Part shown: one piece after another, positions 1 to 64,000 of the stretch
How positions within the stretch are numbered: the first letter of the stretch is position 1
How the letters are laid out: each line of letters starts with the position of its first letter
NCBI GenBank assembly: GCA_048938005.1
Contig: JBHLMQ010000012.1
Span: 1 to 64,000 of the forward strand
Direction of reading: 5' to 3'
Length of the DNA stretch: 64,000 bases
Origin: Promethearchaeota archaeon
Lineage (GTDB): Archaea; Asgardarchaeota; Lokiarchaeia; Sigyniarchaeales; SOKP01
The notes under the pieces: generated by a model
The model's database searches: none
What the model was told of the DNA's origin: nothing
Seen by the model: the letters and a program-made list of their open reading frames with translations, nothing else
Translations under genes and position numbers: made by a program

Positions 1-150
1 TTCACCAAAAATGGTTTAAAGAGACAAAATAATTATGCTCAAAATAAAATATTAATTTGTCAACTTTGTCATGTGAAAAAAGGAAATTTTTATAAACGAA
101 AAAAATTCAATATATATTGTCAAAAAAATATAAAGAACGGAGTACCATGA
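1..150 (+). CDS. Partial (5'-truncated) ORF ending in an HNH-endonuclease-like motif
   Basis: Frame 1 is open from base 1 to TGA 148-150: FTKNGLKRQNNYAQNKILICQLCHVKKGNFYKRKKF...; N-x-x-L-x-CxxCH-x-x-K resembles the C-terminal half of the HNH motif. Not in the ORF track. Confidence 0.35.
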   Translation, partial: FTKNGLKRQNNYAQNKILICQLCHVKKGNFYKRKKFNIYCQKNIKNGVP

Positions 151-170
151 TAGAAAATATATTCTTATAC

Positions 171-250
171 CTAATGCCGTTGAATCGGCTAAATACCTCA
201 ACCCTTAACCCTGAGCACAGTTTTCAACAGACTGGGCGGGTAATTATTAG
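171..250. ncRNA. Candidate structured RNA element (multi-stem, possible kissing loop)
   Basis: GC-enriched island. Pairings 171-175/246-250, 176-179/186-189, 197-200/212-215, 218-223/229-234; GTTGAA (179-184) is complementary to TTCAAC (223-228). Confidence 0.35.
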
Positions 251-394
251 ATAAATACGTCTCCTCTTTTTGCAATTTTAGAAATCATGGTTTCCTGTTC
301 TTTCCTACTCCTTTTTTGACATTAAAATTTCAATTCTTCACATAAATTTGATAACCGACAAAATTGTTATATAATTTTGGAAAGTAAATTTAAA

Positions 395-1213
395 TCAAAT
401 TTTCTTCTGAATTTTTTTTATAACTCTTAGATCAGTTTCTATTTTCTTTTCTTTAAATAATTCAACAAGTGCATTCAGGATCAAAGATATTCCATATTTT
501 TGCTTAAAATGCTTAATGATCAATTTAACCAATTTCATATTAGATTTGTAATTTTTAGGAATTATTTTGAAATAGTTTATTATTTGACTTTTTAATATTC
601 TTTTTACACTTCTATCATAAAATCTAGCTAATTTAAAACCGTTATAATTAACAAAACAAATGGCCCAGCTTGGAATTTTGGCATAATTCACATTCTTGAT
701 ATAATAGCTCTCATACTTTACCCGAAAAATTTTTCGATTCTTTTTTTTCGATGAAAAGGAGAAATGTAAAGCAAAGGGAGCTGATATTGTTGTTTTATCT
801 TTATAAAAGTTTATATTGACGTAGTAAACTCTTCCACTGTACATTCTATGTAAGAAATTTTCAGCCATACTGATTTTAACATCCTTTTTATCTTCAGGAA
901 ATTTTGGAGAAGCAACACAGGCTCCCTTTCCATAAAGAATCCATAAAACATGTATCCCATTTTTGTTATAATGTTCAGTTCGATTAACAATCTCCTTGAC
1001 TGTTATTTTTGAATTCTGAACTTCTACAACGATTTCTACTCCCGAGTTCAATCTAAAATAAACATCTGATCTTCTATTACTAACGTATTTTTCAAGAGAT
1101 TTTTCTTCTATATTTTTATTATTTTCTGAAATATATTTAAAAATCAACCTTTTAATTGCTTTGTGACAAAAAGATTCTGATTTTGTGTTATGATTTAATA
1201 AAATATTAGACAT
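395..1213 (-). CDS. CoiA-like PD-(D/E)XK nuclease family protein
   Basis: H..IK, LEKYV..RRSDV, VVEVQNS, RTEHY..GIHVLWI pattern typical of CoiA-like nuclease domains. Confidence 0.65.
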   Translation of the reverse strand: MSNILLNHNTKSESFCHKAIKRLIFKYISENNKNIEEKSLEKYVSNRRSDVYFRLNSGVEIVVEVQNSKITVKEIVNRTEHYNKNGIHVLWILYGKGACVASPKFPEDKKDVKISMAENFLHRMYSGRVYYVNINFYKDKTTISAPFALHFSFSSKKKNRKIFRVKYESYYIKNVNYAKIPSWAICFVNYNGFKLARFYDRSVKRILKSQIINYFKIIPKNYKSNMKLVKLIIKHFKQKYGISLILNALVELFKEKKIETDLRVIKKIQKKI

Positions 1214-1324
1214 TTACCCGGATTTTATTTTAACTCTATCTTAGTTTGTATATATTTATCCTTTAAAATAAATGAAAGCGGGTATATGGATTAATAAATT
1301 CTTATCGCTAATTTTTGAGCGAAT

Positions 1325-2518
1325 TTAGGTTTTGGATAAATTAGGTATGTATTTTTCATTAGAGAGTTCTATTAAAGATTTTGTATAATCTATAATTTTC
1401 TTGGCAATTTCAGGGTGAGAGAGCCATTGGACATCTACTTTTTCTCCTCTATCCCATAATAAATAAGGAGTTTCTTCGTATGGAACTTTCTCTTTGACTT
1501 CTTTTATCCAGCTGTCTGGTAATTTATTTTCTAATTCAACATCGAGCATTCTGGCCAAAAATAATGCCCAAGCTCTTGGTACAGCAGTTATTAAATAACC
1601 TCCCCCACCTAATGCTACCCATTTGTTTTGGCAATATTCTCGAGCACAGGTCTTCATTGTCTGGGCAATATCTCTATATACGGATAGTGAAAATCCCATT
1701 TGTGTTTGAGGATCATCAAAATATGTATCAACTCCTAATTGAGTAATCAAAATATCTGGTGAATATGTTTCCAATATTTTTGGTGCTGTTTTTCTAAATA
1801 AATTGATAAAATTTTTACTATTTGTCCCAGGGATAAGAGGAAAATTAATAGAAAATCCTTTTCCTTTACCTTCACCAATTTCATTTATAAAACCTGTACT
1901 TGGGAAGAGATATCTCCCATCTTCATGATATGAGATTGTTAAAACGTTAGGATCATCATAAAATAGCCACTGAACACCATCTCCATGATGGCAATCAATA
2001 TCTAAATAAGCAATTCTAATATCTTTCTCTAATTTTTTAAGATGTTTAATAGCAACTCCAATATCATTAAAAATACAAAATCCTGAAGCTTTATCTCTCA
2101 TTGCATGGTGAAGTCCCCCTGCTGGATTAAAAGCGATTTTGAATTCTTCATCATTCCAAACTGTTTCTGCGGTTATAATAGATGCTCCACAGATTAAAGC
2201 AGATGCTTCGTACATTCCTTTAAAAATAGGGTTATCTCCAGGACCTAAATTATAACGATAAGGAATCACACTCTTATCATTAGGATTTTCACTCAATTTT
2301 TTGATGACTTCTACATATTGGGGAGAATGAATTGTTTCAATTTCTTGTTGTGTAGCCATTCTAGGTTTCATAATTGTAAGTCTTTGATGTTCTAAGAGCC
2401 TTAGTTTCTCCATTAAACTATATGTTAATTGAAGTCTTAAAGGTCTTAAAGGATGATCTCTACCAAAATTGTATTTCTGATATTCCTCTGAATAAATTAA
2501 ACCCACTTTATCTACCAT
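1325..2518 (-). CDS. acuC: Zn-dependent deacetylase, AcuC/class I HDAC family
   Basis: HPLRPLR, GDNPIF, AGGLHHA, SGFCIFND, DIDCHHGDGVQ, GGGGY motifs. Confidence 0.92.
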   Translation of the reverse strand: MVDKVGLIYSEEYQKYNFGRDHPLRPLRLQLTYSLMEKLRLLEHQRLTIMKPRMATQQEIETIHSPQYVEVIKKLSENPNDKSVIPYRYNLGPGDNPIFKGMYEASALICGASIITAETVWNDEEFKIAFNPAGGLHHAMRDKASGFCIFNDIGVAIKHLKKLEKDIRIAYLDIDCHHGDGVQWLFYDDPNVLTISYHEDGRYLFPSTGFINEIGEGKGKGFSINFPLIPGTNSKNFINLFRKTAPKILETYSPDILITQLGVDTYFDDPQTQMGFSLSVYRDIAQTMKTCAREYCQNKWVALGGGGYLITAVPRAWALFLARMLDVELENKLPDSWIKEVKEKVPYEETPYLLWDRGEKVDVQWLSHPEIAKKIIDYTKSLIELSNEKYIPNLSKT

Positions 2519-2705
2519 AATAGTAATTAGAACTAAAAATCCTATTAGTTATATTAATGTAAATTGCATTTCTCTTTTATTTTTCTAGATAATAATTGAT
2601 AAATCCTAAAAATAATAAATGAGAACTTGTATTATCAAAATATCATAGAAAAATTTATAGTTCATATAAAATTGTTCATATAAAGTTATTTTCTGTCTTA
2701 AGAGA

Positions 2706-3260
2706 ATGAGTGTTAACTTTCGAAAATTTATAACTCGGGTTGGTCGAGAATCTGAATTTAAACCACTTAAGAACCAGCTTCTTAACTATTTAAAAAAAGA
2801 AAGCGAAAATAAATATAAAAATTACCCTAGGCTCTTAGAGTTAATGAATAATTATTGGCCTGAATATAAAGAACGATCTCGCATTTCTCATCTCTTAAGA
2901 GATCATTATGAGGAAATTTTTGCTTTTTATTTGAATAATTTCTTTCATTTTCGGAAGAGAGGCTTAAAATTCTCAGAACCGGAGGCCCCAACTCCAGTTG
3001 ACTTTAAATTAGTTTTTAAATATCATTATAACGATAAAGAAGTTGAAGTTGTAGAAGATGTTATGCAACAATTAAAGATCAATGCCAATACAGAATCAAT
3101 TCTAAAGAGAATCTTTATATTTACAATAAGTTCATTTGGTTTTATGGTTGAACAAATATTTGGCAGACCTTTTGCCTTTCAATTTTTTGATATATCAGCA
3201 AATTCTCTTCCAAATAATGAATGGGAAGTAGTAGCAATAATTTCCGGAAGAGAACAGTAA
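2706..3260 (+). CDS. Hypothetical protein
   Basis: 184-aa ORF with protein-like composition filling the intergenic space; no motif recognised. Confidence 0.7.
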   Translation: MSVNFRKFITRVGRESEFKPLKNQLLNYLKKESENKYKNYPRLLELMNNYWPEYKERSRISHLLRDHYEEIFAFYLNNFFHFRKRGLKFSEPEAPTPVDFKLVFKYHYNDKEVEVVEDVMQQLKINANTESILKRIFIFTISSFGFMVEQIFGRPFAFQFFDISANSLPNNEWEVVAIISGREQ

Positions 3261-3300
3261 AATTTTTTTAATAAAATTGGTATGTTTTAATAGTTTTTTA

Positions 3301-3729
3301 TCATTCTTTGCTAAGAAAAGAACTTAAGTCCATTATGTCATCTCCTCGTTGAACTTTTATTTTACTTTTGATACCTTTAGCTTTCCGTTCTAAATAAATA
3401 ATTGCATCAAGAGGGATCTTTCTTGGGACACCTCCTCTGCTCTTGATTATTGTTAATAAATAATCAATATTCTGTATTACATCTGGACTTATTAATTCAT
3501 TATAAATAGTCTGATAAACATATGGTTCATTAATCCTTAGATTATTTAAATGATTATACGCATCTGAGGCTAAAACAACTTTTAAAACAAAATCTATTTT
3601 TTCTGAAGTTGAAATAATTCTTTGTTGAGCTGCTTCTTTTCTCTTTTTAGCTTCCATCATTGCCCTCATCTTTTTCATACGAATTTTCTCTAATTCATGC
3701 TGATCAAAATCTTTATTTTCATTGTTCAA
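3301..3729 (-). CDS. PDCD5/TFAR19-family dsDNA-binding protein
   Basis: ELEKIRMKKM N-terminal helix and VLASDAYNHLNNLR (cf. ILTPEARERLNNL); GGAGGT SD before TTG start. Confidence 0.7.
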   Translation of the reverse strand: MNNENKDFDQHELEKIRMKKMRAMMEAKKRKEAAQQRIISTSEKIDFVLKVVLASDAYNHLNNLRINEPYVYQTIYNELISPDVIQNIDYLLTIIKSRGGVPRKIPLDAIIYLERKAKGIKSKIKVQRGDDIMDLSSFLSKE

Positions 3730-3992
3730 TTTTACATTACCTCCGAGGATTAAACCGTATTGATCTTCTTGAATTATTTCAATTTGATTAAGTTAATTTA
3801 TTTCAGCTTTTTTCTATTAAATCTAATTAAATTTTTCTACTAAAGAATAATGGTGTTTAGAATAATAATTTTTTGATGCTTTATTACATGAAATTAAATA
3901 ATTTAGCTAAGAGACTAATAAGTATTAAAAATTAAGTTATACTAAATTATTATTAAAATTTTGTAAAAATTTATACTGTCTTAATAGAAAGG

Positions 3993-5966
3993 GTGATTAC
4001 CATTAAAAAAATCTATAGATTATTTACAATTGTTATCATTTTAAGCTTATCTTCTAGCTGGATATTTCAGATGGTTGCTCCTACTCCTATTTTGGATTCC
4101 CCGCAAAGTTCATTAGATAAACCTCAAGATCGTCATAATATTCCTATCAAATTTCCAAAAGTAGCTACAAATGGCGAAAAATATTCATATTATAACCTTT
4201 CTATAGTATTTGATAATTCTACATCATCTGTACAGGGAAATTTAACGGTTAATTTCTATAATAACGATCCTAAGAGTTTTTCAAAAATTCCATTTCATAT
4301 TTTTTTATCAGGAATGGCTTATGAATACCGAATGGGATATATAGACATCTTAAGTGTTACCAAGCTTGAGGCTCCTTACACTAGCTTAATCTATGATGAA
4401 TATTCAAATAACCAAACAATGTGGGTACATCTTGATACTACATTAGAACCCTATCAAAACGCATCTTTTGTGATTTCATTTAATTCAACTCTTCCTGATG
4501 GTGGTATTGATCGAGCAAATTCCCATGGAACTGATCCTAATAGAATTTATAAATTTGCGAGCTTTTATCCTCTCCCATGCGTTTATGATGAATATGATGA
4601 ATGGAATACGGATCCTTACCTCTTAATAGGCGATCCATTTTATTATGATATGGCTTATTACAATCTCTTTATTGAAGCACCAAGTGATTTCGTAATTGCT
4701 GCAACAGGGCAATTAATGAAAAAAATAAACAAAGGAGCAAATATTTTTTATCATTTTGATCCAATATATCCTGTACGAGAAGTTACATTTTCGGCATCAG
4801 AAGACTTCATTGTAGAATCTACTTTAGTAAATGGAGTAAATGTTTCTACCTATTATATACCAAAATCTCAATTTGTTTGGCAAACAACGGCCTTAAATTA
4901 TGGTGAACAAGCTTTGACTCTATTTAATGACACTTTTGGTGAATATCCTTATCCTACATTTAATATTGTTGAGGAATATACATATTTCGGAGGAATGGAG
5001 TACCCATGCCAAGTTTATATTACTGAAGAAACCGATGATTGGGGCCAATTCTGGTTAGAAAAAATTATTGTACATGAAACGGGACATCAATGGTGGTATA
5101 ATTTAGTCGGGAATGACGAGGTTGATTGGGGTTTCTTGGATGAAGGTCTAGTATGTTGGTCAACAGACTATTACGGAGAAATAAACTATGGAGACTGGGA
5201 ATATTTTCAAGATCCTCTCTATAATAATCGTCCTCCATATATTGAAGAAGTAAGGTACCATTATGCGAATACGGGAAACCCTTCAAAAATAAATAGCTCT
5301 GTTTATGAATGCATTGATAGGGGAATGGATTACTATTATATTGCATATCGCAAAGCTCCCTTGATCTTTGAGAAGTTGCGTAACACAATTGGGAATTCAA
5401 ATTTTTTCGCAGGATTAAAACAATTTTTTGAAGAAAAGAAATATAAAATTGCTTTGTTGTCAGATTTACAACTAATTATGGAAAGTGTATATGGGTCTTC
5501 CTTAGATTGGTTCTTTTTACCTTGGTTTGATAATGATTTTCTCCCTAAATATAATTTTCTATCCTGTATTTACAATACTACTGAAAAGACTTTACAAATC
5601 GTAATTAATGATTTAAATGAACCAATAAACAGTTATACCTATTCTCAACAAATACCAATTAACGTATATAATGAGCTTAATAATATTATACATACCGATA
5701 TAATTTGGGTAAATAGTACAACAGTATTAAATATTCCAATGACAAGTGAGCCTACCAAAGTGCGATTAATATATACAGATGATGTATTAGTTCAATTAGG
5801 TTTGATTGATCCTCTTTACTTGGAAAAGTATGTTCAAAAAGTTAATGGAGGAGGTGGCTTTATTCCTGGATACAGTGTAAGCTCACTATTAATATTTTCC
5901 TTATTACCGCTTATCTATCTAATTGCTAAGATATTAATCATACATAGAAAAAAAACCAAAATTTAA
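3993..5966 (+). CDS. Secreted/surface M1-family metallo-aminopeptidase with C-terminal Loki-CTERM-like anchor
   Basis: N-terminal hydrophobic signal; GGMEY; HETGHQWW...DEG (HEXXH-18-E); C-terminal GGGG-FIPGY + TM helix + basic tail. Confidence 0.88.
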   Translation: MITIKKIYRLFTIVIILSLSSSWIFQMVAPTPILDSPQSSLDKPQDRHNIPIKFPKVATNGEKYSYYNLSIVFDNSTSSVQGNLTVNFYNNDPKSFSKIPFHIFLSGMAYEYRMGYIDILSVTKLEAPYTSLIYDEYSNNQTMWVHLDTTLEPYQNASFVISFNSTLPDGGIDRANSHGTDPNRIYKFASFYPLPCVYDEYDEWNTDPYLLIGDPFYYDMAYYNLFIEAPSDFVIAATGQLMKKINKGANIFYHFDPIYPVREVTFSASEDFIVESTLVNGVNVSTYYIPKSQFVWQTTALNYGEQALTLFNDTFGEYPYPTFNIVEEYTYFGGMEYPCQVYITEETDDWGQFWLEKIIVHETGHQWWYNLVGNDEVDWGFLDEGLVCWSTDYYGEINYGDWEYFQDPLYNNRPPYIEEVRYHYANTGNPSKINSSVYECIDRGMDYYYIAYRKAPLIFEKLRNTIGNSNFFAGLKQFFEEKKYKIALLSDLQLIMESVYGSSLDWFFLPWFDNDFLPKYNFLSCIYNTTEKTLQIVINDLNEPINSYTYSQQIPINVYNELNNIIHTDIIWVNSTTVLNIPMTSEPTKVRLIYTDDVLVQLGLIDPLYLEKYVQKVNGGGGFIPGYSVSSLLIFSLLPLIYLIAKILIIHRKKTKI

Positions 5967-6003
5967 TTTTTTTTATTTTTTTTTCTTTTATAATCAGATA
6001 AAA

Positions 6004-6157
6004 TGGTCCCTCCCCCCGGAGTCTGGCTGAATTCGATTCAAATCCATGTTTCGAGCCGGGGACCGCTCGGTTTCGGCTGACGTATCTTCATTAGCTAAAA
6101 GCTTTAGTACGCGATATTCTCTACAGCCGAGCACTCTGACCACTGAGTTAGGGAGGG
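6004..6157 (-). tRNA. tRNA-Tyr(GUA) with two introns (about 6072-6120 at 37/38; about 6023-6051 in the T-loop), CCA encoded
   Basis: CCCTCCC/GGGAGGG acceptor (C1:G72, A73), ACTC/GAGT D-stem, CTCGG/CCGAG anticodon stem with CT-GTA-G, CCCGG/CCGGG T-stem; removing 49+29 nt gives a 76-nt cloverleaf. Confidence 0.9.
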
Positions 6158-6182
6158 AGTGTTAAATTAAATAATTATAGGA

Positions 6183-6196
6183 TTTATATATTTTTT
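6183..6196 (-). promoter_or_regulatory. Putative BRE/TATA promoter of tRNA-Tyr
   Basis: Minus-strand AAAAAA-TATATAAA about 26-39 nt upstream of tRNA base 1; the AT-rich background limits certainty. Confidence 0.45.
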
Positions 6197-6434
6197 ACGT
6201 TTTTATGGATTGAGAAATATAATAGACATAAATTTGTGTGTAAAAAAACATTGAGTTTGAGGTTTTCTTAAACAAAAACTTCAAATATATTTACTTTATA
6301 AGATTAATAACCCAAAAATTTTCCAACTAAAAACCATAAAATAATTTTGTTGTGAAAAATTTTTAATAAATTAATCAATAATTTTACAAAATTAAACTAA
6401 TATAACAAAAAAAATTAATTACAATTTTTTAAAA

Positions 6435-6956
6435 TTGGTGATTATCATCAGAGAAGAGACTGATTATACTGAAGCGATTGAGGCATATAAAAACGATCCA
6501 TACGTTATTTTAGAACCATGGGGCAGGAGTATTGATCATTTAAGACTGACCATCTTAGGAAAAAAAGCAACACCATATGCAGATGGGAAGTTTGTATTCG
6601 AGATAAAATTTCCAGACAACTATCCATTCGCACCTCCATATGCTTACGCAGTTACATTGATGTGGCATCCTAATATTGATAGTTCTATTCCACCTGGGAA
6701 ACTTAATATCTGTTTAGATTTAATTAATCCAGATTTAGTAGGTAAAGTTGATGCATCCACAGGGGCATCTGGTTGGACTCCAAGCAAAACACTAACAAAT
6801 ATTATAGAGGCTCTTAAGGGGATGATGCATGTTGAACCTCCATTTTTTAATCCTGGAGATCCATTAAATCATGAGGCAGGAGAACAATATTTTAGAGCAC
6901 AGAAAAAATTTGAAGCAAAAGCTACTACTTGGACTAAGAAATATGCTATGGATTGA
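6435..6956 (+). CDS. Ubiquitin-conjugating enzyme E2 (catalytically intact)
   Basis: TPYADGKF, FPDNYPFAPP, WHPNI...ICLDL (HPN + catalytic Cys), WTP, DPLNHEA. Confidence 0.95.
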   Translation: MVIIIREETDYTEAIEAYKNDPYVILEPWGRSIDHLRLTILGKKATPYADGKFVFEIKFPDNYPFAPPYAYAVTLMWHPNIDSSIPPGKLNICLDLINPDLVGKVDASTGASGWTPSKTLTNIIEALKGMMHVEPPFFNPGDPLNHEAGEQYFRAQKKFEAKATTWTKKYAMD

Positions 6957-7118
6957 ATTAAAATTAACTATTTTTTCTAATCCTTTATTTTATCAATAAA
7001 AATAATTTATTCAATTAGAAATAATAAATTCTTATTATACGAATTTCATAGAATTGGGTATAAATTGCGATATTATATAAAGTTACGAACTTCATAATTT
7101 TTAGAGAAAGGAAAAACT

Positions 7119-7739
7119 ATGAGGGAATCTTCGCTCAAAAGCAAAAAAGTTATTGTATTCGACTTAGATGGCACAATAGTAAGGTTAACAGCTGATTGGA
7201 TGTCATTAAAAGAACTTTTAGTATTAAAATATCAAAAGATATACAAAGAAACATGTGATTTTAAAAGTATATCAGCTTGTCTTAGTGAAATTGTTAAAAG
7301 AGGAGATGAAAAAGTTTTAAAGAATTTTTTTGATATTATTAGACATTATGAGCTTAAAAATATAGAAGACAACGAACCAATCGAAGAGATTATTTTTTTT
7401 ATTAATAACAAAGAGTTATTTGGAGTCAAGGAAGATGCCAAATTAGCAGTTCTATCTCTTAATACTCGAGAAACTATAATCAAGTCTTTAGAATTAGCAA
7501 ATATTAGCAATAAAATAGATTTAATCATAGGAAGGGAGGATGTAAGAAAATGGAAACCAGATCCAGAGGGGCTTTTAAAAACTCAAGAATATTTCAAAAT
7601 AAAAAAAGAAGATATGATTTATTTCGGAGATTTGGAAAAAGATATTTTCACGGGTAAAAATGCTACAATAGAAACGTATTTAATAGATGATTTAATACAA
7701 TTAATAAATAAAATGAAAAAAGAGCTTAAGAAAGATTAG
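7119..7739 (+). CDS. HAD-superfamily hydrolase (phosphoglycolate phosphatase-like)
   Basis: FDLDGT motif I, KPDPEG, FGDLEKD motif IV. Confidence 0.88.
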   Translation: MRESSLKSKKVIVFDLDGTIVRLTADWMSLKELLVLKYQKIYKETCDFKSISACLSEIVKRGDEKVLKNFFDIIRHYELKNIEDNEPIEEIIFFINNKELFGVKEDAKLAVLSLNTRETIIKSLELANISNKIDLIIGREDVRKWKPDPEGLLKTQEYFKIKKEDMIYFGDLEKDIFTGKNATIETYLIDDLIQLINKMKKELKKD

Positions 7740-7759
7740 AGTCTTTTTATTATACACTT

Positions 7760-8323
7760 TTAGACTTTTATAAAAGTGAAGATTTCATCCTTTCTTTCGA
7801 TAAATTTAAACAATCTATTTCTAGTTATTTTAGTGATAATTTCATCATCCTTTAAATGGTGGTCATCAAATATTAACCATCCATTTTTTTTTAAAACGCG
7901 ATACAATTCTTTTAAAATCTTTTCAGGATCTGATAAATCATGGTAAATATCTAATAATAGAACAAAATCAACAAAATTATCTTCCAACTGTGTATCACAA
8001 TCAGTTAAAATTGTTTCAATATTATTTAATCCCCTTTTTTTTACCCTTTCGTTAACACTATTAATAGCTAGGGGATGGATATCAGCGGCATAAACTTTCC
8101 CTGTATCACCAACTACCTCTGCTGCAGCTATGGTGTAACTCCCAGGACCACATCCATAATCTAATACAATATCTCCTTTCTTTATTTTAGTTTTTTCAAT
8201 TTTATCAGAGGGAGGATATTTTTCATCACGCTGTTTAAAATGTCTTACCATAAACTTAAAAGCTGCTTTGGTCATTGGTTTGTCTTTTTTCCTTTTTTCA
8301 TTATTTTGTGGAATCCTAATCAC
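7760..8323 (-). CDS. Class I SAM-dependent methyltransferase
   Basis: VLDYGCGPG, VYAADI, ELYRVLKKNG. Confidence 0.88.
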   Translation of the reverse strand: MIRIPQNNEKRKKDKPMTKAAFKFMVRHFKQRDEKYPPSDKIEKTKIKKGDIVLDYGCGPGSYTIAAAEVVGDTGKVYAADIHPLAINSVNERVKKRGLNNIETILTDCDTQLEDNFVDFVLLLDIYHDLSDPEKILKELYRVLKKNGWLIFDDHHLKDDEIITKITRNRLFKFIERKDEIFTFIKV

Positions 8324-8364
8324 CTATATTTGAGAAATAAGTATGAAGATAAAAAAAAGGTATT

Positions 8365-9948
8365 TTACATAAAAGTGATCACAACATTATATTTCTTGAT
8401 GTCAGATTCTGCTAAAGCTTTTCCTAAAGGAGTTAAGGTGATAATATCATTACTTTTTATTTTTAGTGAAGTTAATTTTACATCAGGATCTTTCAGTGAG
8501 GGCATATATGGATTCCAATAAATTTCTTTAGTCATTGGATTTGTTATCATCCATAATTTCGGATCTAATTCATATCCTGTGATTTTCATAGCTTCAAAAA
8601 TATAACCAACATCAGCATCAAATGGAACTACGATTTGTACATTCTCTTCTCCTTCAATCTTTCCACAAGCTAGACAATCTTCTCTTTTAATGATATCTAG
8701 ATGATCAAATAGCCCATATATGCCATTATAATTTACATAAGGAGGATCCATTGGAGGACCTATATTTCTTCCTTTCACTCTAAATAATAATTTTAGAGTT
8801 TCTTGAGATTGTACACTGGCAATAATTGAGCTAACTGTTTGTATAGCTGCGATTTTATTACCAAGAATATTTTCCATTTCTTCGAATTTATAATCTGGTC
8901 CAAATGTTTCTTTAATATTTTTTTTCCATTCCTCAATTTCCTCTTCTGTTAAGATTTCTCTTTTTTCTGGAGGAACATTTTCATTAAAAACTCGTTCTCG
9001 TAGTTTTATTAATTCTTCTTGAGCTAATTCTTTTAGCTTTATCACTTCATTGTTGAGATTTAAATCAGGTTTGTGTCCATATTTCTTTTCAAAATCTACT
9101 TCCGCTTTTATTACGCAGTGATTCCTATTGCGTGGTAAACCTTTTAATGTACATGCTGCAACGAGTTTATCATCAGCAGGAGGTATTGGTACTAAACACC
9201 TATAACAGGGAGTTTGATCTAATAATTTAGGAGCATATTTCCAATCAAACACCATTTCTATTTCTTTACGAATTTTTTGGATTATGGGTGTTATTTTTTC
9301 TGTTTTTATTACTTCAATTTCTTCTTCTAGTTCATCAATTCTTCTCTGCGCTTGAAAATATTTTGGGTATTCGAGTTCATCTATTTCCCACAACATAGCT
9401 TCAACCATTTTATCGATTTCATTTTCTCTATCTTTATATCGTAATCCTGAATCCTCAGGAATTACAATTTGGCAATGCCCTTCAAACCCAACTGTTCCAC
9501 CTTCTACCATTGGCTTTTTCAATCTTAAACATATCTTATTTAAGTCTAATCTTGCGTTAAAATTATCTAAAGCTGCTACTATTACATCAGATTCTTCATA
9601 AACTGACATAGGTAATTTTTGGAGTTTTTCAAAATAATGATCAACCTTAAGATACGGATTTATTTCTTTTAATCTTTCTGCTGCAACCTCCGCTTTGGGA
9701 CGACCTTCATCACCGGGTTTGAAAAGCATTTGTCGAGATAAATTAGAGGTTTCAATAGTGTCTAGATCAACGAGGATCAGTTTACCAATTCCCATCAGAG
9801 CAAAATCCTTGGCAATTTCACAGCCTAATGCGCCAATACCAATAATCATAATACACCCATTATTTATTATCTCTTGATCCCATCCCTCAATTAACTGCTG
9901 CCGAGCATACATTCGAGATTTAACAATATTATCAGTGTTTTCTGTCAT
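8365..9948 (-). CDS. Ubiquitin-activating enzyme E1 (eukaryote-like, with catalytic Cys domain and probable C-terminal UFD)
   Basis: YARQ, GIGALG, DLDTIETSNLSRQ, ALDNFNAR; PCYRC and CLAC Zn pairs; AACTL catalytic Cys; beta-grasp-like C-terminus (IKSNDIITL). Confidence 0.9.
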   Translation of the reverse strand: MTENTDNIVKSRMYARQQLIEGWDQEIINNGCIMIIGIGALGCEIAKDFALMGIGKLILVDLDTIETSNLSRQMLFKPGDEGRPKAEVAAERLKEINPYLKVDHYFEKLQKLPMSVYEESDVIVAALDNFNARLDLNKICLRLKKPMVEGGTVGFEGHCQIVIPEDSGLRYKDRENEIDKMVEAMLWEIDELEYPKYFQAQRRIDELEEEIEVIKTEKITPIIQKIRKEIEMVFDWKYAPKLLDQTPCYRCLVPIPPADDKLVAACTLKGLPRNRNHCVIKAEVDFEKKYGHKPDLNLNNEVIKLKELAQEELIKLRERVFNENVPPEKREILTEEEIEEWKKNIKETFGPDYKFEEMENILGNKIAAIQTVSSIIASVQSQETLKLLFRVKGRNIGPPMDPPYVNYNGIYGLFDHLDIIKREDCLACGKIEGEENVQIVVPFDADVGYIFEAMKITGYELDPKLWMITNPMTKEIYWNPYMPSLKDPDVKLTSLKIKSNDIITLTPLGKALAESDIKKYNVVITFM

Positions 9949-10104
9949 TTTTGATAACTCAATTTTTATTATTATAATATAATTATTTTGTATTCAAAAT
10001 TTAAACTCTTTTAGTTAATTTATTATGATATAAAGTAATTAACTTGAAAAAACAGAATTTACTTTAATTGTAAAGATAAAAATATTTAATAGAAATTTTT
10101 ATTT

Positions 10105-13100
10105 TCACTTCTTTTTCTTTTCAGCAGCTTCTTTAATCATTTTTTTAAGACTATCAACTTTTTCTCTCTCCTTCGCTTTTTCCAATTTTTCTTGGAAGAT
10201 TCTTTTATCCTCTTCCTTTTTTGTTATTTCATCCTTGAGTTCTTGCTTCATTTTTATTAAATTTGTCATCTCCTTGCGAAATTCTTTTGATTTAGATTCA
10301 AATCTCTTTTTTTGCTGAATTTCCAATACTACTTGTTCTTCTCTCCTTTCTTCAATTAGGCTTATTATATTATCAGTTAATTTACTGACTTCTCCAACTG
10401 TCTCTTTTAATTCTGTTTCTTCCTTTTCTCTACGCTCTTTTTCTAAAATTTTTTGTTTTTCTAATTGTTCTTGAACAGCTTTTATTCTGGCTTCTTCACT
10501 TGTAACTCTTTCTTCTAAAGCTTTCGCATTTCTAATTTCTGTTTGAATATATTTTACTTCTTCATCCCAACCAATTTCACTGAACTTTTTAATGGCTAAA
10601 TCAAAATTTTTAAATGCCCTTTCAAATTCATGATATGCTGCCCATTTTTTTCCTTCATCAATGAGTTTTAATCCATCGTCTCTTATTTGTTCCACTTGCT
10701 GCCTTTTAACAACTAAATCTCTATATTGTCTTTCTTGTTCTCGTTTAATTTTTTCTTGTTCTAAACGTCTCCTTCTCACTTCCTCTTGAAACATTGCAAA
10801 TTCGTTTTCCCTTTGTAAGCGAGCTTGCTCCTCTAATCTTTTCTTTTCAATAAAATTTGTCTGTTCCTGTTGTAAATCTTTAATTAGAGCATCTAAATTC
10901 TTTATTTCTGGCTCCCAGCCTATATTTTCCGCTAAAATGTGTCTTGCTTGAATATGTAATGAAATTGCTTTACTATAGTTGGGAATATGGTGTTTTAAAA
11001 ACTTACCCGCTTCTTCTAGAAGAGAATATGCTGACTCTCTTACACTCATTTGTTCTTGTATGATTTTTTCTCGTTCTTGAAGAGCTAATCGTTGAGCTTC
11101 TTTCTTTTCCCTTTCTTGTCTTTTTCTTTCATCTATAAGTGCTGATAATACTCTTTCCTCCTCTAGCTTTTCCAATTCTTTTTGAACTTGCAAATTTTTT
11201 AATTCTTCTTTTTGATTTTTTAGTGTTTTAATCTTAAATATCATGTTATTAATTGAGTCTGTTGGAAATTGCAATTCATTTAATATAATACCAGCACTTC
11301 TATAACATACTATTGCATTATCATAATTTTGTTCTTTTAGAAAATGTTCTCCTTCATCTAAAATCTTGAATGCTTGTTCTTTTCTTTGTTCTAATCTTGA
11401 TTTTAATTGTTCTTTTTTTAATATTTCTAATTCTTTTGCTTTCAATCGCTCTTGTTCAACACGAGTGGTCTCTGCAATTTTTTGTTGAAACTCCCATTCT
11501 TCTCGCTCTTTTTGTATACTCAATTCAAACTCTTTTTGCTTCTGTAGCTGATATTCTCCTTTCTTTTCTTTAATTTTAAGAATTAATTCTCTGATAGATT
11601 CAGTTGGAAATGAAATTTCATTTAACATTAATTCTACCGCATAATAATACTCAAGAGCCTTATCATACTGTAATTGTTTCATATAACTCTCTGCTTCTTC
11701 AAGAAGAATGAAAGCTTCTTCTTTCCTTTTTTCCATATATGCTTTTATTTGATTTTGTTTTTCAGCTTCTGTTTGCTTTACTTTCAACTTAATTTCATTT
11801 ATTTTGACCTTCTCTGCTATCTCTTGTTGGAATTTAAATTCTTCCTGGGCTTTTTGAAGCTCAGCCTCTAATTTCTTTTGTTTTGCTAATAATTCTTCTT
11901 TAATTTTTTCCTGAACTTTGTAAATCATTTCTCTAACTGAATTTGTAGGAAAACCAATTTCATTTAATATCAATTCTGCTTGGCGATATTTTTCAATTGC
12001 TTGTTCGTATTGCCTTTGATTAAAAGAGTTTTCAGCAGCCTCCAATATAGCAAATGCTTCTATTTTACGATTTTCCAACAATTGTTTTATCTTTTCCTGT
12101 TTTTTGATTTCAATATTTTTTGCTCTTAATCTTTCTTGTTCTATTTGCATATATTCAGAGATCTTTTTCTGAAATTGTTCTTCTTCCTTTTTATGTTGCT
12201 TTAATGATTCAATTTCAAATTTTTTCTCTCTTTCTATATCTCTCTTCCTAGCTTTAATTGTATTTAAAGTATCTTGAAGTAATTTTAAATAATCACTTGT
12301 CCATCCAATCTCAGTTAAAATATTTATTGCATTTTGATAGTTATTTAACGCTTCATCATAATCCTTTTGGTAAAGTGAAGTATATCCATCATTAATGAGT
12401 TTAAAAGCTTCTTGTTGTTTTGCTAAATTTTGGGTGGTAAGTAATTCTTTCTTTTGAATTATTTCTCTTTCCTCTAATGCTTGTACCCTTTCTATTTCCC
12501 TTAAATGTCTTATCCTTTCCATAAAAGTATAATTTTCCTTCTCTTTTTCTATTGCTTCAGTGATCGATTTTTGTCTTAATAATTCTTTTTTTCTCTTCTT
12601 CTTTTTAATATCTTGTATTGCTTTATTTATAATTGGAATTTCATCTCCCCATTGAATCTGAGCAAAAATATTGGCGACATTGTGATAAAGTTCAATAGCA
12701 TCATCAAATTTGCTTTGTGAAATGCAGGTTTGACCTTTTTCTAATAGGCTAAATGCTTCTTCCTTCTTTCTTTCACGGTAAGCAAGTTCTTTGTCTCTTT
12801 CTCTAATTTTAATTTCTTCTCTCTTTAATTTTTCACGTTGTATTCTCATTTCTCCGATTAGTTTTTCTTGAAACAATTTCTCTTGTTTTTCCTTTTCCAT
12901 AGCAGATTGTAATTCCCGTTGTTTTCTTAATTCAGCTTCTCGTTTTTTATCCTCAACAGCAATAATAGAATTTTGAATTAATTTTATTTCTTCATCCCAT
13001 TTAATTTCTCTAAAAATTTCTGCTGCTTCATGATATAAATTAATTGCCTCATCAAATTTTCCTTGTTGAATATGTTTTTGAGCTATTTCCAACTTTTTAA

Positions 13101-16100
13101 ATGCTTCTTCTTCCTTTTGTTCTTGAAAAATTCTTAATTCTTCTTGTTTCTTCAATTTCTCTTGCTTTTCTATCATTTTTTGCTCTTCAAATCTAATTTT
13201 CTCTAAAATTTGCTTTTGAAATAGTAATTCTTCTTGTTCTCTTTTTATTCTTAACTCTAGTTCTTTAAACCGGTTTAAATCTTCTTCTCTTATTTTCTCT
13301 TGAATTTTTGAAATCATTTCTCCAATAACTCCTGTTGGGAAATTGATTTCATTTAATATCAATTCTGCTTGATGATATTTTTCAATTGATTTTACGTAAT
13401 CTCCTTGAATTAAAAGAGTTTGAGCATCATCCATTATTTTAAAAGCTTCTGATTTACGCAACTCTATTCTTTTTGCTAAATCTTCTCTTTTTTGTATTTC
13501 AATTTTTTTGTCTTTTAACTTTTTCTGCTCTTTAAGCATATATTCGCTAATTTTCTTTTGGAATAAATCATCTTCTTTCTGTTGTTTTAATGATGCTTCA
13601 AATTCTATTTGTTTCTCTTTTTCCTTTTCCTTCCCTCTTAATTTAATTGTTTGAATAGTTTCATGTAATAATTTCAAATATTGTTCTCCCCACCCGATAT
13701 CTTTTAGAATTTCTATGGCTTTATTGTAATTATTAATAGTGTCATTGAAATTTTCTTCTTCAAAAAACTTATCTCCAATTTCTATTAAACTAAATACCTT
13801 TTGCTGTTTAACTAAGTTTTGGGCAGATAGCTGTTTCTGTTCTTCGATTGATTCTTTTTCTTTCAAGAGTTCTGCTTTTTCTCTCTCTCTTTGATACCTT
13901 ATTCTTTCAATAAATGCTTTATCTTCAGTTTCTTTCCTAATTGCTTTATGTAAAAGCTTTTGTTTATTTAATTCATTCTCCCTCTTTCTATTTTCAATAC
14001 TTTGAATCGCTTCTTGGATGATGGGGATTTCTTCAGTCCATTGAATCTGAGCAAAAATATTTATTACATTATAATAAATTTGAAGTGCTTCATCAAATTT
14101 TCTATGAGAAAGGAAATCTTGGGCCTTTTCTAATAAACCAAATGCTTCCTCTTTCTTTCTTTCCCGATAAACAAGTTCATTTTCTCTTTCTCTTAGAATT
14201 ATTTGTCTCTCTATTAATTTTTGATGTTGGGCTTTCATTTCTTTTGCGATATGTTCTTGAAATGCTTTTTCTTGTTTTTCTCGTTCCAATTCTGCTTGAA
14301 ATTTAATCTGATTTTGAATTTCAGCTTCTATTTTTCTATTTTCAAGTTCAACTATAGCATTTTGTATGAGGTTGATTTCATTCTGCCATTGAATATCAGC
14401 AAAAAAATTTAGACTATATTGAAATATATCAATAGCCTTATCAAAATTTCCTTGTTTTACATTGTCTTGTGCTTCTTCGAGTAATTTGAAACCTGCTATT
14501 CTTCTTTCTTCACGAAATTTAGATTCTTTCTCACGTTCCATTAATTCAATTTTCTTTTTCTTTAGTTTTTCCCGTTCTTGTTGTAAGTATTTTGATATTT
14601 GCTTTTGAAACTCATCTTCTTTCTTTTGTCTTTTAACAGAGTCCTGTAATTTCTTTTGTTTCAAGATATTTTGTTTTCTTTGTAACTCTTCAACTTCTCT
14701 TATTGAATCTTCAATTAAAGGAATTTCATCTGCCCATTGAATTTCTGCAAATATATTTGCAGCATTTTGATAATTTGAAATTGTGTTATCATAATCCCCC
14801 TGTTTTAAGGAATTTATAGCGGAATCTAGAAATTCAAATGCAACTTTTTTGCGTTGTTCAAAAAGTTTAATCTCCTCTTCACGATCTTTAATAATTATTT
14901 CCTTCTTTTTTAAACGGTCTCGTTCTTTATTTATTTCAATTGATATTTGCTTCTGAAATTCTAATTCTTCCCGTCTTCTCTCCTCTAATTTTTTTTGCTC
15001 CTCGTATTCCTTGGTAAATTGTGCGTGCTTTAGCAGTTCTACATTAGAGACTGTATTTTTTATTATAGATGCATAAGGTTCCCAACCAGCACCTAAATTT
15101 GTAAGAATTGATAAAGCTTTCTGATATTCATTTATAGCATCATCATAATTTTTTTCTTTTAAAATCTCATCCGCTTTATCTAATGTATTAAAGAGATCTT
15201 TTTCTTTCTGTATTTCATCCCTTCTGACTTCTTTATATTCTATACTTTTTTTATCTAATTCCCTTGTTGATTCGATAATTTGGGTTTTCTGCTTTTTGTA
15301 AATTGAGTCCTGGAGTACTGCTAAATCTTTTTCTCTTTTTTCTTTTAATTGATCAGTTACTTTTTCACTTTTTTGTTTATTTTTTATGCTTTCAATTAAA
15401 TTTGCAATAGGTTGGATATATGAATCCCATTTTATCGATCTAAGAAGTTGAATTGCTTGATTTAATTTATTGAGTGCTTGATCATATTTTTTTTCTCTTT
15501 CAAGCCTATTTCCAATATCTATTAAATTAAATGCCTTAAGTTGAATATCTTCCTCATGTTTTTTATTAGTTTCAAATTCAATTAGTTTTTCCTTTTTTAA
15601 TTCTGCTTCTTTTTCTAAAACAACTTTCTGTTCTTCAATATCACCAGATAACCTTAATGCTTCTTTTTTTTGTTTTAATTGAAGAGATTCAAAATCTGCT
15701 TTATCTTTATTAAGTTTTTTAATTAATATTTGAATATTTTTTGTCTGAGCATTCCAACCTATAGAATCTAATAACTCTATAGCTCTTTCATAATTCATTC
15801 TTGCATTATCGAATTTTTTATCTTTTTCAAACTTTTTAGCTGTGTCGATATGAACAAAAGCCTGGTTCTGGATATCCTCTTCATGTTTTTTCTTTGCCCT
15901 AAATCTTTCAATAACTTTTGCTTTTTCAACGCTACTTTTTTGTCCGAACATTCCAACAATTTCAGGTTTCACTTCTGGTATTATTTGAGTTTCTTGTTGC
16001 TTTAATTCAATTTCCTGCTGTTGAAGTACTTGAATAGATTTTTTAACCTCTAAATCTTTTACAAGTTTATTGATTTTAGATCTTATATTTTCTAATTGTG

Positions 16101-16482
16101 TCTCAGACCAACCTGCTTGAGTTAATAGATTGATAGCAGATAAATTTTGTTGAATAGCCTCTTCAGTAAAACCGTCAAATTCCAACTTTTTTGCCCCCTC
16201 TAATAAGGAAAAAGCTTGATCTTGCAATTGTTCAATTTGGGCTTTTTCTTGAGCTCGTTGATATAAAGCGTCTTTTTTGATAAATTCTTTTAATTCACTA
16301 ATTCTATCATAAATTTCTTGAATTCTATGCATCAAAAATCCACTTTGTTTAAGAAAATCAGCTGCTTTTTGATAATGTGAAATTGCATTTTCTACCTTTT
16401 TCTCTTCTTCAAACTTTTGGGCAAGTTCTAAAAATTTTAAAGCTTCTTGTGCTAAAAATTCTGGATTTTGCATTTTAGGCAA
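10105..16482 (-). CDS. Giant (2125 aa) repeat protein: 18 MIT/TPR-like helical units joined by E/K/R/Q-rich helices
   Basis: Recurrent AF.LL..A......YD.AI..Y..A..I..EI.(W/F) unit roughly every 117 aa. Confidence 0.85.
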   Translation of the reverse strand: MPKMQNPEFLAQEALKFLELAQKFEEEKKVENAISHYQKAADFLKQSGFLMHRIQEIYDRISELKEFIKKDALYQRAQEKAQIEQLQDQAFSLLEGAKKLEFDGFTEEAIQQNLSAINLLTQAGWSETQLENIRSKINKLVKDLEVKKSIQVLQQQEIELKQQETQIIPEVKPEIVGMFGQKSSVEKAKVIERFRAKKKHEEDIQNQAFVHIDTAKKFEKDKKFDNARMNYERAIELLDSIGWNAQTKNIQILIKKLNKDKADFESLQLKQKKEALRLSGDIEEQKVVLEKEAELKKEKLIEFETNKKHEEDIQLKAFNLIDIGNRLEREKKYDQALNKLNQAIQLLRSIKWDSYIQPIANLIESIKNKQKSEKVTDQLKEKREKDLAVLQDSIYKKQKTQIIESTRELDKKSIEYKEVRRDEIQKEKDLFNTLDKADEILKEKNYDDAINEYQKALSILTNLGAGWEPYASIIKNTVSNVELLKHAQFTKEYEEQKKLEERRREELEFQKQISIEINKERDRLKKKEIIIKDREEEIKLFEQRKKVAFEFLDSAINSLKQGDYDNTISNYQNAANIFAEIQWADEIPLIEDSIREVEELQRKQNILKQKKLQDSVKRQKKEDEFQKQISKYLQQEREKLKKKKIELMEREKESKFREERRIAGFKLLEEAQDNVKQGNFDKAIDIFQYSLNFFADIQWQNEINLIQNAIVELENRKIEAEIQNQIKFQAELEREKQEKAFQEHIAKEMKAQHQKLIERQIILRERENELVYRERKKEEAFGLLEKAQDFLSHRKFDEALQIYYNVINIFAQIQWTEEIPIIQEAIQSIENRKRENELNKQKLLHKAIRKETEDKAFIERIRYQREREKAELLKEKESIEEQKQLSAQNLVKQQKVFSLIEIGDKFFEEENFNDTINNYNKAIEILKDIGWGEQYLKLLHETIQTIKLRGKEKEKEKQIEFEASLKQQKEDDLFQKKISEYMLKEQKKLKDKKIEIQKREDLAKRIELRKSEAFKIMDDAQTLLIQGDYVKSIEKYHQAELILNEINFPTGVIGEMISKIQEKIREEDLNRFKELELRIKREQEELLFQKQILEKIRFEEQKMIEKQEKLKKQEELRIFQEQKEEEAFKKLEIAQKHIQQGKFDEAINLYHEAAEIFREIKWDEEIKLIQNSIIAVEDKKREAELRKQRELQSAMEKEKQEKLFQEKLIGEMRIQREKLKREEIKIRERDKELAYRERKKEEAFSLLEKGQTCISQSKFDDAIELYHNVANIFAQIQWGDEIPIINKAIQDIKKKKRKKELLRQKSITEAIEKEKENYTFMERIRHLREIERVQALEEREIIQKKELLTTQNLAKQQEAFKLINDGYTSLYQKDYDEALNNYQNAINILTEIGWTSDYLKLLQDTLNTIKARKRDIEREKKFEIESLKQHKKEEEQFQKKISEYMQIEQERLRAKNIEIKKQEKIKQLLENRKIEAFAILEAAENSFNQRQYEQAIEKYRQAELILNEIGFPTNSVREMIYKVQEKIKEELLAKQKKLEAELQKAQEEFKFQQEIAEKVKINEIKLKVKQTEAEKQNQIKAYMEKRKEEAFILLEEAESYMKQLQYDKALEYYYAVELMLNEISFPTESIRELILKIKEKKGEYQLQKQKEFELSIQKEREEWEFQQKIAETTRVEQERLKAKELEILKKEQLKSRLEQRKEQAFKILDEGEHFLKEQNYDNAIVCYRSAGIILNELQFPTDSINNMIFKIKTLKNQKEELKNLQVQKELEKLEEERVLSALIDERKRQEREKKEAQRLALQEREKIIQEQMSVRESAYSLLEEAGKFLKHHIPNYSKAISLHIQARHILAENIGWEPEIKNLDALIKDLQQEQTNFIEKKRLEEQARLQRENEFAMFQEEVRRRRLEQEKIKREQERQYRDLVVKRQQVEQIRDDGLKLIDEGKKWAAYHEFERAFKNFDLAIKKFSEIGWDEEVKYIQTEIRNAKALEERVTSEEARIKAVQEQLEKQKILEKERREKEETELKETVGEVSKLTDNIISLIEERREEQVVLEIQQKKRFESKSKEFRKEMTNLIKMKQELKDEITKKEEDKRIFQEKLEKAKEREKVDSLKKMIKEAAEKKKK

Positions 16483-16681
16483 TTCTACTTAATCTTATTA
16501 TGAAATAAAAAATATACAAACATTATTCTTACTTTAATTTAACCACACCAAGTAATTAAACTTTTTATATTGTTATAATTATTTTAACTAGATTATTGAA
16601 AACGATAAATAAAATTGAATTTATAAGAATATTGAACTCAAATTTTTCAAAAAAAACAATCCTCATTACTGAAACTAAGTT

Positions 16682-18637
16682 ATGGAAATAGAAAGCAAAA
16701 ATATTATCATAGATTTTGAGCCCATTTCTAGGAGGGTATATTTTTCAAATGACAATTCTCTTTATGAAATTCTAACAGAATTGAATATACCAATCAGATC
16801 CTTATGTGGAGGTTTAGGAACCTGTGGAAAATGCAAAATTATGGTTCAAAGTGGAAAAGAGTATTTGATTTCTCCGACTAATGCTGAAAAAGAGTTTTTA
16901 AATAAGGAGGAACTTGAAAATGGGTGGCGATTGGCATGTGAAACAAAAATAGATAATAAATATATACAACACTTAGAAAAAGTTAAAGCTCCTCAATTTC
17001 GAATTTTTTTACCAAGTGAATTATTGCTTGAAGATTTTAAAATCCTAACAACTGGTATAAGTAAAGGAGTAAATGTACAACCAAATATTCAAAAAATCTA
17101 TCTTGAAGTAAAAAAGCCATCATTAGAGGAACCTAATCCTGATTTTGAAAGAATTCAATCAAGCATTTTTTCTGCTATTCCGCATTTGAAGAGAAATGAA
17201 CAATTTAATATTGATTTTAATGTTTTAAAAGAAATACCCGATATGCTAAGAAAAAACGACCATAAAATTACATTAGTCTTGCGGAATAATACTAATATTA
17301 TTGCTTCTGAACCTGGTAATACTACTGAAGAGAATTTTGGAATTGCTTTTGATATTGGGACCACAACAATAGTTGGTTATTTAATGAATCTGAATGATGG
17401 TAAGATATATTCAGTAGATTCTAAATTGAATAGTCAAACTGCTTTTGGAGAGGATTTAATAACACGCTTAACTTTTATCAATGAGGAAAAAGATAATCTT
17501 CAAAAATTAAATGCTGCTGTAATCAACGATTTGAATGATATCATTTCAAATACGACTAGTAGAGCTCATATTAACCCATCTCAGATTTATGAGGCAACTA
17601 TGGTAGGCAATTCTGTCATGCATCATATATTCTTAGGATTGAATCCAGTTTATATAGGATTAAGTCCATTTATTCCAGTTATTCAAAGAAATTTGAATGT
17701 TAAAGCAAGAAATTTAAATCTAAATATCTCTAAAAATGGGAATGTTTATACCGCACCTGTTATAGCTGGCTTTGTTGGGGCGGATACTATAGGTGTAATA
17801 CTCTCTTCACAAATTTATGCTGAAAAAGAGCTTACTTTAGCTATCGATATTGGAACAAATGGAGAGATAATAATTGGAAATCGTAAAATCTTGGCTGTAG
17901 GTTCATGTGCAGCAGGTTCTGCTCTGGAAGGGGCTCATATTAGCGATGGAATGAGAGCTGCGGCAGGTGCTATAGAAAAAGTTAAAATTAACGCTAATAA
18001 TCTTGATATATCTTATACCACAATCAAGAATAAGAAACCAATAGGTATTTGTGGTTCTGGATTAGTTGATGCTATAGCAGAGATGTTAAGATCCAAAATT
18101 ATTACAAGAAGTGGAAATTTTAATCAACAATTTATTGATCATGAAAGATTTATCAAAAAAGATAAAAAAATAGAATTTATTATAGCTAAAAAAGAGGAAA
18201 CTTCTTTAGGTAAGGAAATCACGATTAGCCAAAGCGATATTAGGCAAATTCAAATGGCAAAAGCAGCTTTTTATTCTGGATCAAGGATTATTTTGAATCA
18301 TTTAAAGAAAAATATTAAGATTGAACAAATTTTTTTAGCAGGAGCATTTGGTAATTATATCAATGCTCACAATGCAAAATTCATAGGAATGATTCCTGAT
18401 ATTCCTGATCATAAAATATTTCAAATAGGAAATGCTGCTGGAATTGGAGCACAGCACTTTTTATTAAATAAGAGTATACGAAAAAAAGCGCAACAATTAT
18501 TAGATAAAGTTCAATATGTTGAAATTGCAATAGAAGAAGGATTTCAAAAAGAATACGCTGAAGCAATGTATTTTCCTCACTTAAATCTTGATTTTTTTCC
18601 TAGCTTGATAGAATACAACAAAATACCAAAAAGGTAA
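16682..18637 (+). CDS. RACo/DUF4445 ASKHA ATPase with N-terminal 2Fe-2S domain (reductive activator of corrinoid proteins)
   Basis: CGGLGTCGKC...RLAC; DIGTTT; DIGTNGE; GICGSG; LAGAFG; GNAA. Confidence 0.92.
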   Translation: MEIESKNIIIDFEPISRRVYFSNDNSLYEILTELNIPIRSLCGGLGTCGKCKIMVQSGKEYLISPTNAEKEFLNKEELENGWRLACETKIDNKYIQHLEKVKAPQFRIFLPSELLLEDFKILTTGISKGVNVQPNIQKIYLEVKKPSLEEPNPDFERIQSSIFSAIPHLKRNEQFNIDFNVLKEIPDMLRKNDHKITLVLRNNTNIIASEPGNTTEENFGIAFDIGTTTIVGYLMNLNDGKIYSVDSKLNSQTAFGEDLITRLTFINEEKDNLQKLNAAVINDLNDIISNTTSRAHINPSQIYEATMVGNSVMHHIFLGLNPVYIGLSPFIPVIQRNLNVKARNLNLNISKNGNVYTAPVIAGFVGADTIGVILSSQIYAEKELTLAIDIGTNGEIIIGNRKILAVGSCAAGSALEGAHISDGMRAAAGAIEKVKINANNLDISYTTIKNKKPIGICGSGLVDAIAEMLRSKIITRSGNFNQQFIDHERFIKKDKKIEFIIAKKEETSLGKEITISQSDIRQIQMAKAAFYSGSRIILNHLKKNIKIEQIFLAGAFGNYINAHNAKFIGMIPDIPDHKIFQIGNAAGIGAQHFLLNKSIRKKAQQLLDKVQYVEIAIEEGFQKEYAEAMYFPHLNLDFFPSLIEYNKIPKR

Positions 18638-18882
18638 AATCAAATAATCAAATTTACTTCTGTAAAATTTAGCTGATTTATTCAATTAAATTTTTGTAGA
18701 AATGAATAAAAACAAAATTAAGTTTATGTAAAAATATTTAAATTTATAATTTATTTTATCTTTAATTTAGTCCATATTAATAAACAAAATAAATTCTTAA
18801 ATACCATTTACGATATTAATTTATATACATAACTAAAAAATTATGAAAAAATATTAAAAATAAACTTCATGAGTGAACCTTT

Positions 18883-19407
18883 ATGTCAAGTTTTAAACTG
18901 AAAGTATTACTTACTGGTGCTGCTGCTGTTGGAAAGACTAGTCTTGTCCAACGATTCATCAAGAATAGGTTCCAAGCCAATTACAAGTTAACTGTAGGAG
19001 TTGATATTTTAACCAAAGATGTTGAATTTAGGCAAGGAGAGATTGCCACTTTAAGTATTTGGGATATAGGAGGACAACAACGATTCGAATTTATACGTAG
19101 TACATTCTATAAAGGTGCGGCAGGAGCATTATTAGTCTTTGACTTGACTAGAGAACAAACATATACTGAAACGAGAAAGTGGCTAACTGAGATAAGACAA
19201 TTTGCTGGTGAGAATATCCCATTTGTTTTAATAGGAAATAAAGCGGATTTAATGGAAGATGTTGGTATGGTCATAGATCGAAATGATGCTCGCTCATATG
19301 CTGAAAATGAGGGAAGTATTTATATAGAAACTTCTGCTAAAACGGGTGTTAATGTTGATGAAGCGTTTACTGAATTAACACGTCGTATTATTGATTCTAG
19401 AACTTAG
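18883..19407 (+). CDS. Rab-like small GTPase
   Basis: GAAAVGKT, TVGVD, WDIGGQ, FYKGA, LVFDL, GNKAD, ETSAK; no C-terminal prenylation Cys. Confidence 0.93.
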   Translation: MSSFKLKVLLTGAAAVGKTSLVQRFIKNRFQANYKLTVGVDILTKDVEFRQGEIATLSIWDIGGQQRFEFIRSTFYKGAAGALLVFDLTREQTYTETRKWLTEIRQFAGENIPFVLIGNKADLMEDVGMVIDRNDARSYAENEGSIYIETSAKTGVNVDEAFTELTRRIIDSRT

Positions 19408-19522
19408 TATTAACCAGATAAATTTATTTATCTAAATTCTAATTCCATAATTTAGACCTTAATTTACACTTTTTGATTTTCTAAATCTTTTTGAAAAATA
19501 AATTGTGGAAATTTAGATAAAA

Positions 19523-20938
19523 TTAATTACCACCTTTAAATTCCTCATATAAATCGTCATGAATAATATTTATTGCATCAACTAATTTGTCTCTCTCAAT
19601 AACTATTGATAAATTTAACTCATCATAGCTTTGGGAAATAGCTTTAACCTTTATGTTTTTTTTATCTAGTGCGTTAAAAATTTCTGCTTTAGTTTTAGTT
19701 TCAAGAATTTTAAGACCAGTTATATTAATTACAGCAACGTGCTCCCAATTAATCTTAAAGAAATCAGAAAAGAATTTTGAACTTCTTAAGGCAGCTATTG
19801 CTTTCTCAGAGTCTTCTTCTCTTATAATAAAAGATGTACTTATTTCAGAGGAGCTTTGGGCTACTAACGAAACACTAATCTTATTTTTGCTCATAACTTT
19901 AAAAATTTTAGCCAAGACACCAGGGACATCCACCATACTACCAGAAATTATAGTTATAATTGTAGCAAATTCAACAGCAGAAATTCCCTTAATTTGTTCC
20001 TTATCTGTTAATTCAGAGATCTCTGTAAAGTCCTTTTCTAATGGTTTATCAAAATTTCTTATTTCTAATGGGATTTTATGCTTTTCAATGGCCTCCAAAC
20101 ATTTCGGATGGAGTATTTTAGCGCCAAAATTAGCAATATGTTTAGCTTCATCATAATCCAAATTTTTTATCAGAGAAGAGTGAGCTAAATATTTTGGATC
20201 TATCGCTAATAGACCATCAACATTTTTCCATAAAATTATTCTAATATTTTTATCATCTCCTACATCATATAAGGTTCGTGCTAAAATGGTCGCTGTATAA
20301 TCAGAACCCCCTCTCCCGAGAGTTGTAATATATCCTATTTTATTTCTTCCAATAAAACCAGTTAAACAAACTATAGTATTTTTATTGGGATTTTCTAAAA
20401 GTGGAACTAATAATCTTTTAATGCGAGAATTTGTTAAACTATACAATGGATATGCGTTATTAAATTCATCATTAGTAATAATCAACTTATTTGCTGGAAT
20501 GAATACAGAATCTAACCCATTGTTTAAAAGATATTGATTTAATATATAGGTAGATATTATCTCTCCAAAACTCAATATATAATCTTTATAATAAGGTTCT
20601 AATCCAAATTCTTTAATATCTGAAAATGCATCCTCTAACTCACTTAATTTATGATCGATCCAATCCTTTGCTTTAACATAATGTTCAGAATCTTCAGGAA
20701 ATATTTGCTCAATTATATCTATATGCTTTTTTTCGATTAATGCTATGTTTTTATCAGTTTCTTTGTCATCTTCTAAGGTGTAGGCTGTTTTTTGAAGTAA
20801 GTCTGTAATTCCACTCAGAGCGGAAGCAACATAAACTTTCTTTACTTCACTATAAATATTTGTAATATTTAAAATCTTTTTGAATGCATCTTCATCAATA
20901 AGACAAGAACCCCCGAATTTCATAATAATTATCGGCAT
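19523..20938 (-). CDS. lysC: Aspartate kinase with two ACT domains
   Basis: KFGGS, TTLGRGGSDYTA, FGAKILHP, C-terminal ACT repeats. Confidence 0.93.
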   Translation of the reverse strand: MPIIIMKFGGSCLIDEDAFKKILNITNIYSEVKKVYVASALSGITDLLQKTAYTLEDDKETDKNIALIEKKHIDIIEQIFPEDSEHYVKAKDWIDHKLSELEDAFSDIKEFGLEPYYKDYILSFGEIISTYILNQYLLNNGLDSVFIPANKLIITNDEFNNAYPLYSLTNSRIKRLLVPLLENPNKNTIVCLTGFIGRNKIGYITTLGRGGSDYTATILARTLYDVGDDKNIRIILWKNVDGLLAIDPKYLAHSSLIKNLDYDEAKHIANFGAKILHPKCLEAIEKHKIPLEIRNFDKPLEKDFTEISELTDKEQIKGISAVEFATIITIISGSMVDVPGVLAKIFKVMSKNKISVSLVAQSSSEISTSFIIREEDSEKAIAALRSSKFFSDFFKINWEHVAVINITGLKILETKTKAEIFNALDKKNIKVKAISQSYDELNLSIVIERDKLVDAINIIHDDLYEEFKGGN

Positions 20939-21070
20939 AATACTCGTACCTTTCTTTTAAAGTTCTAATTGTTCTAAATATTAAATAATAATTATAGTTA
21001 ATTGGTTAAATCTTATTCATTCATTTTTTTTTAAATAAAAATAAAATGATATTATTAATTCATAATAGTA

Positions 21071-21943
21071 ATGATCGATCTCCATCTACATTCAGCAGTT
21101 TCTGATGGTTCAGATACGCCTTCACAATTAATAGATTTAGCACTTGAACTGAATTTAACAGCAATTGCTTTAACAGACCATGATACAGTAGCGGGTATAG
21201 AACAATTTTTATCATATGGAGAATTGAACAAAATAATTGTAATTCCTGGTATTGAGATTTCAATAAGACATGAGCCTAAAAGAGAATTAATAGATGTTCA
21301 TATTATTGGACTTAACATCGATCATTCTTCTACAGGTTTGCTAAATGTGATTAATGATCAGATTAAAGGGAGATTAGAACAGAAAAAAACAATCTGTAAA
21401 CGCTTAAAACAGGAACTTGGATATGATATTTCATTTGAAGATGTAAAAGATCTAGCAGGAGGTAAGATTATAGGTCGTCCTCATATTGTTGAGATTATGA
21501 AGAGAAATAATCCTAAGAAAGTTGAAGGAAAATCCAAAAATGATTTATTCAAATTGATTAGTATTGGTGGTGCAGCATATGTAGATCGAAAAGTTGAGTT
21601 AAACCTTGAAGAATCTATTGAGTTAATTAAATCTGCTGGTGGTATTCCAATTTTGGCGCATCCAGGAATTCATTTAGTTTTAGATAGAAAAAAATTTGTA
21701 GAATTGTGCATTGAAGCTGGGATTGAAGGCATTGAGGTAGAATATACATATGCTAAAAATAGACCTTTTTATGAAACAGAAAAAGAAATCTGGGCTCAGA
21801 ATTACCTTCCTGATTACTATAGAAAAATTGCTGAAAAATTTAATCTCATTAAATCTGGTGGTTCTGATTATCATGGAAGAAAAAAAAAGATTAAAATCGG
21901 AGAAGCAGGTGTACCAGATAGTTACTTAAAAAGTTTTATTTGA
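21071..21943 (+). CDS. PHP-domain metallophosphoesterase (TrpH/YciV-like)
   Basis: DLHLHS..SDG, TDHD, GRPH, LAHP, GGSDYHG. Confidence 0.9.
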   Translation: MIDLHLHSAVSDGSDTPSQLIDLALELNLTAIALTDHDTVAGIEQFLSYGELNKIIVIPGIEISIRHEPKRELIDVHIIGLNIDHSSTGLLNVINDQIKGRLEQKKTICKRLKQELGYDISFEDVKDLAGGKIIGRPHIVEIMKRNNPKKVEGKSKNDLFKLISIGGAAYVDRKVELNLEESIELIKSAGGIPILAHPGIHLVLDRKKFVELCIEAGIEGIEVEYTYAKNRPFYETEKEIWAQNYLPDYYRKIAEKFNLIKSGGSDYHGRKKKIKIGEAGVPDSYLKSFI

Positions 21944-21960
21944 AGTAAGATTTCATTATC

Positions 21961-23799
21961 CTAATTATTTAAAAGTTTTTGTAATTTTTGAATTTGCTGC
22001 TCAATCTTTTTTACATATTCACTAACTTTTTCCTTTTTCTCTTTAAGTTCATCTTTAGTTATTTCTCCTGTAAGTTCTTTCATCTCAAAATCCAAAGACA
22101 TCTTGGTAAGATTCGCTTTTTTAATTTTAAGTTCTAATAACGACTTTTTTAAATCATCTTTTTGTTGAGTATCCATAATTATAGGTTCCTGTTTTACTTT
22201 GCTAATTACTTCAGAAGTGATTTTATCTACTGAATTTACCGTTGTTTTTGGAATTTTCAATTTCTTAGATTCAGGTATACTTGTTTTAACTTTTTGTTCC
22301 ATTAATCTAATTGGTGAAACTGGTACAGGTGCTTTAAATTCATCAGTATTTTTTACCTGGCTGAATGGTGATATTTTTAATTTAGATTTTGCATCTTTTG
22401 GAACAAATTCTACTGATTTTGGTTTAATTTTTACCATAAAATCTTCGGGATTTAATTTTAAACCAACATTTTCTTTAATAACTCCAGTTTCCTTAGGTTT
22501 AACAATTTCTTTAGTATCTTTAACACTTATTTCAGGCTGAAGTGAATTAATATCAGATTTTGGGATGTGAGGGGATTTATTTAATATAGGTGTTTCTACT
22601 GCTTTCTGTTCGGTCTTTAGTTCTTGATGTATTGATGGAGGTGATTGTGGTGTTATTGTTGATTTTGGTAGAGAAATTGACTTTTCTAATTCTTCTGCTT
22701 TTTTATGAAATACCGGAGCTTGTTGTTCTTCAGGTATTATAGGTACTGCTGGTGTGGGCGGTGGAGCACCTACTTTTTTTAACATATCTTTTATTTTTTG
22801 AGATTTTTCAAAAAATTCTCTTCCCAACGAATCATCTCCTAATTCAATGCATAAATCGCTAATTTTATCGAATAAGAATGCAGCTTTATTGAAATCAGCA
22901 TTCTTTAAGGCTTTAACTGCTTCCTCAGTTAATTTATCTCTCTCAAGTAAAGGTTTTAAAAGAGGAGAGACTTCTGCACTCATCTCTAAAATATCTGCAA
23001 TTATTTGAATCATTTTATCACGATTTTTAGGATCTAATGCTATCATAGAATAAGCTTTTAAACCTAACAAATTCTCAATTTGAACGGGATTCATTGCGCT
23101 TTTTAAATCTTGTTTATTTCCTATTACAGCAGACTGAGCATATGGCGCTTGTTCTTTTATTAGTTCTAAGAAATATTTACTTTTTTCAACATTTTCTAGT
23201 GTAGAATCAGTAATCAAAAGAATTGCATCACTACCTTTAATGAAGTTATTCCATAAATAGCTAAATTGCTCTTGTCCTGCAAAATCCCATAAATGAAAAT
23301 GTAATTTTCCAATTCTTATAGTTGCTATATCACCAGTAATTGTGGGAATATGTTGCATTGGAATCTCATCTGCTTTGATCAATCTAGTAATTGTAGTTTT
23401 TCCAACTCCAGAAAATCCAACTAAAGAAATTTTAGGACGTAAATTTCTATGAATTGAATCTATAATAGGATCAAAAACTTCAAAAGTTTTTGCATCAAAA
23501 CGATGTTGTAAAATATCTGCAAATAAATTTAAAAACTCAGTTTTACATTTAACTAATTCTTTTTTAATATTCTCGAATTTATCGGTCAAACTTGACACAA
23601 ATAAAAAAATAAGGTTAGTTTCTTTTTCTGTTATGAAGGATACCCTATATTTATAATAATCATGAAAACCTAATTTAGATTCGCGACTAATCAATGCTTC
23701 GTCAATGATATCTTCTACTAGAAGATTTAAAGCTTCTTGCTTTAACGCTTTACCAAAATGTCTATAATATAGAAGTTCATTGCCTCTGTATATAAACAC
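21961..23799 (-). CDS. Longin-domain / Arf-related small GTPase fusion with helical bundle, Pro-rich linker and C-terminal coiled coil
   Basis: N-terminal longin-like beta/alpha pattern; GFSGVGKT, PTIT, WDFAGQ, GNKQD; true start probably ATT at about 23811. Confidence 0.82.
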   Translation of the reverse strand: MFIYRGNELLYYRHFGKALKQEALNLLVEDIIDEALISRESKLGFHDYYKYRVSFITEKETNLIFLFVSSLTDKFENIKKELVKCKTEFLNLFADILQHRFDAKTFEVFDPIIDSIHRNLRPKISLVGFSGVGKTTITRLIKADEIPMQHIPTITGDIATIRIGKLHFHLWDFAGQEQFSYLWNNFIKGSDAILLITDSTLENVEKSKYFLELIKEQAPYAQSAVIGNKQDLKSAMNPVQIENLLGLKAYSMIALDPKNRDKMIQIIADILEMSAEVSPLLKPLLERDKLTEEAVKALKNADFNKAAFLFDKISDLCIELGDDSLGREFFEKSQKIKDMLKKVGAPPPTPAVPIIPEEQQAPVFHKKAEELEKSISLPKSTITPQSPPSIHQELKTEQKAVETPILNKSPHIPKSDINSLQPEISVKDTKEIVKPKETGVIKENVGLKLNPEDFMVKIKPKSVEFVPKDAKSKLKISPFSQVKNTDEFKAPVPVSPIRLMEQKVKTSIPESKKLKIPKTTVNSVDKITSEVISKVKQEPIIMDTQQKDDLKKSLLELKIKKANLTKMSLDFEMKELTGEITKDELKEKKEKVSEYVKKIEQQIQKLQKLLNN

Positions 23800-23850
23800 T
23801 TGTCTTAGAATAATTTTTCACCAAGATAATTAGGATTTATTTCTAAAAAA

Positions 23851-24342
23851 TTAATTTGAAATATGTTTCACTAAATGTTTAATAATTGAATATTTATCTT
23901 TTCTAACTTTTTCTCGCTCTAAAGTATCTTCTATTTTAGAAATTTCTTTTGAGAAATCGAAGATAGAAAACTCTTTTACTTCTCCTTCCTTACTACTCTC
24001 ACTCAATTTCTTTAAAAAGACGCTAACGCTAGGCATAAATTTTGCTAAATTTACATTTAAATCTAATTTTGAAATTAATATCAATTCTTCACTGAAAGTA
24101 AACAAATAATTATATTTTTGGGCTTCCAGAGCAAAAGAATTTATCCTATTTAATTTTAATTCATTAGCAATTTCCTTAGAATTAGCAATTAGAGATAATA
24201 TCCCTTGGGGAATAATTTTTCCTTTAGCAAATTCCTTAATTAACGATCCAAGTATAATTCCATATTTATTTGCTATAGCACACTCAGCATTTAAGTCAGA
24301 TTTTAATTGGGAAATAATTTCCTCGTATTTAATTTGGTTCAT
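23851..24342 (-). CDS. Roadblock/LC7-like domain protein
   Basis: helix - CAIANKYGIILGS - helix - beta strands - NLAKF helix topology; co-oriented upstream of the GTPase. Confidence 0.65.
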   Translation of the reverse strand: MNQIKYEEIISQLKSDLNAECAIANKYGIILGSLIKEFAKGKIIPQGILSLIANSKEIANELKLNRINSFALEAQKYNYLFTFSEELILISKLDLNVNLAKFMPSVSVFLKKLSESSKEGEVKEFSIFDFSKEISKIEDTLEREKVRKDKYSIIKHLVKHISN

Positions 24343-24455
24343 AGTTAAGAGAAATTTTTTTTACATAAATAATGAAATGCTATTTATTTATATTTGTTTA
24401 GTTATTAGACTCATTATATTACAAATTTTTTAATGATTCCAACATAATTATTGAT

Positions 24456-25253
24456 TTGAAAACTTACAAAACACGTTTTACAGAAAAAGAATCCGATATT
24501 ACTATTATATCTGATTCAAAAAAAGCGATAATGAAGGCAAAAGAGAGTTTTTATTTCCACCGAAAAAATTTAGAGAGATATATAACAAAAGATACGCATT
24601 TTTTAACTTCCTTTTCTCCAGTTAAAGTAAAATCAGACTTAAAAATCATTAATATTATGGCTGAAGTGGCAGAGATCTGTGATGTAGGACCAATGGCCTC
24701 TGTTGCAGGAGCATTAGCAGATCTTATGCTTGACGTGATGATAGTTCAAACTAATAATCAAATTTCCGAATGGATCCCCTGTAAAATTGCTTTAGTAGAA
24801 AATGGAGGAGAAATTGCTATAGATTCTGAAGTACCGATGAAGGTTGCATTATATGCAGGGGAAAATGAATTAAACTTAAATTTAGGTTTTTTAATAAAAA
24901 AAAAAGATTGCCCTATAGGTATTGGAACAAGTTCAGCAACAGTAGGTCATGCAATTAGTTTGGGACAAGCAGATGCGGTTACAATTTTCGCCAAAAATGC
25001 TGCTTTAGCAGATGCAGCGGCCACAAAAGTAGGCAATTATGTTAAGGGAACGGATATTGAAAAATCTATAAAAGCAGGTTTAGACGTTATAGATGAAATA
25101 GATGGTATCATAGGAGCTTTTATTTCTAGGGAAAATAAAGTAGGTCAAACAGGTAAATTACCTCAATTAATAAAGATTGAAGGAGAAAAATATCAGATTA
25201 TGAAAAGGACAAAACAGTTCTTATTCCCTGATGATTTTGAAATTTTTAAATAA
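24456..25253 (+). CDS. UPF0280 (ApbE-superfamily) protein
   Basis: VGPMASVAGA, ENGGEI, TSSATVGHAISLGQADA, ADAAAT. Confidence 0.9.
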   Translation: MKTYKTRFTEKESDITIISDSKKAIMKAKESFYFHRKNLERYITKDTHFLTSFSPVKVKSDLKIINIMAEVAEICDVGPMASVAGALADLMLDVMIVQTNNQISEWIPCKIALVENGGEIAIDSEVPMKVALYAGENELNLNLGFLIKKKDCPIGIGTSSATVGHAISLGQADAVTIFAKNAALADAAATKVGNYVKGTDIEKSIKAGLDVIDEIDGIIGAFISRENKVGQTGKLPQLIKIEGEKYQIMKRTKQFLFPDDFEIFK

Positions 25254-25382
25254 TCCTATATAATTTTTTTCTTTTTCAGTTTTAGAAGAATTTAATAATT
25301 TAGACTATATTTCAGGTCCAAATTCAATAAAATAATTAGTTAAATTACTCCCAATATATCTAGTTGTGTCATTAATGTGGAA

Positions 25383-26495
25383 TTAATTTTGCATTACTTT
25401 ATCTTTAATTATATTAACAATCCTTTGAGAAGTTTTTCCATCCCACTTCTCAATTTGTTGCCCTTTCTTATAAGAATTGGATAAGATCTCATCAAAATAC
25501 ATTTTTAATTTATTAAAATCACTACCTACTAAAGTGTTAGTTCCCATTTCAACTGTAATAGGTCTTTCAGTATTTTTCCTTAATGTTAAAATCGGGATTC
25601 TAAGATAAGATGCTTCCTCTTGAATACCCCCTGAGTCTGTTAAAATAAATTTTGCATTCATCATTAAATTTAGAAATTCCAAATAACCTAATGGTTTAAT
25701 TAAAATTATGTTAGATTTATTAAGTTCATTTTCTAAATTGAATTTTTCTAGATTTTTTTGAGTTCTTGGATGAACAGGAAAAACTATTTTGATTTTAGAT
25801 TGGATATAATTCAAAATTTCGACAACTTTTTCTAGATCTCTTTTATTATCTACATTTGATGGTCGATGAATAGTTATTAATCCATAAGAATCAAAGAATA
25901 AATCCAATTCTTTATAGTAATTGTTGTTTCGAGCCTTTTCTAGATTTCTAATTAAATTATCAATCATTATATTTCCAACAAAAAAAACTTTGCTTGAATC
26001 GATTCCTTCATTTTCTAAATTAAGTAGACCACTTCTTTCTGTTACAAATAAATAATCTGCTATCTGATCTGTTAACTTTCTGTTTATTTCTTCAGGCATT
26101 TTAAAATCAAAACTTCTTAATCCTGCTTCAATATGAGCTAATTCTATGAATTGCTTCTTGGCAACTAAGGCACAAGCAATAGTTGAGTTGACATCACCCA
26201 CAACTATAACTAATTTTGGTTTTTCTTTCAAAGCAACCTTCTCAAATTCAATCATTATCTTTGCAGTTTGAATTGCATGTGACCCTGAGCCTACATTAAG
26301 GAAATAATCTGGTTTTGGTATTCCTAAGTTATCAAAAAAGATTTTGGACATATTATAATCATAATGTTGCCCAGTATGAATTAATTTAAATCTAATTTTT
26401 TGTTTTTTAAATTCTTTAATTAAAGGAGCAATTTTCATAAAGTTGGGTCTTGCACCTCCAATAATCAAAATGTCATTAGTCATTTTTAATATCAT
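25383..26495 (-). CDS. wecB: UDP-N-acetylglucosamine 2-epimerase (non-hydrolysing)
   Basis: GARPNFMK, HTGQHY, HIEAGLRS, PEEINR, TDSGGIQEEA, TERP. Confidence 0.93.
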   Translation of the reverse strand: MILKMTNDILIIGGARPNFMKIAPLIKEFKKQKIRFKLIHTGQHYDYNMSKIFFDNLGIPKPDYFLNVGSGSHAIQTAKIMIEFEKVALKEKPKLVIVVGDVNSTIACALVAKKQFIELAHIEAGLRSFDFKMPEEINRKLTDQIADYLFVTERSGLLNLENEGIDSSKVFFVGNIMIDNLIRNLEKARNNNYYKELDLFFDSYGLITIHRPSNVDNKRDLEKVVEILNYIQSKIKIVFPVHPRTQKNLEKFNLENELNKSNIILIKPLGYLEFLNLMMNAKFILTDSGGIQEEASYLRIPILTLRKNTERPITVEMGTNTLVGSDFNKLKMYFDEILSNSYKKGQQIEKWDGKTSQRIVNIIKDKVMQN

Positions 26496-26612
26496 AACTA
26501 TATTCGATTATTTTTTAAAATCTTAGAAATGAAACTTTATAATTAGAATAACTTTAGTATTATCTATTATTAATTAAACATAAAAGTTTTTAATGATTCA
26601 CTCGATTGGCAA

Positions 26613-27785
26613 ATGAAATATCTGCATTTTATGGGTGACCAATTTTATTCAGGAGAGTTTATTGAGGAAATTCAATCTAATTTTAATGTTAAAGAACATC
26701 AATTCATTATAATTAATTATAAGAATAAAAAATTTAACATAAATCCAGAAAAATATCAGAGAATTAAATTTTTTACTTATTCGGGCAATATATTGATTAG
26801 ATTCTTTACTATTAAAAATATTAAGATAAAAAAATTGATGAAAAAAGCTGAGTATATTTTTATTCATTATTTGACAGATGAAATATCTAGACTTTTATTC
26901 AAATTCAGGGGAAAAGCAAAAATAATATGGATAATTTGGGGTGCTGATTTATACGAATACATCCCATTAAAATTGTATGATCGACTTACAGCAGAAAAAT
27001 TGGATTATAAAGTAATTTCGATGCTTAAAAGAATCTATTATTCTTTTCATGATGAGATCCGAAAAATGGTAATAAAAAATCTTGATTATATTATTTCTCC
27101 ATACAAAGGGGATATTCGATTATTTAAAAAATATTTTAAAAATAAGGCAGAAAGTTTTCCTCTAAATATTTATAAAAATCCAGTTGATTTTGAAGAGATT
27201 GATAAAGAAGCTGATTCCATTGATAAGAAGTTTAATTTTAAAAAAAGTGGCTATAAGCTACTGTTACTTGGCAATTCCGGAACACCAACAAATAATCATC
27301 TCGATACAATGATACGATTATCTAAAATGAAAGAACAAAATTTTAAAATTATCTGCCCACTCTCTTATGGCTCACCGTTTTATATCAAAAAGATTATCAA
27401 AAATGGTAAAAAGCTTTTTGGAGATCGATTTATTACTTTGCTGGAATTTTTAAGTCCAGATATTTATTACCATATCTTAAAACAGATTGATCTTGCGATT
27501 ATGTACCATAATCGGCAACAAGGGATGGGAACCATACAAATTCTTGTATATTTAGGGAAACCTATATGTATGAAAAAAACTTCAGCATTTTTTTATCTTA
27601 AAGAAAGAGGGATAATAGTTTTCTCAACTCAAGATTTAGAAAAATTAATTTTAAATGAAATTGAATTTACTGAAGATATGTCGAAAAATAATAAAAAAAT
27701 CGCATCTAACTATTTTTCAAAAAAATCAGCGATATCATCTATAAAAAACCTTTTAAATCTCATAGAAGCAAGAAACACTGGATGA
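26613..27785 (+). CDS. GT56 WecF/RffT-like 4-acetamido-4,6-dideoxyhexose transferase
   Basis: WGADLY, LLGNSG..TNNH, CPLSYG, HNRQQGMG motifs of the WecF family. Confidence 0.8.
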   Translation: MKYLHFMGDQFYSGEFIEEIQSNFNVKEHQFIIINYKNKKFNINPEKYQRIKFFTYSGNILIRFFTIKNIKIKKLMKKAEYIFIHYLTDEISRLLFKFRGKAKIIWIIWGADLYEYIPLKLYDRLTAEKLDYKVISMLKRIYYSFHDEIRKMVIKNLDYIISPYKGDIRLFKKYFKNKAESFPLNIYKNPVDFEEIDKEADSIDKKFNFKKSGYKLLLLGNSGTPTNNHLDTMIRLSKMKEQNFKIICPLSYGSPFYIKKIIKNGKKLFGDRFITLLEFLSPDIYYHILKQIDLAIMYHNRQQGMGTIQILVYLGKPICMKKTSAFFYLKERGIIVFSTQDLEKLILNEIEFTEDMSKNNKKIASNYFSKKSAISSIKNLLNLIEARNTG

Positions 27786-27868
27786 GGTTTTGGAGGGGAA
27801 ATTAAATAAAAAAATTAAAAGTAAACCGCGAAATAATTAAATTAAACCTAAAAAACAATTAAATAATT

Positions 27869-28540
27869 ATGCTAAATAAACTTTATAAGAGGTTCCAAAA
27901 ATTAGTTAATTTGTTTGGATATAACTTACTAATAAGCAGAATTAAAGTTAATTTTAATACAAATTTCGCACACCAAGTGAATTTATCTCAAAAAAATATT
28001 GAACATCTCAAAATAGTACTTAACAGAGATATATTATTGAATTACCTCCCTAAAAATGGCATAATTGCCGAACTAGGCGTTGACAAAGGAGATTTTTCAA
28101 ATAAAATTATAACTATCACACATCCAAAAAAACTCTACTTAATAGATATATGGGATTCAGAAGTACATAATAGAAATAAAATGCTTTATGTTAAAAAAAG
28201 ATTCAAAGAAGAAATAAATGCAGGGCAAGTTATAGTAATCAGAGGTGCCTCCGAGAAAGAATTAGGGAAATTTGAAAATGGGTATTTTGACTGGGTGTAT
28301 ATCGATACATCTCATAATTACAAACAAACAATAAAAGAACTAGATTTATGTCGAATAAAAGTAAAAGATGGAGGAATAATAGCAGGTCATGATTATTGTC
28401 AAGGTAATATTAATGAAGCGCTAGCATATGGCGTTGTACAAGCTGTAAATCAATTTTGTATAGAATATGATTGGGAACTTATTTATCTAACTCATGAAAC
28501 TGATAGAACTTTGAGTTTCGCAATAAAAAAAATAAATTGA
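27869..28540 (+). CDS. Class I SAM methyltransferase (Methyltransf_24-like; probable glycan O-methyltransferase)
   Basis: AELGVDKGDFS, YLIDIW, DWVYIDTSH, GGIIAGHDY. Confidence 0.85.
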   Translation: MLNKLYKRFQKLVNLFGYNLLISRIKVNFNTNFAHQVNLSQKNIEHLKIVLNRDILLNYLPKNGIIAELGVDKGDFSNKIITITHPKKLYLIDIWDSEVHNRNKMLYVKKRFKEEINAGQVIVIRGASEKELGKFENGYFDWVYIDTSHNYKQTIKELDLCRIKVKDGGIIAGHDYCQGNINEALAYGVVQAVNQFCIEYDWELIYLTHETDRTLSFAIKKIN

Positions 28541-28589
28541 AAAAAGGATTCAAGTTAATAAAAAAATTCTATATAAGAAAACAGAAATT

Positions 28590-29720
28590 ATGAAGCAAAT
28601 AAAACCCTTTTATGAACCTATATATATTACAAGACCATTACTAGCTCCACTTAGACAAATCAGGAAAAAAATTAAGGAGATCTGGAAATCCAAATGGCTA
28701 ACAAATATGGGAATTCAGCATCAAAAATTAGAATCAAAATTATTGAAATACTTGGATGTTCAAAATTTAACTCTTTTTTGTAACGGAACATTGGCATTAG
28801 AAATAGCATGTAGGGCTCTAGAATTGAAAGGAGAAGTAATCACCACACCTTTCACATTTCCAGCGACAGTTAATTCGTTATATATTAACAGATTAAAACC
28901 CATTTTTTGTGATATTAAAATTAATGATTTTACTATAAATTCAGATGAAATCACAGAGTTAATAAATCCGAATACTTCAGCTATTATGCCGGTTCATGTT
29001 TTTGGAAATCCTTGTGATATTGAAAAAATTGCTAAGATTGCTAGGAATAATAATTTACATGTTATTTATGATGCAGCACATTGCTTTGGAGTAGAATATA
29101 AAGGTAAAGGCATTGGAAATTTTGGAGATATTAGCATGTTTAGTTTTCATGCCACAAAAATCTTCCATACATTAGAAGGCGGGGCCCTTACATATAATAA
29201 TTCAGAATTAAAAGATACTTTTTATCTTCTGAAAAATTTTGGGATTAATAAAAAAAATATAGAAGAAATTATATTACCAGGAACTAACGCTAAACTTAAT
29301 GAGTTACAAGCAGCTATAGGACTAATAAATTTGAGTTTAATAAAAACGGAAATTGAAAAGCGAAAGTATTTATCATCTATTTATAGAGAAAACCTTAATG
29401 AAGTTGAAGGGATTAAACTTGTAAATGAAAAAAAGGATGTAAAGTATAATTATCAATATTTTCCGATATTAATTGATGAGGGTCAATTTAAGTTTAATAG
29501 AGATCATGTTTTTGAGTATTTAAAGAAATTTAATATATTCTCCCGCAAATATTTTTATCCATTATGTACCAATTATCAATTCTTAAAAGCTTTTATACCA
29601 AGCAACATTCCAAATGCTGAAAAGATATCAAATCAAATCTTGTGTTTACCTTTATATGGAGAGCTAGCTCCACAAGATATAAAGCAAATCTGCGACATAT
29701 TGAAGAGTATAAATAATTAA
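28590..29720 (+). CDS. vioA: DegT/DnrJ PLP aminotransferase, VioA-like (dTDP-4-amino-4,6-dideoxyhexose)
   Basis: IYITRP, NGTLAL, TTPFTF, YDAAH, SFHATK (PLP Lys), RKYFYP. Confidence 0.85.
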   Translation: MKQIKPFYEPIYITRPLLAPLRQIRKKIKEIWKSKWLTNMGIQHQKLESKLLKYLDVQNLTLFCNGTLALEIACRALELKGEVITTPFTFPATVNSLYINRLKPIFCDIKINDFTINSDEITELINPNTSAIMPVHVFGNPCDIEKIAKIARNNNLHVIYDAAHCFGVEYKGKGIGNFGDISMFSFHATKIFHTLEGGALTYNNSELKDTFYLLKNFGINKKNIEEIILPGTNAKLNELQAAIGLINLSLIKTEIEKRKYLSSIYRENLNEVEGIKLVNEKKDVKYNYQYFPILIDEGQFKFNRDHVFEYLKKFNIFSRKYFYPLCTNYQFLKAFIPSNIPNAEKISNQILCLPLYGELAPQDIKQICDILKSINN

Positions 29721-29763
29721 ATCATTAATTTTTAATATTTTATCATAAATTTGAGGAAATCAA

Positions 29764-30342
29764 ATGCATCCTTTAATAAATAAAATAAAATCTTCCATTT
29801 CCTATGGAAGGAAACCTGAAAATCTACATATTTTTGAATTTACTAAAATTATCAATCCTGAATTTTTATTTGTTGGAGATAATGTGATTATTGACGATTT
29901 TTGTTTGCTTTATCCAAAAGAAGATGCTGTAATAGAAATAGGTTCATGGGTTCACATAGCAAGTTTTACATCTATTACAGGAGGGCCTGTTAAAATAGGT
30001 AATTTTTGTGCTATAGCTTCTGGTTCTCGAATTATTGCTGGATCTGACCATTATGCTAACGGAGCTTTAATGAATCCACCAATCCCTGAAAAGTTTAGAA
30101 ATGTTTCAAGAGAAGGGTGCATAATGGAAGATTTCAGCTTTCTCAGTGTTAATACAATTGTTTTTCCGGGAGTTAAAATTAGTGAAGGCGCTGTAATTGG
30201 TGCAGGTTCAATTGTTAGAAAGGATGTTGATCCATGGGGGGTTTATATTATGAAAGATGGGAATATGGTAAAAATAAAGGAACGAGATAAAGCAAAAACC
30301 ATCCAAAATTCGATAAAATTAAAACAGGAGTTAAATTTGTAA
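29764..30342 (+). CDS. Hexapeptide-repeat (LbH) acetyltransferase, VioB-like
   Basis: VIIDDFC, IGSWVHIA, GAVIGAGSIV; follows the vioA-like gene. Confidence 0.8.
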   Translation: MHPLINKIKSSISYGRKPENLHIFEFTKIINPEFLFVGDNVIIDDFCLLYPKEDAVIEIGSWVHIASFTSITGGPVKIGNFCAIASGSRIIAGSDHYANGALMNPPIPEKFRNVSREGCIMEDFSFLSVNTIVFPGVKISEGAVIGAGSIVRKDVDPWGVYIMKDGNMVKIKERDKAKTIQNSIKLKQELNL

Positions 30343-30470
30343 AAATAAAAAAACGAGATTCGCTGTTAATTTATGAATAGAGATGATAGATACTCTCTTA
30401 TAGAGGAAAATGTATTTATACTTTGTAAAAAAATTATGAAATAATATTTTAATTCTTTATCACATTTATT

Positions 30471-31343
30471 ATGAAAGGAATTATATTAGCTGGTGGAAGT
30501 GGCTCAAGGCTTTATCCAATTACACATGCAATAAGTAAGCATCTAATTCCAATTTATGATAAACCGATGATATATTATCCCTTATCTGTCCTAATGCTTG
30601 CTGGTATTAGGGAAATTCTTATAATTTCAACACCGCAGCATGTAAATCTATATAAAACAATGTTAGGAGATGGTAGTAAGCTAGGTTTAAAATTTTTTTA
30701 TATGATTCAAACTAAACCTCGCGGGTTGCCGGATGCTTTTATTGTTGGAGAAGAATTTATAGCGGGTGAAAAAGTTGCTCTTATTCTTGGGGATAATCTT
30801 TTTTTTGGTCAAGGGTTCACACCAGTTTTAAATGAAGCATCCTCGTTAAAAGAAGGAGCAGTAATCTTTGGTTATTATGTTAATAATCCTAAAGAATTTG
30901 GTGTTGTTGAATTTGATAAAAATGGTCAAATTATCTCAATACATGAAAAACCATTAAAACCAAAATCTAATTATGCCATTCCTGGACTTTATTTTTGCGA
31001 TAATGACGTTGTAGATATGGCAAAGGCTTTAGAACACTCACCGAGAGGAGAGCTTGAGATAACTGATTTGCTTAATGGATACCTTAAAATGGAGAAATTG
31101 CGAGTAAAACTTTTAGGAAGAGGATTCGCTTGGCTTGACACGGGTACATATGACGGATTACTTGAGGCATCCAATTTTGTACGAACAATTCAGAAACGAC
31201 AAGGACTATATATTGCATGTATCGAGGAGATTGCATATAGGAAAAGATATATTACCCGACAAGATCTGAAAAAGATCGCAGATACCATGTTAAACACAGA
31301 TTATGGGAAATACCTAAATAACATTTCCCAAGAAGAACGATAA
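30471..31343 (+). CDS. rmlA: Glucose-1-phosphate thymidylyltransferase
   Basis: GIILAGGSGSRLYP, YDKPMIYYP, LGDN, RGELEITD, WLDTGT. Confidence 0.96.
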   Translation: MKGIILAGGSGSRLYPITHAISKHLIPIYDKPMIYYPLSVLMLAGIREILIISTPQHVNLYKTMLGDGSKLGLKFFYMIQTKPRGLPDAFIVGEEFIAGEKVALILGDNLFFGQGFTPVLNEASSLKEGAVIFGYYVNNPKEFGVVEFDKNGQIISIHEKPLKPKSNYAIPGLYFCDNDVVDMAKALEHSPRGELEITDLLNGYLKMEKLRVKLLGRGFAWLDTGTYDGLLEASNFVRTIQKRQGLYIACIEEIAYRKRYITRQDLKKIADTMLNTDYGKYLNNISQEER

Positions 31344-31737
31344 GTAAAATATCATTCCAAATTTTTCTGCCCAATCCAACCTGATTTAGGCAAAATTGAA
31401 GAAATATGAAATTATTATGTTTTAAGAGGCCTATAATACTTCTTATCTAAAATTGAAAAATTGTATTGTGACTTTGCCAAGATTTTTGAAAAGAGAAAAT
31501 GCATTATATAGAAGAATTCAAATATATTTAAGTGGAGGGAAGACATAAGAGAATAAAATATTCTGGAAAAACCTGAATCCAAAATAATATAACAAATGTT
31601 ATATACAATTTCCAATTATTTCTTTAATTTTAAATTTCAAGATTAATTTTATATTTCACATTAACCAAAATAATTTTTAATTTATGAGAAAAATGGAAAT
31701 TTTTTATATAAAAAATTTTAATGGGGATTTAGAATAG

Positions 31738-33345
31738 ATGGAAGAATTCTCGAGCTTTATCCGAAATACGAGAAATTTGATTATCGGAGAAATTATCAGT
31801 TTTGCATTATCCTTCGGGATTAATTTTTTCCTCATCAGATTCCTTTCAGTTAAGGATTATGGTAATTATAATTTAATCTTAACGGTTCCAGTGATCTTAT
31901 TATATATCGCGGATTTTGGCCTTTATCATGGTTGTTCATATTACGTTGCGCGGTTAGGCAAATTAAATAAGAAAGAGCAAGTACGAAATGTTATAAAGAT
32001 TACATTGGTCACTAAATCCCTAATAGGGATCGGTTTGGCTATGACTATTTATTTCCTTGCTGAGAAATTTGTTCCTCTTCTATTAGGAACACAAAACCAT
32101 GTACTAATTCCTCTTGTACAATTAGCCTCAATTCTTTTAGTGACTAAAAATTTATTGGAAGCAGTCAATTCCATTTTAATCGGCTCTATAAAAATGAATT
32201 TTTTCATCATATTGCTTGTAATTCAGAATGGTACAATATTTGTTATCACAATCTTTTTGGTACTGCTTGGTTGGAACCTTTTCGGTCCAGTCGTAGGATT
32301 AGTCATTGCAACTGGTATTGCAGGATTAATGGGACTCTTTTATATCCGGAAAAACCTTTTAAGGTATAATGGAAAAAAGCAAAGTATTGATTGGAAATGT
32401 CTGCCGAAAGTAGTGAAAAGAGGGTTCTCTTATTCCCTGATATCAGTAATACATAATGTTAGATATGAGGTTTTTATTATTTTTTTAGCAATATTTGGTT
32501 TTTATACTGAAGTTAGTTATCTCAAAGTTGGAGTTGGTATTTTCGCAATTTTCTACGTGATACTAAGACCTGTTATGATAAGTCTTTTCCCGATTTTCTC
32601 AAGGTATTCGTGGAAAATTCAAACAGAAAAAACTATTTTAAACCAAATTTTTCAATATTCCATTAAATTCTGCATTCTCTTCATTTCTCCATTGATAATA
32701 TTTTGCATAATTTTTGCTTCTGAGTTAGTTCCTTTGGTCTTTGGTTTGAATTACTTGGCTGGTAGCCAATTCATATCCGTATTTTTAATTTATTTTCTAC
32801 CACTCACTATTGGTATGGTGGCAGTACCATCTTTTTTTTTCAGTCAAGGTTACCAGAATCTCGCATTTTTAATAGAATTTTTTTCCTTTAGTGTAAGTAT
32901 CCTTTTAGGTATTTGTTTTTCACTCTTCTTAGGAGGAGGTTTTGGATTTGCAATAGGAATCCCTCTCGGTGCTATTTTGGGGCTTATATTTGGAATTTTG
33001 ATGACCAATCAAAAATTTGGGAAGGAGCTCTTTTCAAAAACTAAAGAATCAATTTTGATCATAGTTATTGCAGGATTATTATGTGGGCTTTTATTTGGCG
33101 GTTTTTATCTTTTCAACTTGATGATTGTGCTGGAGAACCCTATTCTCAAATTACTGATAATCGGTGGAATATTCGTTTGTTTCTACATTTTGCTCTTAAT
33201 TGTACTAATCCGGGTTAACCTTATTAGATACCAGGAAATATCTTATCTCATTCAGGAGTTCCAAAATATTCCCATTTTCAATAGGATCCTACATTTTATC
33301 TTTATTATTGGGAAAAAATTGTGGAAAAAAAAAGATGATTTTTAA
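31738..33345 (+). CDS. Wzx/MATE-like oligosaccharide flippase
   Basis: About 14 TM helices; RFLSVKDYG, ADFGL, LFPIFS; located in the glycan cluster. Confidence 0.85.
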   Translation: MEEFSSFIRNTRNLIIGEIISFALSFGINFFLIRFLSVKDYGNYNLILTVPVILLYIADFGLYHGCSYYVARLGKLNKKEQVRNVIKITLVTKSLIGIGLAMTIYFLAEKFVPLLLGTQNHVLIPLVQLASILLVTKNLLEAVNSILIGSIKMNFFIILLVIQNGTIFVITIFLVLLGWNLFGPVVGLVIATGIAGLMGLFYIRKNLLRYNGKKQSIDWKCLPKVVKRGFSYSLISVIHNVRYEVFIIFLAIFGFYTEVSYLKVGVGIFAIFYVILRPVMISLFPIFSRYSWKIQTEKTILNQIFQYSIKFCILFISPLIIFCIIFASELVPLVFGLNYLAGSQFISVFLIYFLPLTIGMVAVPSFFFSQGYQNLAFLIEFFSFSVSILLGICFSLFLGGGFGFAIGIPLGAILGLIFGILMTNQKFGKELFSKTKESILIIVIAGLLCGLLFGGFYLFNLMIVLENPILKLLIIGGIFVCFYILLLIVLIRVNLIRYQEISYLIQEFQNIPIFNRILHFIFIIGKKLWKKKDDF

Positions 33346-33540
33346 ACTTTAATAAAATATAAAGTCCAGAAAAAGAAATTATTTTTTCAGATGTTGATTT
33401 TTTGTTCTTAAGGATGTTCTTTACTTGAATATGATAACTTTTTTAGTGCAGATTCATTGTTAAAATTTGGGATTTTATCATAAAACTATATTTAAAGCGA
33501 TATTAATCAAAAAAATTAAAATTAACTTTTAAATGGCATT

Positions 33541-34563
33541 ATGAAAGTTTGTCTTGTTACTGGTGGGATGGGATTTATCGGAAGTAATTTTATAAGATAT
33601 GTACTTGAATCTTATAACGATTTAAAAATTATTAATGTAGATAAATTAACTTATGCGGGAAATCCTGAAAATTTAAAAGATATTGATAAAAAGTATCCTA
33701 ACAAATATGAATTCTATAAAATTGATATATGTGAATTTAACGCTGTTGATGAGATAATTCTTAAGAATGATATAGATTATATCATAAATTTTGCTGCAGA
33801 ATCTCATGTTGATCGTTCAATTAATAATCCAACTTTGTTTTGTGATGCCAATATTTCTGGTACAATTAGTTTATTAAACTCTGCTAAAAAAAATAAAATC
33901 AAAAAATATCTTCAAATATCTACAGACGAGGTTTATGGGTCTTTAAGCTTCAGTGACGCTCCTTGTGACGAGAATCATAAATTGCTTCCTAACAGCCCTT
34001 ATTCCGCAAGCAAAGCCTCTGCTGATCTTTTAGTAAGGGCATACCACAAGAGTTTTAATCTTCCTGTAAATATAACTCGGTGTTCTAATAACTATGGACC
34101 TTATCAATTTCCTGAAAAATTAATACCATTAATGATTAATAATGCACTAAACAACAAAGAACTACCCGTTTATGGTAAAGGAATAAATGTGAGAGATTGG
34201 ATTTATGTAAAAGATCATTGCAAAGCTATTTTAAAAGTATTATTAGAAGGAAGAATTGGGGAGATTTATAATATAGGAGGAGACTCAGAGATTCCTAATA
34301 TTGAATTAGTAGAACTATTGTTGAAACTTCTAGATAAACCCAAATCATTAATAACATTTGTTAAAGATAGACCTGGTCATGATTTAAGATACGCAATAAA
34401 TCACAATAAAATAACAAAAGAATTAAATTGGAGACCTGAAGTAGATTTTGAAAAAGGATTAAAAATGACTGTTGATTGGTATATTTCTAATAAAAATTGG
34501 TTAGAAAATGTGACAACTAAAGAGTATTTAAAGTTTTATGAGAAACAATATAAATATAGATAA
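33541..34563 (+). CDS. rmlB: dTDP-glucose 4,6-dehydratase
   Basis: GGMGFIG, DKLTYAGN, AAESHVDRS, STDEVYG, YSASK, DRPGHD. Confidence 0.96.
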   Translation: MKVCLVTGGMGFIGSNFIRYVLESYNDLKIINVDKLTYAGNPENLKDIDKKYPNKYEFYKIDICEFNAVDEIILKNDIDYIINFAAESHVDRSINNPTLFCDANISGTISLLNSAKKNKIKKYLQISTDEVYGSLSFSDAPCDENHKLLPNSPYSASKASADLLVRAYHKSFNLPVNITRCSNNYGPYQFPEKLIPLMINNALNNKELPVYGKGINVRDWIYVKDHCKAILKVLLEGRIGEIYNIGGDSEIPNIELVELLLKLLDKPKSLITFVKDRPGHDLRYAINHNKITKELNWRPEVDFEKGLKMTVDWYISNKNWLENVTTKEYLKFYEKQYKYR

Positions 34564-34655
34564 TTGTAAAATGAAAATATTAATAATAGGCATAATTTGA
34601 TTTTTTTATGTACTTCTGTTTGATAATTTAAGCTCCCCTGTAATGATATTAATAT

Positions 34656-36941
34656 TTAAATAACCCAATAATACGGAGTACTCCTTCCATCTTCACTTTT
34701 TGAAACACAGATTCTATTTAAATAAGTTAAATTATAATACATTTCAATCTCTTCATCGGTTAAATAACCAATTAATTCTGAACCTGATACTAAAAGATAA
34801 CTATCGGTTACTATTAAGAAAACATCCTTTCCTGAATCATTTTTTAATTCAACAAGGATATTTGTTCCATTTTGTATATGTAGCCTAGGATTTAGATAGT
34901 CTTCTGAAACTGTAAGAAAAAGTATAATGGAAGTAAGTGGGCGAGATGCATTATTTTCATCAAAAGGATAATCATAATAAATAAAAATGGGACCCCATCC
35001 AAATTCTGCTATTATAACATTTTGATTAGAAGTATAGTTAGAATACCATTGAACAGTGCTTACCTCTCGTCTTTTTAAACTATAAAATTCAATTGAGGAT
35101 TGAGCTTCGAAATAAGTAGCAAATAAAGAGAAAGTTATTATAAATATCATAAAAAATTTTAATTTTATTTTCTGTATTGAGTTGGCTTTAACTAATTTAT
35201 AGAAATACGATACAAATCCAATAGCAATTAATATAGATGATAAATAAAATATTCTAGAAAAAAAAGTAAATGAGCCTGTAATGAAATCAAATAAAAAACC
35301 AGCAATTAAAATAATTCCTAATGCAAATCCCCATAATAACAATGGTTTTCCCCTTGGTTTGTATTGGAGTATCCATAATCCCCAAATTGCAAACGCGCAT
35401 ATAATTAATATTTCAAATCCAGTAAAAACTACTACAAGGCTAAATTTAAACAACAATATATTAGTAATCGCGAAGATGAATGTAAATATTATACCAAAAG
35501 TAAAAATGAGAGGAAAAAGTAATTTTTCTTCTATTTTTTTTAATATTTTATGTTTTTTCCCTTTAATAATTAAAGAATATCTACCCCTCTCAAAGCTCAT
35601 TGACTTACGATAATGTAAAAGTACGAATCCTTCCAATATTCCAAATATTATTACCCCAAATAAAATATAGTACCATGATATGGTGGTTAATCTATTAAAA
35701 ACAATGAAATGTCCAGTACTAATATTTAAAAAATAAAAGATAAAAAAGATACATAAACAACCACATAATAAAATAAAATCATTACCTCTCCTATAACTTT
35801 TAAAAAAATAAATTAAATAAACCCATAAGAAAGAAATTAAAAAAATCATAGCGATTAATGAATGAACCAAGAGACAACTAATAAAAATTATGATAAATAA
35901 AAAATATGTAAAAAACATGCCAGAGAAAATCTGCTCCTTACTTGGTTCTTTTTCTTTAATTAAACTTTGCAATCTTATATATAAAAGAAAAAATAATGTT
36001 ATTCCTTGAATTAAGGCTAAACTAGAAGGCCAAAACTGAGACATCATACTTAAGAATCCTAATGATGAAAAAACTAAAATATAAATCCCAAATATTGCTA
36101 AATTCTTATTTCTAAAAATCCTCATAAAGAGATTATATATAATTATAGAAGATAATGGAAACGTATAAAAAACAAAAAATTTGGGAATTAAAAAAATATC
36201 TATTCCTGAAAAAAAATGGAATATAGCCCCAAAAATGTGGAATCCAAAGGTGCCGAAATAATCAGTTAAAGGCAAATAATTTATATCTGTTATAAATTTA
36301 ATAATTGAAATATGCATCCAAGGGTCTGTTCCTATAAATATACTAGTCCCAAAAATTCCTAAGATACAAACCAAAAAAATAAAAATACTTAATAAAACAG
36401 AGGTTGAAAATCTAAACTTTTTAATAGAATTTAAAATAGAAAAATTCTCAATAAAATTATTTTTATAATCAGAAGTAAATTTTAATTCAATTATATTAAA
36501 TTTTCCTTTCTTCAAATCAATAATAAAAATCCATAAAATAATTAATAAGTAAGTTATCAACAAAATAAAGAAGAAAAACAATCCAGTTAAAGCAAATCCT
36601 AAATAAAAGCCAAAAATTCCAACAAGTATATAAAAGGATAAATTAGCTACAAAGGTAATAGCTAATCGTTCTAAAAAATTCAATTTTTTTTTTTTAAATA
36701 TAATAAAAACAATCGGATAAAGAGGTAAAAATAAGAGTGTAAACCCTGTACTTATATAAACAATTAAATGAAAAAACCAATCTAAAAAAATAATTTGCGA
36801 TAAACCAGAAACTATATTAAAATTTATAATTCTGAGAAATATAAATATTAAGGATATTATAGAGATTAATATTATAAATAGATGAATCCTTATTTTTATG
36901 AAAAAAATTATAGTATTAAATTTCAAATTTTGAATTTTCAT
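34656..36941 (-). CDS. Polytopic membrane protein, possibly GT-C-fold glycosyltransferase
   Basis: More than 15 hydrophobic helices, loop motif GTDPWMH, soluble C-terminal domain; inside the glycan cluster. Confidence 0.55.
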   Translation of the reverse strand: MKIQNLKFNTIIFFIKIRIHLFIILISIISLIFIFLRIINFNIVSGLSQIIFLDWFFHLIVYISTGFTLLFLPLYPIVFIIFKKKKLNFLERLAITFVANLSFYILVGIFGFYLGFALTGLFFFFILLITYLLIILWIFIIDLKKGKFNIIELKFTSDYKNNFIENFSILNSIKKFRFSTSVLLSIFIFLVCILGIFGTSIFIGTDPWMHISIIKFITDINYLPLTDYFGTFGFHIFGAIFHFFSGIDIFLIPKFFVFYTFPLSSIIIYNLFMRIFRNKNLAIFGIYILVFSSLGFLSMMSQFWPSSLALIQGITLFFLLYIRLQSLIKEKEPSKEQIFSGMFFTYFLFIIIFISCLLVHSLIAMIFLISFLWVYLIYFFKSYRRGNDFILLCGCLCIFFIFYFLNISTGHFIVFNRLTTISWYYILFGVIIFGILEGFVLLHYRKSMSFERGRYSLIIKGKKHKILKKIEEKLLFPLIFTFGIIFTFIFAITNILLFKFSLVVVFTGFEILIICAFAIWGLWILQYKPRGKPLLLWGFALGIILIAGFLFDFITGSFTFFSRIFYLSSILIAIGFVSYFYKLVKANSIQKIKLKFFMIFIITFSLFATYFEAQSSIEFYSLKRREVSTVQWYSNYTSNQNVIIAEFGWGPIFIYYDYPFDENNASRPLTSIILFLTVSEDYLNPRLHIQNGTNILVELKNDSGKDVFLIVTDSYLLVSGSELIGYLTDEEIEMYYNLTYLNRICVSKSEDGRSTPYYWVI

Positions 36942-37306
36942 TATAATAAAATATTTTACTTAATTTTTAAATCAATTTTATAATTATTGCAATACCAATT
37001 TAAATAATCCTTTAGATCTTGCTCTTGATTATACTCGAGCTCGAATTTAATTAGATCTTTTGCTTTAGATATATCTAAAGTTTTTTTATTTTCAAAAGAC
37101 AAAATCAAACAAATAAAATTATTTAAGTCATTATTAAAATTTGATGAATATTACATTTATTTTTTTATTTAATTAATATTAATTGTATTCGATTTTGAAA
37201 TAATAAAAATACATTAAATAAATAAAATTATTAAAAGATTTAATTTAGGTATCAATATTTTTCATTAAAAAAAAATTTATGATAATTTGAAATTTTTTCC
37301 TAAGTT

Positions 37307-38278
37307 ATGATTAAAAATAAAACCATTATAATAACGGGCGCTGCTGGTTTTATAGGGACTCATTTGACAGAATTATTATTGAAAAATAATAATTTTTTGT
37401 TATTAATTGACAACTTTAATGATTATTATTCAGGTAAAGAAGAACAGTTAAAAGAAATAACAAAAAATTATCAGAATAAAAAAGATTTTATTCTATTTAG
37501 AGAAGATCTTACAAATAAATCCTTGTACAAAAACATGGAATATGAAATTGATTATATTTTCCATCTTGCTGCTCAAGCAGGCGTAAGATACTCGATTATG
37601 CATGCTACTGAAGTTAGTAAAAACAATATTATAAGCACCATTAACATATTCGAATATGCTCTTAAAATAAAGACAATTGAAAAAATTGTTTATGCATCAT
37701 CTTCATCAGTATATGGGAATCCTATTTATACTCCTGTTGATGAAGATCATCCAAAAAATCCTATTTCACCATATGCAATATCAAAATTATGTGGAGAAAT
37801 CTATGCAAATTATTATTATCAAGAATATAATTTACCAATTACCTCATTAAGATTCTATAGTGTTTATGGACCAAGGGGTAGACCAGACATGGCTATAAGA
37901 AAATTTTTTAATCTAATGTTTAAAAATAAAGAAATATCAATATATGGAACCGGTGAACAAATTAGAGATTTCACTTATATCTCAGACATTATAAATGGAT
38001 TAATATTAGCTTGTGAAAGAGATGCATCTAATGGAGAAATTTTTAATTTAGGGTGTTCAAATCCCATAAGTATTAATGATTTAGTAAATAAAATGTACAA
38101 AATAACAAATAAACAAAGAAAAATTAATTATATCGATAAACAACAAGGAGATGTTGATATTACCCATTCAAATATAAATAAGGCAAAAAATCTTTTAAAC
38201 TACACTCCAAAAATTGGAATAGATGAAGGATTATTATCTCAATATCAATGGCAGATTAAAATTTTATCAAAAAATTGA
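37307..38278 (+). CDS. NAD-dependent epimerase (UDP-glucuronate 4-epimerase-like)
   Basis: GAAGFIG, HLAAQAGVRYS, ASSSSVYG, YAISK, YGPRGRPDMA. Confidence 0.88.
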   Translation: MIKNKTIIITGAAGFIGTHLTELLLKNNNFLLLIDNFNDYYSGKEEQLKEITKNYQNKKDFILFREDLTNKSLYKNMEYEIDYIFHLAAQAGVRYSIMHATEVSKNNIISTINIFEYALKIKTIEKIVYASSSSVYGNPIYTPVDEDHPKNPISPYAISKLCGEIYANYYYQEYNLPITSLRFYSVYGPRGRPDMAIRKFFNLMFKNKEISIYGTGEQIRDFTYISDIINGLILACERDASNGEIFNLGCSNPISINDLVNKMYKITNKQRKINYIDKQQGDVDITHSNINKAKNLLNYTPKIGIDEGLLSQYQWQIKILSKN

Positions 38279-38480
38279 AAAATCTTTACATACTTACCAC
38301 TTTAAAAAAATCTTTAACATTTCTTTTCAAATTAAGCGAAAATCAACTTTTTAATTTTATATATCTTACAAATTTAATAATTAAATAAATTTTAAATTGA
38401 ATAATATTAATATTAATCCCAATAAAATTCCAAAAAACTTAACTTGAAAAAGTAGAGAACTAATAAAAGGAGCCTTATTT

Positions 38481-39338
38481 TTGAAAACTTTAAGTTCAAA
38501 GAGGAAAACAAAAACCTTAAAAAATAGATCTGAAACAAAAGATGGTAATACAAAATACTTATATCAAGATTTATACGATTACATCAAAAATTTCAAAACT
38601 AAAGAAGGTCAGATCCTTATCTCAATTATTTTACCTATGTATAATGAAGAAAAGACAATAAAAGTAGTTTTAGAGGAATTACCATATAATAACTCTATAG
38701 AGATTATCGTTGTTAATGATCATTCAACTGATAACAGTTTAAAAGAAATTGAAAAAGTTAAATTAAAAAGAGCGATTAAGGTAATAAATCATAAAAGAAA
38801 TCGGGGTTATGGAGATGCGATAGTTTCAGGAATTTCACATGCGAATGGTAATATTATTGTAACTATGGATTCAGATGGTCAACACAGTTCTGATGATATC
38901 TTTTTTTTAGTAAAACCAATATTCGATGGGGAAGCGGATTATACAATAGGTTCAAGGTATAAAGGAACTTACTTTTATAAATTACCTGTGTTAACTAGAT
39001 TAGGAGAAGTACTAGTAGAAAAATTAATACAAATATTTTTTGGTAAAAGAGTAATGAATAATCAGACGGGATTCCGCGCTTTTAGTAGAAAAGTTCTTCC
39101 TATTTTTGATAATATCAAATATCATAGATATGCTTTTTGTACAGAACAAATTTTAAAAGTTTCATTATCGGGATTTAAGATAAAAGAATGCCCAATCAAA
39201 GTTTATAGACGTGAATATGGATCCTCAAGTATTATATTAACAACATTAGCTAGAAGAATTTTTTCTTGTTTATTTTATTATTATATTCAAAAATTGAAAT
39301 TAATGATGAAAAAAAGAAATAAAAATCGAAAATTTTGA
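38481..39338 (+). CDS. GT2 glycosyltransferase (DPM1/polyprenol-phosphate hexosyltransferase-like)
   Basis: PMYNEE, NDHSTD, NRGYG, MDSDGQH, GSR, GFRAF. Confidence 0.88.
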   Translation: MKTLSSKRKTKTLKNRSETKDGNTKYLYQDLYDYIKNFKTKEGQILISIILPMYNEEKTIKVVLEELPYNNSIEIIVVNDHSTDNSLKEIEKVKLKRAIKVINHKRNRGYGDAIVSGISHANGNIIVTMDSDGQHSSDDIFFLVKPIFDGEADYTIGSRYKGTYFYKLPVLTRLGEVLVEKLIQIFFGKRVMNNQTGFRAFSRKVLPIFDNIKYHRYAFCTEQILKVSLSGFKIKECPIKVYRREYGSSSIILTTLARRIFSCLFYYYIQKLKLMMKKRNKNRKF

Positions 39339-39437
39339 AATCCTAAAATTATATATACAATTTTAATTTGAAACTTTTAAAAATCAATTATTAATAAAAA
39401 CAAAAAATTTTTGATATTTTAGTACTTCTAAGATACT

Positions 39438-40508
39438 ATGAGAAAAATTATTACGTGTATCGGAATTCGACCAGATATTATTCGTCTTTCCCAGATTATA
39501 AAAAAATTAGATTTCTATTTTGAGAACATCATTGTTGATAGTGGACAACATTATGATTATAACTTAAATAAAATTTTTTATGATCAGCTCGGAGTTCGCA
39601 TCCCTGAATACAATTTAAATATAAAAAGTGGTACTCATGCTTCTCAAGTGGCCAAATTAATGATTGAGTTCGAAAATACTTTATTCAAGGAAAAACCATA
39701 TTTTGTTGTAGTTTTAGGTGATAATAATAGTAGTTTGGGTTTTGCTTTAGCTACTTCTAAATTAAATATTCCATTAGTCCATATCGAAGCCGGAATGCGA
39801 AGTAAAAACTGGTCAATGCCTGAAGAAAAAAATCGTGTTATCATTGATCATCTAGCAGATTTGAATCTCTGTTATTTACCCGAACATAAAGAAAATTTAT
39901 TAAAAGAAGGGATAAATCCTCGGCGATGTTGGGTAGTAGGGAATCCCATTATAGAAGTTGTTCATGCCGTAAAAACAGATTTTAAACAAGATTCTCCGTT
40001 TTATTTGGTGACTTGTCATCGTGCAGAAAATACTGAAAATGAGAAAAATCTAAGGACAATCATAACTTTTCTTGGAGAGCTTTATAAAAAAAAAAATATT
40101 GAGATAAAGTATATTTTAATGCCTAAAACAAAGCATATGATGGAAAAATATGATTTAAAATTTCCAGAGGGTGTTAATTCAATCCCCCCACAAGGATTTT
40201 TAGAATTTTTAGGAATGGAGAAAGAAGCAGAATTAGTGATTTCTGATAGTGGAACCGTTGTTGAAGAATGTGCTATTTTAGGAACTCCTTGCATGACAAT
40301 ACGGGAAAGTACTGAAAGAATAGATTTGATTGAACTTGGTGTAAATGTTCTAGCGGGTATTGATATTAATCAGATGCTTGATTCAGCAGAATTAGCATTA
40401 TCTCGCAAGATTGAACCAGTATCTCACTATGGCAAAAATATCTCAGATAAGATCTGTAACATATTAATAGGAAATTCTTTGAATTTCTATAAAAATCTTG
40501 AGAGATAA
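39438..40508 (+). CDS. UDP-N-acetylhexosamine 2-epimerase (WbjD/FnlC-like)
   Basis: GIRPDIIRLS, GQHYD, HIEAG, PEEKNR, SDSGTVVEE. Confidence 0.88.
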   Translation: MRKIITCIGIRPDIIRLSQIIKKLDFYFENIIVDSGQHYDYNLNKIFYDQLGVRIPEYNLNIKSGTHASQVAKLMIEFENTLFKEKPYFVVVLGDNNSSLGFALATSKLNIPLVHIEAGMRSKNWSMPEEKNRVIIDHLADLNLCYLPEHKENLLKEGINPRRCWVVGNPIIEVVHAVKTDFKQDSPFYLVTCHRAENTENEKNLRTIITFLGELYKKKNIEIKYILMPKTKHMMEKYDLKFPEGVNSIPPQGFLEFLGMEKEAELVISDSGTVVEECAILGTPCMTIRESTERIDLIELGVNVLAGIDINQMLDSAELALSRKIEPVSHYGKNISDKICNILIGNSLNFYKNLER

Positions 40509-40534
40509 TTTCTTTAGAAATTATTGAATAATTG

Positions 40535-41431
40535 TTAGGATAAGTCCCTGTTTATTATATAATTTTTAAGTTCTAAGATGACTGTTTTCATATCTTTTTT
40601 TTCTATGATTTTTTCTAGATTAGAATATTTTGTAGAAAGCGATCGATCTATTTTTTCTTCTGGTTTATTAACTCTATTGATTTTTAAGTTCTTTTCAAAT
40701 ATATCATTGAAGATATGCATTAATTGATATTTATTGACTGTATTGTTTGGTATGTAATGATGTATGTAGGATATTTGTAATAATTGATTATAAATATTAG
40801 ATGATATTATCTGTTCACATAATTGAGCGAATTGAAGTGTAGTTACCCCATTCCATATATGGTGCTCAAAACCTCCGATAGTACCTCCTTTAGGTTGACT
40901 TAAAAACCATTCAAGTAAGAAATTTGTTCCTTTTTTGAATTCAGGACCAATTATAGAGCATCTTATTATTAACATTGAACCATCAAATACTTCACCAAGA
41001 CTTTTTGATTTCCCATAAACATCTAACGGATCATGTGGATCGGTTTCAATATATTTACCTCTTTTACCAGAATATACACAATCGGTACCAATCTGAATTA
41101 ATTTAATATTATGTTTTTTAGCATAACTAGCTAATTTCCATGGAAAATCTGAATTTATAAGGATTGCTCTTTTAACTCCTTCAGGATCATCATCTTTGGA
41201 GAAAGGTTTAGTAATCCCTATACAATTAATAATGTAATCTAATTTTAGATCAAGAAATTGTTGGTCTTCTAACTGAGAAATTTCATAAGCATCAAAAAGA
41301 AACATTTTATCTTTTAAAAAATTAGAATTTCTCACAGTTCCATAAACTTTAAAATTAGGATTTTTCGAAAGGTAATCAAAAACCATTGAACCTAACATTC
41401 CGCTAACACCTAGAACTAAAATGCCTGTAAT
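40535..41431 (-). CDS. RmlD-like NDP-4-keto-6-deoxyhexose reductase; start extended to a probable ATT at 41431
   Basis: ILVLGVSGMLG Rossmann motif begins upstream of the track's ATG (41398); INCIG, TDCVYSG, YGKSK. Confidence 0.82.
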   Translation of the reverse strand: MTGILVLGVSGMLGSMVFDYLSKNPNFKVYGTVRNSNFLKDKMFLFDAYEISQLEDQQFLDLKLDYIINCIGITKPFSKDDDPEGVKRAILINSDFPWKLASYAKKHNIKLIQIGTDCVYSGKRGKYIETDPHDPLDVYGKSKSLGEVFDGSMLIIRCSIIGPEFKKGTNFLLEWFLSQPKGGTIGGFEHHIWNGVTTLQFAQLCEQIISSNIYNQLLQISYIHHYIPNNTVNKYQLMHIFNDIFEKNLKINRVNKPEEKIDRSLSTKYSNLEKIIEKKDMKTVILELKNYIINRDLS

Positions 41432-41461
41432 TCTGATTACCTCTCTTTACTTATTGAAATA

Positions 41462-42904
41462 TTAACGATTTTCTACATCCCATATTTCTTTTCCCCAGTA
41501 ATCTGCAGGAAAGCGGTAGTCATCTCCCTTACTTTCTTCGAGAGAACTTGTAGAAAAGAAAATAATGCGTGTATCTTCTTCTAATGACCTAAATCCATTA
41601 GCATAATTAGGTGGTATAAATAAAACTTGTGGATGTCTATCAGACAAAATATAACGATTAACCTCTTGATTTTTTGAAGGTGATTTAATATCTTCAAGTT
41701 TTACGGCAGCAACAATAGCGGAACCTTTTGAAACATAGATATATTTAGCTTCATTCATGTGTCCATGAAATGCGCGAATAGTTGAGGTTGAAAAATTATG
41801 AACTTGGTAGAAGCGTTTAACACCATAAAAAGTGAAATCATTAGCAAAATTTAAACTGCCTCTATCATCAACAGCAATTCCTCCCTCAATTAATTGTAAT
41901 TCTTTTCTGCCGATAGTCTGTGTTATTTTTACTCTTTCAGCTAATTTTAGATTAGAATATATTCCTTTATGAAAATTCAATATAGTTGGAGATTTAATAA
42001 TTTCTCTTACTGCATCTTCAATATTATACTTAAATTCGAAGCCAGTATTCATTAATTTACTGCTATCTACCATATAGCTTCTCTTATCTACAATATTCTT
42101 ATCTATTTCAATTTCACAACTCGTAATTTCCTTTACAATTTCACCTAATCGTAATAAACTTAGATTTTCACCCCTTACATTGTAAACTCCAAGTAAATTA
42201 TTTTTAATAACATGCACTATAGCTCGAGCTATATCACGAATATGAACAAATGGGCGTTCTTGTTCACCACCAAAAATAGTTATTTTATTAAATTTTACAG
42301 CCCTCGCTGCAAAGGTATTTACAACTAAATCATAACGCATTCTTGGACTTAGTCCATAAGCTGTACCTAACCTTAGAATACAATGATTATCACCACATAT
42401 CTCTCTTATAAGACGTTCTTGAGTATATTTAGTTTGACCATAAAAATCAATAGGAAATCCCTCATCTTCTTCCTTTACAATAACATTTGGTTCACTCCCA
42501 TAAATACTGCATGTGCTAATATGGACAACAAATTTTTTCATCTTCTTACATATATCAGCAATATTTCTCGCACCTATGCAGTTTATATCAATAGCTAAAT
42601 TAGTGTCTATTAAGCAAGCAGGATCGCCAACAATTGCCGCTAGATTTACTACAATATCATAATTCTTAACAATGCTCTCAATTTGATCTTTATTTCGTAC
42701 ATCTGCTTCAATAAATGGATTTGGAGGGTGAAGATCTCGATAAAGATGATTATCTAAAATTTCAACTTCCCATCCCTCTTGTTTCATAATATCGTATAAA
42801 ACACTTCCAATATATCCAAGTCCACCCAAAATCAAAACTTTATTTGGCATAGTTCTTTCTATTTGGTTTTTATTCAAGAGATTTTTCTCTAAATCATATT
42901 TCAC
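41462..42904 (-). CDS. Fusion of NAD-dependent epimerase/reductase (SDR) and C-terminal RmlC/FdtA-like cupin
   Basis: GGLGYIG, STCSIYG, YGQTK; then DDRG, RAFHGH, PPNYANGF cupin motifs. Confidence 0.85.
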   Translation of the reverse strand: MKYDLEKNLLNKNQIERTMPNKVLILGGLGYIGSVLYDIMKQEGWEVEILDNHLYRDLHPPNPFIEADVRNKDQIESIVKNYDIVVNLAAIVGDPACLIDTNLAIDINCIGARNIADICKKMKKFVVHISTCSIYGSEPNVIVKEEDEGFPIDFYGQTKYTQERLIREICGDNHCILRLGTAYGLSPRMRYDLVVNTFAARAVKFNKITIFGGEQERPFVHIRDIARAIVHVIKNNLLGVYNVRGENLSLLRLGEIVKEITSCEIEIDKNIVDKRSYMVDSSKLMNTGFEFKYNIEDAVREIIKSPTILNFHKGIYSNLKLAERVKITQTIGRKELQLIEGGIAVDDRGSLNFANDFTFYGVKRFYQVHNFSTSTIRAFHGHMNEAKYIYVSKGSAIVAAVKLEDIKSPSKNQEVNRYILSDRHPQVLFIPPNYANGFRSLEEDTRIIFFSTSSLEESKGDDYRFPADYWGKEIWDVENR

Positions 42905-43214
42905 TATTTATTACTAATGTAAATTTAACTAATAATAAAAATTAATTTAATTTTCGTCATTTATGAAAGTTTTAGAATTCTCTTATCAAAATATAAAATA
43001 ACTGAAATAGTAAATTCAGAATAATAATTTACTCCCTGATATTACATTTGAATAATTAAGTTTTTAATTAAGAATCTCAGATTTTTTAATCCGAATAGCT
43101 TTTTTTCTCATTTATTATATCAAATTTTATATTTATTGCAAATATTTTTAATATTATACGAAAAATTTTGAGTATTTTTTAAGATTTTAAAATAAATCTA
43201 CTGATAAGAGTTAT

Positions 43215-44432
43215 TTGATGAATATTCTTGTTCTCCAAGAAACAGATTGGCTTACTCGAGGGCCAAATACACAACATCACATTTTCGAGAGAATTTCAAA
43301 AAATCCTAATATTAAAGTTACTGTATTTGATTATGATATTGATAAAACAATGCGTTCTAAATCAATTTTCATAAAAAAGCAGATTTTTACTAATATTCAT
43401 CGGGCAGTGGAACATTCAAACGTACAAATTTTTCGAACAGCTCACATACAAGTTCCTTATCTTAGAAGAATATCTTCTTTAATAACAAATTTTTTTGAAA
43501 TGCTTAACTTAATAAGAAAAAATCACCCTGATGTTATTATAGGATTCTCCTTGACTAATGGAACAATTGGTTTACTTTTATCTAAATTATTTAGAATTCC
43601 TTTTGTATTCTATTATATAGATAAGTTACATACATTAGTACCTATTCAATATGTTAGAAAAATTGCTATGATTCTTTCAAGGTTTTTATTTAAATATTCA
43701 GATAAGGTTATTGTTGTGACAAAGTCTCTTCAAAAATATATTCTAAATGAGGGAATTAAACCAGAAAAGGTTAAAATTCTTTTAAATGGAATCTCTTTAG
43801 AAAATACACTAGTAAATGAGATAAAACTTAAAAAATTGAAAGTAAAATATTCAATAAAAGAAAATAATTTTGTTTTATTTTTTATGGGATATTTATATGA
43901 TTTTGCTGGATTAAAGGAAATTATTGATTATTATAACACAGATGTCAAAAATGGTAAATTAAAATTTAGATTTATAATAATAGGGGATGGTGGAATATTT
44001 AACAATTTAGTCAAATATGTTGAAGAAATTAAGGCAGATTGGGTAGTTCTTACAGGTAGAATTCCATTTTTTGAAATCACTGAATATATTGAATTAGCTG
44101 ACCTATGCCTCATGAGTTTTGCTTTAAATAATGTTACGAGAGAAATAACTCCAGTCAAAATCATGGAATATATGGCAATGAAAAAACCAGTTTTATCTAA
44201 TAGTTTACCAGGGGTTATACGTGAGATCGGAAAAAATAGTGGAGTAATTTTTGCTAAAAATCAAGGTGAGCTTATAAAGAAAATTGAATCATTATCCTAT
44301 AATAAGGAAAGTTTAAAGGAAATTGGACAGAAAGGTTTTAGCTTAATCAAAAAATCTTATGTTTGGCCAAAGATCTTAAAAGATTTTAAAAGAATTTTAT
44401 TGAATGTAATAAAAAATAAACGTAAAGAGTAA
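43215..44432 (+). CDS. GT4 glycosyltransferase
   Basis: NGI, IIGDG, PVKIMEYMAMKKPV. Confidence 0.88.
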   Translation: MMNILVLQETDWLTRGPNTQHHIFERISKNPNIKVTVFDYDIDKTMRSKSIFIKKQIFTNIHRAVEHSNVQIFRTAHIQVPYLRRISSLITNFFEMLNLIRKNHPDVIIGFSLTNGTIGLLLSKLFRIPFVFYYIDKLHTLVPIQYVRKIAMILSRFLFKYSDKVIVVTKSLQKYILNEGIKPEKVKILLNGISLENTLVNEIKLKKLKVKYSIKENNFVLFFMGYLYDFAGLKEIIDYYNTDVKNGKLKFRFIIIGDGGIFNNLVKYVEEIKADWVVLTGRIPFFEITEYIELADLCLMSFALNNVTREITPVKIMEYMAMKKPVLSNSLPGVIREIGKNSGVIFAKNQGELIKKIESLSYNKESLKEIGQKGFSLIKKSYVWPKILKDFKRILLNVIKNKRKE

Positions 44433-44449
44433 TCTGGGTATAAATATTC

Positions 44450-45229
44450 ATGAATAAAAATATAAATTATGAAGATCAAAAAAGAAGAGAATTAGAATGG
44501 TGGGAGCATAGAAAAAAAGGAAAAGTTTCAATTAGTAAATTCTTTAGTTCAAGACTTTTTTATGATCCTTTAAGGAGTGGTTTTAGTTATATTCTTTCTA
44601 AAAAAAGGTTGAAAAATATTGTTCAACAACATTTGAAAAGTGATAAACTTAAGAAAATATTAATAGCTCCCTGTGGTGAAGGAGACGACTATAAATATCT
44701 AAAAGATTTTTCTCATGAAATTTATGGAATTGATCTCTCCTCTATTTGTATTAAAAACTGTCCAGCTAAAATGATTACTAAAACAGGTGATATCTTAAGA
44801 TCTGGTTATTCGGATGAAACTTTTGATCTTATAGCAAGTACTTTATTCTTCCACCACCTAATAAAAATTGGATTTCAACCTTTTTTAAAAGAATTTTATA
44901 GAATTTTGAAACCAGGTGGAAAAATTGTAATTTTAGATTTTTCTGTTTTTTATCCTTTAAATGCAATTACTAGACCTTTAAAAACAATTTTTCGAAATCC
45001 TTTTGGGGAAATAGAAGAGGAGGGCCCTTTTCGTCCAAAATATATGATTAACTCCTTAAGTCAAGTAGGATTTAAAAATCTAGAGTTGTATGGTGGAACT
45101 TTTAGTCATTGTTCTTTTTACGTTCCTTTAGCTAAATTAATTCACTTTATTACAACACCTTTATTAAATAGGTGGCCGTTTAAATTATTTACATGGACAG
45201 TAATTTTTTGGGCGCAAAAGCCAATGTAA
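44450..45229 (+). CDS. Class I SAM-dependent methyltransferase
   Basis: APCGEG, GIDLS, FDLI, FHH, EFYRILKPGG. Confidence 0.82.
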   Translation: MNKNINYEDQKRRELEWWEHRKKGKVSISKFFSSRLFYDPLRSGFSYILSKKRLKNIVQQHLKSDKLKKILIAPCGEGDDYKYLKDFSHEIYGIDLSSICIKNCPAKMITKTGDILRSGYSDETFDLIASTLFFHHLIKIGFQPFLKEFYRILKPGGKIVILDFSVFYPLNAITRPLKTIFRNPFGEIEEEGPFRPKYMINSLSQVGFKNLELYGGTFSHCSFYVPLAKLIHFITTPLLNRWPFKLFTWTVIFWAQKPM

Positions 45230-45326
45230 TTAGGGAATTTTTTAATAATCCTTTTACTGAAAACAACCTGTTTACTTATAATTAATTATATAAATTATGT
45301 AATTTTGCTAAATAATAGAAATAAGT

Positions 45327-46469
45327 ATGAAAAAGAATAGTGCTAAACAAAGAGTAATTTTTTGTACATTTTCGGATTTCGAAGCTGGAAATCAAGGAGA
45401 TTCTGTAAATGATAGAAAGTTATTTAGGGCAATCCCTTCAGCTTATGAGAAAATTGCTCTTTATCCTAAATATAAGGAAGTTAATAAAATAGAAATAAAA
45501 TCTCTGTTCAAATATTTTATAAAATATCTCAATGAAATTGTATCCTCAAATAGGATTTTTATTACTCGAGCACCAAAATTAGCTCTTTTTCCAATTATAT
45601 TGAAAAAACTCTTCAATAATAAAGTCATTATACGAATGGGATGTACACCTGTAGTTTTTATTGAAAGAAGAGCATTTGCACGAAATCCAGAATTTCAATA
45701 TAGTAAAAATTTATTCAAAAGACTTTTCTATTTTCTCGAACCCCATCTAGAGTTGTATGCCATCCGTCACGCTGATAGATTTATTATAGAAAATGAACGG
45801 GCAAAAAATATGGCCATCTTTTATGGTGCTGATCTTGAGAAAATCAAAATTATTCCATATTTTGTTCAAGATTATTTCCTTAAAACTATCACTCTTAATT
45901 TTGAAAAAAAAAAAGACATTTTTAAAATAGGTTATACTGGAAGGTTTAGTCTATATGATTTATTAAATCCCGTCATTGATGCAGTTTATTTACTAAAGGA
46001 ACAAGGATATAAAATTAAATTATTTTTAATAGGTGATGGAATTACAAGAAAAAGTATGGAAAATTATGTAAAAACAAGGGATTTAGAAGAAAACATTATA
46101 TTTTTAGGCTCAAAACCTCATAGAGAAGTTTCAGATTTAATAAATCAATATCATTGTCTCGTTTTGCCAATGTTAAATAATATTTGCCCTTCAGCAGTAG
46201 CAATTAAAATATTAGAAGGTGTGATGAAAGGAAAAATTATTATTACAACTGAGAGTGGTAATAATGTCTCATTATTTTTAGGGAACAACGATTTAATCTT
46301 AAAAGAGTGCACAAGTAATTTAATAGCTGAAAAAATAAAACTAGTTTATGAGAACTATGATAAATATAAAGATATTTCAATAAATATTAGCAAATATCAT
46401 AGGAAAAATCGTTCAAAACAGATTTATAGAGAAAAAATTAAAGCTTTATTAAATGAATTATCTTTTTGA
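45327..46469 (+). CDS. GT4 glycosyltransferase
   Basis: GYTGR, LIGDG, IKILEG..KGK. Confidence 0.8.
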   Translation: MKKNSAKQRVIFCTFSDFEAGNQGDSVNDRKLFRAIPSAYEKIALYPKYKEVNKIEIKSLFKYFIKYLNEIVSSNRIFITRAPKLALFPIILKKLFNNKVIIRMGCTPVVFIERRAFARNPEFQYSKNLFKRLFYFLEPHLELYAIRHADRFIIENERAKNMAIFYGADLEKIKIIPYFVQDYFLKTITLNFEKKKDIFKIGYTGRFSLYDLLNPVIDAVYLLKEQGYKIKLFLIGDGITRKSMENYVKTRDLEENIIFLGSKPHREVSDLINQYHCLVLPMLNNICPSAVAIKILEGVMKGKIIITTESGNNVSLFLGNNDLILKECTSNLIAEKIKLVYENYDKYKDISINISKYHRKNRSKQIYREKIKALLNELSF

Positions 46470-46750
46470 AGATAAAGATCATGAATATCTACTAGAATTA
46501 AATCCTAGCTTCTTAATAATAGATAATCAATTAATTTATCCATCTTAGCACAATTTAGATGGTTCTAATATATTAAAGAATTTGCAGTTATTTATAATAT
46601 AAAATATTAAAACAATTTTTTTGGCAATCTTAAAAAACAACTAAATAAATCTGCAAACTATTTTATTTTTAGGATGTTTTATAAATATTTTTAAGTAGAA
46701 AGTCTATTTTTTATTATAGATAGAAAAAACAAAAATACAACCGTGAAATA

Positions 46751-48424
46751 ATGGATAAACAGAGAATTTTGAAAGAAGCTCAACGTATTGCTAAGGAATT
46801 TTCTTTTTGGATGGTTTCGGGAAATATATCTCATTTATATGGTTATATATATGAAACTCCGGAAAAAAAATATGAATTGGAAATCAAGTTTGATGAAAAT
46901 TTTCCGAATAGTCCCCCTCAAATGATTTATAATAATGAGATTAAAGAATTATTAGGAAATTTTCAGTTAAATAATCTTATTAATTGGACACCTGAGTCTA
47001 GCGTAGTTAATATTATTTATGAGCTTAAAACAAAAATTGAAGATGTTTTGAAATCACTTAAAGAAATAACAGAAAAAAGATTAATTCCAATTGAAGAAGA
47101 ACACACTATTGATAGTACTTCCAAAAGTGAAGAATATATTACACCTGATCTAAATGTTTACCCACCAGATTTTCAATATGATGAATATATTACTACTTCA
47201 GCTTCTCCTGATGATTTATTTTATAGCGAACAGCCATTTATGAGCCCATCAAGTGATTTTGATTCATCTCTTATCGACAAATCTGAAAATGAATCCAAAA
47301 TATCAATTCAAGAAAATATTATAGAGGAGAATAACCAATTAAGTGTTTTAATTAATACTGAATTAGGTTTAATTCAACAAGAATATGCTTATGATCAACT
47401 AGGATCCAAGAGAGCAGATATTAATGTTTATATTACAATAACTCTTACAAAAACATTTATAATTTCAATAAATTTCATGAGTTACCCTAAACGACCAATT
47501 ATAACCTTTCCTGATGAGTTGAACAAAATATTAAGGGATCCTTACAAAACCTTGAGCACTTTGAGAGAATGGAATTCTAAAACACCATTACACATTGTAG
47601 ATATCATCCATGAATTAGAGAAAAAATTATTTTTTATTAGAGAAATAGAACTTCAATCTAAAAAAATTTCAGGCGAATATCAATGTGAAAAAGTTCCTGC
47701 TAGTATCACAGCACTACAAGTTCATTTATTAACTTATGGTTTTAAGAAATATAATATGAGTATTGATCTTGAGTCTTATCCAAATCCCCCTATTCTTGAT
47801 TTATCCTCTGAATTGGAGGAAATTATCCAGATCCCCATTACAGAATTAAACGCCTATAAAAATTGGATAGAAAAAGAATCTGAACCAGTCGAAATTATAA
47901 GAGAAATTTCTTGGTTAGTTGATAAGAATTCGAGAATTAATTTTGAAATTGATTTATTAAAAGACCATTATCAAAATATAAAATATGAACCATCAACAGC
48001 AACTATAAATATAGAAATGAAAGGTAAAATGAAAACTGAAGATTTAACGTTTGAATTTCAAATTAATTTACCTATTGAATATCCAATGAAAATGCCCGAA
48101 GTTAAAGTTATAAACGAATTTGAACTTGAAGCTCATGAGAAAATAAAAAATAACTTACATGCCTCATTTAATGACTTTTTTAATGAATGGACACCATTTA
48201 GTTATCTTGTAGATTTATTTAATTTAATTTCTAAGAAAATTTTTGAAGTATCAGTAGTATCGTGTGTCATCTGCCACAAAATTGAATGTCCAAGTTGTAC
48301 TAAAAAAATTGCAGGTGAAGATAATTGTCATTCAGAATGTCCCCATTGTAATAGAGTATATCATAAACATTGTTGGGAACAAACTATTAAATCATTTGGT
48401 AAATGTGGTTTCTGCTTAAGATAG
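46751..48424 (+). CDS. Putative E3 ligase: four UBC-like (UEV/RWD) domains plus C-terminal C4HC3 RING
   Basis: Four F/YPxxP motifs (FPNSPP, YPKRP, YPNPP, YPMKMP), each followed by W..-helix; CVIC...CPHC...YH..CW...CGFC. Confidence 0.8.
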   Translation: MDKQRILKEAQRIAKEFSFWMVSGNISHLYGYIYETPEKKYELEIKFDENFPNSPPQMIYNNEIKELLGNFQLNNLINWTPESSVVNIIYELKTKIEDVLKSLKEITEKRLIPIEEEHTIDSTSKSEEYITPDLNVYPPDFQYDEYITTSASPDDLFYSEQPFMSPSSDFDSSLIDKSENESKISIQENIIEENNQLSVLINTELGLIQQEYAYDQLGSKRADINVYITITLTKTFIISINFMSYPKRPIITFPDELNKILRDPYKTLSTLREWNSKTPLHIVDIIHELEKKLFFIREIELQSKKISGEYQCEKVPASITALQVHLLTYGFKKYNMSIDLESYPNPPILDLSSELEEIIQIPITELNAYKNWIEKESEPVEIIREISWLVDKNSRINFEIDLLKDHYQNIKYEPSTATINIEMKGKMKTEDLTFEFQINLPIEYPMKMPEVKVINEFELEAHEKIKNNLHASFNDFFNEWTPFSYLVDLFNLISKKIFEVSVVSCVICHKIECPSCTKKIAGEDNCHSECPHCNRVYHKHCWEQTIKSFGKCGFCLR

Positions 48425-48729
48425 ATTTGAACTTCTATATACCTTTCATAAATCAATACTATTAGATATTTTAACTTTAAATAAAAAGTTTTCAACAATT
48501 ACTTTTTTATTTTAACATTGTTCAGCTTTTAAAAACCTTAAAATAATTAAAAATGGATTTTGTTCAAGGCTTTTCTAGCTTGAAATAATGCCCAATTTAA
48601 AGATTGAACCTCAATTTGAATGATTTTATGTTGTTGTTAAATTGAAAATTCACATATATAAGTTTTTAGGTGAATTAATTAAATTTTTTAATCTGAACTT
48701 CTTATTATAAACATTCATAATTTTACGAG

Positions 48730-51700
48730 ATGGTTTTCTTGGAAGTATTGGATAAGAAGTTGAATTTAATAGAATTAGAAGAAAAAGTATTAGAATTCTG
48801 GAAAGATCAAGATATATATTCATTGATAAGAAAAAAGGAAGAAGGAAAAAAAGTTTGGAGATTTATTGATGGCCCACCTTATACTACAGGTTCAATTCAT
48901 ATTGGAACAGCATGGAATAAAGTTTTAAAAGATTATTTAATAAAATATAAACGGATGAGAGGTTTTAAAGTTACGGATACACCGGGTTATGATACTCATG
49001 GATTGCCAATCGAGGTTCAAATGGAAAAGGAATTAGGCATTACAAATAAACAGGAAATTCAAGAATATGGTATAGATAAATTTATTAAGAACTGTAAAGA
49101 ATTTGCACAAAAGAACCTTAAGATAATGAATGAACAGTTTAAAAGATTAGGATGTTACTTCTGGGATTGGGATAACCCCTATATTACTTTTAAAAATAGT
49201 TATCTTGAAGGCATCTGGTGGACTTTAAAGAAAGCCTGGAAAAACGATTTGTTATATCAATTTTATCGACCTTTAAATTGTTGTCCGAGATGTGCAACTG
49301 CTTTAGCTAAGCATGAGCATGAGTATAAAAATATTAAGGATACAAGTCTATTTTTAAAGATAAAGGCTGTGGATATGGAAAATACATATTTTATAATCTG
49401 GACAACAACACCTTGGACATTAGTTGCTAATGAAGCTATTATGGCGAATCCATTTGCTGAATATAGTAAAGTGTATATTGAACAAATTGATGAGTATTGG
49501 ATACTTTCAAAAGCATCAATAACCCATCTTATTTCGGGAGAATTAGGATATAAATATAAGATTGTAAAGGATTATACAGGTGAGGAGCTAGAAGGGATGA
49601 AGTATATTCATCCATTATCAGAAGAAATACCATTTCAAAAGGAATTGGCAAAACAAAGTGATACCGTTCATTCTATTATATTATCTGATGAATATGTTTC
49701 AGCTTCAGAAGGGGTTGGGTTAGTTCATTCTGCTCCAGGACATGGTCCTGAAGATTTTGAGGTAGGAGTTGCCAATAATATTCCTGTGTTTACACCCGTA
49801 AATATAAGAGGTATATATACAAAAGAAGCAGGAAAATTTGAAGGAAAATTTGTATTTGACGCAAATGAAGAGATTTTGGAGTTATTAAAGGAAAAAGGAA
49901 CCTTAATATTAACAAATGAAATAGAACACGAGTATGCTCATTGTTGGCGATGTGATTCAAAATTAGTATATAGAGCAACAAATCAATGGTTTTTTAAAAC
50001 AGAAAGTCTTGTCCCTGAATTACTTAAAAAGAATGAAGAAATTTATTGGGTTCCAGATTGGGCAGGTAATAGATGGTTTAAAAGTTGGTTATCTAGTTTG
50101 AAAGATTGGTGTATATCAAGACAACGTTTTTGGGGTATACCTTTAAGTGTATGGATTTGTGATAATGAAGAATGTAAAGATATCACTGTAATAGGTTCAG
50201 CTAAAGAATTAAAAGAGATCGCTGGAGAATGTCCTGAAGATTTGCATCGTCCATGGATCGATAAAGTCACTTGGAAATGTAAAAAATGTAATCAAGGTAC
50301 AAAAAAGAGAATTCCCGATATTCTAGATGTTTGGTTAGATTCCGGTTCTGTAATATGGGCTGCTCAAGAAATTTATGATGGGAAAAGTCATTTTGACACA
50401 TGGATTCCTGCGGATTTTATACTTGAAGGTAAAGATCAAATAAGAGGATGGTTTAATACTCTTTTATGTAGTGCAATGGTTTCATCTCGACGTAAAAACT
50501 ATGATGCCTGTTATATGCACGGCTGGACTTTAAGAGAAAAATTAAAAATGAGTAAATCAAGAGGAACTCAAATTTATCCTGAAGATCTTATTGATGGAAC
50601 TTTAGAAGAGCTTAAAAAGAATAAAGCTTATTCAAATATAAAAGGAATTGAGACTTTCCGTTTCTATTCGATGGGTGTAACACAACCAGGTCGGGATTTC
50701 AATTTTGTTGCAAAAGAATATGCTGATACTTATAAAATTATTAACACTATCTGGAATGTCTATGTATATGCTAATGAAAAATTTAATTTAGCAGAATTTA
50801 ACCCTTCAAAGGTAAAATGGGATGAAAAATCTCTTAGTAAATTAGACATATGGATACTTTCAAGATTAAATTCTGTAATAAAAAAAATTACTGAATTGGC
50901 AGATAATTATGAATTACCATGGATTACTGGCGAATTAAGAGATTTAATTGTAAATGATATTAGTAGATGGTATATAATGTTAAATCGAGAGAAACTTGAT
51001 ATTTATTCCGAAGATCCTAATAAATTATTAATAATGAAAGTTCTCTATCACATCCTATATGAAGTCCTATTGCTATTAGCACCAGTTAATCCAATGATAA
51101 GCGAAACAATTTTTCTCAAAATGTATAAATCACAATTAAAATCAATTGATTTAGAAGAAACAGAAAGCATTCATTTACAAAAATGGCCTAAATATGATGA
51201 GAGAAAGATTAATTCAGAATTAGAAGAACAAATGCATTTTACGCGAGAATTGATAGAAATTGTTAGAGCTATAAAGGATGAAAATAGAATAAGATTACGA
51301 TGGCCAAACAAAAAGATAATTATAGAGGCAAAAGAGGGTATGCCAAAAATAGAGTTTCCTGAGATAATTAAGAAAATTGGAAATGTAAAAGAATTAGAAA
51401 TAGTCAAATCGGTCAAACCCTCAGATAATTTAATAAAAGCTGAATCTAAATTCTGTAATGTTTATTTAGATATATCGATTGATAATGATCTATTATCTGA
51501 ACGTCTAGTAAATGATTTAATAAGAAATATTCAGTTTATTCGTAAAAAAAATGGATTTAAAGTTGGAGAAAAAATATTCCTAAAGATTGGCACGAAAATA
51601 AAATATCTGAAAGATTTTCTTGAAAGAAATAGAAATACAATTAAAGATAAAATAAATGTTGAAAATCTTGAAATCGCTTCTGTAGATCTTACAGAAGAAA

Positions 51701-51876
51701 AAGATAAAATTTTTGGAAGTTTAAATATATGTCCAAATCGAGATTGTTCTGCCGCATTAAAAGATAATATAATTTCGAGATTAAAGAAAAGATTAGAATT
51801 AAAATGTCCACATTGTAAATCTAATATAAGTGAGAATACAATTAAAACAATTACATTTAGTTTTAAGAAAAAATAG
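48730..51876 (+). CDS. ileS: Isoleucyl-tRNA synthetase
   Basis: DGPPY, HIGT, WTTTPWT, WCISRQR, EGKDQ.RGWF, KMSKS. Confidence 0.97.
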   Translation: MVFLEVLDKKLNLIELEEKVLEFWKDQDIYSLIRKKEEGKKVWRFIDGPPYTTGSIHIGTAWNKVLKDYLIKYKRMRGFKVTDTPGYDTHGLPIEVQMEKELGITNKQEIQEYGIDKFIKNCKEFAQKNLKIMNEQFKRLGCYFWDWDNPYITFKNSYLEGIWWTLKKAWKNDLLYQFYRPLNCCPRCATALAKHEHEYKNIKDTSLFLKIKAVDMENTYFIIWTTTPWTLVANEAIMANPFAEYSKVYIEQIDEYWILSKASITHLISGELGYKYKIVKDYTGEELEGMKYIHPLSEEIPFQKELAKQSDTVHSIILSDEYVSASEGVGLVHSAPGHGPEDFEVGVANNIPVFTPVNIRGIYTKEAGKFEGKFVFDANEEILELLKEKGTLILTNEIEHEYAHCWRCDSKLVYRATNQWFFKTESLVPELLKKNEEIYWVPDWAGNRWFKSWLSSLKDWCISRQRFWGIPLSVWICDNEECKDITVIGSAKELKEIAGECPEDLHRPWIDKVTWKCKKCNQGTKKRIPDILDVWLDSGSVIWAAQEIYDGKSHFDTWIPADFILEGKDQIRGWFNTLLCSAMVSSRRKNYDACYMHGWTLREKLKMSKSRGTQIYPEDLIDGTLEELKKNKAYSNIKGIETFRFYSMGVTQPGRDFNFVAKEYADTYKIINTIWNVYVYANEKFNLAEFNPSKVKWDEKSLSKLDIWILSRLNSVIKKITELADNYELPWITGELRDLIVNDISRWYIMLNREKLDIYSEDPNKLLIMKVLYHILYEVLLLLAPVNPMISETIFLKMYKSQLKSIDLEETESIHLQKWPKYDERKINSELEEQMHFTRELIEIVRAIKDENRIRLRWPNKKIIIEAKEGMPKIEFPEIIKKIGNVKELEIVKSVKPSDNLIKAESKFCNVYLDISIDNDLLSERLVNDLIRNIQFIRKKNGFKVGEKIFLKIGTKIKYLKDFLERNRNTIKDKINVENLEIASVDLTEEKDKIFGSLNICPNRDCSAALKDNIISRLKKRLELKCPHCKSNISENTIKTITFSFKKK

Positions 51877-51885
51877 TATTGTTAT

Positions 51886-52114
51886 TATACCAATCTTTTT
51901 CTATTTTTATAATAATTCTTTAAGCTCCATATTTTTTATAATAATCCCGCCAATAATCGAATATATCTTTTAGGGTTTCTTATATTGAATTAAATTCTGT
52001 AAGGGGCGATCAGGAAGATCTATACCATAAACTTCTTTACCTTTATTAATACAGAGATCAGTTAAATGGGATCCTAAAAAACCATTTGCTCCAGAAATAA
52101 GAATTTTTTCGCAT
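51886..52114 (-). pseudogene. Internally deleted NDP-sugar dehydratase/reductase (GMD/Rmd-like) remnant
   Basis: N-terminal KILISGANGFLGSHLTD...YGID joined out of frame to C-terminal ETLKDIFDYWRDYY; ATG at 52114 is one base out of frame at an A run. Confidence 0.7.
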
Positions 52115-52147
52115 ATTAAACTTAAAATTATTAATATTAAATCTGAT

Positions 52148-53281
52148 TTATTTTAATAATCCTTTTTCTTTTAATTCTTGTATAGCTTTTTGTGAAGGTT
52201 TTTGAATATCATTTTTTTGTGTCTTGATCCAATTAATTAAATCATCTATCCCTTCTTTAAAAGTAAGTGTTGGGGAATAACCTAATTTATTTTTTATTTT
52301 TGAAATATCTGCTACACTATGCCTTATATCACCAATTCTATATTGTTGATTATAGACTGGCTTTAATTCAGGATTAATTTTTTCAGTAATTAAATCTGCT
52401 ACTTCCTTTATTGTTACTGGTATGCCAGTACCCACGTTAAAAATTTCACCGTTAGCAGCGTTTTTTTCCATAGCAAGAATCAAAGCTTGACAAACATCTT
52501 TTACATTCACAAAATCGCGTGATTGCATTCCATCTTCAAATATAATTGGAGGTTTTCCATAAAGTGCTTTAGTACTAAATATTGCACAAACACCTGTGTA
52601 GGGGTTTGAAAGAGCTTGTCTTGTGCCATAAACTAGAAAAAATCTTAACACAGTTGTATTTATTCCATAGGTATTACCAATCATCAAACTCATTTTTTCT
52701 TGAGCTTGCTTTGAGAACGCATAAATTGAACTAGGATTACATGGTGAATTCTCATCTGTTAAAAGAGGTTTAACCTTAGATCTGCAATATGGGCAATCAA
52801 GTTCCCAATCTTTACGTTCCAATTGATCTTGTAGTCTTACTCGAGGGAAAACAACACCACATGTATTACACTGAGCTCTTCCCTCACCATACACGGTGTT
52901 AGATGATGCTATAACAACCTTTTTCACATTATGTTTACTATTAACTAATATATCAAGTAAATTTGCTAAGCCAAGTATATTATTTTCTATATATTTTTCT
53001 ACTTGATACATAGATTGGCTTACACCAACTATAGCTGCCAAATGGAAAATAATATCATTCTCTCCTACTAAATGTTCCAATTTTTTATAATCAGTTACAG
53101 AACCTAGAAAAAATTTCGAATTTTTATTTAAATAATCTGGAGGGTGATTGACATTTCCATGAACTTGTTCTTCTAAGATATCAAGAATAGAAACTTCATA
53201 CCCTTTTTGATCAATTAATTTATCAACCAAATGGGAACCAATAAAACCTGCTCCTCCAGTAACTAATACTTTTTTGGTCAT
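52148..53281 (-). CDS. NAD-dependent epimerase/dehydratase with CxxC..CxxC insert
   Basis: GGAGFIG, ASSNTVYGEG, CNTC..CPYC, YAFSK, NPYTGV, RDFV. Confidence 0.88.
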   Translation of the reverse strand: MTKKVLVTGGAGFIGSHLVDKLIDQKGYEVSILDILEEQVHGNVNHPPDYLNKNSKFFLGSVTDYKKLEHLVGENDIIFHLAAIVGVSQSMYQVEKYIENNILGLANLLDILVNSKHNVKKVVIASSNTVYGEGRAQCNTCGVVFPRVRLQDQLERKDWELDCPYCRSKVKPLLTDENSPCNPSSIYAFSKQAQEKMSLMIGNTYGINTTVLRFFLVYGTRQALSNPYTGVCAIFSTKALYGKPPIIFEDGMQSRDFVNVKDVCQALILAMEKNAANGEIFNVGTGIPVTIKEVADLITEKINPELKPVYNQQYRIGDIRHSVADISKIKNKLGYSPTLTFKEGIDDLINWIKTQKNDIQKPSQKAIQELKEKGLLK

Positions 53282-53464
53282 TTAATATTCTTAAGACTTA
53301 TTTTAGATATTTTAATAGTTCATAAGTAATTATTTAAATTAAAGAATATGATAAACTAATACTAAAAGTATATTTTTGTGTGATAGTAAAACTAATCAAA
53401 TTTTTTAATGATTTATCACGAAAAAATTTGATATTTAAATAATTTTCCAATAACGGTGATTAAT

Positions 53465-54475
53465 ATGATAATTCGTTCAAAAGCACCATTCAGAGTGAGC
53501 TTTGGAGGAGGAGGAACAGATATGGCTCCCTATTGTATTGAACATGGGGGCTGTGTGATAAACACTACAATTGATCGTCATATTTATATTACTTTAAAAC
53601 CAAGAAAGGATAAAAATATCCATGTTTTTTCAATTAATCTCAATAAAGAAGCAACTTTTAAAATTGGAGATAGAGACTACTCTAATGAATTTGAATTAAT
53701 TAAAGGTATTATTCATGTTTTAGAAGTAAAAGATGGGTTTGATATCACGATATATTCGGAACTTCCTGCTGGTTCTGGAATGGGAGGTTCATCTTCTTTA
53801 ACAGTCGCAATAATAGGAGCATTTAATAAATATTATAGATTAGGAATGCCTAAACATAAAATTGCACAAAAAGCATATGATATTGAACGTATCGAATTAA
53901 AACAGAAAGGTGGATATCAAGATCAATTTGCTGCCGCATATGGGGGTCTAAATTTTATAGAATTCACCGAGGATGTAAAAGTAATTCCTATAATTGCTAG
54001 TGAAGAAATGTTAAATGAGCTCCAATTTCGTTTAATTTTATGTTATGTGGGAGGTTCTCATTTTTCTTCTAATATACAAGATGAAGTATTAAAAGGTTAT
54101 GAAATTGAAAAGAAATCATATATAGAAGCAATGCAGGATCTAAAAGATGTAGCCCATTATATGAGAAATATTGTAGAATCCAATAAAATAAATAAATTAA
54201 ATGAATTTGGAGAACTATTACATAAAGGTTGGTTAGCAAAAAAGAGTTTAAGTACAAAAATCTCAAACAAAAAGATTGAGAATTTTTATTTAACTTCAAG
54301 GAAGTTTGGTGTTCTTGGAGGAAAATTACTTGGCGCAGGAGGAGGGGGCCATTTATTACTTTTTTCAGATTATGGTAAGAAATTTAAAATAATTCAAGAA
54401 CTAGAAAAAATTGGTGGAAAAATTATAAATTTTCATTTTAACCCAAAAGGACTTGAAGTATGGGAAATAAAATAA
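53465..54475 (+). CDS. hddA: D-glycero-alpha-D-manno-heptose-7-phosphate kinase (GHMP)
   Basis: APFRVSFGGGGTD, PAGSGMGGSS, GGYQDQ, GKLLGAGGGG; ATG 5 nt after GGTGA (track starts at GTG 53456). Confidence 0.88.
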   Translation: MIIRSKAPFRVSFGGGGTDMAPYCIEHGGCVINTTIDRHIYITLKPRKDKNIHVFSINLNKEATFKIGDRDYSNEFELIKGIIHVLEVKDGFDITIYSELPAGSGMGGSSSLTVAIIGAFNKYYRLGMPKHKIAQKAYDIERIELKQKGGYQDQFAAAYGGLNFIEFTEDVKVIPIIASEEMLNELQFRLILCYVGGSHFSSNIQDEVLKGYEIEKKSYIEAMQDLKDVAHYMRNIVESNKINKLNEFGELLHKGWLAKKSLSTKISNKKIENFYLTSRKFGVLGGKLLGAGGGGHLLLFSDYGKKFKIIQELEKIGGKIINFHFNPKGLEVWEIK

Positions 54476-54505
54476 TTAAAAGATAATTAAAAAAGAGAAT
54501 ATATT

Positions 54506-55072
54506 ATGGAAAATGAAATAATTTCAATTTTGGATGAAAATATCAAAATAAAAGAAGCTACAAAAGCTTTAACACCGACTATAGCAAAGATTTCTGAAAA
54601 AATAATAAATGCCTATAAGAATAGGAAAAAAGTTGTACTTTTCGGAAATGGAGGAAGTGCAGCTGATGCTCAACACATAGCAGCTGAGTTTGTAGGAAAA
54701 TTTTATCATGATCGTGATTCACTTCCTTCTTTAGCATTTCATACGAATACCTCTATTCTTACTGCAATAGCTAATGATTTTGGCTATGAATTTGTGTTTG
54801 AAAGACAAGTGTCCTCGTTTGTGGATGAAGGAGATGTAGTTATTGGAATTAGCACATCAGGTAATTCTCCAAACGTAATAAAAGGTTTGATAAAAGCTAA
54901 AGAAAAAGGAGCAATTACAGTAGGCTTCACTGGCGAAAAAAAAAGTAAAGTTGAAGAAATTGCTGATATCTGTCTAAAGATACCTTCATCCGATACTCCA
55001 AGAATTCAGGAAGGCCATATAACTGTTGGACATATTATTTGTTATTTAGTCGAAAAAGAATTTTTTGGATAA
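54506..55072 (+). CDS. gmhA: Sedoheptulose-7-phosphate isomerase
   Basis: GNGGSAADAQH, NDFG, STSGNS, RIQEGH. Confidence 0.95.
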   Translation: MENEIISILDENIKIKEATKALTPTIAKISEKIINAYKNRKKVVLFGNGGSAADAQHIAAEFVGKFYHDRDSLPSLAFHTNTSILTAIANDFGYEFVFERQVSSFVDEGDVVIGISTSGNSPNVIKGLIKAKEKGAITVGFTGEKKSKVEEIADICLKIPSSDTPRIQEGHITVGHIICYLVEKEFFG

Positions 55073-55718
55073 GCGACAATTTATGAAAAAAATCGCAATT
55101 TCTATTCATGCAATAGAAGATTTTACACTAAATATTATTAAGGGCCTAAAAGGTTTTGATTATATACATGTAGATGTCATGGATGGTAAATTTGTAAATA
55201 GCATTAATAATAATTTAAATGTTTTCCACCCTTTAAAAGAAACTTATAATACTCCAATAATTGCTCATTTAATGGTAATTAATCCATTTGATTATATTAA
55301 AAAAATTATTAAAAATATTGATATATTTTTATTTCATCTTGAAGTATTAAATAATATTCGGGCAATAATAGAAGAAATCAGAAATAGTAAAAAAAAGGTT
55401 GGTCTTGCTATAAATCCAGAGACAAAAACTTCTGAAATTATACCATATTTAAAAGAAATTGATCTTGTCTTGGTAATGAGTGTAAATCCTGGCTTGTCCG
55501 GTCAGGAATTCATTCCAAATTCTGTAAAAAAAGTAAATAAGTTGGCTGAATTTAAAAAACATTATAATTTTGTTATCGATGTTGATGGTGGGATTAATTT
55601 AATAAACGCAAAACTATTAAAAAATGCAGATATATTAACAAGCTCAAGCACTATTTTAAAAGCTAAGGATCCAAATAAAATACTTAAATTACTTAAAAAA
55701 TCTGGTGAAAATGACTAA
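55065..55718 (+). CDS. rpe: Ribulose-phosphate 3-epimerase (start may be ATG 55083)
   Basis: HVDVMDGKFV, AHLMV, MSVNPG, DVDGGI. Confidence 0.9.
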   Translation: MDKRQFMKKIAISIHAIEDFTLNIIKGLKGFDYIHVDVMDGKFVNSINNNLNVFHPLKETYNTPIIAHLMVINPFDYIKKIIKNIDIFLFHLEVLNNIRAIIEEIRNSKKKVGLAINPETKTSEIIPYLKEIDLVLVMSVNPGLSGQEFIPNSVKKVNKLAEFKKHYNFVIDVDGGINLINAKLLKNADILTSSSTILKAKDPNKILKLLKKSGEND

Positions 55719-56253
55719 AAAAAGGAAGGCTATTTTTTTAGATAGAGATGGTGTGATAAATAAAGAAGTTAATTATCTTTCCAAACCCAATGATTTTGAA
55801 TTTATTGAAGGATCAATTGACGCTTTAAAAATTCTGAAACAAAAAGGATACCTAATTATTGTTATTACTAATCAAGCTGGTATAGCAAAGGGATTTTTTA
55901 CAGAAGAGACCCTTGAATCTATTCACAGTAAAATGACAAGGATTTTAAAGCAAAATAATATAGAATTAGATGGTATTTATTATTGTCCCCACCATCCTGA
56001 ATTTACTGGTCCATGCGATTGTAGGAAACCAAAACCCGGTATGATTCTGAAAGCACAATTAAAGTATAATATTGATTTAAATAATTCTTATATGGTTGGA
56101 GATACATTGAATGATATTGAAACAGGCAAATCAGCGAGATGCAAAACTATTTTAGTTTTAACTGGTTATGGAAAGGAAGAACAGAAAAAAAAAAGCTCGA
56201 TAATACCAGACATGATATTTAAAAACTTAAAAGAATTTGCTATAAATATATAA
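55705..56253 (+). CDS. gmhB: Heptose-1,7-bisphosphate phosphatase
   Basis: FLDRDGVIN, TNQAGI, CPHHP..CDCRKPKPGM, VGD..ND. Confidence 0.93.
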   Translation: MKMTKKRKAIFLDRDGVINKEVNYLSKPNDFEFIEGSIDALKILKQKGYLIIVITNQAGIAKGFFTEETLESIHSKMTRILKQNNIELDGIYYCPHHPEFTGPCDCRKPKPGMILKAQLKYNIDLNNSYMVGDTLNDIETGKSARCKTILVLTGYGKEEQKKKSSIIPDMIFKNLKEFAINI

Positions 56254-56297
56254 AACTAATAATTATTATAATCATCAAAATGTAATAGTGAAGTAGT

Positions 56298-56951
56298 ATG
56301 AAATTTTTCATAGATACCGCTAATTTAGAACAAATAAAAGAAATGCAAGAACTAGGTATAATCGATGGAGTTACTACAAATCCTACTTTATTAGCAAAAG
56401 AAGGAGCTGAACCTATAGAACAATTAAGAAAAATATGTGAACTGGTTGATGGACCTGTAAGTGGAGAAGTGATAGGATTAACTACTGAAGAAATGGTGAA
56501 AGAAGCTCGTGAATTAGCCAAAATTGCTCCTAATATAGTTGTTAAGATTCCCTTTACTAAGGATGGGATTAAAGCAGTTAAAATACTTGAACCTGAGGGA
56601 ATAAAGACGAATGTTACACTCGTATTTTCACAGAATCAAATTTTAATTGCAGCAAAAGCAGGAGCTTCTTATATAAGTCCTTTTATAGGAAGATTAATGG
56701 ATAATGGCCAAAATGAAATTGATATGTTATGGGAATCAATGGATATAATCCGGGCATATGATTTTAAATCTGAAATAATAGTTGCTTCTGTTAGAAACAC
56801 TAGACATATTATTGAGGCTGCAAAGATGGGGGCGCATATTGCTACAATTCCTTTTTCTGTGCTTGAAAAAATGTTCAAACATCCAAATACAGATCAAGGG
56901 TTGAAAGCATTTCTCAAAGATTGGGAAAAATTACAAAGCGAATTAAAATAA
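56298..56951 (+). CDS. tal: Transaldolase (small, Fsa/TalC family)
   Basis: FIDTAN, GVTTNP, VVKIP, TNVTL, SPFIGR, ASVR. Confidence 0.93.
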
Positions 56952-56963
56952 CAATCTAATAAA

Positions 56964-57962
56964 ATGTCTCTTATTGATGAGATTTCCAAATGGAATAAAG
57001 AAAAAGTATTAATAATTGGAGATGCTTTAATAGATAAGTATATTTTCGGATATACCGATAAAATTTCTCCTGATGCACCAGTTCCAAATGTAAAAATAGA
57101 GAATAGTAATCTTTACATAGGTGCAATTGGATTAGTTTTACAATATATACAATCTTTAGGGGGAATTCCGGAAATTTGTACTATTATTGGTAGCGATTTT
57201 GAGGGAGATTTTTTTTTAAAAAAGGTTAAGGAGTTAAAATTAGATCCTTCAGGAATTCTCGTAGATGATAGTTTAAAAACACCTCAAATAACTCGAATAA
57301 AAGCAATGAATCAACATCTTTTACGTTTAGAAACTGATTATAATAGTGATATATCTCAACCTATTATAGACAAGTTTAAAGATCGCATACTAAATATGTC
57401 TCAAGATATTGGCGCAATACTAATTTTAGACTATGGTTTAGAAGGAATATTCAAGGATATATTTATTCAGAAATTATTACGTTTTTTAAAAGAAAACTAT
57501 AAAAACGCCCCTATTATTGTCCGTCCTACAAAATTCAATTACTATCTCTATGAAAATGTAGAATTAATTAAGATGAATCTTCAGAAAGCTTTAGATACAT
57601 TTTCAATCGATTGTTGCAATGAAACTAGTATAACAATTGCGGGAAAAAGAATTTTAAACTCTTCAAAATGTAATAATGTTCTACTGAATTATTTAGAATT
57701 AGAATCTTTTCTCTTTTCAAAAGAAAATGAAAAAGTAGAAAAATTTAGTCCAATTTTGCAACAACCTGTAAGAAGTTATGTAGCTGTTGGTAGTGTTATA
57801 ATGGCAGTACTGGGATTATCATTTGCTTCGGGAATTTCAGTTTTAAATGCAGTAAGAATTGCACTTTTTGCTGCTGCTTTTACGGCAACGCTTCCTCCTG
57901 TCGAATTTTATAAAATTGAGAAGCTTCATAATTATATTTTAACTAAAATGAATAAATTATAA
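56964..57962 (+). CDS. HldE/RfaE kinase-domain homolog (PfkB fold), degenerate
   Basis: VLIIGDALIDKY, ISPDAPVP, QHLLRLE, ILDY; anion-hole DVTGAGD replaced by SYVAVGS. Confidence 0.75.
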   Translation: MSLIDEISKWNKEKVLIIGDALIDKYIFGYTDKISPDAPVPNVKIENSNLYIGAIGLVLQYIQSLGGIPEICTIIGSDFEGDFFLKKVKELKLDPSGILVDDSLKTPQITRIKAMNQHLLRLETDYNSDISQPIIDKFKDRILNMSQDIGAILILDYGLEGIFKDIFIQKLLRFLKENYKNAPIIVRPTKFNYYLYENVELIKMNLQKALDTFSIDCCNETSITIAGKRILNSSKCNNVLLNYLELESFLFSKENEKVEKFSPILQQPVRSYVAVGSVIMAVLGLSFASGISVLNAVRIALFAAAFTATLPPVEFYKIEKLHNYILTKMNKL

Positions 57963-57983
57963 TTTACTCATTTAAATACTAGA

Positions 57984-58850
57984 ATGGAATTGTCTAAAGC
58001 TGATGAACAGAAAATCTTAATTGATATTCTGGATATCAAAAAAGATATTTTGATGATGATATATAAAGCCCAATCGGGTCATCCGGGAGGCTCATTATCG
58101 TGTGCTAATATCATATATCTCCTTTATAACTATATTATGAGAATAAATCCTGAAAATCCTACATGGGAAGAAAGAGATATATTTATCTTAAGTAAAGGAC
58201 ATGCTGCACCTGCTTTATATGCTGTCTTATCAAATTTTGGTTTTATAAATAGGGGGGAATTATTTACTTTAAGGCAATTTGGTTCTAACTTACAAGGCCA
58301 TCCTGTTAAAAATCCAGAATTCGGAATAGAAATATCTACTGGATCTTTAGGAATGGGATTATCAATCGGTGTTGGGTGTGCATTAGCTGCTAAATTAGAT
58401 TCTAAAAATAAATTAATTTATGTTTTATTAGGAGATGGAGAATTAAATGAAGGTGCTATATGGGAAGCAGCAATGTCAGCTAGTCATTATAAGTTAGATA
58501 ATTTAATAGCAATTGTAGACCGAAACGGGCTACAAATAGATGGATCTACAGAAGAGATAATGGCTTTAGAACCTTTAGCAGAAAAATGGAAAGCATTTGG
58601 TTGGGAAGTTATTGAAGTTGATGGTTCAAATCTAACAGAAATAATACATGGATTTGAAAGATTAAAAACTATAATTGGTAAACCTAAAGTAATCATATCT
58701 TATCTAATTAAAGGATCTGATGTATCATTTATGCAACATACTAAAAAATATCATGGACGAGCGCCAAACAAAGAGGAATATGAAATCGCGCTTAAAGAAC
58801 TTGAAGATATCAAGGCGGAATTAATAAGAGGTGATAAATCAAATGTCTGA
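57984..58850 (+). CDS. tktA: Transketolase, N-terminal (TPP-binding) subunit
   Basis: SGHPGGSLS, LSKGH, LQGHP, TGSLG, GDGELNEG. Confidence 0.93.
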   Translation: MELSKADEQKILIDILDIKKDILMMIYKAQSGHPGGSLSCANIIYLLYNYIMRINPENPTWEERDIFILSKGHAAPALYAVLSNFGFINRGELFTLRQFGSNLQGHPVKNPEFGIEISTGSLGMGLSIGVGCALAAKLDSKNKLIYVLLGDGELNEGAIWEAAMSASHYKLDNLIAIVDRNGLQIDGSTEEIMALEPLAEKWKAFGWEVIEVDGSNLTEIIHGFERLKTIIGKPKVIISYLIKGSDVSFMQHTKKYHGRAPNKEEYEIALKELEDIKAELIRGDKSNV

Positions 58851-59766
58851 ATTACCTCTTAGAGATACATTTGGAACTTTTTTAGTTGAAAAAGGTAAAA
58901 TATATAAAGATATGGTTGTTTTAGATGCTGATACGTCTTTTTCTACGAAAACCGTTAAATTTTCTAAAGCATTCCCCGATAAATTCTTTAATATGGGAAT
59001 TGCTGAACAAAATATGTTAGGAACAGCATTAGGTTTTGCAATCTCAGGAAAAATTCCTATAGTTAGTGGTTTTTCTATATTTACGACAGGGAGAGCATGG
59101 GAATTTATAAGATTTGCTTGCCATGATAATTTAAATGTAAAAATAGTAACTACGCATGGCGGATTTGTTGGAGAAGATGGAAGCACTCATAATGCTTTAG
59201 AAGATTTAAGCTTAATGGCATCTCTTCCAAATTTAAATGTTTTAATCCCTTCAGATAATATTGAATTACTTCAAATATTAGAATATTCTCTCAATCATAA
59301 TGGTCCTTTTTATATAAGGCTACCAAGAGGAGCTTTTCCTAAAATTCATAATCAAATTTATAAATTTTCTATTGGAGAACCTGATATAATTAAAGAAGGA
59401 GAAGATATTTGCTTGATTGGAGTTGGATATGGGAGTATTGTAGCATTAAAATCAGCACCGAAAATTGAAAAAAAACTTAAAATTTCTATTAAAGTAATTA
59501 ATTTTCCAAGTATTAAACCAATTGATAATGCATTATTATTAAAAGAGATTAAATCAGTAAAAGGAATTATTATAATAGAGGAGCATAATATTTACTGTGG
59601 CTTTGGAAGTATAATTGCAAGGATCATCTCTGAGAATTATCCAAAAATCATGAAATTTATTGGAATCAATAATTCATTCGGTCAATCAGGTAAGAGAGAA
59701 ATTTTATTAGACTCATATGGTTTAAATGAAAAAAAAATAATTGAGCAAATAAAAAAAATTATTTAA
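58843..59766 (+). CDS. tktB: Transketolase, C-terminal subunit
   Basis: GIAEQNM, GEDGSTH, YIRL, EEH; ATG downstream of GAGGTGA (track starts at GTG 58831). Confidence 0.92.
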   Translation: MSELPLRDTFGTFLVEKGKIYKDMVVLDADTSFSTKTVKFSKAFPDKFFNMGIAEQNMLGTALGFAISGKIPIVSGFSIFTTGRAWEFIRFACHDNLNVKIVTTHGGFVGEDGSTHNALEDLSLMASLPNLNVLIPSDNIELLQILEYSLNHNGPFYIRLPRGAFPKIHNQIYKFSIGEPDIIKEGEDICLIGVGYGSIVALKSAPKIEKKLKISIKVINFPSIKPIDNALLLKEIKSVKGIIIIEEHNIYCGFGSIIARIISENYPKIMKFIGINNSFGQSGKREILLDSYGLNEKKIIEQIKKII

Positions 59767-59798
59767 TTCTTAGTTTATTTAGCTAATAGATTTTTAGA

Positions 59799-60332
59799 TC
59801 AGTTTGGTAGGTATCCCTTTGAATCTAATGCGTCTAATATTATTGCTTTACATTCTTCTAAAGTTTGTTTATCAGTTTCGACAACAATATCTACATTATC
59901 CGGCTCTTCAAAGGGATGATTAATTCCAGTAAAATCCTTTATTTCTCCTGCTCTTGCTTTGGCATACATCCCTTTTACATCACGTTTCTCACACTCTTCA
60001 AGACTACATTTTACATAAACTAGAATATAATTCCCGATTTCTTTCCGAGAGTACGCTCTAATTTTATTGTATGGTGATACAAAAGAAGCAAGAACAACAA
60101 CTCCATTCCGTGTTAGAAGCTTGGCTACAAATGTAACTCTTTCAATATTCATATTTCTGTCCTCTTCACTAAATCCCAAATCTTTTGTTAGACTTTTTCT
60201 AACAATATCCCCATCAAGTCTTTCTACTTTCATTCCTTTCTCCTTTAAAGTTTCTGCAACTGCATCTGCTAATACTGATTTCCCAGAACAAGGGAGTCCT
60301 GTAAACCATAATGTAAATCCTTTATGTTCCAT
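59799..60332 (-). CDS. cysC: Adenylyl-sulfate (APS) kinase
   Basis: WFTGLPCSGKS, LDGD, LGFSEEDR, RDVKGMY, FTGI..PFE. Confidence 0.96.
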   Translation of the reverse strand: MEHKGFTLWFTGLPCSGKSVLADAVAETLKEKGMKVERLDGDIVRKSLTKDLGFSEEDRNMNIERVTFVAKLLTRNGVVVLASFVSPYNKIRAYSRKEIGNYILVYVKCSLEECEKRDVKGMYAKARAGEIKDFTGINHPFEEPDNVDIVVETDKQTLEECKAIILDALDSKGYLPN

Positions 60333-60351
60333 CTTTTTTATTTTACTTATT

Positions 60352-61740
60352 TTAAAAATTTATTATATTTCCTTCCATATCATTAGGAATATTTACTCCT
60401 AGAATTTTCAGAGATGTTGGAGCAATATCTAAAATGCTTTTAATTCCTAAATTTTTTCCTATCTTTTTTATAGGATCATAAATAACATAAATCCCAAACC
60501 AATCGTGTACGGCATCATCAGGACCAGTATCATTTTCGTCTAAATACATTGAGTCATACCCAACTGTCCCTGCGGATCTCCAATTTAGATCATCAAAATA
60601 AACAAATAAATCTGGTGGGTCTCCCCTTATAACTTTAAATAATTCCTCAGGTTTAAAGATTTTTGTGTTCATTGAATTACCATTATTATCTTTTATGGAT
60701 TTTAGTTTTTCAATGATTTGATCTCTTACTTCCTCATACTTTTCTTGTTTAATAATCCCATGAGGCTCTCTTCCTTCGATATTAAGAAATATTCTAGCAT
60801 AATAACCACCCCACCCCCATGCATAAGTATTATCCCAATCAACATCAGCATCTGCTAATCTTGTTTTAGGTTTTGGTTTGGTTTTAAATTTTAGTAATCC
60901 TAAATTTTCAAGTGCCATATTGACACACACTAATCCTTTCATTGCTTTAGCACCATGGTCTGACACAATCATCATAATTGTATTTTCATCCACTAAATCC
61001 AATATCTCTCCAATTTTTTTATCTAAATATTGATAATATTTTCTCATTTCTCCTTCAAATTTATTTCCCGGTTCATATTTATGGTGACTTTTATCATAGA
61101 ATTTCCAAAATGCATGGTGGAATCTATCTAAACCAATAATTACAAAATTAAAATAATCCCACTCCTTATTTCGCATAATATATTTAACTGTTTTTAATTG
61201 AACTTTTGTCATTTCGTAAATCTCTTTCAATAAAACATTTTTATCTTCCACTCTAAAGTTAACATCTATGATATAATCTCCTACATTTTCTTTAATTTCT
61301 TCTTTTAATTCTCGAGGATATGTATAATCTGAGGTTATATCGGGAGTAATGAAACCAGAAACTAGACACCCATTAATTGGTTGAACAGGATAGGTTGGGG
61401 GAATTCCTACTATGCAAGATCTTAAACCATTTCTCGAAATTATGTCCCATACTTTTGGATCTTTAATATTATAAGACGTAGCAATCCAAAAATCATCATA
61501 TGAATTTCCTTTTCTATGTCTAAATCCATATAATCCTAATGTTCCAGCTTTCTTACCAGTAGACATCACCATCCAAGCAGGAATGGTAATTGGTGGATCA
61601 CATGATCTCAATTTTCCATAAACACCATATTCTACCATCTTTTTTATGTTAGGGCAATCATCTAAGAAATCTTCAAACAATGTTTTGGGTGTTGCACAAT
61701 CTAATCCTATGATAACTAATTTTTTTTTATTTTTATTCAT
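60352..61740 (-). CDS. AlkP-superfamily (NPP/type I phosphodiesterase-like) enzyme
   Basis: IIGLD, PPITIPAW (Thr nucleophile), DRFHH, SDHG, HD..G, DIAPT. Confidence 0.88.
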   Translation of the reverse strand: MNKNKKKLVIIGLDCATPKTLFEDFLDDCPNIKKMVEYGVYGKLRSCDPPITIPAWMVMSTGKKAGTLGLYGFRHRKGNSYDDFWIATSYNIKDPKVWDIISRNGLRSCIVGIPPTYPVQPINGCLVSGFITPDITSDYTYPRELKEEIKENVGDYIIDVNFRVEDKNVLLKEIYEMTKVQLKTVKYIMRNKEWDYFNFVIIGLDRFHHAFWKFYDKSHHKYEPGNKFEGEMRKYYQYLDKKIGEILDLVDENTIMMIVSDHGAKAMKGLVCVNMALENLGLLKFKTKPKPKTRLADADVDWDNTYAWGWGGYYARIFLNIEGREPHGIIKQEKYEEVRDQIIEKLKSIKDNNGNSMNTKIFKPEELFKVIRGDPPDLFVYFDDLNWRSAGTVGYDSMYLDENDTGPDDAVHDWFGIYVIYDPIKKIGKNLGIKSILDIAPTSLKILGVNIPNDMEGNIINF

Positions 61741-61784
61741 GATTTATTTTATCTTGCATTTCTATTGATAAATAAAAATTTTAC

Positions 61785-62933
61785 TTAGGAAACAAATGGA
61801 TTTTGATACTCTAGAATAACTTCTGCTACCTCTGGACGCATAACTTCGGGATCTGGGGCTTTTCCTGATTGTAATGTATTACGAATTTCCCTTCCAGCAA
61901 AGTAATTCTGCATCTCTGGAGGATGAGGACAAATTTTATCATTAACTATTGAATTACATTTGCTGCATTTTGAAAATGATCTGAATTTTATTGGTTCTAT
62001 TCCTAAATCTGGAAAATAATCAAAAATCTCATGAGCATCATATGGTCCATAATAATTACCTACACCTGCATGATCTCTGCCTATAATTATGTGATCACAT
62101 CCAAAGTTTTTTCTTGCTATTGCATGAAAAATTGCCTCTTTAGGTCCCGCATATCTCATTTCAGTTTCAAATGTACTTAAAACTACCCTATCTTTTGGAT
62201 AGTATTCTTTTATCAGAACTTGATATGTACGTATAATAACCTCATCTAAAAAATCCCCAATTTTCTTCTTACCAATTACAGGATTTATAAAAAGCCCATC
62301 TACATAGGTTAAACCTGCTTTTTGTACATATTCATGGCCTAAATGAGGTGGATTTCTTGTTTGAAAAGCTACAACTTTGTTCCACTTTTTTTCTTTAAAA
62401 AGAACTCTTGTTTCTATTGGTTTAAGGTCCAATTCCGGAAAAACTGATTTAGGTTCATTTATTAAAAAAATCTCACCTCCAACTAGTTTATCTTTCATTT
62501 TGAAAACTGAACTAACACCCGGATGGTTATTATCAAGTGTGCCATACACTTTTTCTGCTAATTCCTTTTTATCATAATCATATATCTCTTCAACTGCCAT
62601 CAGAGCAATTATGGTTTCTTCTGAATCAACCAACAGCACTCTGTCATCAGTGCTAAAAGATCTCGCCTTTTCTTCAGTAATATCCAACACTATAGGAATT
62701 GGCCATGCTAAATTGTTCTCCAAATACATATGTTCTAAAACATATTTATAATCATTCTTATTCATAAATCCTTCCAAAGGGCTGAAGACTCCATGTGCAA
62801 TATTTTTAATCACCTTTACAGTTGGTTGATTTACTGATATTTTTTCAAATTCATGTATTTCATCTAAAATTCTATTTTTTTCAATTTTTGGTAATTCCTT
62901 ATTTATTAAACTACCACCATGAGGCTGAATCAT
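61785..62933 (-). CDS. sat: Sulfate adenylyltransferase
   Basis: PHGG, FSPLEGFM, FQTRNPPHLGH, MRYAGPKEA, GRDHAG. Confidence 0.96.
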   Translation of the reverse strand: MIQPHGGSLINKELPKIEKNRILDEIHEFEKISVNQPTVKVIKNIAHGVFSPLEGFMNKNDYKYVLEHMYLENNLAWPIPIVLDITEEKARSFSTDDRVLLVDSEETIIALMAVEEIYDYDKKELAEKVYGTLDNNHPGVSSVFKMKDKLVGGEIFLINEPKSVFPELDLKPIETRVLFKEKKWNKVVAFQTRNPPHLGHEYVQKAGLTYVDGLFINPVIGKKKIGDFLDEVIIRTYQVLIKEYYPKDRVVLSTFETEMRYAGPKEAIFHAIARKNFGCDHIIIGRDHAGVGNYYGPYDAHEIFDYFPDLGIEPIKFRSFSKCSKCNSIVNDKICPHPPEMQNYFAGREIRNTLQSGKAPDPEVMRPEVAEVILEYQNPFVS

Positions 62934-62987
62934 CTTTATATACTCCGATTATTTATTAAAATTCTATATATTATTACTACTTGTTTT

Positions 62988-63227
62988 TCAATCGATATAA
63001 CCTAAATCTCTAAGGCGTTGTTTAACTTTTTCTTCTTCTTCCTTAGTAAATGCTTGCTTGGATCGCTCATCTTCCTCTATGGAAGATATTACTTGTCTAA
63101 GTACATATGTCACATAACTAGAAACAGATGAAAACCCAGTTCCTTTCATACGTTGCTTAATCTTTTCCACAAGGGGTTTAGGTATTGAAACTGTAGTGTA
63201 TTCAACTTTTAGGTCATCTTCTGACAT
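62988..63227 (-). CDS. CopG/ribbon-helix-helix protein with C-terminal EEEKVKQRLRDLGY tail
   Basis: YTTVSIPKPLVEKIK..GFSSVSSYVTYVLR RHH pattern followed by a sulfatase-type tail. Confidence 0.82.
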   Translation of the reverse strand: MSEDDLKVEYTTVSIPKPLVEKIKQRMKGTGFSSVSSYVTYVLRQVISSIEEDERSKQAFTKEEEEKVKQRLRDLGYID

Positions 63228-63764
63228 AAGCTTTACCTAAAATTTATTTAAATTATTATAATTAAATTTAATGGTATATAATTAAAAATAATTAAAAAAG
63301 CTTTTTAAAAATTCTGCTTTGGATTTTACATCTTAAATTAAACTTATTTGGTATTTTTTATTTATTTTATTTAATTATTATTAGTGTTATAATTCATTTT
63401 GGAATTAAACTAAAAATTTTGTACGAAAAGCTCTTTAGCATTACAGCTTGCTAGTTTAGGATATAAAATCACAGGAATTGATCAAAAAAAAGGTTAAAGA
63501 TTTTCTTTCAGAGAAGTAATTTTCTAATAAAGTTTCTTTAAATTTTATCTATAAATTTAGAAATTAAGATTCTGATATTTCTGTTGATTTTTTGTCCTTC
63601 AATATTATAATCAAAAGCTCCAAATAATGTAATTAATAAATTTAAAGCGATTAAATAATCTATTTAACGTAATCTGTTTTAAAATGATAATTTTTTCATC
63701 AATTAGTATTTTAAAGTATTTAATATTCATTAAAATGTTATTTAGATATCAAAATTTCTAAAAG

Positions 63765-64000
63765 ATGAGTAAAACATTGAATCTTAAAAGCATTAAAACA
63801 CTTTTAAAAAAGATAAAAAACCCATTAACTTTTCGGAATGCTCTTCTATATAAATTCTGTTCATTTTTATACCGTAAAAACAACGGTTTCTATATTTTTA
63901 ATGAATCATGGGACAATTTAATCATCTTGGATGCATGTAGATATGATGTTTTTAAAGAGCAATATTTAAAAAGAAATATGAAAGGGGAGCTATTTAAAAA
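63765..64000 (+). CDS. Partial (3'-truncated) sulfatase-like AlkP-core protein
   Basis: ATG 63765 open to the window end: ...FNESWDNLIILDACRYDVF..., the N-terminal metal-binding motif of archaeal sulfatase-like proteins in glycosylation loci. Not in the ORF track. Confidence 0.75.
   Translation, partial: MSKTLNLKSIKTLLKKIKNPLTFRNALLYKFCSFLYRKNNGFYIFNESWDNLIILDACRYDVFKEQYLKRNMKGELFK

Follow-up and report, generated by a model that had tools for sequence, protein, structure and literature searches.

A giant repeat gene of a Promethearchaeota archaeon encodes what is best read as an elongated, semi-rigid cytoplasmic rod, probably a multivalent scaffold or spacer; from its sequence and from structural models, we give this reading a probability of roughly one half. 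The window analysed is the whole 64,000-nucleotide stretch, positions 1 to 64,000 of the forward strand of contig JBHLMQ010000012.1 (assembly GCA_048938005.1). A single open reading frame in it (P0001) spans 10105..16482 on the minus strand, with 2125 codons counted from a TTG at 16482. Because the orthologues open with the N-terminus MQNPEE, the true start is probably a downstream ATG, which defines the gene as follows:

10105..16473, minus strand, giant repeat protein gene (2122 aa from ATG at 16473; stop codon at 10105-10107)

The repeat structure is genuine and an assembly artefact is ruled out, because contigs from three other studies tile the reading frame without a credible joint (90% likeness threshold; the tiling contigs tabulated are about 98–100% identical to it) and 61 homologues share the layout. 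The initial annotation had reported neither a transmembrane segment nor a catalytic motif, and both statements held. In every 19-residue window of the whole protein the Kyte–Doolittle mean was at most 0.86, and the absence of a hydrophobic segment points to a cytoplasmic location. A Pfam scan of the protein returned TPR-clan families only, MIT included, and no enzyme domain, while an NCBIfam scan gave no meaningful match. The same genome encodes a second giant protein, P0122.

By motif scan and inspection, we counted 18 units with a period of ~116 aa, against 18 units of ~117 aa originally claimed. Their anchors lie at residues 30, 110, 224, 333, 446, 564, 680, 796 and 912 (units 1–9) and 1029, 1143, 1259, 1375, 1492, 1606, 1720, 1836 and 1953 (units 10–18); the first spacing is 80 aa and those thereafter are 109–124 aa, mostly 114–118. 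An HMM made from the 18 units recovered 18 of 18 in the genome (E 1e-16 to 9e-27). The protein is laid out from its N-terminus as follows:

16255..16467, minus strand, unit 1 core, a three-helix bundle (motif scan, unit HMM)
16015..16227, minus strand, unit 2 core (motif scan, unit HMM)
15928..15987, minus strand, helix break after unit 2 (residues about 166-185; P169, P173, G177, G180)
15673..15885, minus strand, unit 3 core (motif scan, unit HMM)
15346..15558, minus strand, unit 4 core (motif scan, unit HMM)
15007..15219, minus strand, unit 5 core (motif scan, unit HMM)
14653..14865, minus strand, unit 6 core (motif scan, unit HMM)
13132..14520, minus strand, cassette copy 1, units 7-10 (types A-B-C-D) with linkers (residues 655-1117)
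11740..13131, minus strand, cassette copy 2, units 11-14 (types A-B-C-D) with linkers (residues 1118-1581)
11527..11739, minus strand, unit 15 core (motif scan, unit HMM)
11185..11397, minus strand, unit 16 core (motif scan, unit HMM)
10837..11049, minus strand, unit 17 core (highest conservation of all units, 0.79 mean identity to orthologues)
10486..10698, minus strand, unit 18 core (motif scan, unit HMM)
10108..10455, minus strand, C-terminal tail, read from its sequence as helical (residues about 2010-2125; ends in a conserved polybasic stretch ..KKMIKEAAEKKKK)

The four-unit super-repeat noticed at the outset is real: units 7–10 are duplicated as units 11–14 with 48% identity over 463 aa, and full-period identities are 45% (7/11), 54% (8/12), 45% (9/13) and 47% (10/14). 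The background is ~25%; the remaining unit pairs mostly share 18–35% identity, with a few at 36–48%. The break after unit 2, the sole clear helix break in the protein, bears a conserved motif (VGMFGQKSS) and is possibly a hinge or a short linear motif.

Modelled alone with AF2, a unit folds as a three-helix bundle (helices 2–28, 32–48 and 52–85; pLDDT 86.3, pTM 0.68), in agreement with what had been proposed for each unit; helices 1, 2 and 3 measure ~20, ~17 and ~20 aa. In a three-unit model (residues 605–1000; pLDDT 85.5), unbroken helices of ~90 residues alternate with helices of ~17 residues (2–72, 76–91, 96–188, 192–208, 215–304, 308–325 and 329–395), and those at 96–188 and 215–304 are each predicted to consist of helix 3, the linker and the following helix 1. 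The pTM of 0.33 for this model means that relative bundle placement is uncertain; rise per unit and straightness are estimates. The linker of ~55 residues that joins helix 3 with helix 1 of the next unit is modelled at pLDDT 90–95. The units thus appear in AF2 as separate beads on long helices with spectrin-like continuity, the arrangement first suggested for them, and no TPR solenoid was seen.

That the giant is instead an ordinary TPR-repeat protein with a contiguous solenoid is highly implausible, although sequence searches lean that way: in every unit the helix-turn-helix is recognised by TPR_1 and TPR_2 (PF00515/PF07719; 62.4 and 60.1 bits over the protein, both above the Pfam cut-offs), a PDB sequence profile search matches consensus TPR proteins, and some homologues are named 'TPR repeat protein' in one source. 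However, the TPR matches cover ~22–25 residues per unit of a motif that is 34 residues long, at the helix 1-to-2 turn only, and there is one motif per 116 aa with a helix of ~55 residues between. Unlike TPR proteins, in which three or more adjacent repeats stack as a solenoid, the giant is modelled as isolated, unstacked three-helix bundles, with 1.5 repeats per unit and long helices between them. An ESM Atlas search with three units reached only TPR-like or unnamed clusters, the best of them (0.90, recognition 1460) below a meaningful level.

The kinship to MIT domains proposed in the initial annotation fared differently in different searches. The first 16 matches listed by Foldseek for a single unit against the PDB were all MIT or MIT-like, among them Vps4, MITD1, NRBF2, spartin and katanin p60N, with E-values of 0.04–0.4 that are not significant; the closest neighbour was the NRBF2 MIT domain (TM 0.66–0.68, rmsd 1.8 Å over 73 columns). 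With the three-unit model, Foldseek gave no PDB match at E ≤ 0.001, and the top rows were long-helix proteins. A wide VIA-align search with a single unit did not discriminate, because MIT domains, TPR pieces, a plakin repeat and designed bundles tied at Z 8–9.7, on a scale where a chance helical-bundle arrangement commonly scores up to 13. Pfam MIT (PF04212) scored 59.8 bits over the whole protein (E 2.8e-16), summed over 5 stretches; 11 of the 18 single units matched it at E ≤ 1 (best 7e-5; one displayed score 15.7 bits) and none reached the 30-bit cut-off. The displayed matches span profile positions 2–38 of 66, that is, helices 1–2 only, whereas the genome's own Vps4 MIT spans positions 2–66 at 50.9 bits, and when the unit profile was compared with that Vps4 domain by hhalign, the probability was 49% over 34 columns. 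Since the Pfam matches stop at helices 1–2 and the Foldseek matches lack significance, we call the units MIT-like, short of proven MIT.

Those neighbours are MIT domains of Vps4 (2v6x), archaeal Vps4/CdvC (2w2u), NRBF2 (4zey/2crb), MITD1 (4a5x) and katanin p60N (5nbt), and they have in common with the units a three-helix bundle of ~70–80 aa and a TPR-like helix 1–2 motif (A..l..A....g.YdeAi..Y..A); the MIT family belongs to Pfam clan CL0020, the TPR clan. In known MIT proteins, an enzyme or adaptor bears one to three MIT domains at a terminus, whereas the giant has 18 bundles serially and no other domain, and its helix 3 falls outside the MIT profile and extends as the linker helix. MIT domains take up MIM helices, from ESCRT-III or comparable ligands, in an interhelical groove. 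As the initial annotation suggested, the bundles might bind the C-terminal MIM helices of ESCRT-III subunits and so cluster, space or recruit ESCRT-III polymers, an explanation that we consider unlikely. Several of the neighbouring MIT domains were solved with ESCRT-III peptides, the summed Pfam MIT score also speaks for it, and the genome has genes for Vps4, for an ESCRT-II subunit and for two members of the Snf7 family, but these lie on contigs C34 and C3, away from the giant gene. The truncated profile match and the hhalign result both tell against it, as does distribution: among the genomes scanned the giant is restricted to one family of the phylum, whereas ESCRT is given as general among Asgard archaea in the text of PMC11188069.

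In its connectivity the protein resembles spectrin and plakins, rods of three-helix bundles in which the last helix runs into the first helix of the next repeat, with a period of about 106–116 aa; plectin repeat 2odv aligned with a unit at Z 8.4 and rmsd 1.6 Å over 77 residues. All three helices of spectrin are ~30 aa and lie within the bundle, whereas helix 2 of the giant is ~17 aa and ~55 residues of connecting helix lie outside any bundle. The spectrin family (PF00435) was absent from the Pfam matches at E ≤ 1.

The linkers had been taken for charged single alpha-helices (SAHs). They are long helices rich in E (20.7%), K (17.5%), Q (12.0%) and R (8.9%), free of proline except at the break after unit 2 (P169, P173), and are like SAH spacers and coiled-coil rulers in these respects and in a possible spacing function; long spacers, tethers or rulers of this kind include the myosin SAH, golgins and CCDC39/40. 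An SAH has a very high E/K/R content and few hydrophobic residues, whereas across the 17 linkers charged residues make up only 33–58% and strong hydrophobics 19–33%. Among linker hydrophobics a heptad signal did not rise above shuffles (mean spectral power at period 3.5, 0.18 versus 0.19), and by eye about half of the a/d-like positions are hydrophobic. The linker sequence is itself conserved, with a mean identity to orthologues of 0.48–0.69 versus 0.56–0.79 for the bundles, and contains a motif, FQ..I, that is invariant or nearly so in orthologues and aligns gap-free in 11 of 15 aligned periods (units 3–17). What survives of the earlier view is therefore an E/K/R/Q-rich helix, not a canonical SAH. 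A UIM-like reading of the linker motif was rejected, as by eye the spacing of its conserved residues misfits the UIM consensus. The content of strong hydrophobics, the FQ..I motif and conservation near that of the bundles together suggest that the linkers are interaction surfaces or pair with other chains, beyond being mere stiff spacers.

Pairing of this kind could make the protein a self-assembling cytoskeletal element, its linkers associating with other chains or docking in MIM fashion, staggered by half a period, into bundles of the chain alongside, to give a dimer, bundle or lattice. We regard this as possible, if doubtful. The hydrophobic content is excessive for a lone charged helix, linker conservation is close to that of the bundles, and the motif of the weakly amphipathic linkers, in its longer form FQ..I..(Y/M/L), recurs per period, so that each period would comprise one bundle and one amphipathic motif. 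On the other hand, the linker hydrophobics do not exceed shuffles at period 3.5, and in the AF2 monomer the linkers are confidently modelled as lone helices.

Unit number proved to be fixed within the genus and variable beyond it. All 62 proteins of 2108–2127 aa have exactly 18 units; an alignment of 41 orthologues (51–91% identity) has gaps in only 39 of 2125 columns, and the unit period is 114–119 aa in 1215 of 1226 intervals. Of 41 further genomes of the genus that gave a match, 36 have open frames of 2120–2140 aa, the remaining five having frames of 331–1267 aa that are possibly cut at contig ends. Even in a 51%-identical orthologue, the unit of the same number was the best match for 16 of 18 units. 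Same-locus orthologues in other genera have 4, 7, 9, 14, 16, 17, 20 or 25 units, so that, on these sequences, the family does not depend on any one length. In a quick tree of the units, duplications of blocks are lineage-specific and, as read from the unit types, larger numbers arose through duplicated blocks of central units. We dropped the idea that the 4-unit cassette is one superhelical turn, as the counts seen in different genera do not run in multiples of 4. The 116-aa module profile matched 106 of 134 genomes of one family and 0 of 265 genomes of other families, and a C-terminal probe matched 103 of the 134, with one copy per genome. Distant representatives of module-bearing proteins also turned up in a wider search. 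A count that is fixed within a genus and varies between genera fits a structural scaffold or spacer, and both the constant count and the absence of gaps in the linkers strengthen the scaffold or ruler first envisaged.

The gene neighbourhood raises a further explanation, centred on the next gene downstream:

8365..9948, minus strand, E1-like (ThiF/UBA1-like) gene of eukaryote type (same strand, 156 nt downstream; a neighbour, its link to the rod only a candidate)

The rod might cooperate in the ubiquitin pathway with this E1-like enzyme and an E2 close by, perhaps as a platform for assembly or as a major substrate. By its similarity to Uba1 (E 6e-39) the E1 belongs to the eukaryotic UBA1 type. 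In 15 of 19 loci (4-, 9-, 14-, 17-, 18-, 20- and 25-unit forms) an E1-like gene is the next one downstream on the strand of the giant gene, and most of these loci also have an E2 within a few kb. Several MIT proteins of eukaryotes, USP8 and AMSH among them, act as enzymes of the ubiquitin pathway. However, the whole neighbourhood is collinear within the family, unrelated genes included (RACo, aspartate kinase, HAD hydrolase), so the adjacency may be plain synteny. T-rich tracts and the AT-rich 156-nt spacer between the giant and E1 genes weaken an operon reading; the E1 is on the opposite strand at the other-family locus L027 and was not seen at loci L026, L031 and L032, and ubiquitin-like genes are located on other contigs. 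We judge such cooperation improbable.

In the semi-rigid scaffold or spacer that we favour, a small three-helix bundle of the MIT or 1.5-TPR type would form every ~116 residues, and helix 3 would extend unbroken via the ~55-residue E/K/Q/R linker into helix 1 of the next bundle, with the connectivity of spectrin repeats. The 18 beads would then lie along a helical track that is nearly continuous, its one conserved break coming after unit 2. Each period would measure ~11 nm (~93 helical residues × 0.15 nm, minus the antiparallel helix 2) and the rod ~200 nm overall; we infer its rigidity, physical length and docking function. Because the sequence identity of each bead persists across orthologues, the beads probably differ from one another as docking sites, whether for helical peptides or for other partners. 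Linker length appears strongly constrained, and bead spacing and rotational phase would be constrained with it, while between genera the length would shift in whole-unit steps via duplicated A-B-C-D-type blocks.

More speculatively, the family may serve Lokiarchaeia as a molecular ruler that can evolve: a rigid rod, its beads spaced by 116 residues, would fix some cellular dimension or the distance between bound complexes. Cassette duplication would then tune the rod's length between genera by whole beads, from 4 to 25 (perhaps ~45 to 290 nm), and the invariant linker length would keep the angular register of the beads.

A description of this family was found neither in full-text literature searches nor by term searches within PMC11188069 and PMC9192718, whose supplements could include it under an asCOG number, and no prior description of an MIT or 1.5-TPR bundle as a serial bead in a spectrin-like rod was found in the full-text literature. 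New here are the fixed 18 units, the near gap-free alignment, the orthologues of 4–25 units and the one-family range of the module. Asgard archaea are studied for clues to how eukaryotic cell architecture arose, and only a few of their large structural proteins have been characterised. An unusually strict repeat number and linker length within a genus, with modular steps between genera, form the pattern that a spacer or ruler should show; were the beads to bind helices of ESCRT-III or cytoskeletal type, such a ruler would be the archaeal counterpart of rulers of the spectrin or nebulin type.

A single open reading frame of 2125 codons, read from a TTG at 16482, covers 10105..16482 on the reverse strand. 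Because its orthologues open with MQNPEE and an ATG sits there, at 16473, translation probably begins at that codon, giving a giant protein of 2122 aa. The window has a G+C content of ~28% and encodes a histone deacetylase, Ras/Arf-type GTPases and E1 and E2 of eukaryotic type, a gene set typical of an Asgard archaeon. We found 224 homologous proteins at E <= 1e-3; among the 120 matches listed, all are unnamed, hypothetical or called "TPR repeat protein", and names of homologues include Promethearchaeota or Lokiarchaeota archaeon as source.

Motif scanning and inspection identified 18 repeat units in the giant, and an HMM built from the 18 unit cores (alignment A1) detected every one of them again when run on the genome (E 1e-16 to 9e-27). 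The first anchor spacing is 80 aa and later ones are 109-124 aa, mostly 114-118. Units 7-10 recur as units 11-14, at full-period identities of 45% (7/11), 54% (8/12), 45% (9/13) and 47% (10/14), and 48% overall across 463 aa; in the full-period matrix, the remaining unit pairs are mostly 18-35% identical, with a few at 36-48%. Both the unit count and the super-repeat had been described in the initial annotation, whose observation held on every point checked. Conservation peaks in the bundle core, at the E..RK..AF entry to helix 1 and at the (I/L)(G/Q)W or FPT loop preceding helix 3. We infer that these positions fit a structural clasp at every junction, which would stiffen the joints. Two further features of the rod were mapped:

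15928-15987, reverse strand: rod break, residues ~166-185, the only proline-/glycine-containing break
10108-10160, reverse strand: C-terminal end of the giant, conserved, polybasic and weakly amphipathic, ..LKKMIKEAAEKKKK

The break follows unit 2 (P169, P173, G177 and G180) and bears a conserved motif, VGMFGQKSS, whose F and G are invariant in 41 orthologues; it is possibly a hinge or a short linear binding motif. More speculatively, the polybasic end could bind membranes or nucleic acids.

Repeat number, which the initial annotation had proposed surveying, was 18 in 62/62 proteins of 2108-2127 aa (A1 HMM), a set to which the query belongs. With the same HMM we counted 14 units in proteins of ~1640-1660 aa and in three of 1716-1760 aa, 16 in 1891 aa, 20 in 2326-2349 aa and 25 in 2927 aa; orthologues fetched from the same locus had 4, 7, 9 and 17, so that the other forms run from 4 to 25 units. 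The period was 114-119 aa in 1215/1226 intervals of all homologues with at least 14 units, and the 41 orthologues, at 51-91% identity, showed gaps in only 39/2125 query columns. Each of units 1-6 and 15-18 is of a type of its own. Between them lies a central cassette of types A-B-C-D, present once in the 14-unit class and twice in the window's 18-unit giant. In the 16-unit form the central order is A-B-C-B-C-D, and blocks are larger in the forms with 20 and 25 units. Units clustered by type in a quick, weakly resolved unit tree, in which the two cassettes of the 18-unit form split before two 18-unit proteins diverged. Extra copies in the 16-, 20- and 25-unit forms clustered with one another in the same weakly resolved tree, implying independent block duplications.

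A probe consisting of units 17-18 and the tail matched 107/400 genomes of the phylum, the window's own included (by family, 103/134 in f1, 1/1 in f2 and 2/14 in f3). Eight genomes gave a second match, in the same open frame in seven and from a gene split across two contigs in one. Within the window's genus, 41/53 other genomes matched, 36 with frames of 2120-2140 aa and five with frames of 331-1267 aa, which contig ends may cut. Elsewhere, frames were mostly 1643-1666 aa with a few of 2312-2357 in one genus, 2927 aa in another and 1077-1081 aa in a third. The profile of a 116-aa module (alignment A4), at E <= 1e-18, matched genomes of f1 only (106/134; other families 0/265). Searched against a library of 1.84 billion proteins, it matched 1811 representatives at E <= 1e-3, a count that falls to 397 at <= 1e-10 and to 92 at <= 1e-30, with 2-33 stretches per representative.

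The units had been proposed to be MIT-like. The whole giant scored over the Pfam cut-offs for TPR_1 (62.4 bits), TPR_2 (60.1 bits) and MIT (59.8 bits), each score being a sum over repeats. Taken singly, 11/18 units matched MIT (best E 7e-5), 9/18 TPR_1 and 8/18 TPR_2, the single-unit scores seen being far under the cut-offs (unit 8, MIT 15.7 bits versus 30). Units matched only positions 2-38 of the 66 in the MIT profile; the genome's own Vps4 matched positions 2-66 at 50.9 bits. A PDB sequence profile of the units matched consensus TPR proteins along just 22 residues and, weakly, the MIT domains of archaeal Vps4 (2v6y, 6e-4) and NRBF2 (4zey, 0.02), and hhalign paired the unit profile with the genome's Vps4 MIT at 49% probability over 34 columns. 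At the level of sequence, then, the unit has just the helix 1-turn-helix 2 motif that TPR and MIT have in common, and nothing beyond.

Structure prediction of a single unit (residues 765-850) gave a three-helix bundle (pLDDT 86.3, pTM 0.68). The best 16 Foldseek matches listed against the PDB were all MIT or MIT-like domains, including Vps4, MITD1, NRBF2, archaeal Vps4, spartin and katanin p60N; NRBF2 was the closest listed (TM 0.66-0.68, rmsd 1.8 A, 73 columns), and no E-value was under 0.04. VIA-align against 48,161 chains gave Z <= 9.7, in a range (below ~13) common among helical bundles according to the tool's note, and did not separate MIT domains (NRBF2 9.5, katanin 8.9, Atg1 8.6, Vps4 8.0) from TPR fragments, designed bundles or a plectin repeat (8.4). 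We conclude from these models that the bead is a three-helix bundle of MIT-like, or 1.5-TPR, type; the proposal thus stood for the predicted fold and its best structural matches, but not for E-values or full profile coverage.

For residues 605-1000, AF2 run on the alignment of 41 orthologues (A2) predicted helices at model positions 2-72, 76-91, 96-188, 192-208, 215-304, 308-325 and 329-395 (pLDDT 85.5, pTM 0.33). From these boundaries, each period contains a short helix 2 of ~17 residues and one unbroken helix of ~90 residues, made up of helix 3, the linker and the following unit's helix 1. The predicted bead-to-bead connectivity is spectrin-like in this respect, helix 3 running unbroken into the next helix 1. 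A contiguous TPR solenoid is ruled out as far as prediction can do so, the AF2 model consisting of lone bundles joined by the ~90-residue helices.

The 17 linkers measure 21-59 aa, mostly 55-58, and are composed of E (20.7%), K (17.5%), Q (12.0%) and R (8.9%) among other residues. Charged residues make up only 33-58% and strong hydrophobic residues 19-33%, and hydrophobic periodicity at 3.5 residues was not above shuffles (0.18 versus 0.19). The linkers are therefore neither canonical charged single alpha-helices (SAHs), as had been suggested, nor canonical coiled coils. Proline is absent from them save at the single break after unit 2. Over units 5-17 they align without gaps and have in common a motif around FQ..I, whose F and Q vary little, if at all, among orthologues; linkers average 0.48-0.69 identity to orthologues, versus 0.56-0.79 for bundle cores. 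Selection thus acts on linker sequence, beyond composition alone. This is the main observation left unexplained by a simple stiff-spacer reading, and it keeps alive a rival model in which the giant would self-assemble through its linkers.

Near the giant gene, the window encodes:

8365-9948, reverse strand: E1-like gene, 527 aa, with a ThiF domain; best PDB matches Uba1, E 6e-39
6435-6956, forward strand: E2 (UQ_con)
18883-19407, forward strand: Ras-family small GTPase, 174 aa
21961-24342, reverse strand: Arf-like GTPase, 612 aa, and an upstream 163-aa ORF

Another rival reading is that the giant would act together with the neighbouring E1 and E2. The E1-like gene follows the giant gene on the same strand after a gap of 156 nt, and was directly downstream and co-oriented in 15/19 fetched loci (opposite strand in one; not found in three, two of them short contigs). 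As collinearity extends equally to the E2, a HAD hydrolase, RACo, the Ras-like GTPase and aspartate kinase, this adjacency may be plain synteny; the spacer is AT-rich with T-rich tracts, so a shared operon is at most a possibility. The Ras-family GTPase is very strongly conserved in the family: in the 15 fetched loci where it was matched at full length, amino-acid identity is 81-97%, much higher than for the genes around it. The Arf-like GTPase is collinear in most fetched loci; no Pfam match was found for the 163-aa ORF.

In a further rival reading, the beads would bind ESCRT-III. Contig C34 of this genome carries the genes for Vps4 and an ESCRT-II subunit together with one Snf7 gene; a second Snf7 gene is on C3, and ubiquitin-like genes are on C56 and C97 (PF00240 matches on C56, C97, C60 and C70); none of these genes is inside the 64-kb window. 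Proteins with related bundle units or MIT-like regions are also encoded elsewhere in the genome (G000, in fetched loci L009, L025 and L023):

L009:5014-10305 (G000:C31), reverse strand: P0122, a second giant, 1763 aa
L025:1504-3846 (G000:C65), forward strand: 780-aa protein, N-terminal MIT match (47.6 bits) then classical TPR arrays
L023:1898-3274 (G000:C46), reverse strand: 458-aa protein, C-terminal MIT-like match (25.7 bits)

P0122 represents a paralogous beads-on-a-rod family. It has at least ~11 related bundle units, 116-145 aa apart, two of them near-identical and in tandem; its repeat type (..PY..II.IY......GW..) differs from that of the window's giant, and its sole Pfam match is a weak one to MIT (18.2 bits).

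The best-supported reading is that the giant would be a semi-rigid cytoplasmic rod presenting 18 non-equivalent small helical bundles at fixed spacing, with MIT/TPR-clan bundles as predicted serial beads along a spectrin-like rod. From the predicted helix lengths, we infer ~11 nm per period and ~200 nm overall. Of the interpretation in the initial annotation, the spectrin-like rod of three-helix bundles is retained, but MIT identity by sequence and canonical SAH linkers are not. Full-text literature searches, with term look-ups in the Asgard ESCRT papers PMC11188069 and PMC9192718, turned up no account of the family. Its length is constant within a genus and shifts between genera by whole units, and the interest of the family rests on this strict, modular length control within an Asgard lineage.

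Follow-up and report, generated by a model that had tools for sequence, protein, structure and literature searches.

Within the window, i.e., the whole stretch of 64,000 nucleotides from a Promethearchaeota archaeon analyzed here, four genes follow one another on the minus strand. The first encodes a 79-aa protein that joins a probable ribbon-helix-helix (RHH) part to a C-terminal tail (62988..63227 in the ORF list, stop codon at 62988-62990). It is followed by sat, the gene of a 382-aa sulfate adenylyltransferase (61785..62933; PF01747, E 1.8e-84; PUA_2; NF003166, E 1.4e-148), by the gene of a 462-aa AlkP-superfamily enzyme, the predicted partner of the tail (60352..61740; PF01663, E 8.3e-44), and by cysC, the gene of a 177-aa adenylyl-sulfate kinase (59799..60332; PF01583, E 2.6e-60; TIGR00455, E 1.9e-68). 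This RHH-sat-AlkP-cysC operon makes PAPS. Both observations from which the original prediction started were found in the ORF translations, since the 79-aa protein ends in ...EEEEKVKQRLRDLGYID, also given as FTKEEEEKVKQRLRDLGYID, and the PF01663 enzyme encoded two genes downstream, which has no such tail, terminates in ...DMEGNIINF. All of the evidence presented here is computational. The operon adjoins putative surface-glycan genes, through which its PAPS would feed glycan sulfation.

The content and order of these genes, as assigned with Pfam and NCBIfam, are those of the Thermococcales-type cluster, and a copG-sat-NPP-cysC cluster has indeed already been published (PMC8268124). In the available portions of that article, pych_17520-17560 of P. 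yayanosii encode copG, ATP sulfurylase, a DHH pAp phosphatase, NPP and APS kinase; of pych_17520, a putative copG, it is stated that it "potentially regulates the pathway," the DHH pAp phosphatase was characterized, the type I phosphodiesterase/NPP was speculated to degrade PPi, and a TauE/DUF81 transporter neighbors the cluster (PMC8268124). The same cluster is described in T. onnurineus (TON_1704-1707), where TON_1705 is termed a pyrophosphatase with reference to Lee et al., 2009 (PMC4463584, available portions); the pyrophosphatase assignment of the Thermococcales enzyme rests on statements in these two articles. As far as the available text goes, copG, ATP sulfurylase, the NPP-family enzyme and APS kinase thus come in the same order in Thermococcales and in the window, whereas the DHH pAp phosphatase of the former has no counterpart in the Asgard operon. 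The first gene is merely a putative copG in the available portions of both articles, which mention no operator, tail or enzyme contact, and a literature search covering journals free of subscription found no paper on the operator, tail or enzyme contact of this regulator.

The N-terminal part of the small protein (residues ~9-50; 63078..63203, minus strand) is probably a DNA-binding domain of the ribbon-helix-helix type, in line with weak matches to the NikR and RHH_1 profiles and with the helices of the AF2 model. The window protein had no Pfam or NCBIfam match above cut-off; the best hint was the RHH domain of NikR (E 0.022, weak), the family profile weakly matched the same domain in the PDB at positions 9-51 (E 0.044), and RHH_1 was matched by 7 of 90 relatives at E ≤ 0.01. 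The AF2 monomer model, computed with 90 relatives, reached a mean pLDDT of 85.6, and of 94 for residues 11-50. It comprises an extended segment up to residue 16, helices at residues 17-27 and 35-58, and a tail helix at residues 62-75, with a dip in confidence across the acidic linker ahead of the latter. That no strand was assigned is expected, as the partner chain is absent from a monomer model, and a Foldseek search of this model against the PDB returned nothing at E ≤ 0.001.

The family is large and well conserved. A homology search returned 784 proteins at E ≤ 0.01, and the 120 listed, from Promethearchaeota, Loki-, Thor-, Odin-, Hod- and Hermodarchaeota, were 87-100% identical to the window protein and labeled CopG-family regulators by their sources. 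Among 1.84 billion representatives, 941 relatives were found at E ≤ 0.001, most of them 70-80 aa long and matched over their full length, and members of this wider family also occurred in Thermofilum, a DPANN lineage and a bacterial MAG. Two relatives (P0161 and P0123) carry two tails or two entire units in tandem, and the RHH-tail gene is present as a single copy in the genome of the window. The RHH protein exceeds the enzymes encoded with it in conservation: across Asgard-type loci its mean identity to the window was 87.6%, while sat stood at 76.7%, AlkP at 75.3% and cysC at 84.7%; across non-Asgard loci it was 73.3% for the RHH protein vs. 53.2 and 55.0% for the enzymes.

The gene is preceded by a putative operator. 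Four tandem 10-bp units (63259..63293, minus strand) lie 36-66 nt upstream of the ATG, with the cores AATTA, AATTA, CATTA and AATTA, and the first unit is abutted by the TATA-like box TTTTTTAA (63292..63299, minus strand; 72 nt upstream of the ATG), which probably acts as the TATA box, judging from the alignment of orthologous upstream regions. In the window, ATTA-N6-ATTA-N6-ATTA is found three times vs. 0.34 expected, and two of these three matches fall at the operator. The arrangement is conserved: at least three units with a 10-bp period were present within 150 nt upstream of the gene in 47 of 62 Asgard-type loci and in 4 of 14 others, while control windows from these loci contained three units in 29 of 3742 and 1 of 942 cases, respectively, and shuffled sequences gave three units in a mean of 2.8 Asgard-type and 0.07 other loci. 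Two exact units were found upstream in 55/62 Asgard-type and 10/14 other loci, and in the GC-richer Thermoplasmata-type loci the units, with a consensus of about (A/C)ATTAAATNT, come directly after the TATA box. A scan for promoters and terminators of bacterial type, a method ill-suited to an archaeon, gave no enrichment.

The same array points to a probable second target. Arrays of four units occur only three times in the 3.72-Mb genome, one of them being the RHH promoter, and the second precedes a TauE/SafE gene (PF01925, E 1.3e-16) by 190 nt, ahead of a conserved small upstream ORF. Among TauE orthologues of the same taxonomic family, 24 of 30 loci showed an array in the 300 nt before the gene, compared with 6 of 280 control windows and with 2.5% of 300-nt windows genome-wide. 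The third array (C90:4572), which stands by an Arf-like GTPase gene and is devoid of AATTA cores, was taken as a chance occurrence; some operator-like arrays do arise by chance in AT-rich Asgard DNA. To judge from coordinates, G210 and G282 have TauE immediately beside the RHH operon, and in G147 this position is taken by a more distant TauE homologue (37% identity). The 10-bp tandem-repeat putative operator beside a TATA-like box and its link with TauE are new here. This recurrence of the array at TauE genes supports a genuine DNA-binding autoregulator, and the conservation of the putative operator, at the level of sequence, lends new support to the 79-aa protein acting as a DNA-binding regulator. 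It could otherwise be proposed that this protein is no transcription factor but a minor subunit, structural or regulatory, of the enzymes that make PAPS, and that the repeats belong to another factor. Its conservation, unusual for a regulator (87.6% vs. 75-85% for the enzymes), and its failure to reach any RHH family cut-off would agree with such a role; we nevertheless consider it very improbable, as the N-terminal part matches the NikR and RHH_1 profiles weakly but consistently and as operator arrays accompany the gene from phylum to phylum and are seen again at TauE promoters.

The association of the RHH gene with sulfate activation was followed by tblastn over 81 loci, i.e., 80 from MAGs of Asgard, Thermoplasmata, Theionarchaea and Thermococci plus that of the window. 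Directly downstream of the RHH gene, sat was found in 80 of the 81; the sole exception (L080) has CysD (PF01507) and CysN at this place, so that a sulfate adenylyltransferase of either form lies directly 3' of the RHH gene in 81/81 loci. Matches to cysC were obtained in 72 loci and to AlkP in 56. Of the nine loci lacking a cysC match, seven have less than 2.1 kb of downstream DNA; among the 25 lacking an AlkP match, five have less than 2 kb downstream and the other 20 have 2.5-6 kb. In these 20, cysC comes after sat, in some cases with a DHH phosphoesterase (PF01368) between the two; the DHH-type arrangement accounts for 13 loci. Thermoplasmata-type loci differ from the window in having the DHH enzyme in place of AlkP. 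The tail of the small protein is fully conserved in these ~20 operons without an AlkP gene (at least 2.5 kb of downstream DNA), which implies that docking on AlkP cannot be its entire function, and tail-less PF01663 genes were found elsewhere in 5/5 tested genomes with an AlkP-less operon. Over these 81 loci, the expected tie of RHH-LGY genes to sat, cysC and AlkP held for sulfate adenylyltransferase but not for AlkP.

The tail itself spans residues 58-79 (QAFTKEEEEKVKQRLRDLGYID; 62991..63056, minus strand), and in the AF2 model it forms a helix (62-75) followed by LGYID. The ending RLRxLGY[IL][DE] was retained in all 81 orthologues read from genome loci, so that the tail is no accidental ending and the Tyr, whose conservation mattered to the original prediction, is invariant. 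Among the best 150 representatives of the wider family (50%-identity set), LGY occurred within the last 10 residues in 125, and the other 25 comprise, among others, some entries that are truncated or frame-shifted and a few that have MGY instead. The most conserved columns of alignment A1 were L72, L75, G76 and Y77, although the invariance of LGY in A1 is partly by construction, its rows having been chosen for LGY. That L72, L75 and G76 are as invariant as the Tyr is the pattern expected of a packing motif. Two known motifs were considered for this tail and set aside. The ESCRT-III MIM1 motif, (D/E)xxLxxRLxxL(K/R), resembles it loosely, and this identity was dropped because the RHH-tail family is common outside Asgard and tied to sulfate genes; the HbYX proteasome-docking motif was rejected because the Tyr has no fixed penultimate position.

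The tail is not restricted to the small protein. A word search with residues 40-79 against longer proteins gave just 17 candidates and no enzyme; the family profile, for its part, matched large ORFs in further Asgard genomes by the tail alone. A tail-only profile (A3) matched in 160 of 400 Asgard genomes, and among the 150 matches listed, 12 fell in ORFs of more than 150 aa, all 12 of which belong to the AlkP superfamily (11 PF01663-like enzymes and one sulfatase; four confirmed by Pfam, the rest assigned by BLAST to those four or by reading). The full-length profile A1 applied to 251 genomes of a second phylum, that around a Thermoplasmata genome, added three tail-bearing PF01663-like enzymes, for a total of 15 AlkP-superfamily enzymes in related archaeal genomes. 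The original prediction's view of such a helix as a C-terminal appendage of AlkP/sulfatase-type proteins was thus borne out, and the tail is carried by AlkP-type enzymes in fused form or else by the small RHH protein. By contrast, the operon AlkP was tail-less in 51/51 copies having a C-terminus, four of the 55 members of its cluster being cut by contig ends and left out of this count, and the genome of the window contains no other AlkP-type ORF or enzyme with the tail. This fused-or-separate distribution favors the earlier proposal that the tail is supplied in trans to the operon enzyme. That proposal does not, however, account for the tail in AlkP-less operons, nor for its presence at the end of a CysC (L145, 202 aa, PF01583) and of CysD proteins (L146, L150, L151 and L080; PF01507 confirmed for L146 and L080), which indicates that it is not merely the missing end of the operon AlkP.

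Such a spread of hosts raises the question of a more general role. Since the tail is found in AlkP-less operons and on CysC and CysD, and since docking on AlkP is a prediction, a role as a pathway tag is a live alternative, albeit one that we regard as rather unlikely. The regulator, CysC, CysD, AlkP-type enzymes and sulfatases would then bind a common partner or one another, in a complex that channels APS and removes PPi and of which the regulator would be but one client. In addition to the tailed CysC (L145) and CysD (L146, L150, L151 and L080), this possibility draws on the RHH-tail paralogues found beside sulfotransferase genes with no AlkP, and on the second phylum, where ~11 of 17 sampled lower-scoring RHH-tail loci had sulfate-pathway neighbors (sat, CysDN, cysC, sulfotransferases PF00685/PF13469 or PF01663 being counted), none being seen at L148, L153, L154, L156 and L157. 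It is, however, at odds with the location of the tail-bearing PF01663 paralogues away from sat and cysC: none of six tail-bearing PF01663/sulfatase genes (loci L119-L123) adjoins an RHH, sat or cysC gene. Other Asgard families possess a second RHH-tail paralogue alongside the operon, and two genomes (L124 and L127) pair a third RHH-tail gene with an additional tail-less PF01663 paralogue.

The candidate partner of the tail retains the catalytic-type residues of its superfamily. D14, T/S52, D205, H209, D261, H262 and H412 were kept in 16/16 aligned members of the PF01663 enzyme; we take D14, T52, D205, H209, D261, H262 and H412 to be the metal ligands and nucleophile, as assigned from NPP enzymes. 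The complex between the window AlkP (alignment A2, 41 rows) and residues 45-79 of the small protein (A1) was predicted with ipSAE values of 0.89, 0.87 and 0.88 in three runs, compared with 0.00-0.02 for the controls (best of three, 0.02), and the runs shared at least 91% of contacts, with a partner pLDDT of ~70. In calibration, 116 of 157 solved complexes attained the mark used for docking, as did 2 of 215 mismatched pairs, counts that apply approximately here, where the chains came with custom unpaired alignments. The AlkP profile matched no sequence in the PDB at E ≤ 0.001, and the tail has no solved relative by sequence either, which makes it unlikely that the network remembered a solved complex; the predicted docking may reflect no more than what it learned from fused homologues. 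In the AF2 model of a tail-bearing PF01663 paralogue, the tail helix (556-568) had a pLDDT of ~79 and the linker ~54, values which do not decide on self-docking. The docking in the enzyme that had been proposed is thus what the controlled prediction yields (0.88 vs. 0.02 for the best control).

In this predicted complex, K57, A59, F60, E64, E65, K67-K69 and R71-D79 of the tail contact enzyme residues 73-74, 86, 88-90, 117-118, 130-134, 137, 159, 161-163 and 294-296, together with 310-312 (W310-G312), 390-392, 403-406 and 408 (N403-D408). The core of the groove (F73, I86, Y117-P118 and F130-P133) is largely retained in tail-bearing paralogues, while R74, F162-R163, W310-G312, A390-T392 and N403-D408 distinguish the operon clade. 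F73-R74 come 21-22 residues after the putative nucleophile T52, and G406, P407, D408, D409, V411 and H412 are invariant in the 41 operon-type AlkPs of A2. Contacts at F73-R74 and D408, near T52 and His412, suggest that the interface would adjoin the presumed metal site. Tyr77, nevertheless, is predicted to pair with F73, and none of D14, T52, D205, H209, D261, H262 and H412 is among the named docking contacts: contact of the Tyr with a catalytic-type residue, as had been envisaged at the metal site, is not predicted.

These contacts bear directly on the idea that Tyr77 is chemically modified. The LGY tail would then be a mobile substrate arm, in trans on the regulator or fused to paralogous enzymes as in DltX/MBOAT. 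PAPS, APS or ATP would serve the AlkP-fold enzyme as donor of the sulfuryl, phosphoryl or adenylyl group that it places on the Tyr of this arm, which would act as a DltX-like shuttle or as a read-out of PAPS that alters DNA binding, the modification state of the regulator reporting the PAPS pool to the promoter. The invariance of the Tyr in 81/81 orthologues and the predicted position of the tail beside catalytic motifs are compatible with this view. No observation supports a sulfo-Tyr relay intermediate, Tyr77 being predicted to pair with F73 off the catalytic residues, and the equal invariance of L72, L75 and G76, as in a packing motif, also argues against a carrier; we know of no precedent for a carrier fused to a DNA-binding domain. 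In addition, the Thermococcales counterpart is given as a pyrophosphatase in the available part of PMC4463584. The DltX parallel, for its part, is valid in one respect, that a C-terminal motif with an invariant Tyr occurs on a separate small protein or fused to an enzyme (PMC12148441, available portions). In the same source, DltX is a membrane microprotein with an FxYxxF motif that works with MBOAT and SGNH enzymes. Other DltX features are not found here: the 79-aa protein is soluble, highly charged and without a hydrophobic span, it has a probable DNA-binding domain, its motif is LGY[ILM][DE], the operon genes are sat, PF01663 and cysC with none for MBOAT or SGNH, and neither an acyl nor a sulfuryl intermediate is indicated. 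Modification of Tyr77, whether for transfer or for sensing, therefore appears improbable.

The tail might also serve the repressor itself, in which case docking would be an artefact. It could mediate self-association, the tail on enzymes then being a general oligomerisation peg, or act as an auto-inhibitory helix that would aid cooperative binding. NikR combines an RHH with a whole metal-binding domain and Mnt carries a C-terminal tetramerisation helix; the 79-aa protein would be similar in having an N-terminal RHH, a C-terminal sensing or oligomerising element and repeated operator sites, whereas the add-on of NikR and Mnt is not known to be shared with enzymes of the regulated pathway. Tandem 10-bp operator units do call for cooperative binding, the monomer model shows the tail as an amphipathic helix that is well formed, tails or units are duplicated in P0161 and P0123, and the tail is retained where the operon has no AlkP gene. 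A generic peg is, on the other hand, hard to reconcile with the finding that 15/15 large ORFs from the tail search are of the AlkP superfamily, and the docking score of 0.88 vs. 0.00-0.02 for the controls also speaks against this view. We thus hold a tail serving the repressor itself to be unlikely, though a possibility to be reckoned with.

Taken with these alternatives, the reading that we tentatively favor, at somewhat less than an even chance, is that of an RHH repressor that regulates the PAPS operon to which it belongs, and probably the TauE operon too, and whose tail docks on the AlkP-fold enzyme. The RHH protein would control its own RHH-sat-AlkP-cysC operon and probably also that of the TauE-family anion transporter, by means of a row of RHH dimers set on the tandem 10-bp repeats next to the TATA-like box. 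Its DNA-binding part would be joined by an acidic linker to the 22-residue tail. Through this peptide it would dock on the AlkP-fold (PF01663) enzyme encoded in the operon, with the hydrophobic face of the tail (F60, V68, L72, L75, Y77 and I78) lodged in a conserved groove near the catalytic motifs. How active the repressor is would then depend on how much of the enzyme is present or on its ligand state, with PPi, APS, PAPS or pAp as candidate signals, and the docked tail might also inhibit the AlkP-fold enzyme. Repression and the direction of the switch are, like the signal, what we infer from this arrangement.

In mode of action, though not by homology, the nearest parallel is the pairing of GlnR/TnrA and glutamine synthetase. 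In these Firmicutes regulators, as described in the available portions of PMC9249791, a flexible linker leads to a C-terminal tail that binds the active-site region of glutamine synthetase, which couples transcription to the state of this enzyme. The similarity would extend to a regulator encoded first in the operon of the enzyme and built of a DNA-binding domain, a linker and a short C-terminal tail (PMC9249791, available portions). The folds are, however, unrelated and the tail motifs different, with a MerR-type winged helix, glutamine synthetase and the tail motif xG(E/D)xSRF on one side (PMC9249791, available portions), and an RHH, an AlkP-fold phosphodiesterase and RLxxLGY on the other. 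The tail described here is, moreover, also fused to paralogous enzymes, and its binding to the enzyme is a prediction.

If this docking is true, archaea from Asgard to Thermoplasmata control activated sulfate through an enzyme that holds the tail of its repressor, which would constitute a second, independently evolved case of the GlnR/glutamine synthetase principle. With the putative operator and its TauE link, a regulon would for the first time be defined for a transcription factor of this RHH family in Asgard. All the parts concerned are small enough for direct experiment, the protein having 79 aa, the tail peptide 22 residues and the operator 35 bp. Being common to the regulator, AlkP-type enzymes, sulfatases, CysC and CysD, the tail also offers a compact and testable marker of sulfation pathways.

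The 79-aa ribbon-helix-helix (RHH) gene (62988..63227, minus strand) shares one intergenic region with a divergent 300-aa ORF on the plus strand, which occupies 63765-64000 of the window and runs on to about 64667 of the contig (L088:2275-3174 in locus numbering). It carries an N-terminal ...LIILDACRYD... motif and was matched weakly by the sulfatase model PF00884 (E 1.7e-4, below the cut-off). The product, small and without a tail, is AlkP-superfamily-like. On the other side of the operon, the plus-strand genes at 54506-59766, judged by eye from their translations only, resemble a heptose/pentose-phosphate set, which would comprise a SIS-type isomerase, a ribulose-phosphate epimerase, a HAD-type phosphatase, a transaldolase-like protein, a sugar kinase and a split transketolase. 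The three nearest to the operon (gene clusters 4, 5 and 7) were found beside it again in 22-28 of 80 loci.

The 10-bp repeats of the RHH promoter also occur elsewhere in the genome, in an array before a TauE/SafE gene (contig C78:19394-20408, loci L162 and L164). Upstream of this gene lies a short ORF (about 55 aa; M..WEIGKEARELDEK...) whose C-terminal half is hydrophobic; it was kept in most of the 30 family loci.

Seven variants of the family were noted (P0161, P0123, P0135, P0171, P0183, P0204 and P0246). The tail is doubled in tandem in P0161, two entire RHH-tail units make up P0123, and 200-aa forms among these variants are extended at the N-terminus by a further RHH-like part and also contain a middle domain. 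Within the window's genome, the sole other plausible ORF ending near LGY encodes a 70-aa RHH-like protein (...SRSEAIRTALRDFLHNEYENLKLLGYFEEGS; contig C8, frame offset 52649, plus strand), and no match to it was returned when the genome was searched with the window protein. In another genome, a strong tail-only match (G228:C31:70120-70179, E 2e-12) falls in an open frame of just 20 aa, possibly what is left of a gene or a disrupted copy.

RHH-tail genes were also found with small sulfotransferases (190-215 aa, PF00685/PF13469) at five loci of other genomes (L155, L158, L159, L160 and L161), where the sulfotransferase gene lies directly 3' of the RHH-tail gene, the copy of L160 being placed between sat and cysC.

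The window CysC (59799-60332, minus strand) ends in ...ILDALDSKGYLPN, a faint echo of the RHH tail. Clearer versions terminate the CysC of two other loci, namely ...KLRELGYIR in L126 and the full tail ...EEKIKERLESLGYL in L145.

At four further loci, again from other genomes (L146, L150, L151 and L080), the RHH-tail gene is followed by CysD and CysN. The RHH-tail proteins are 113-131 aa long in the first three, that of L146 including two RHH-like stretches according to Pfam, and 69 aa in L080; a PF01663 homologue was detected by BLAST in L151, and a weak match in L080. CysD ends in ...MQKLR(A/S)LGYM at all four. These loci constitute a second operon type, in which the adenylyltransferase subunit bears the tail.
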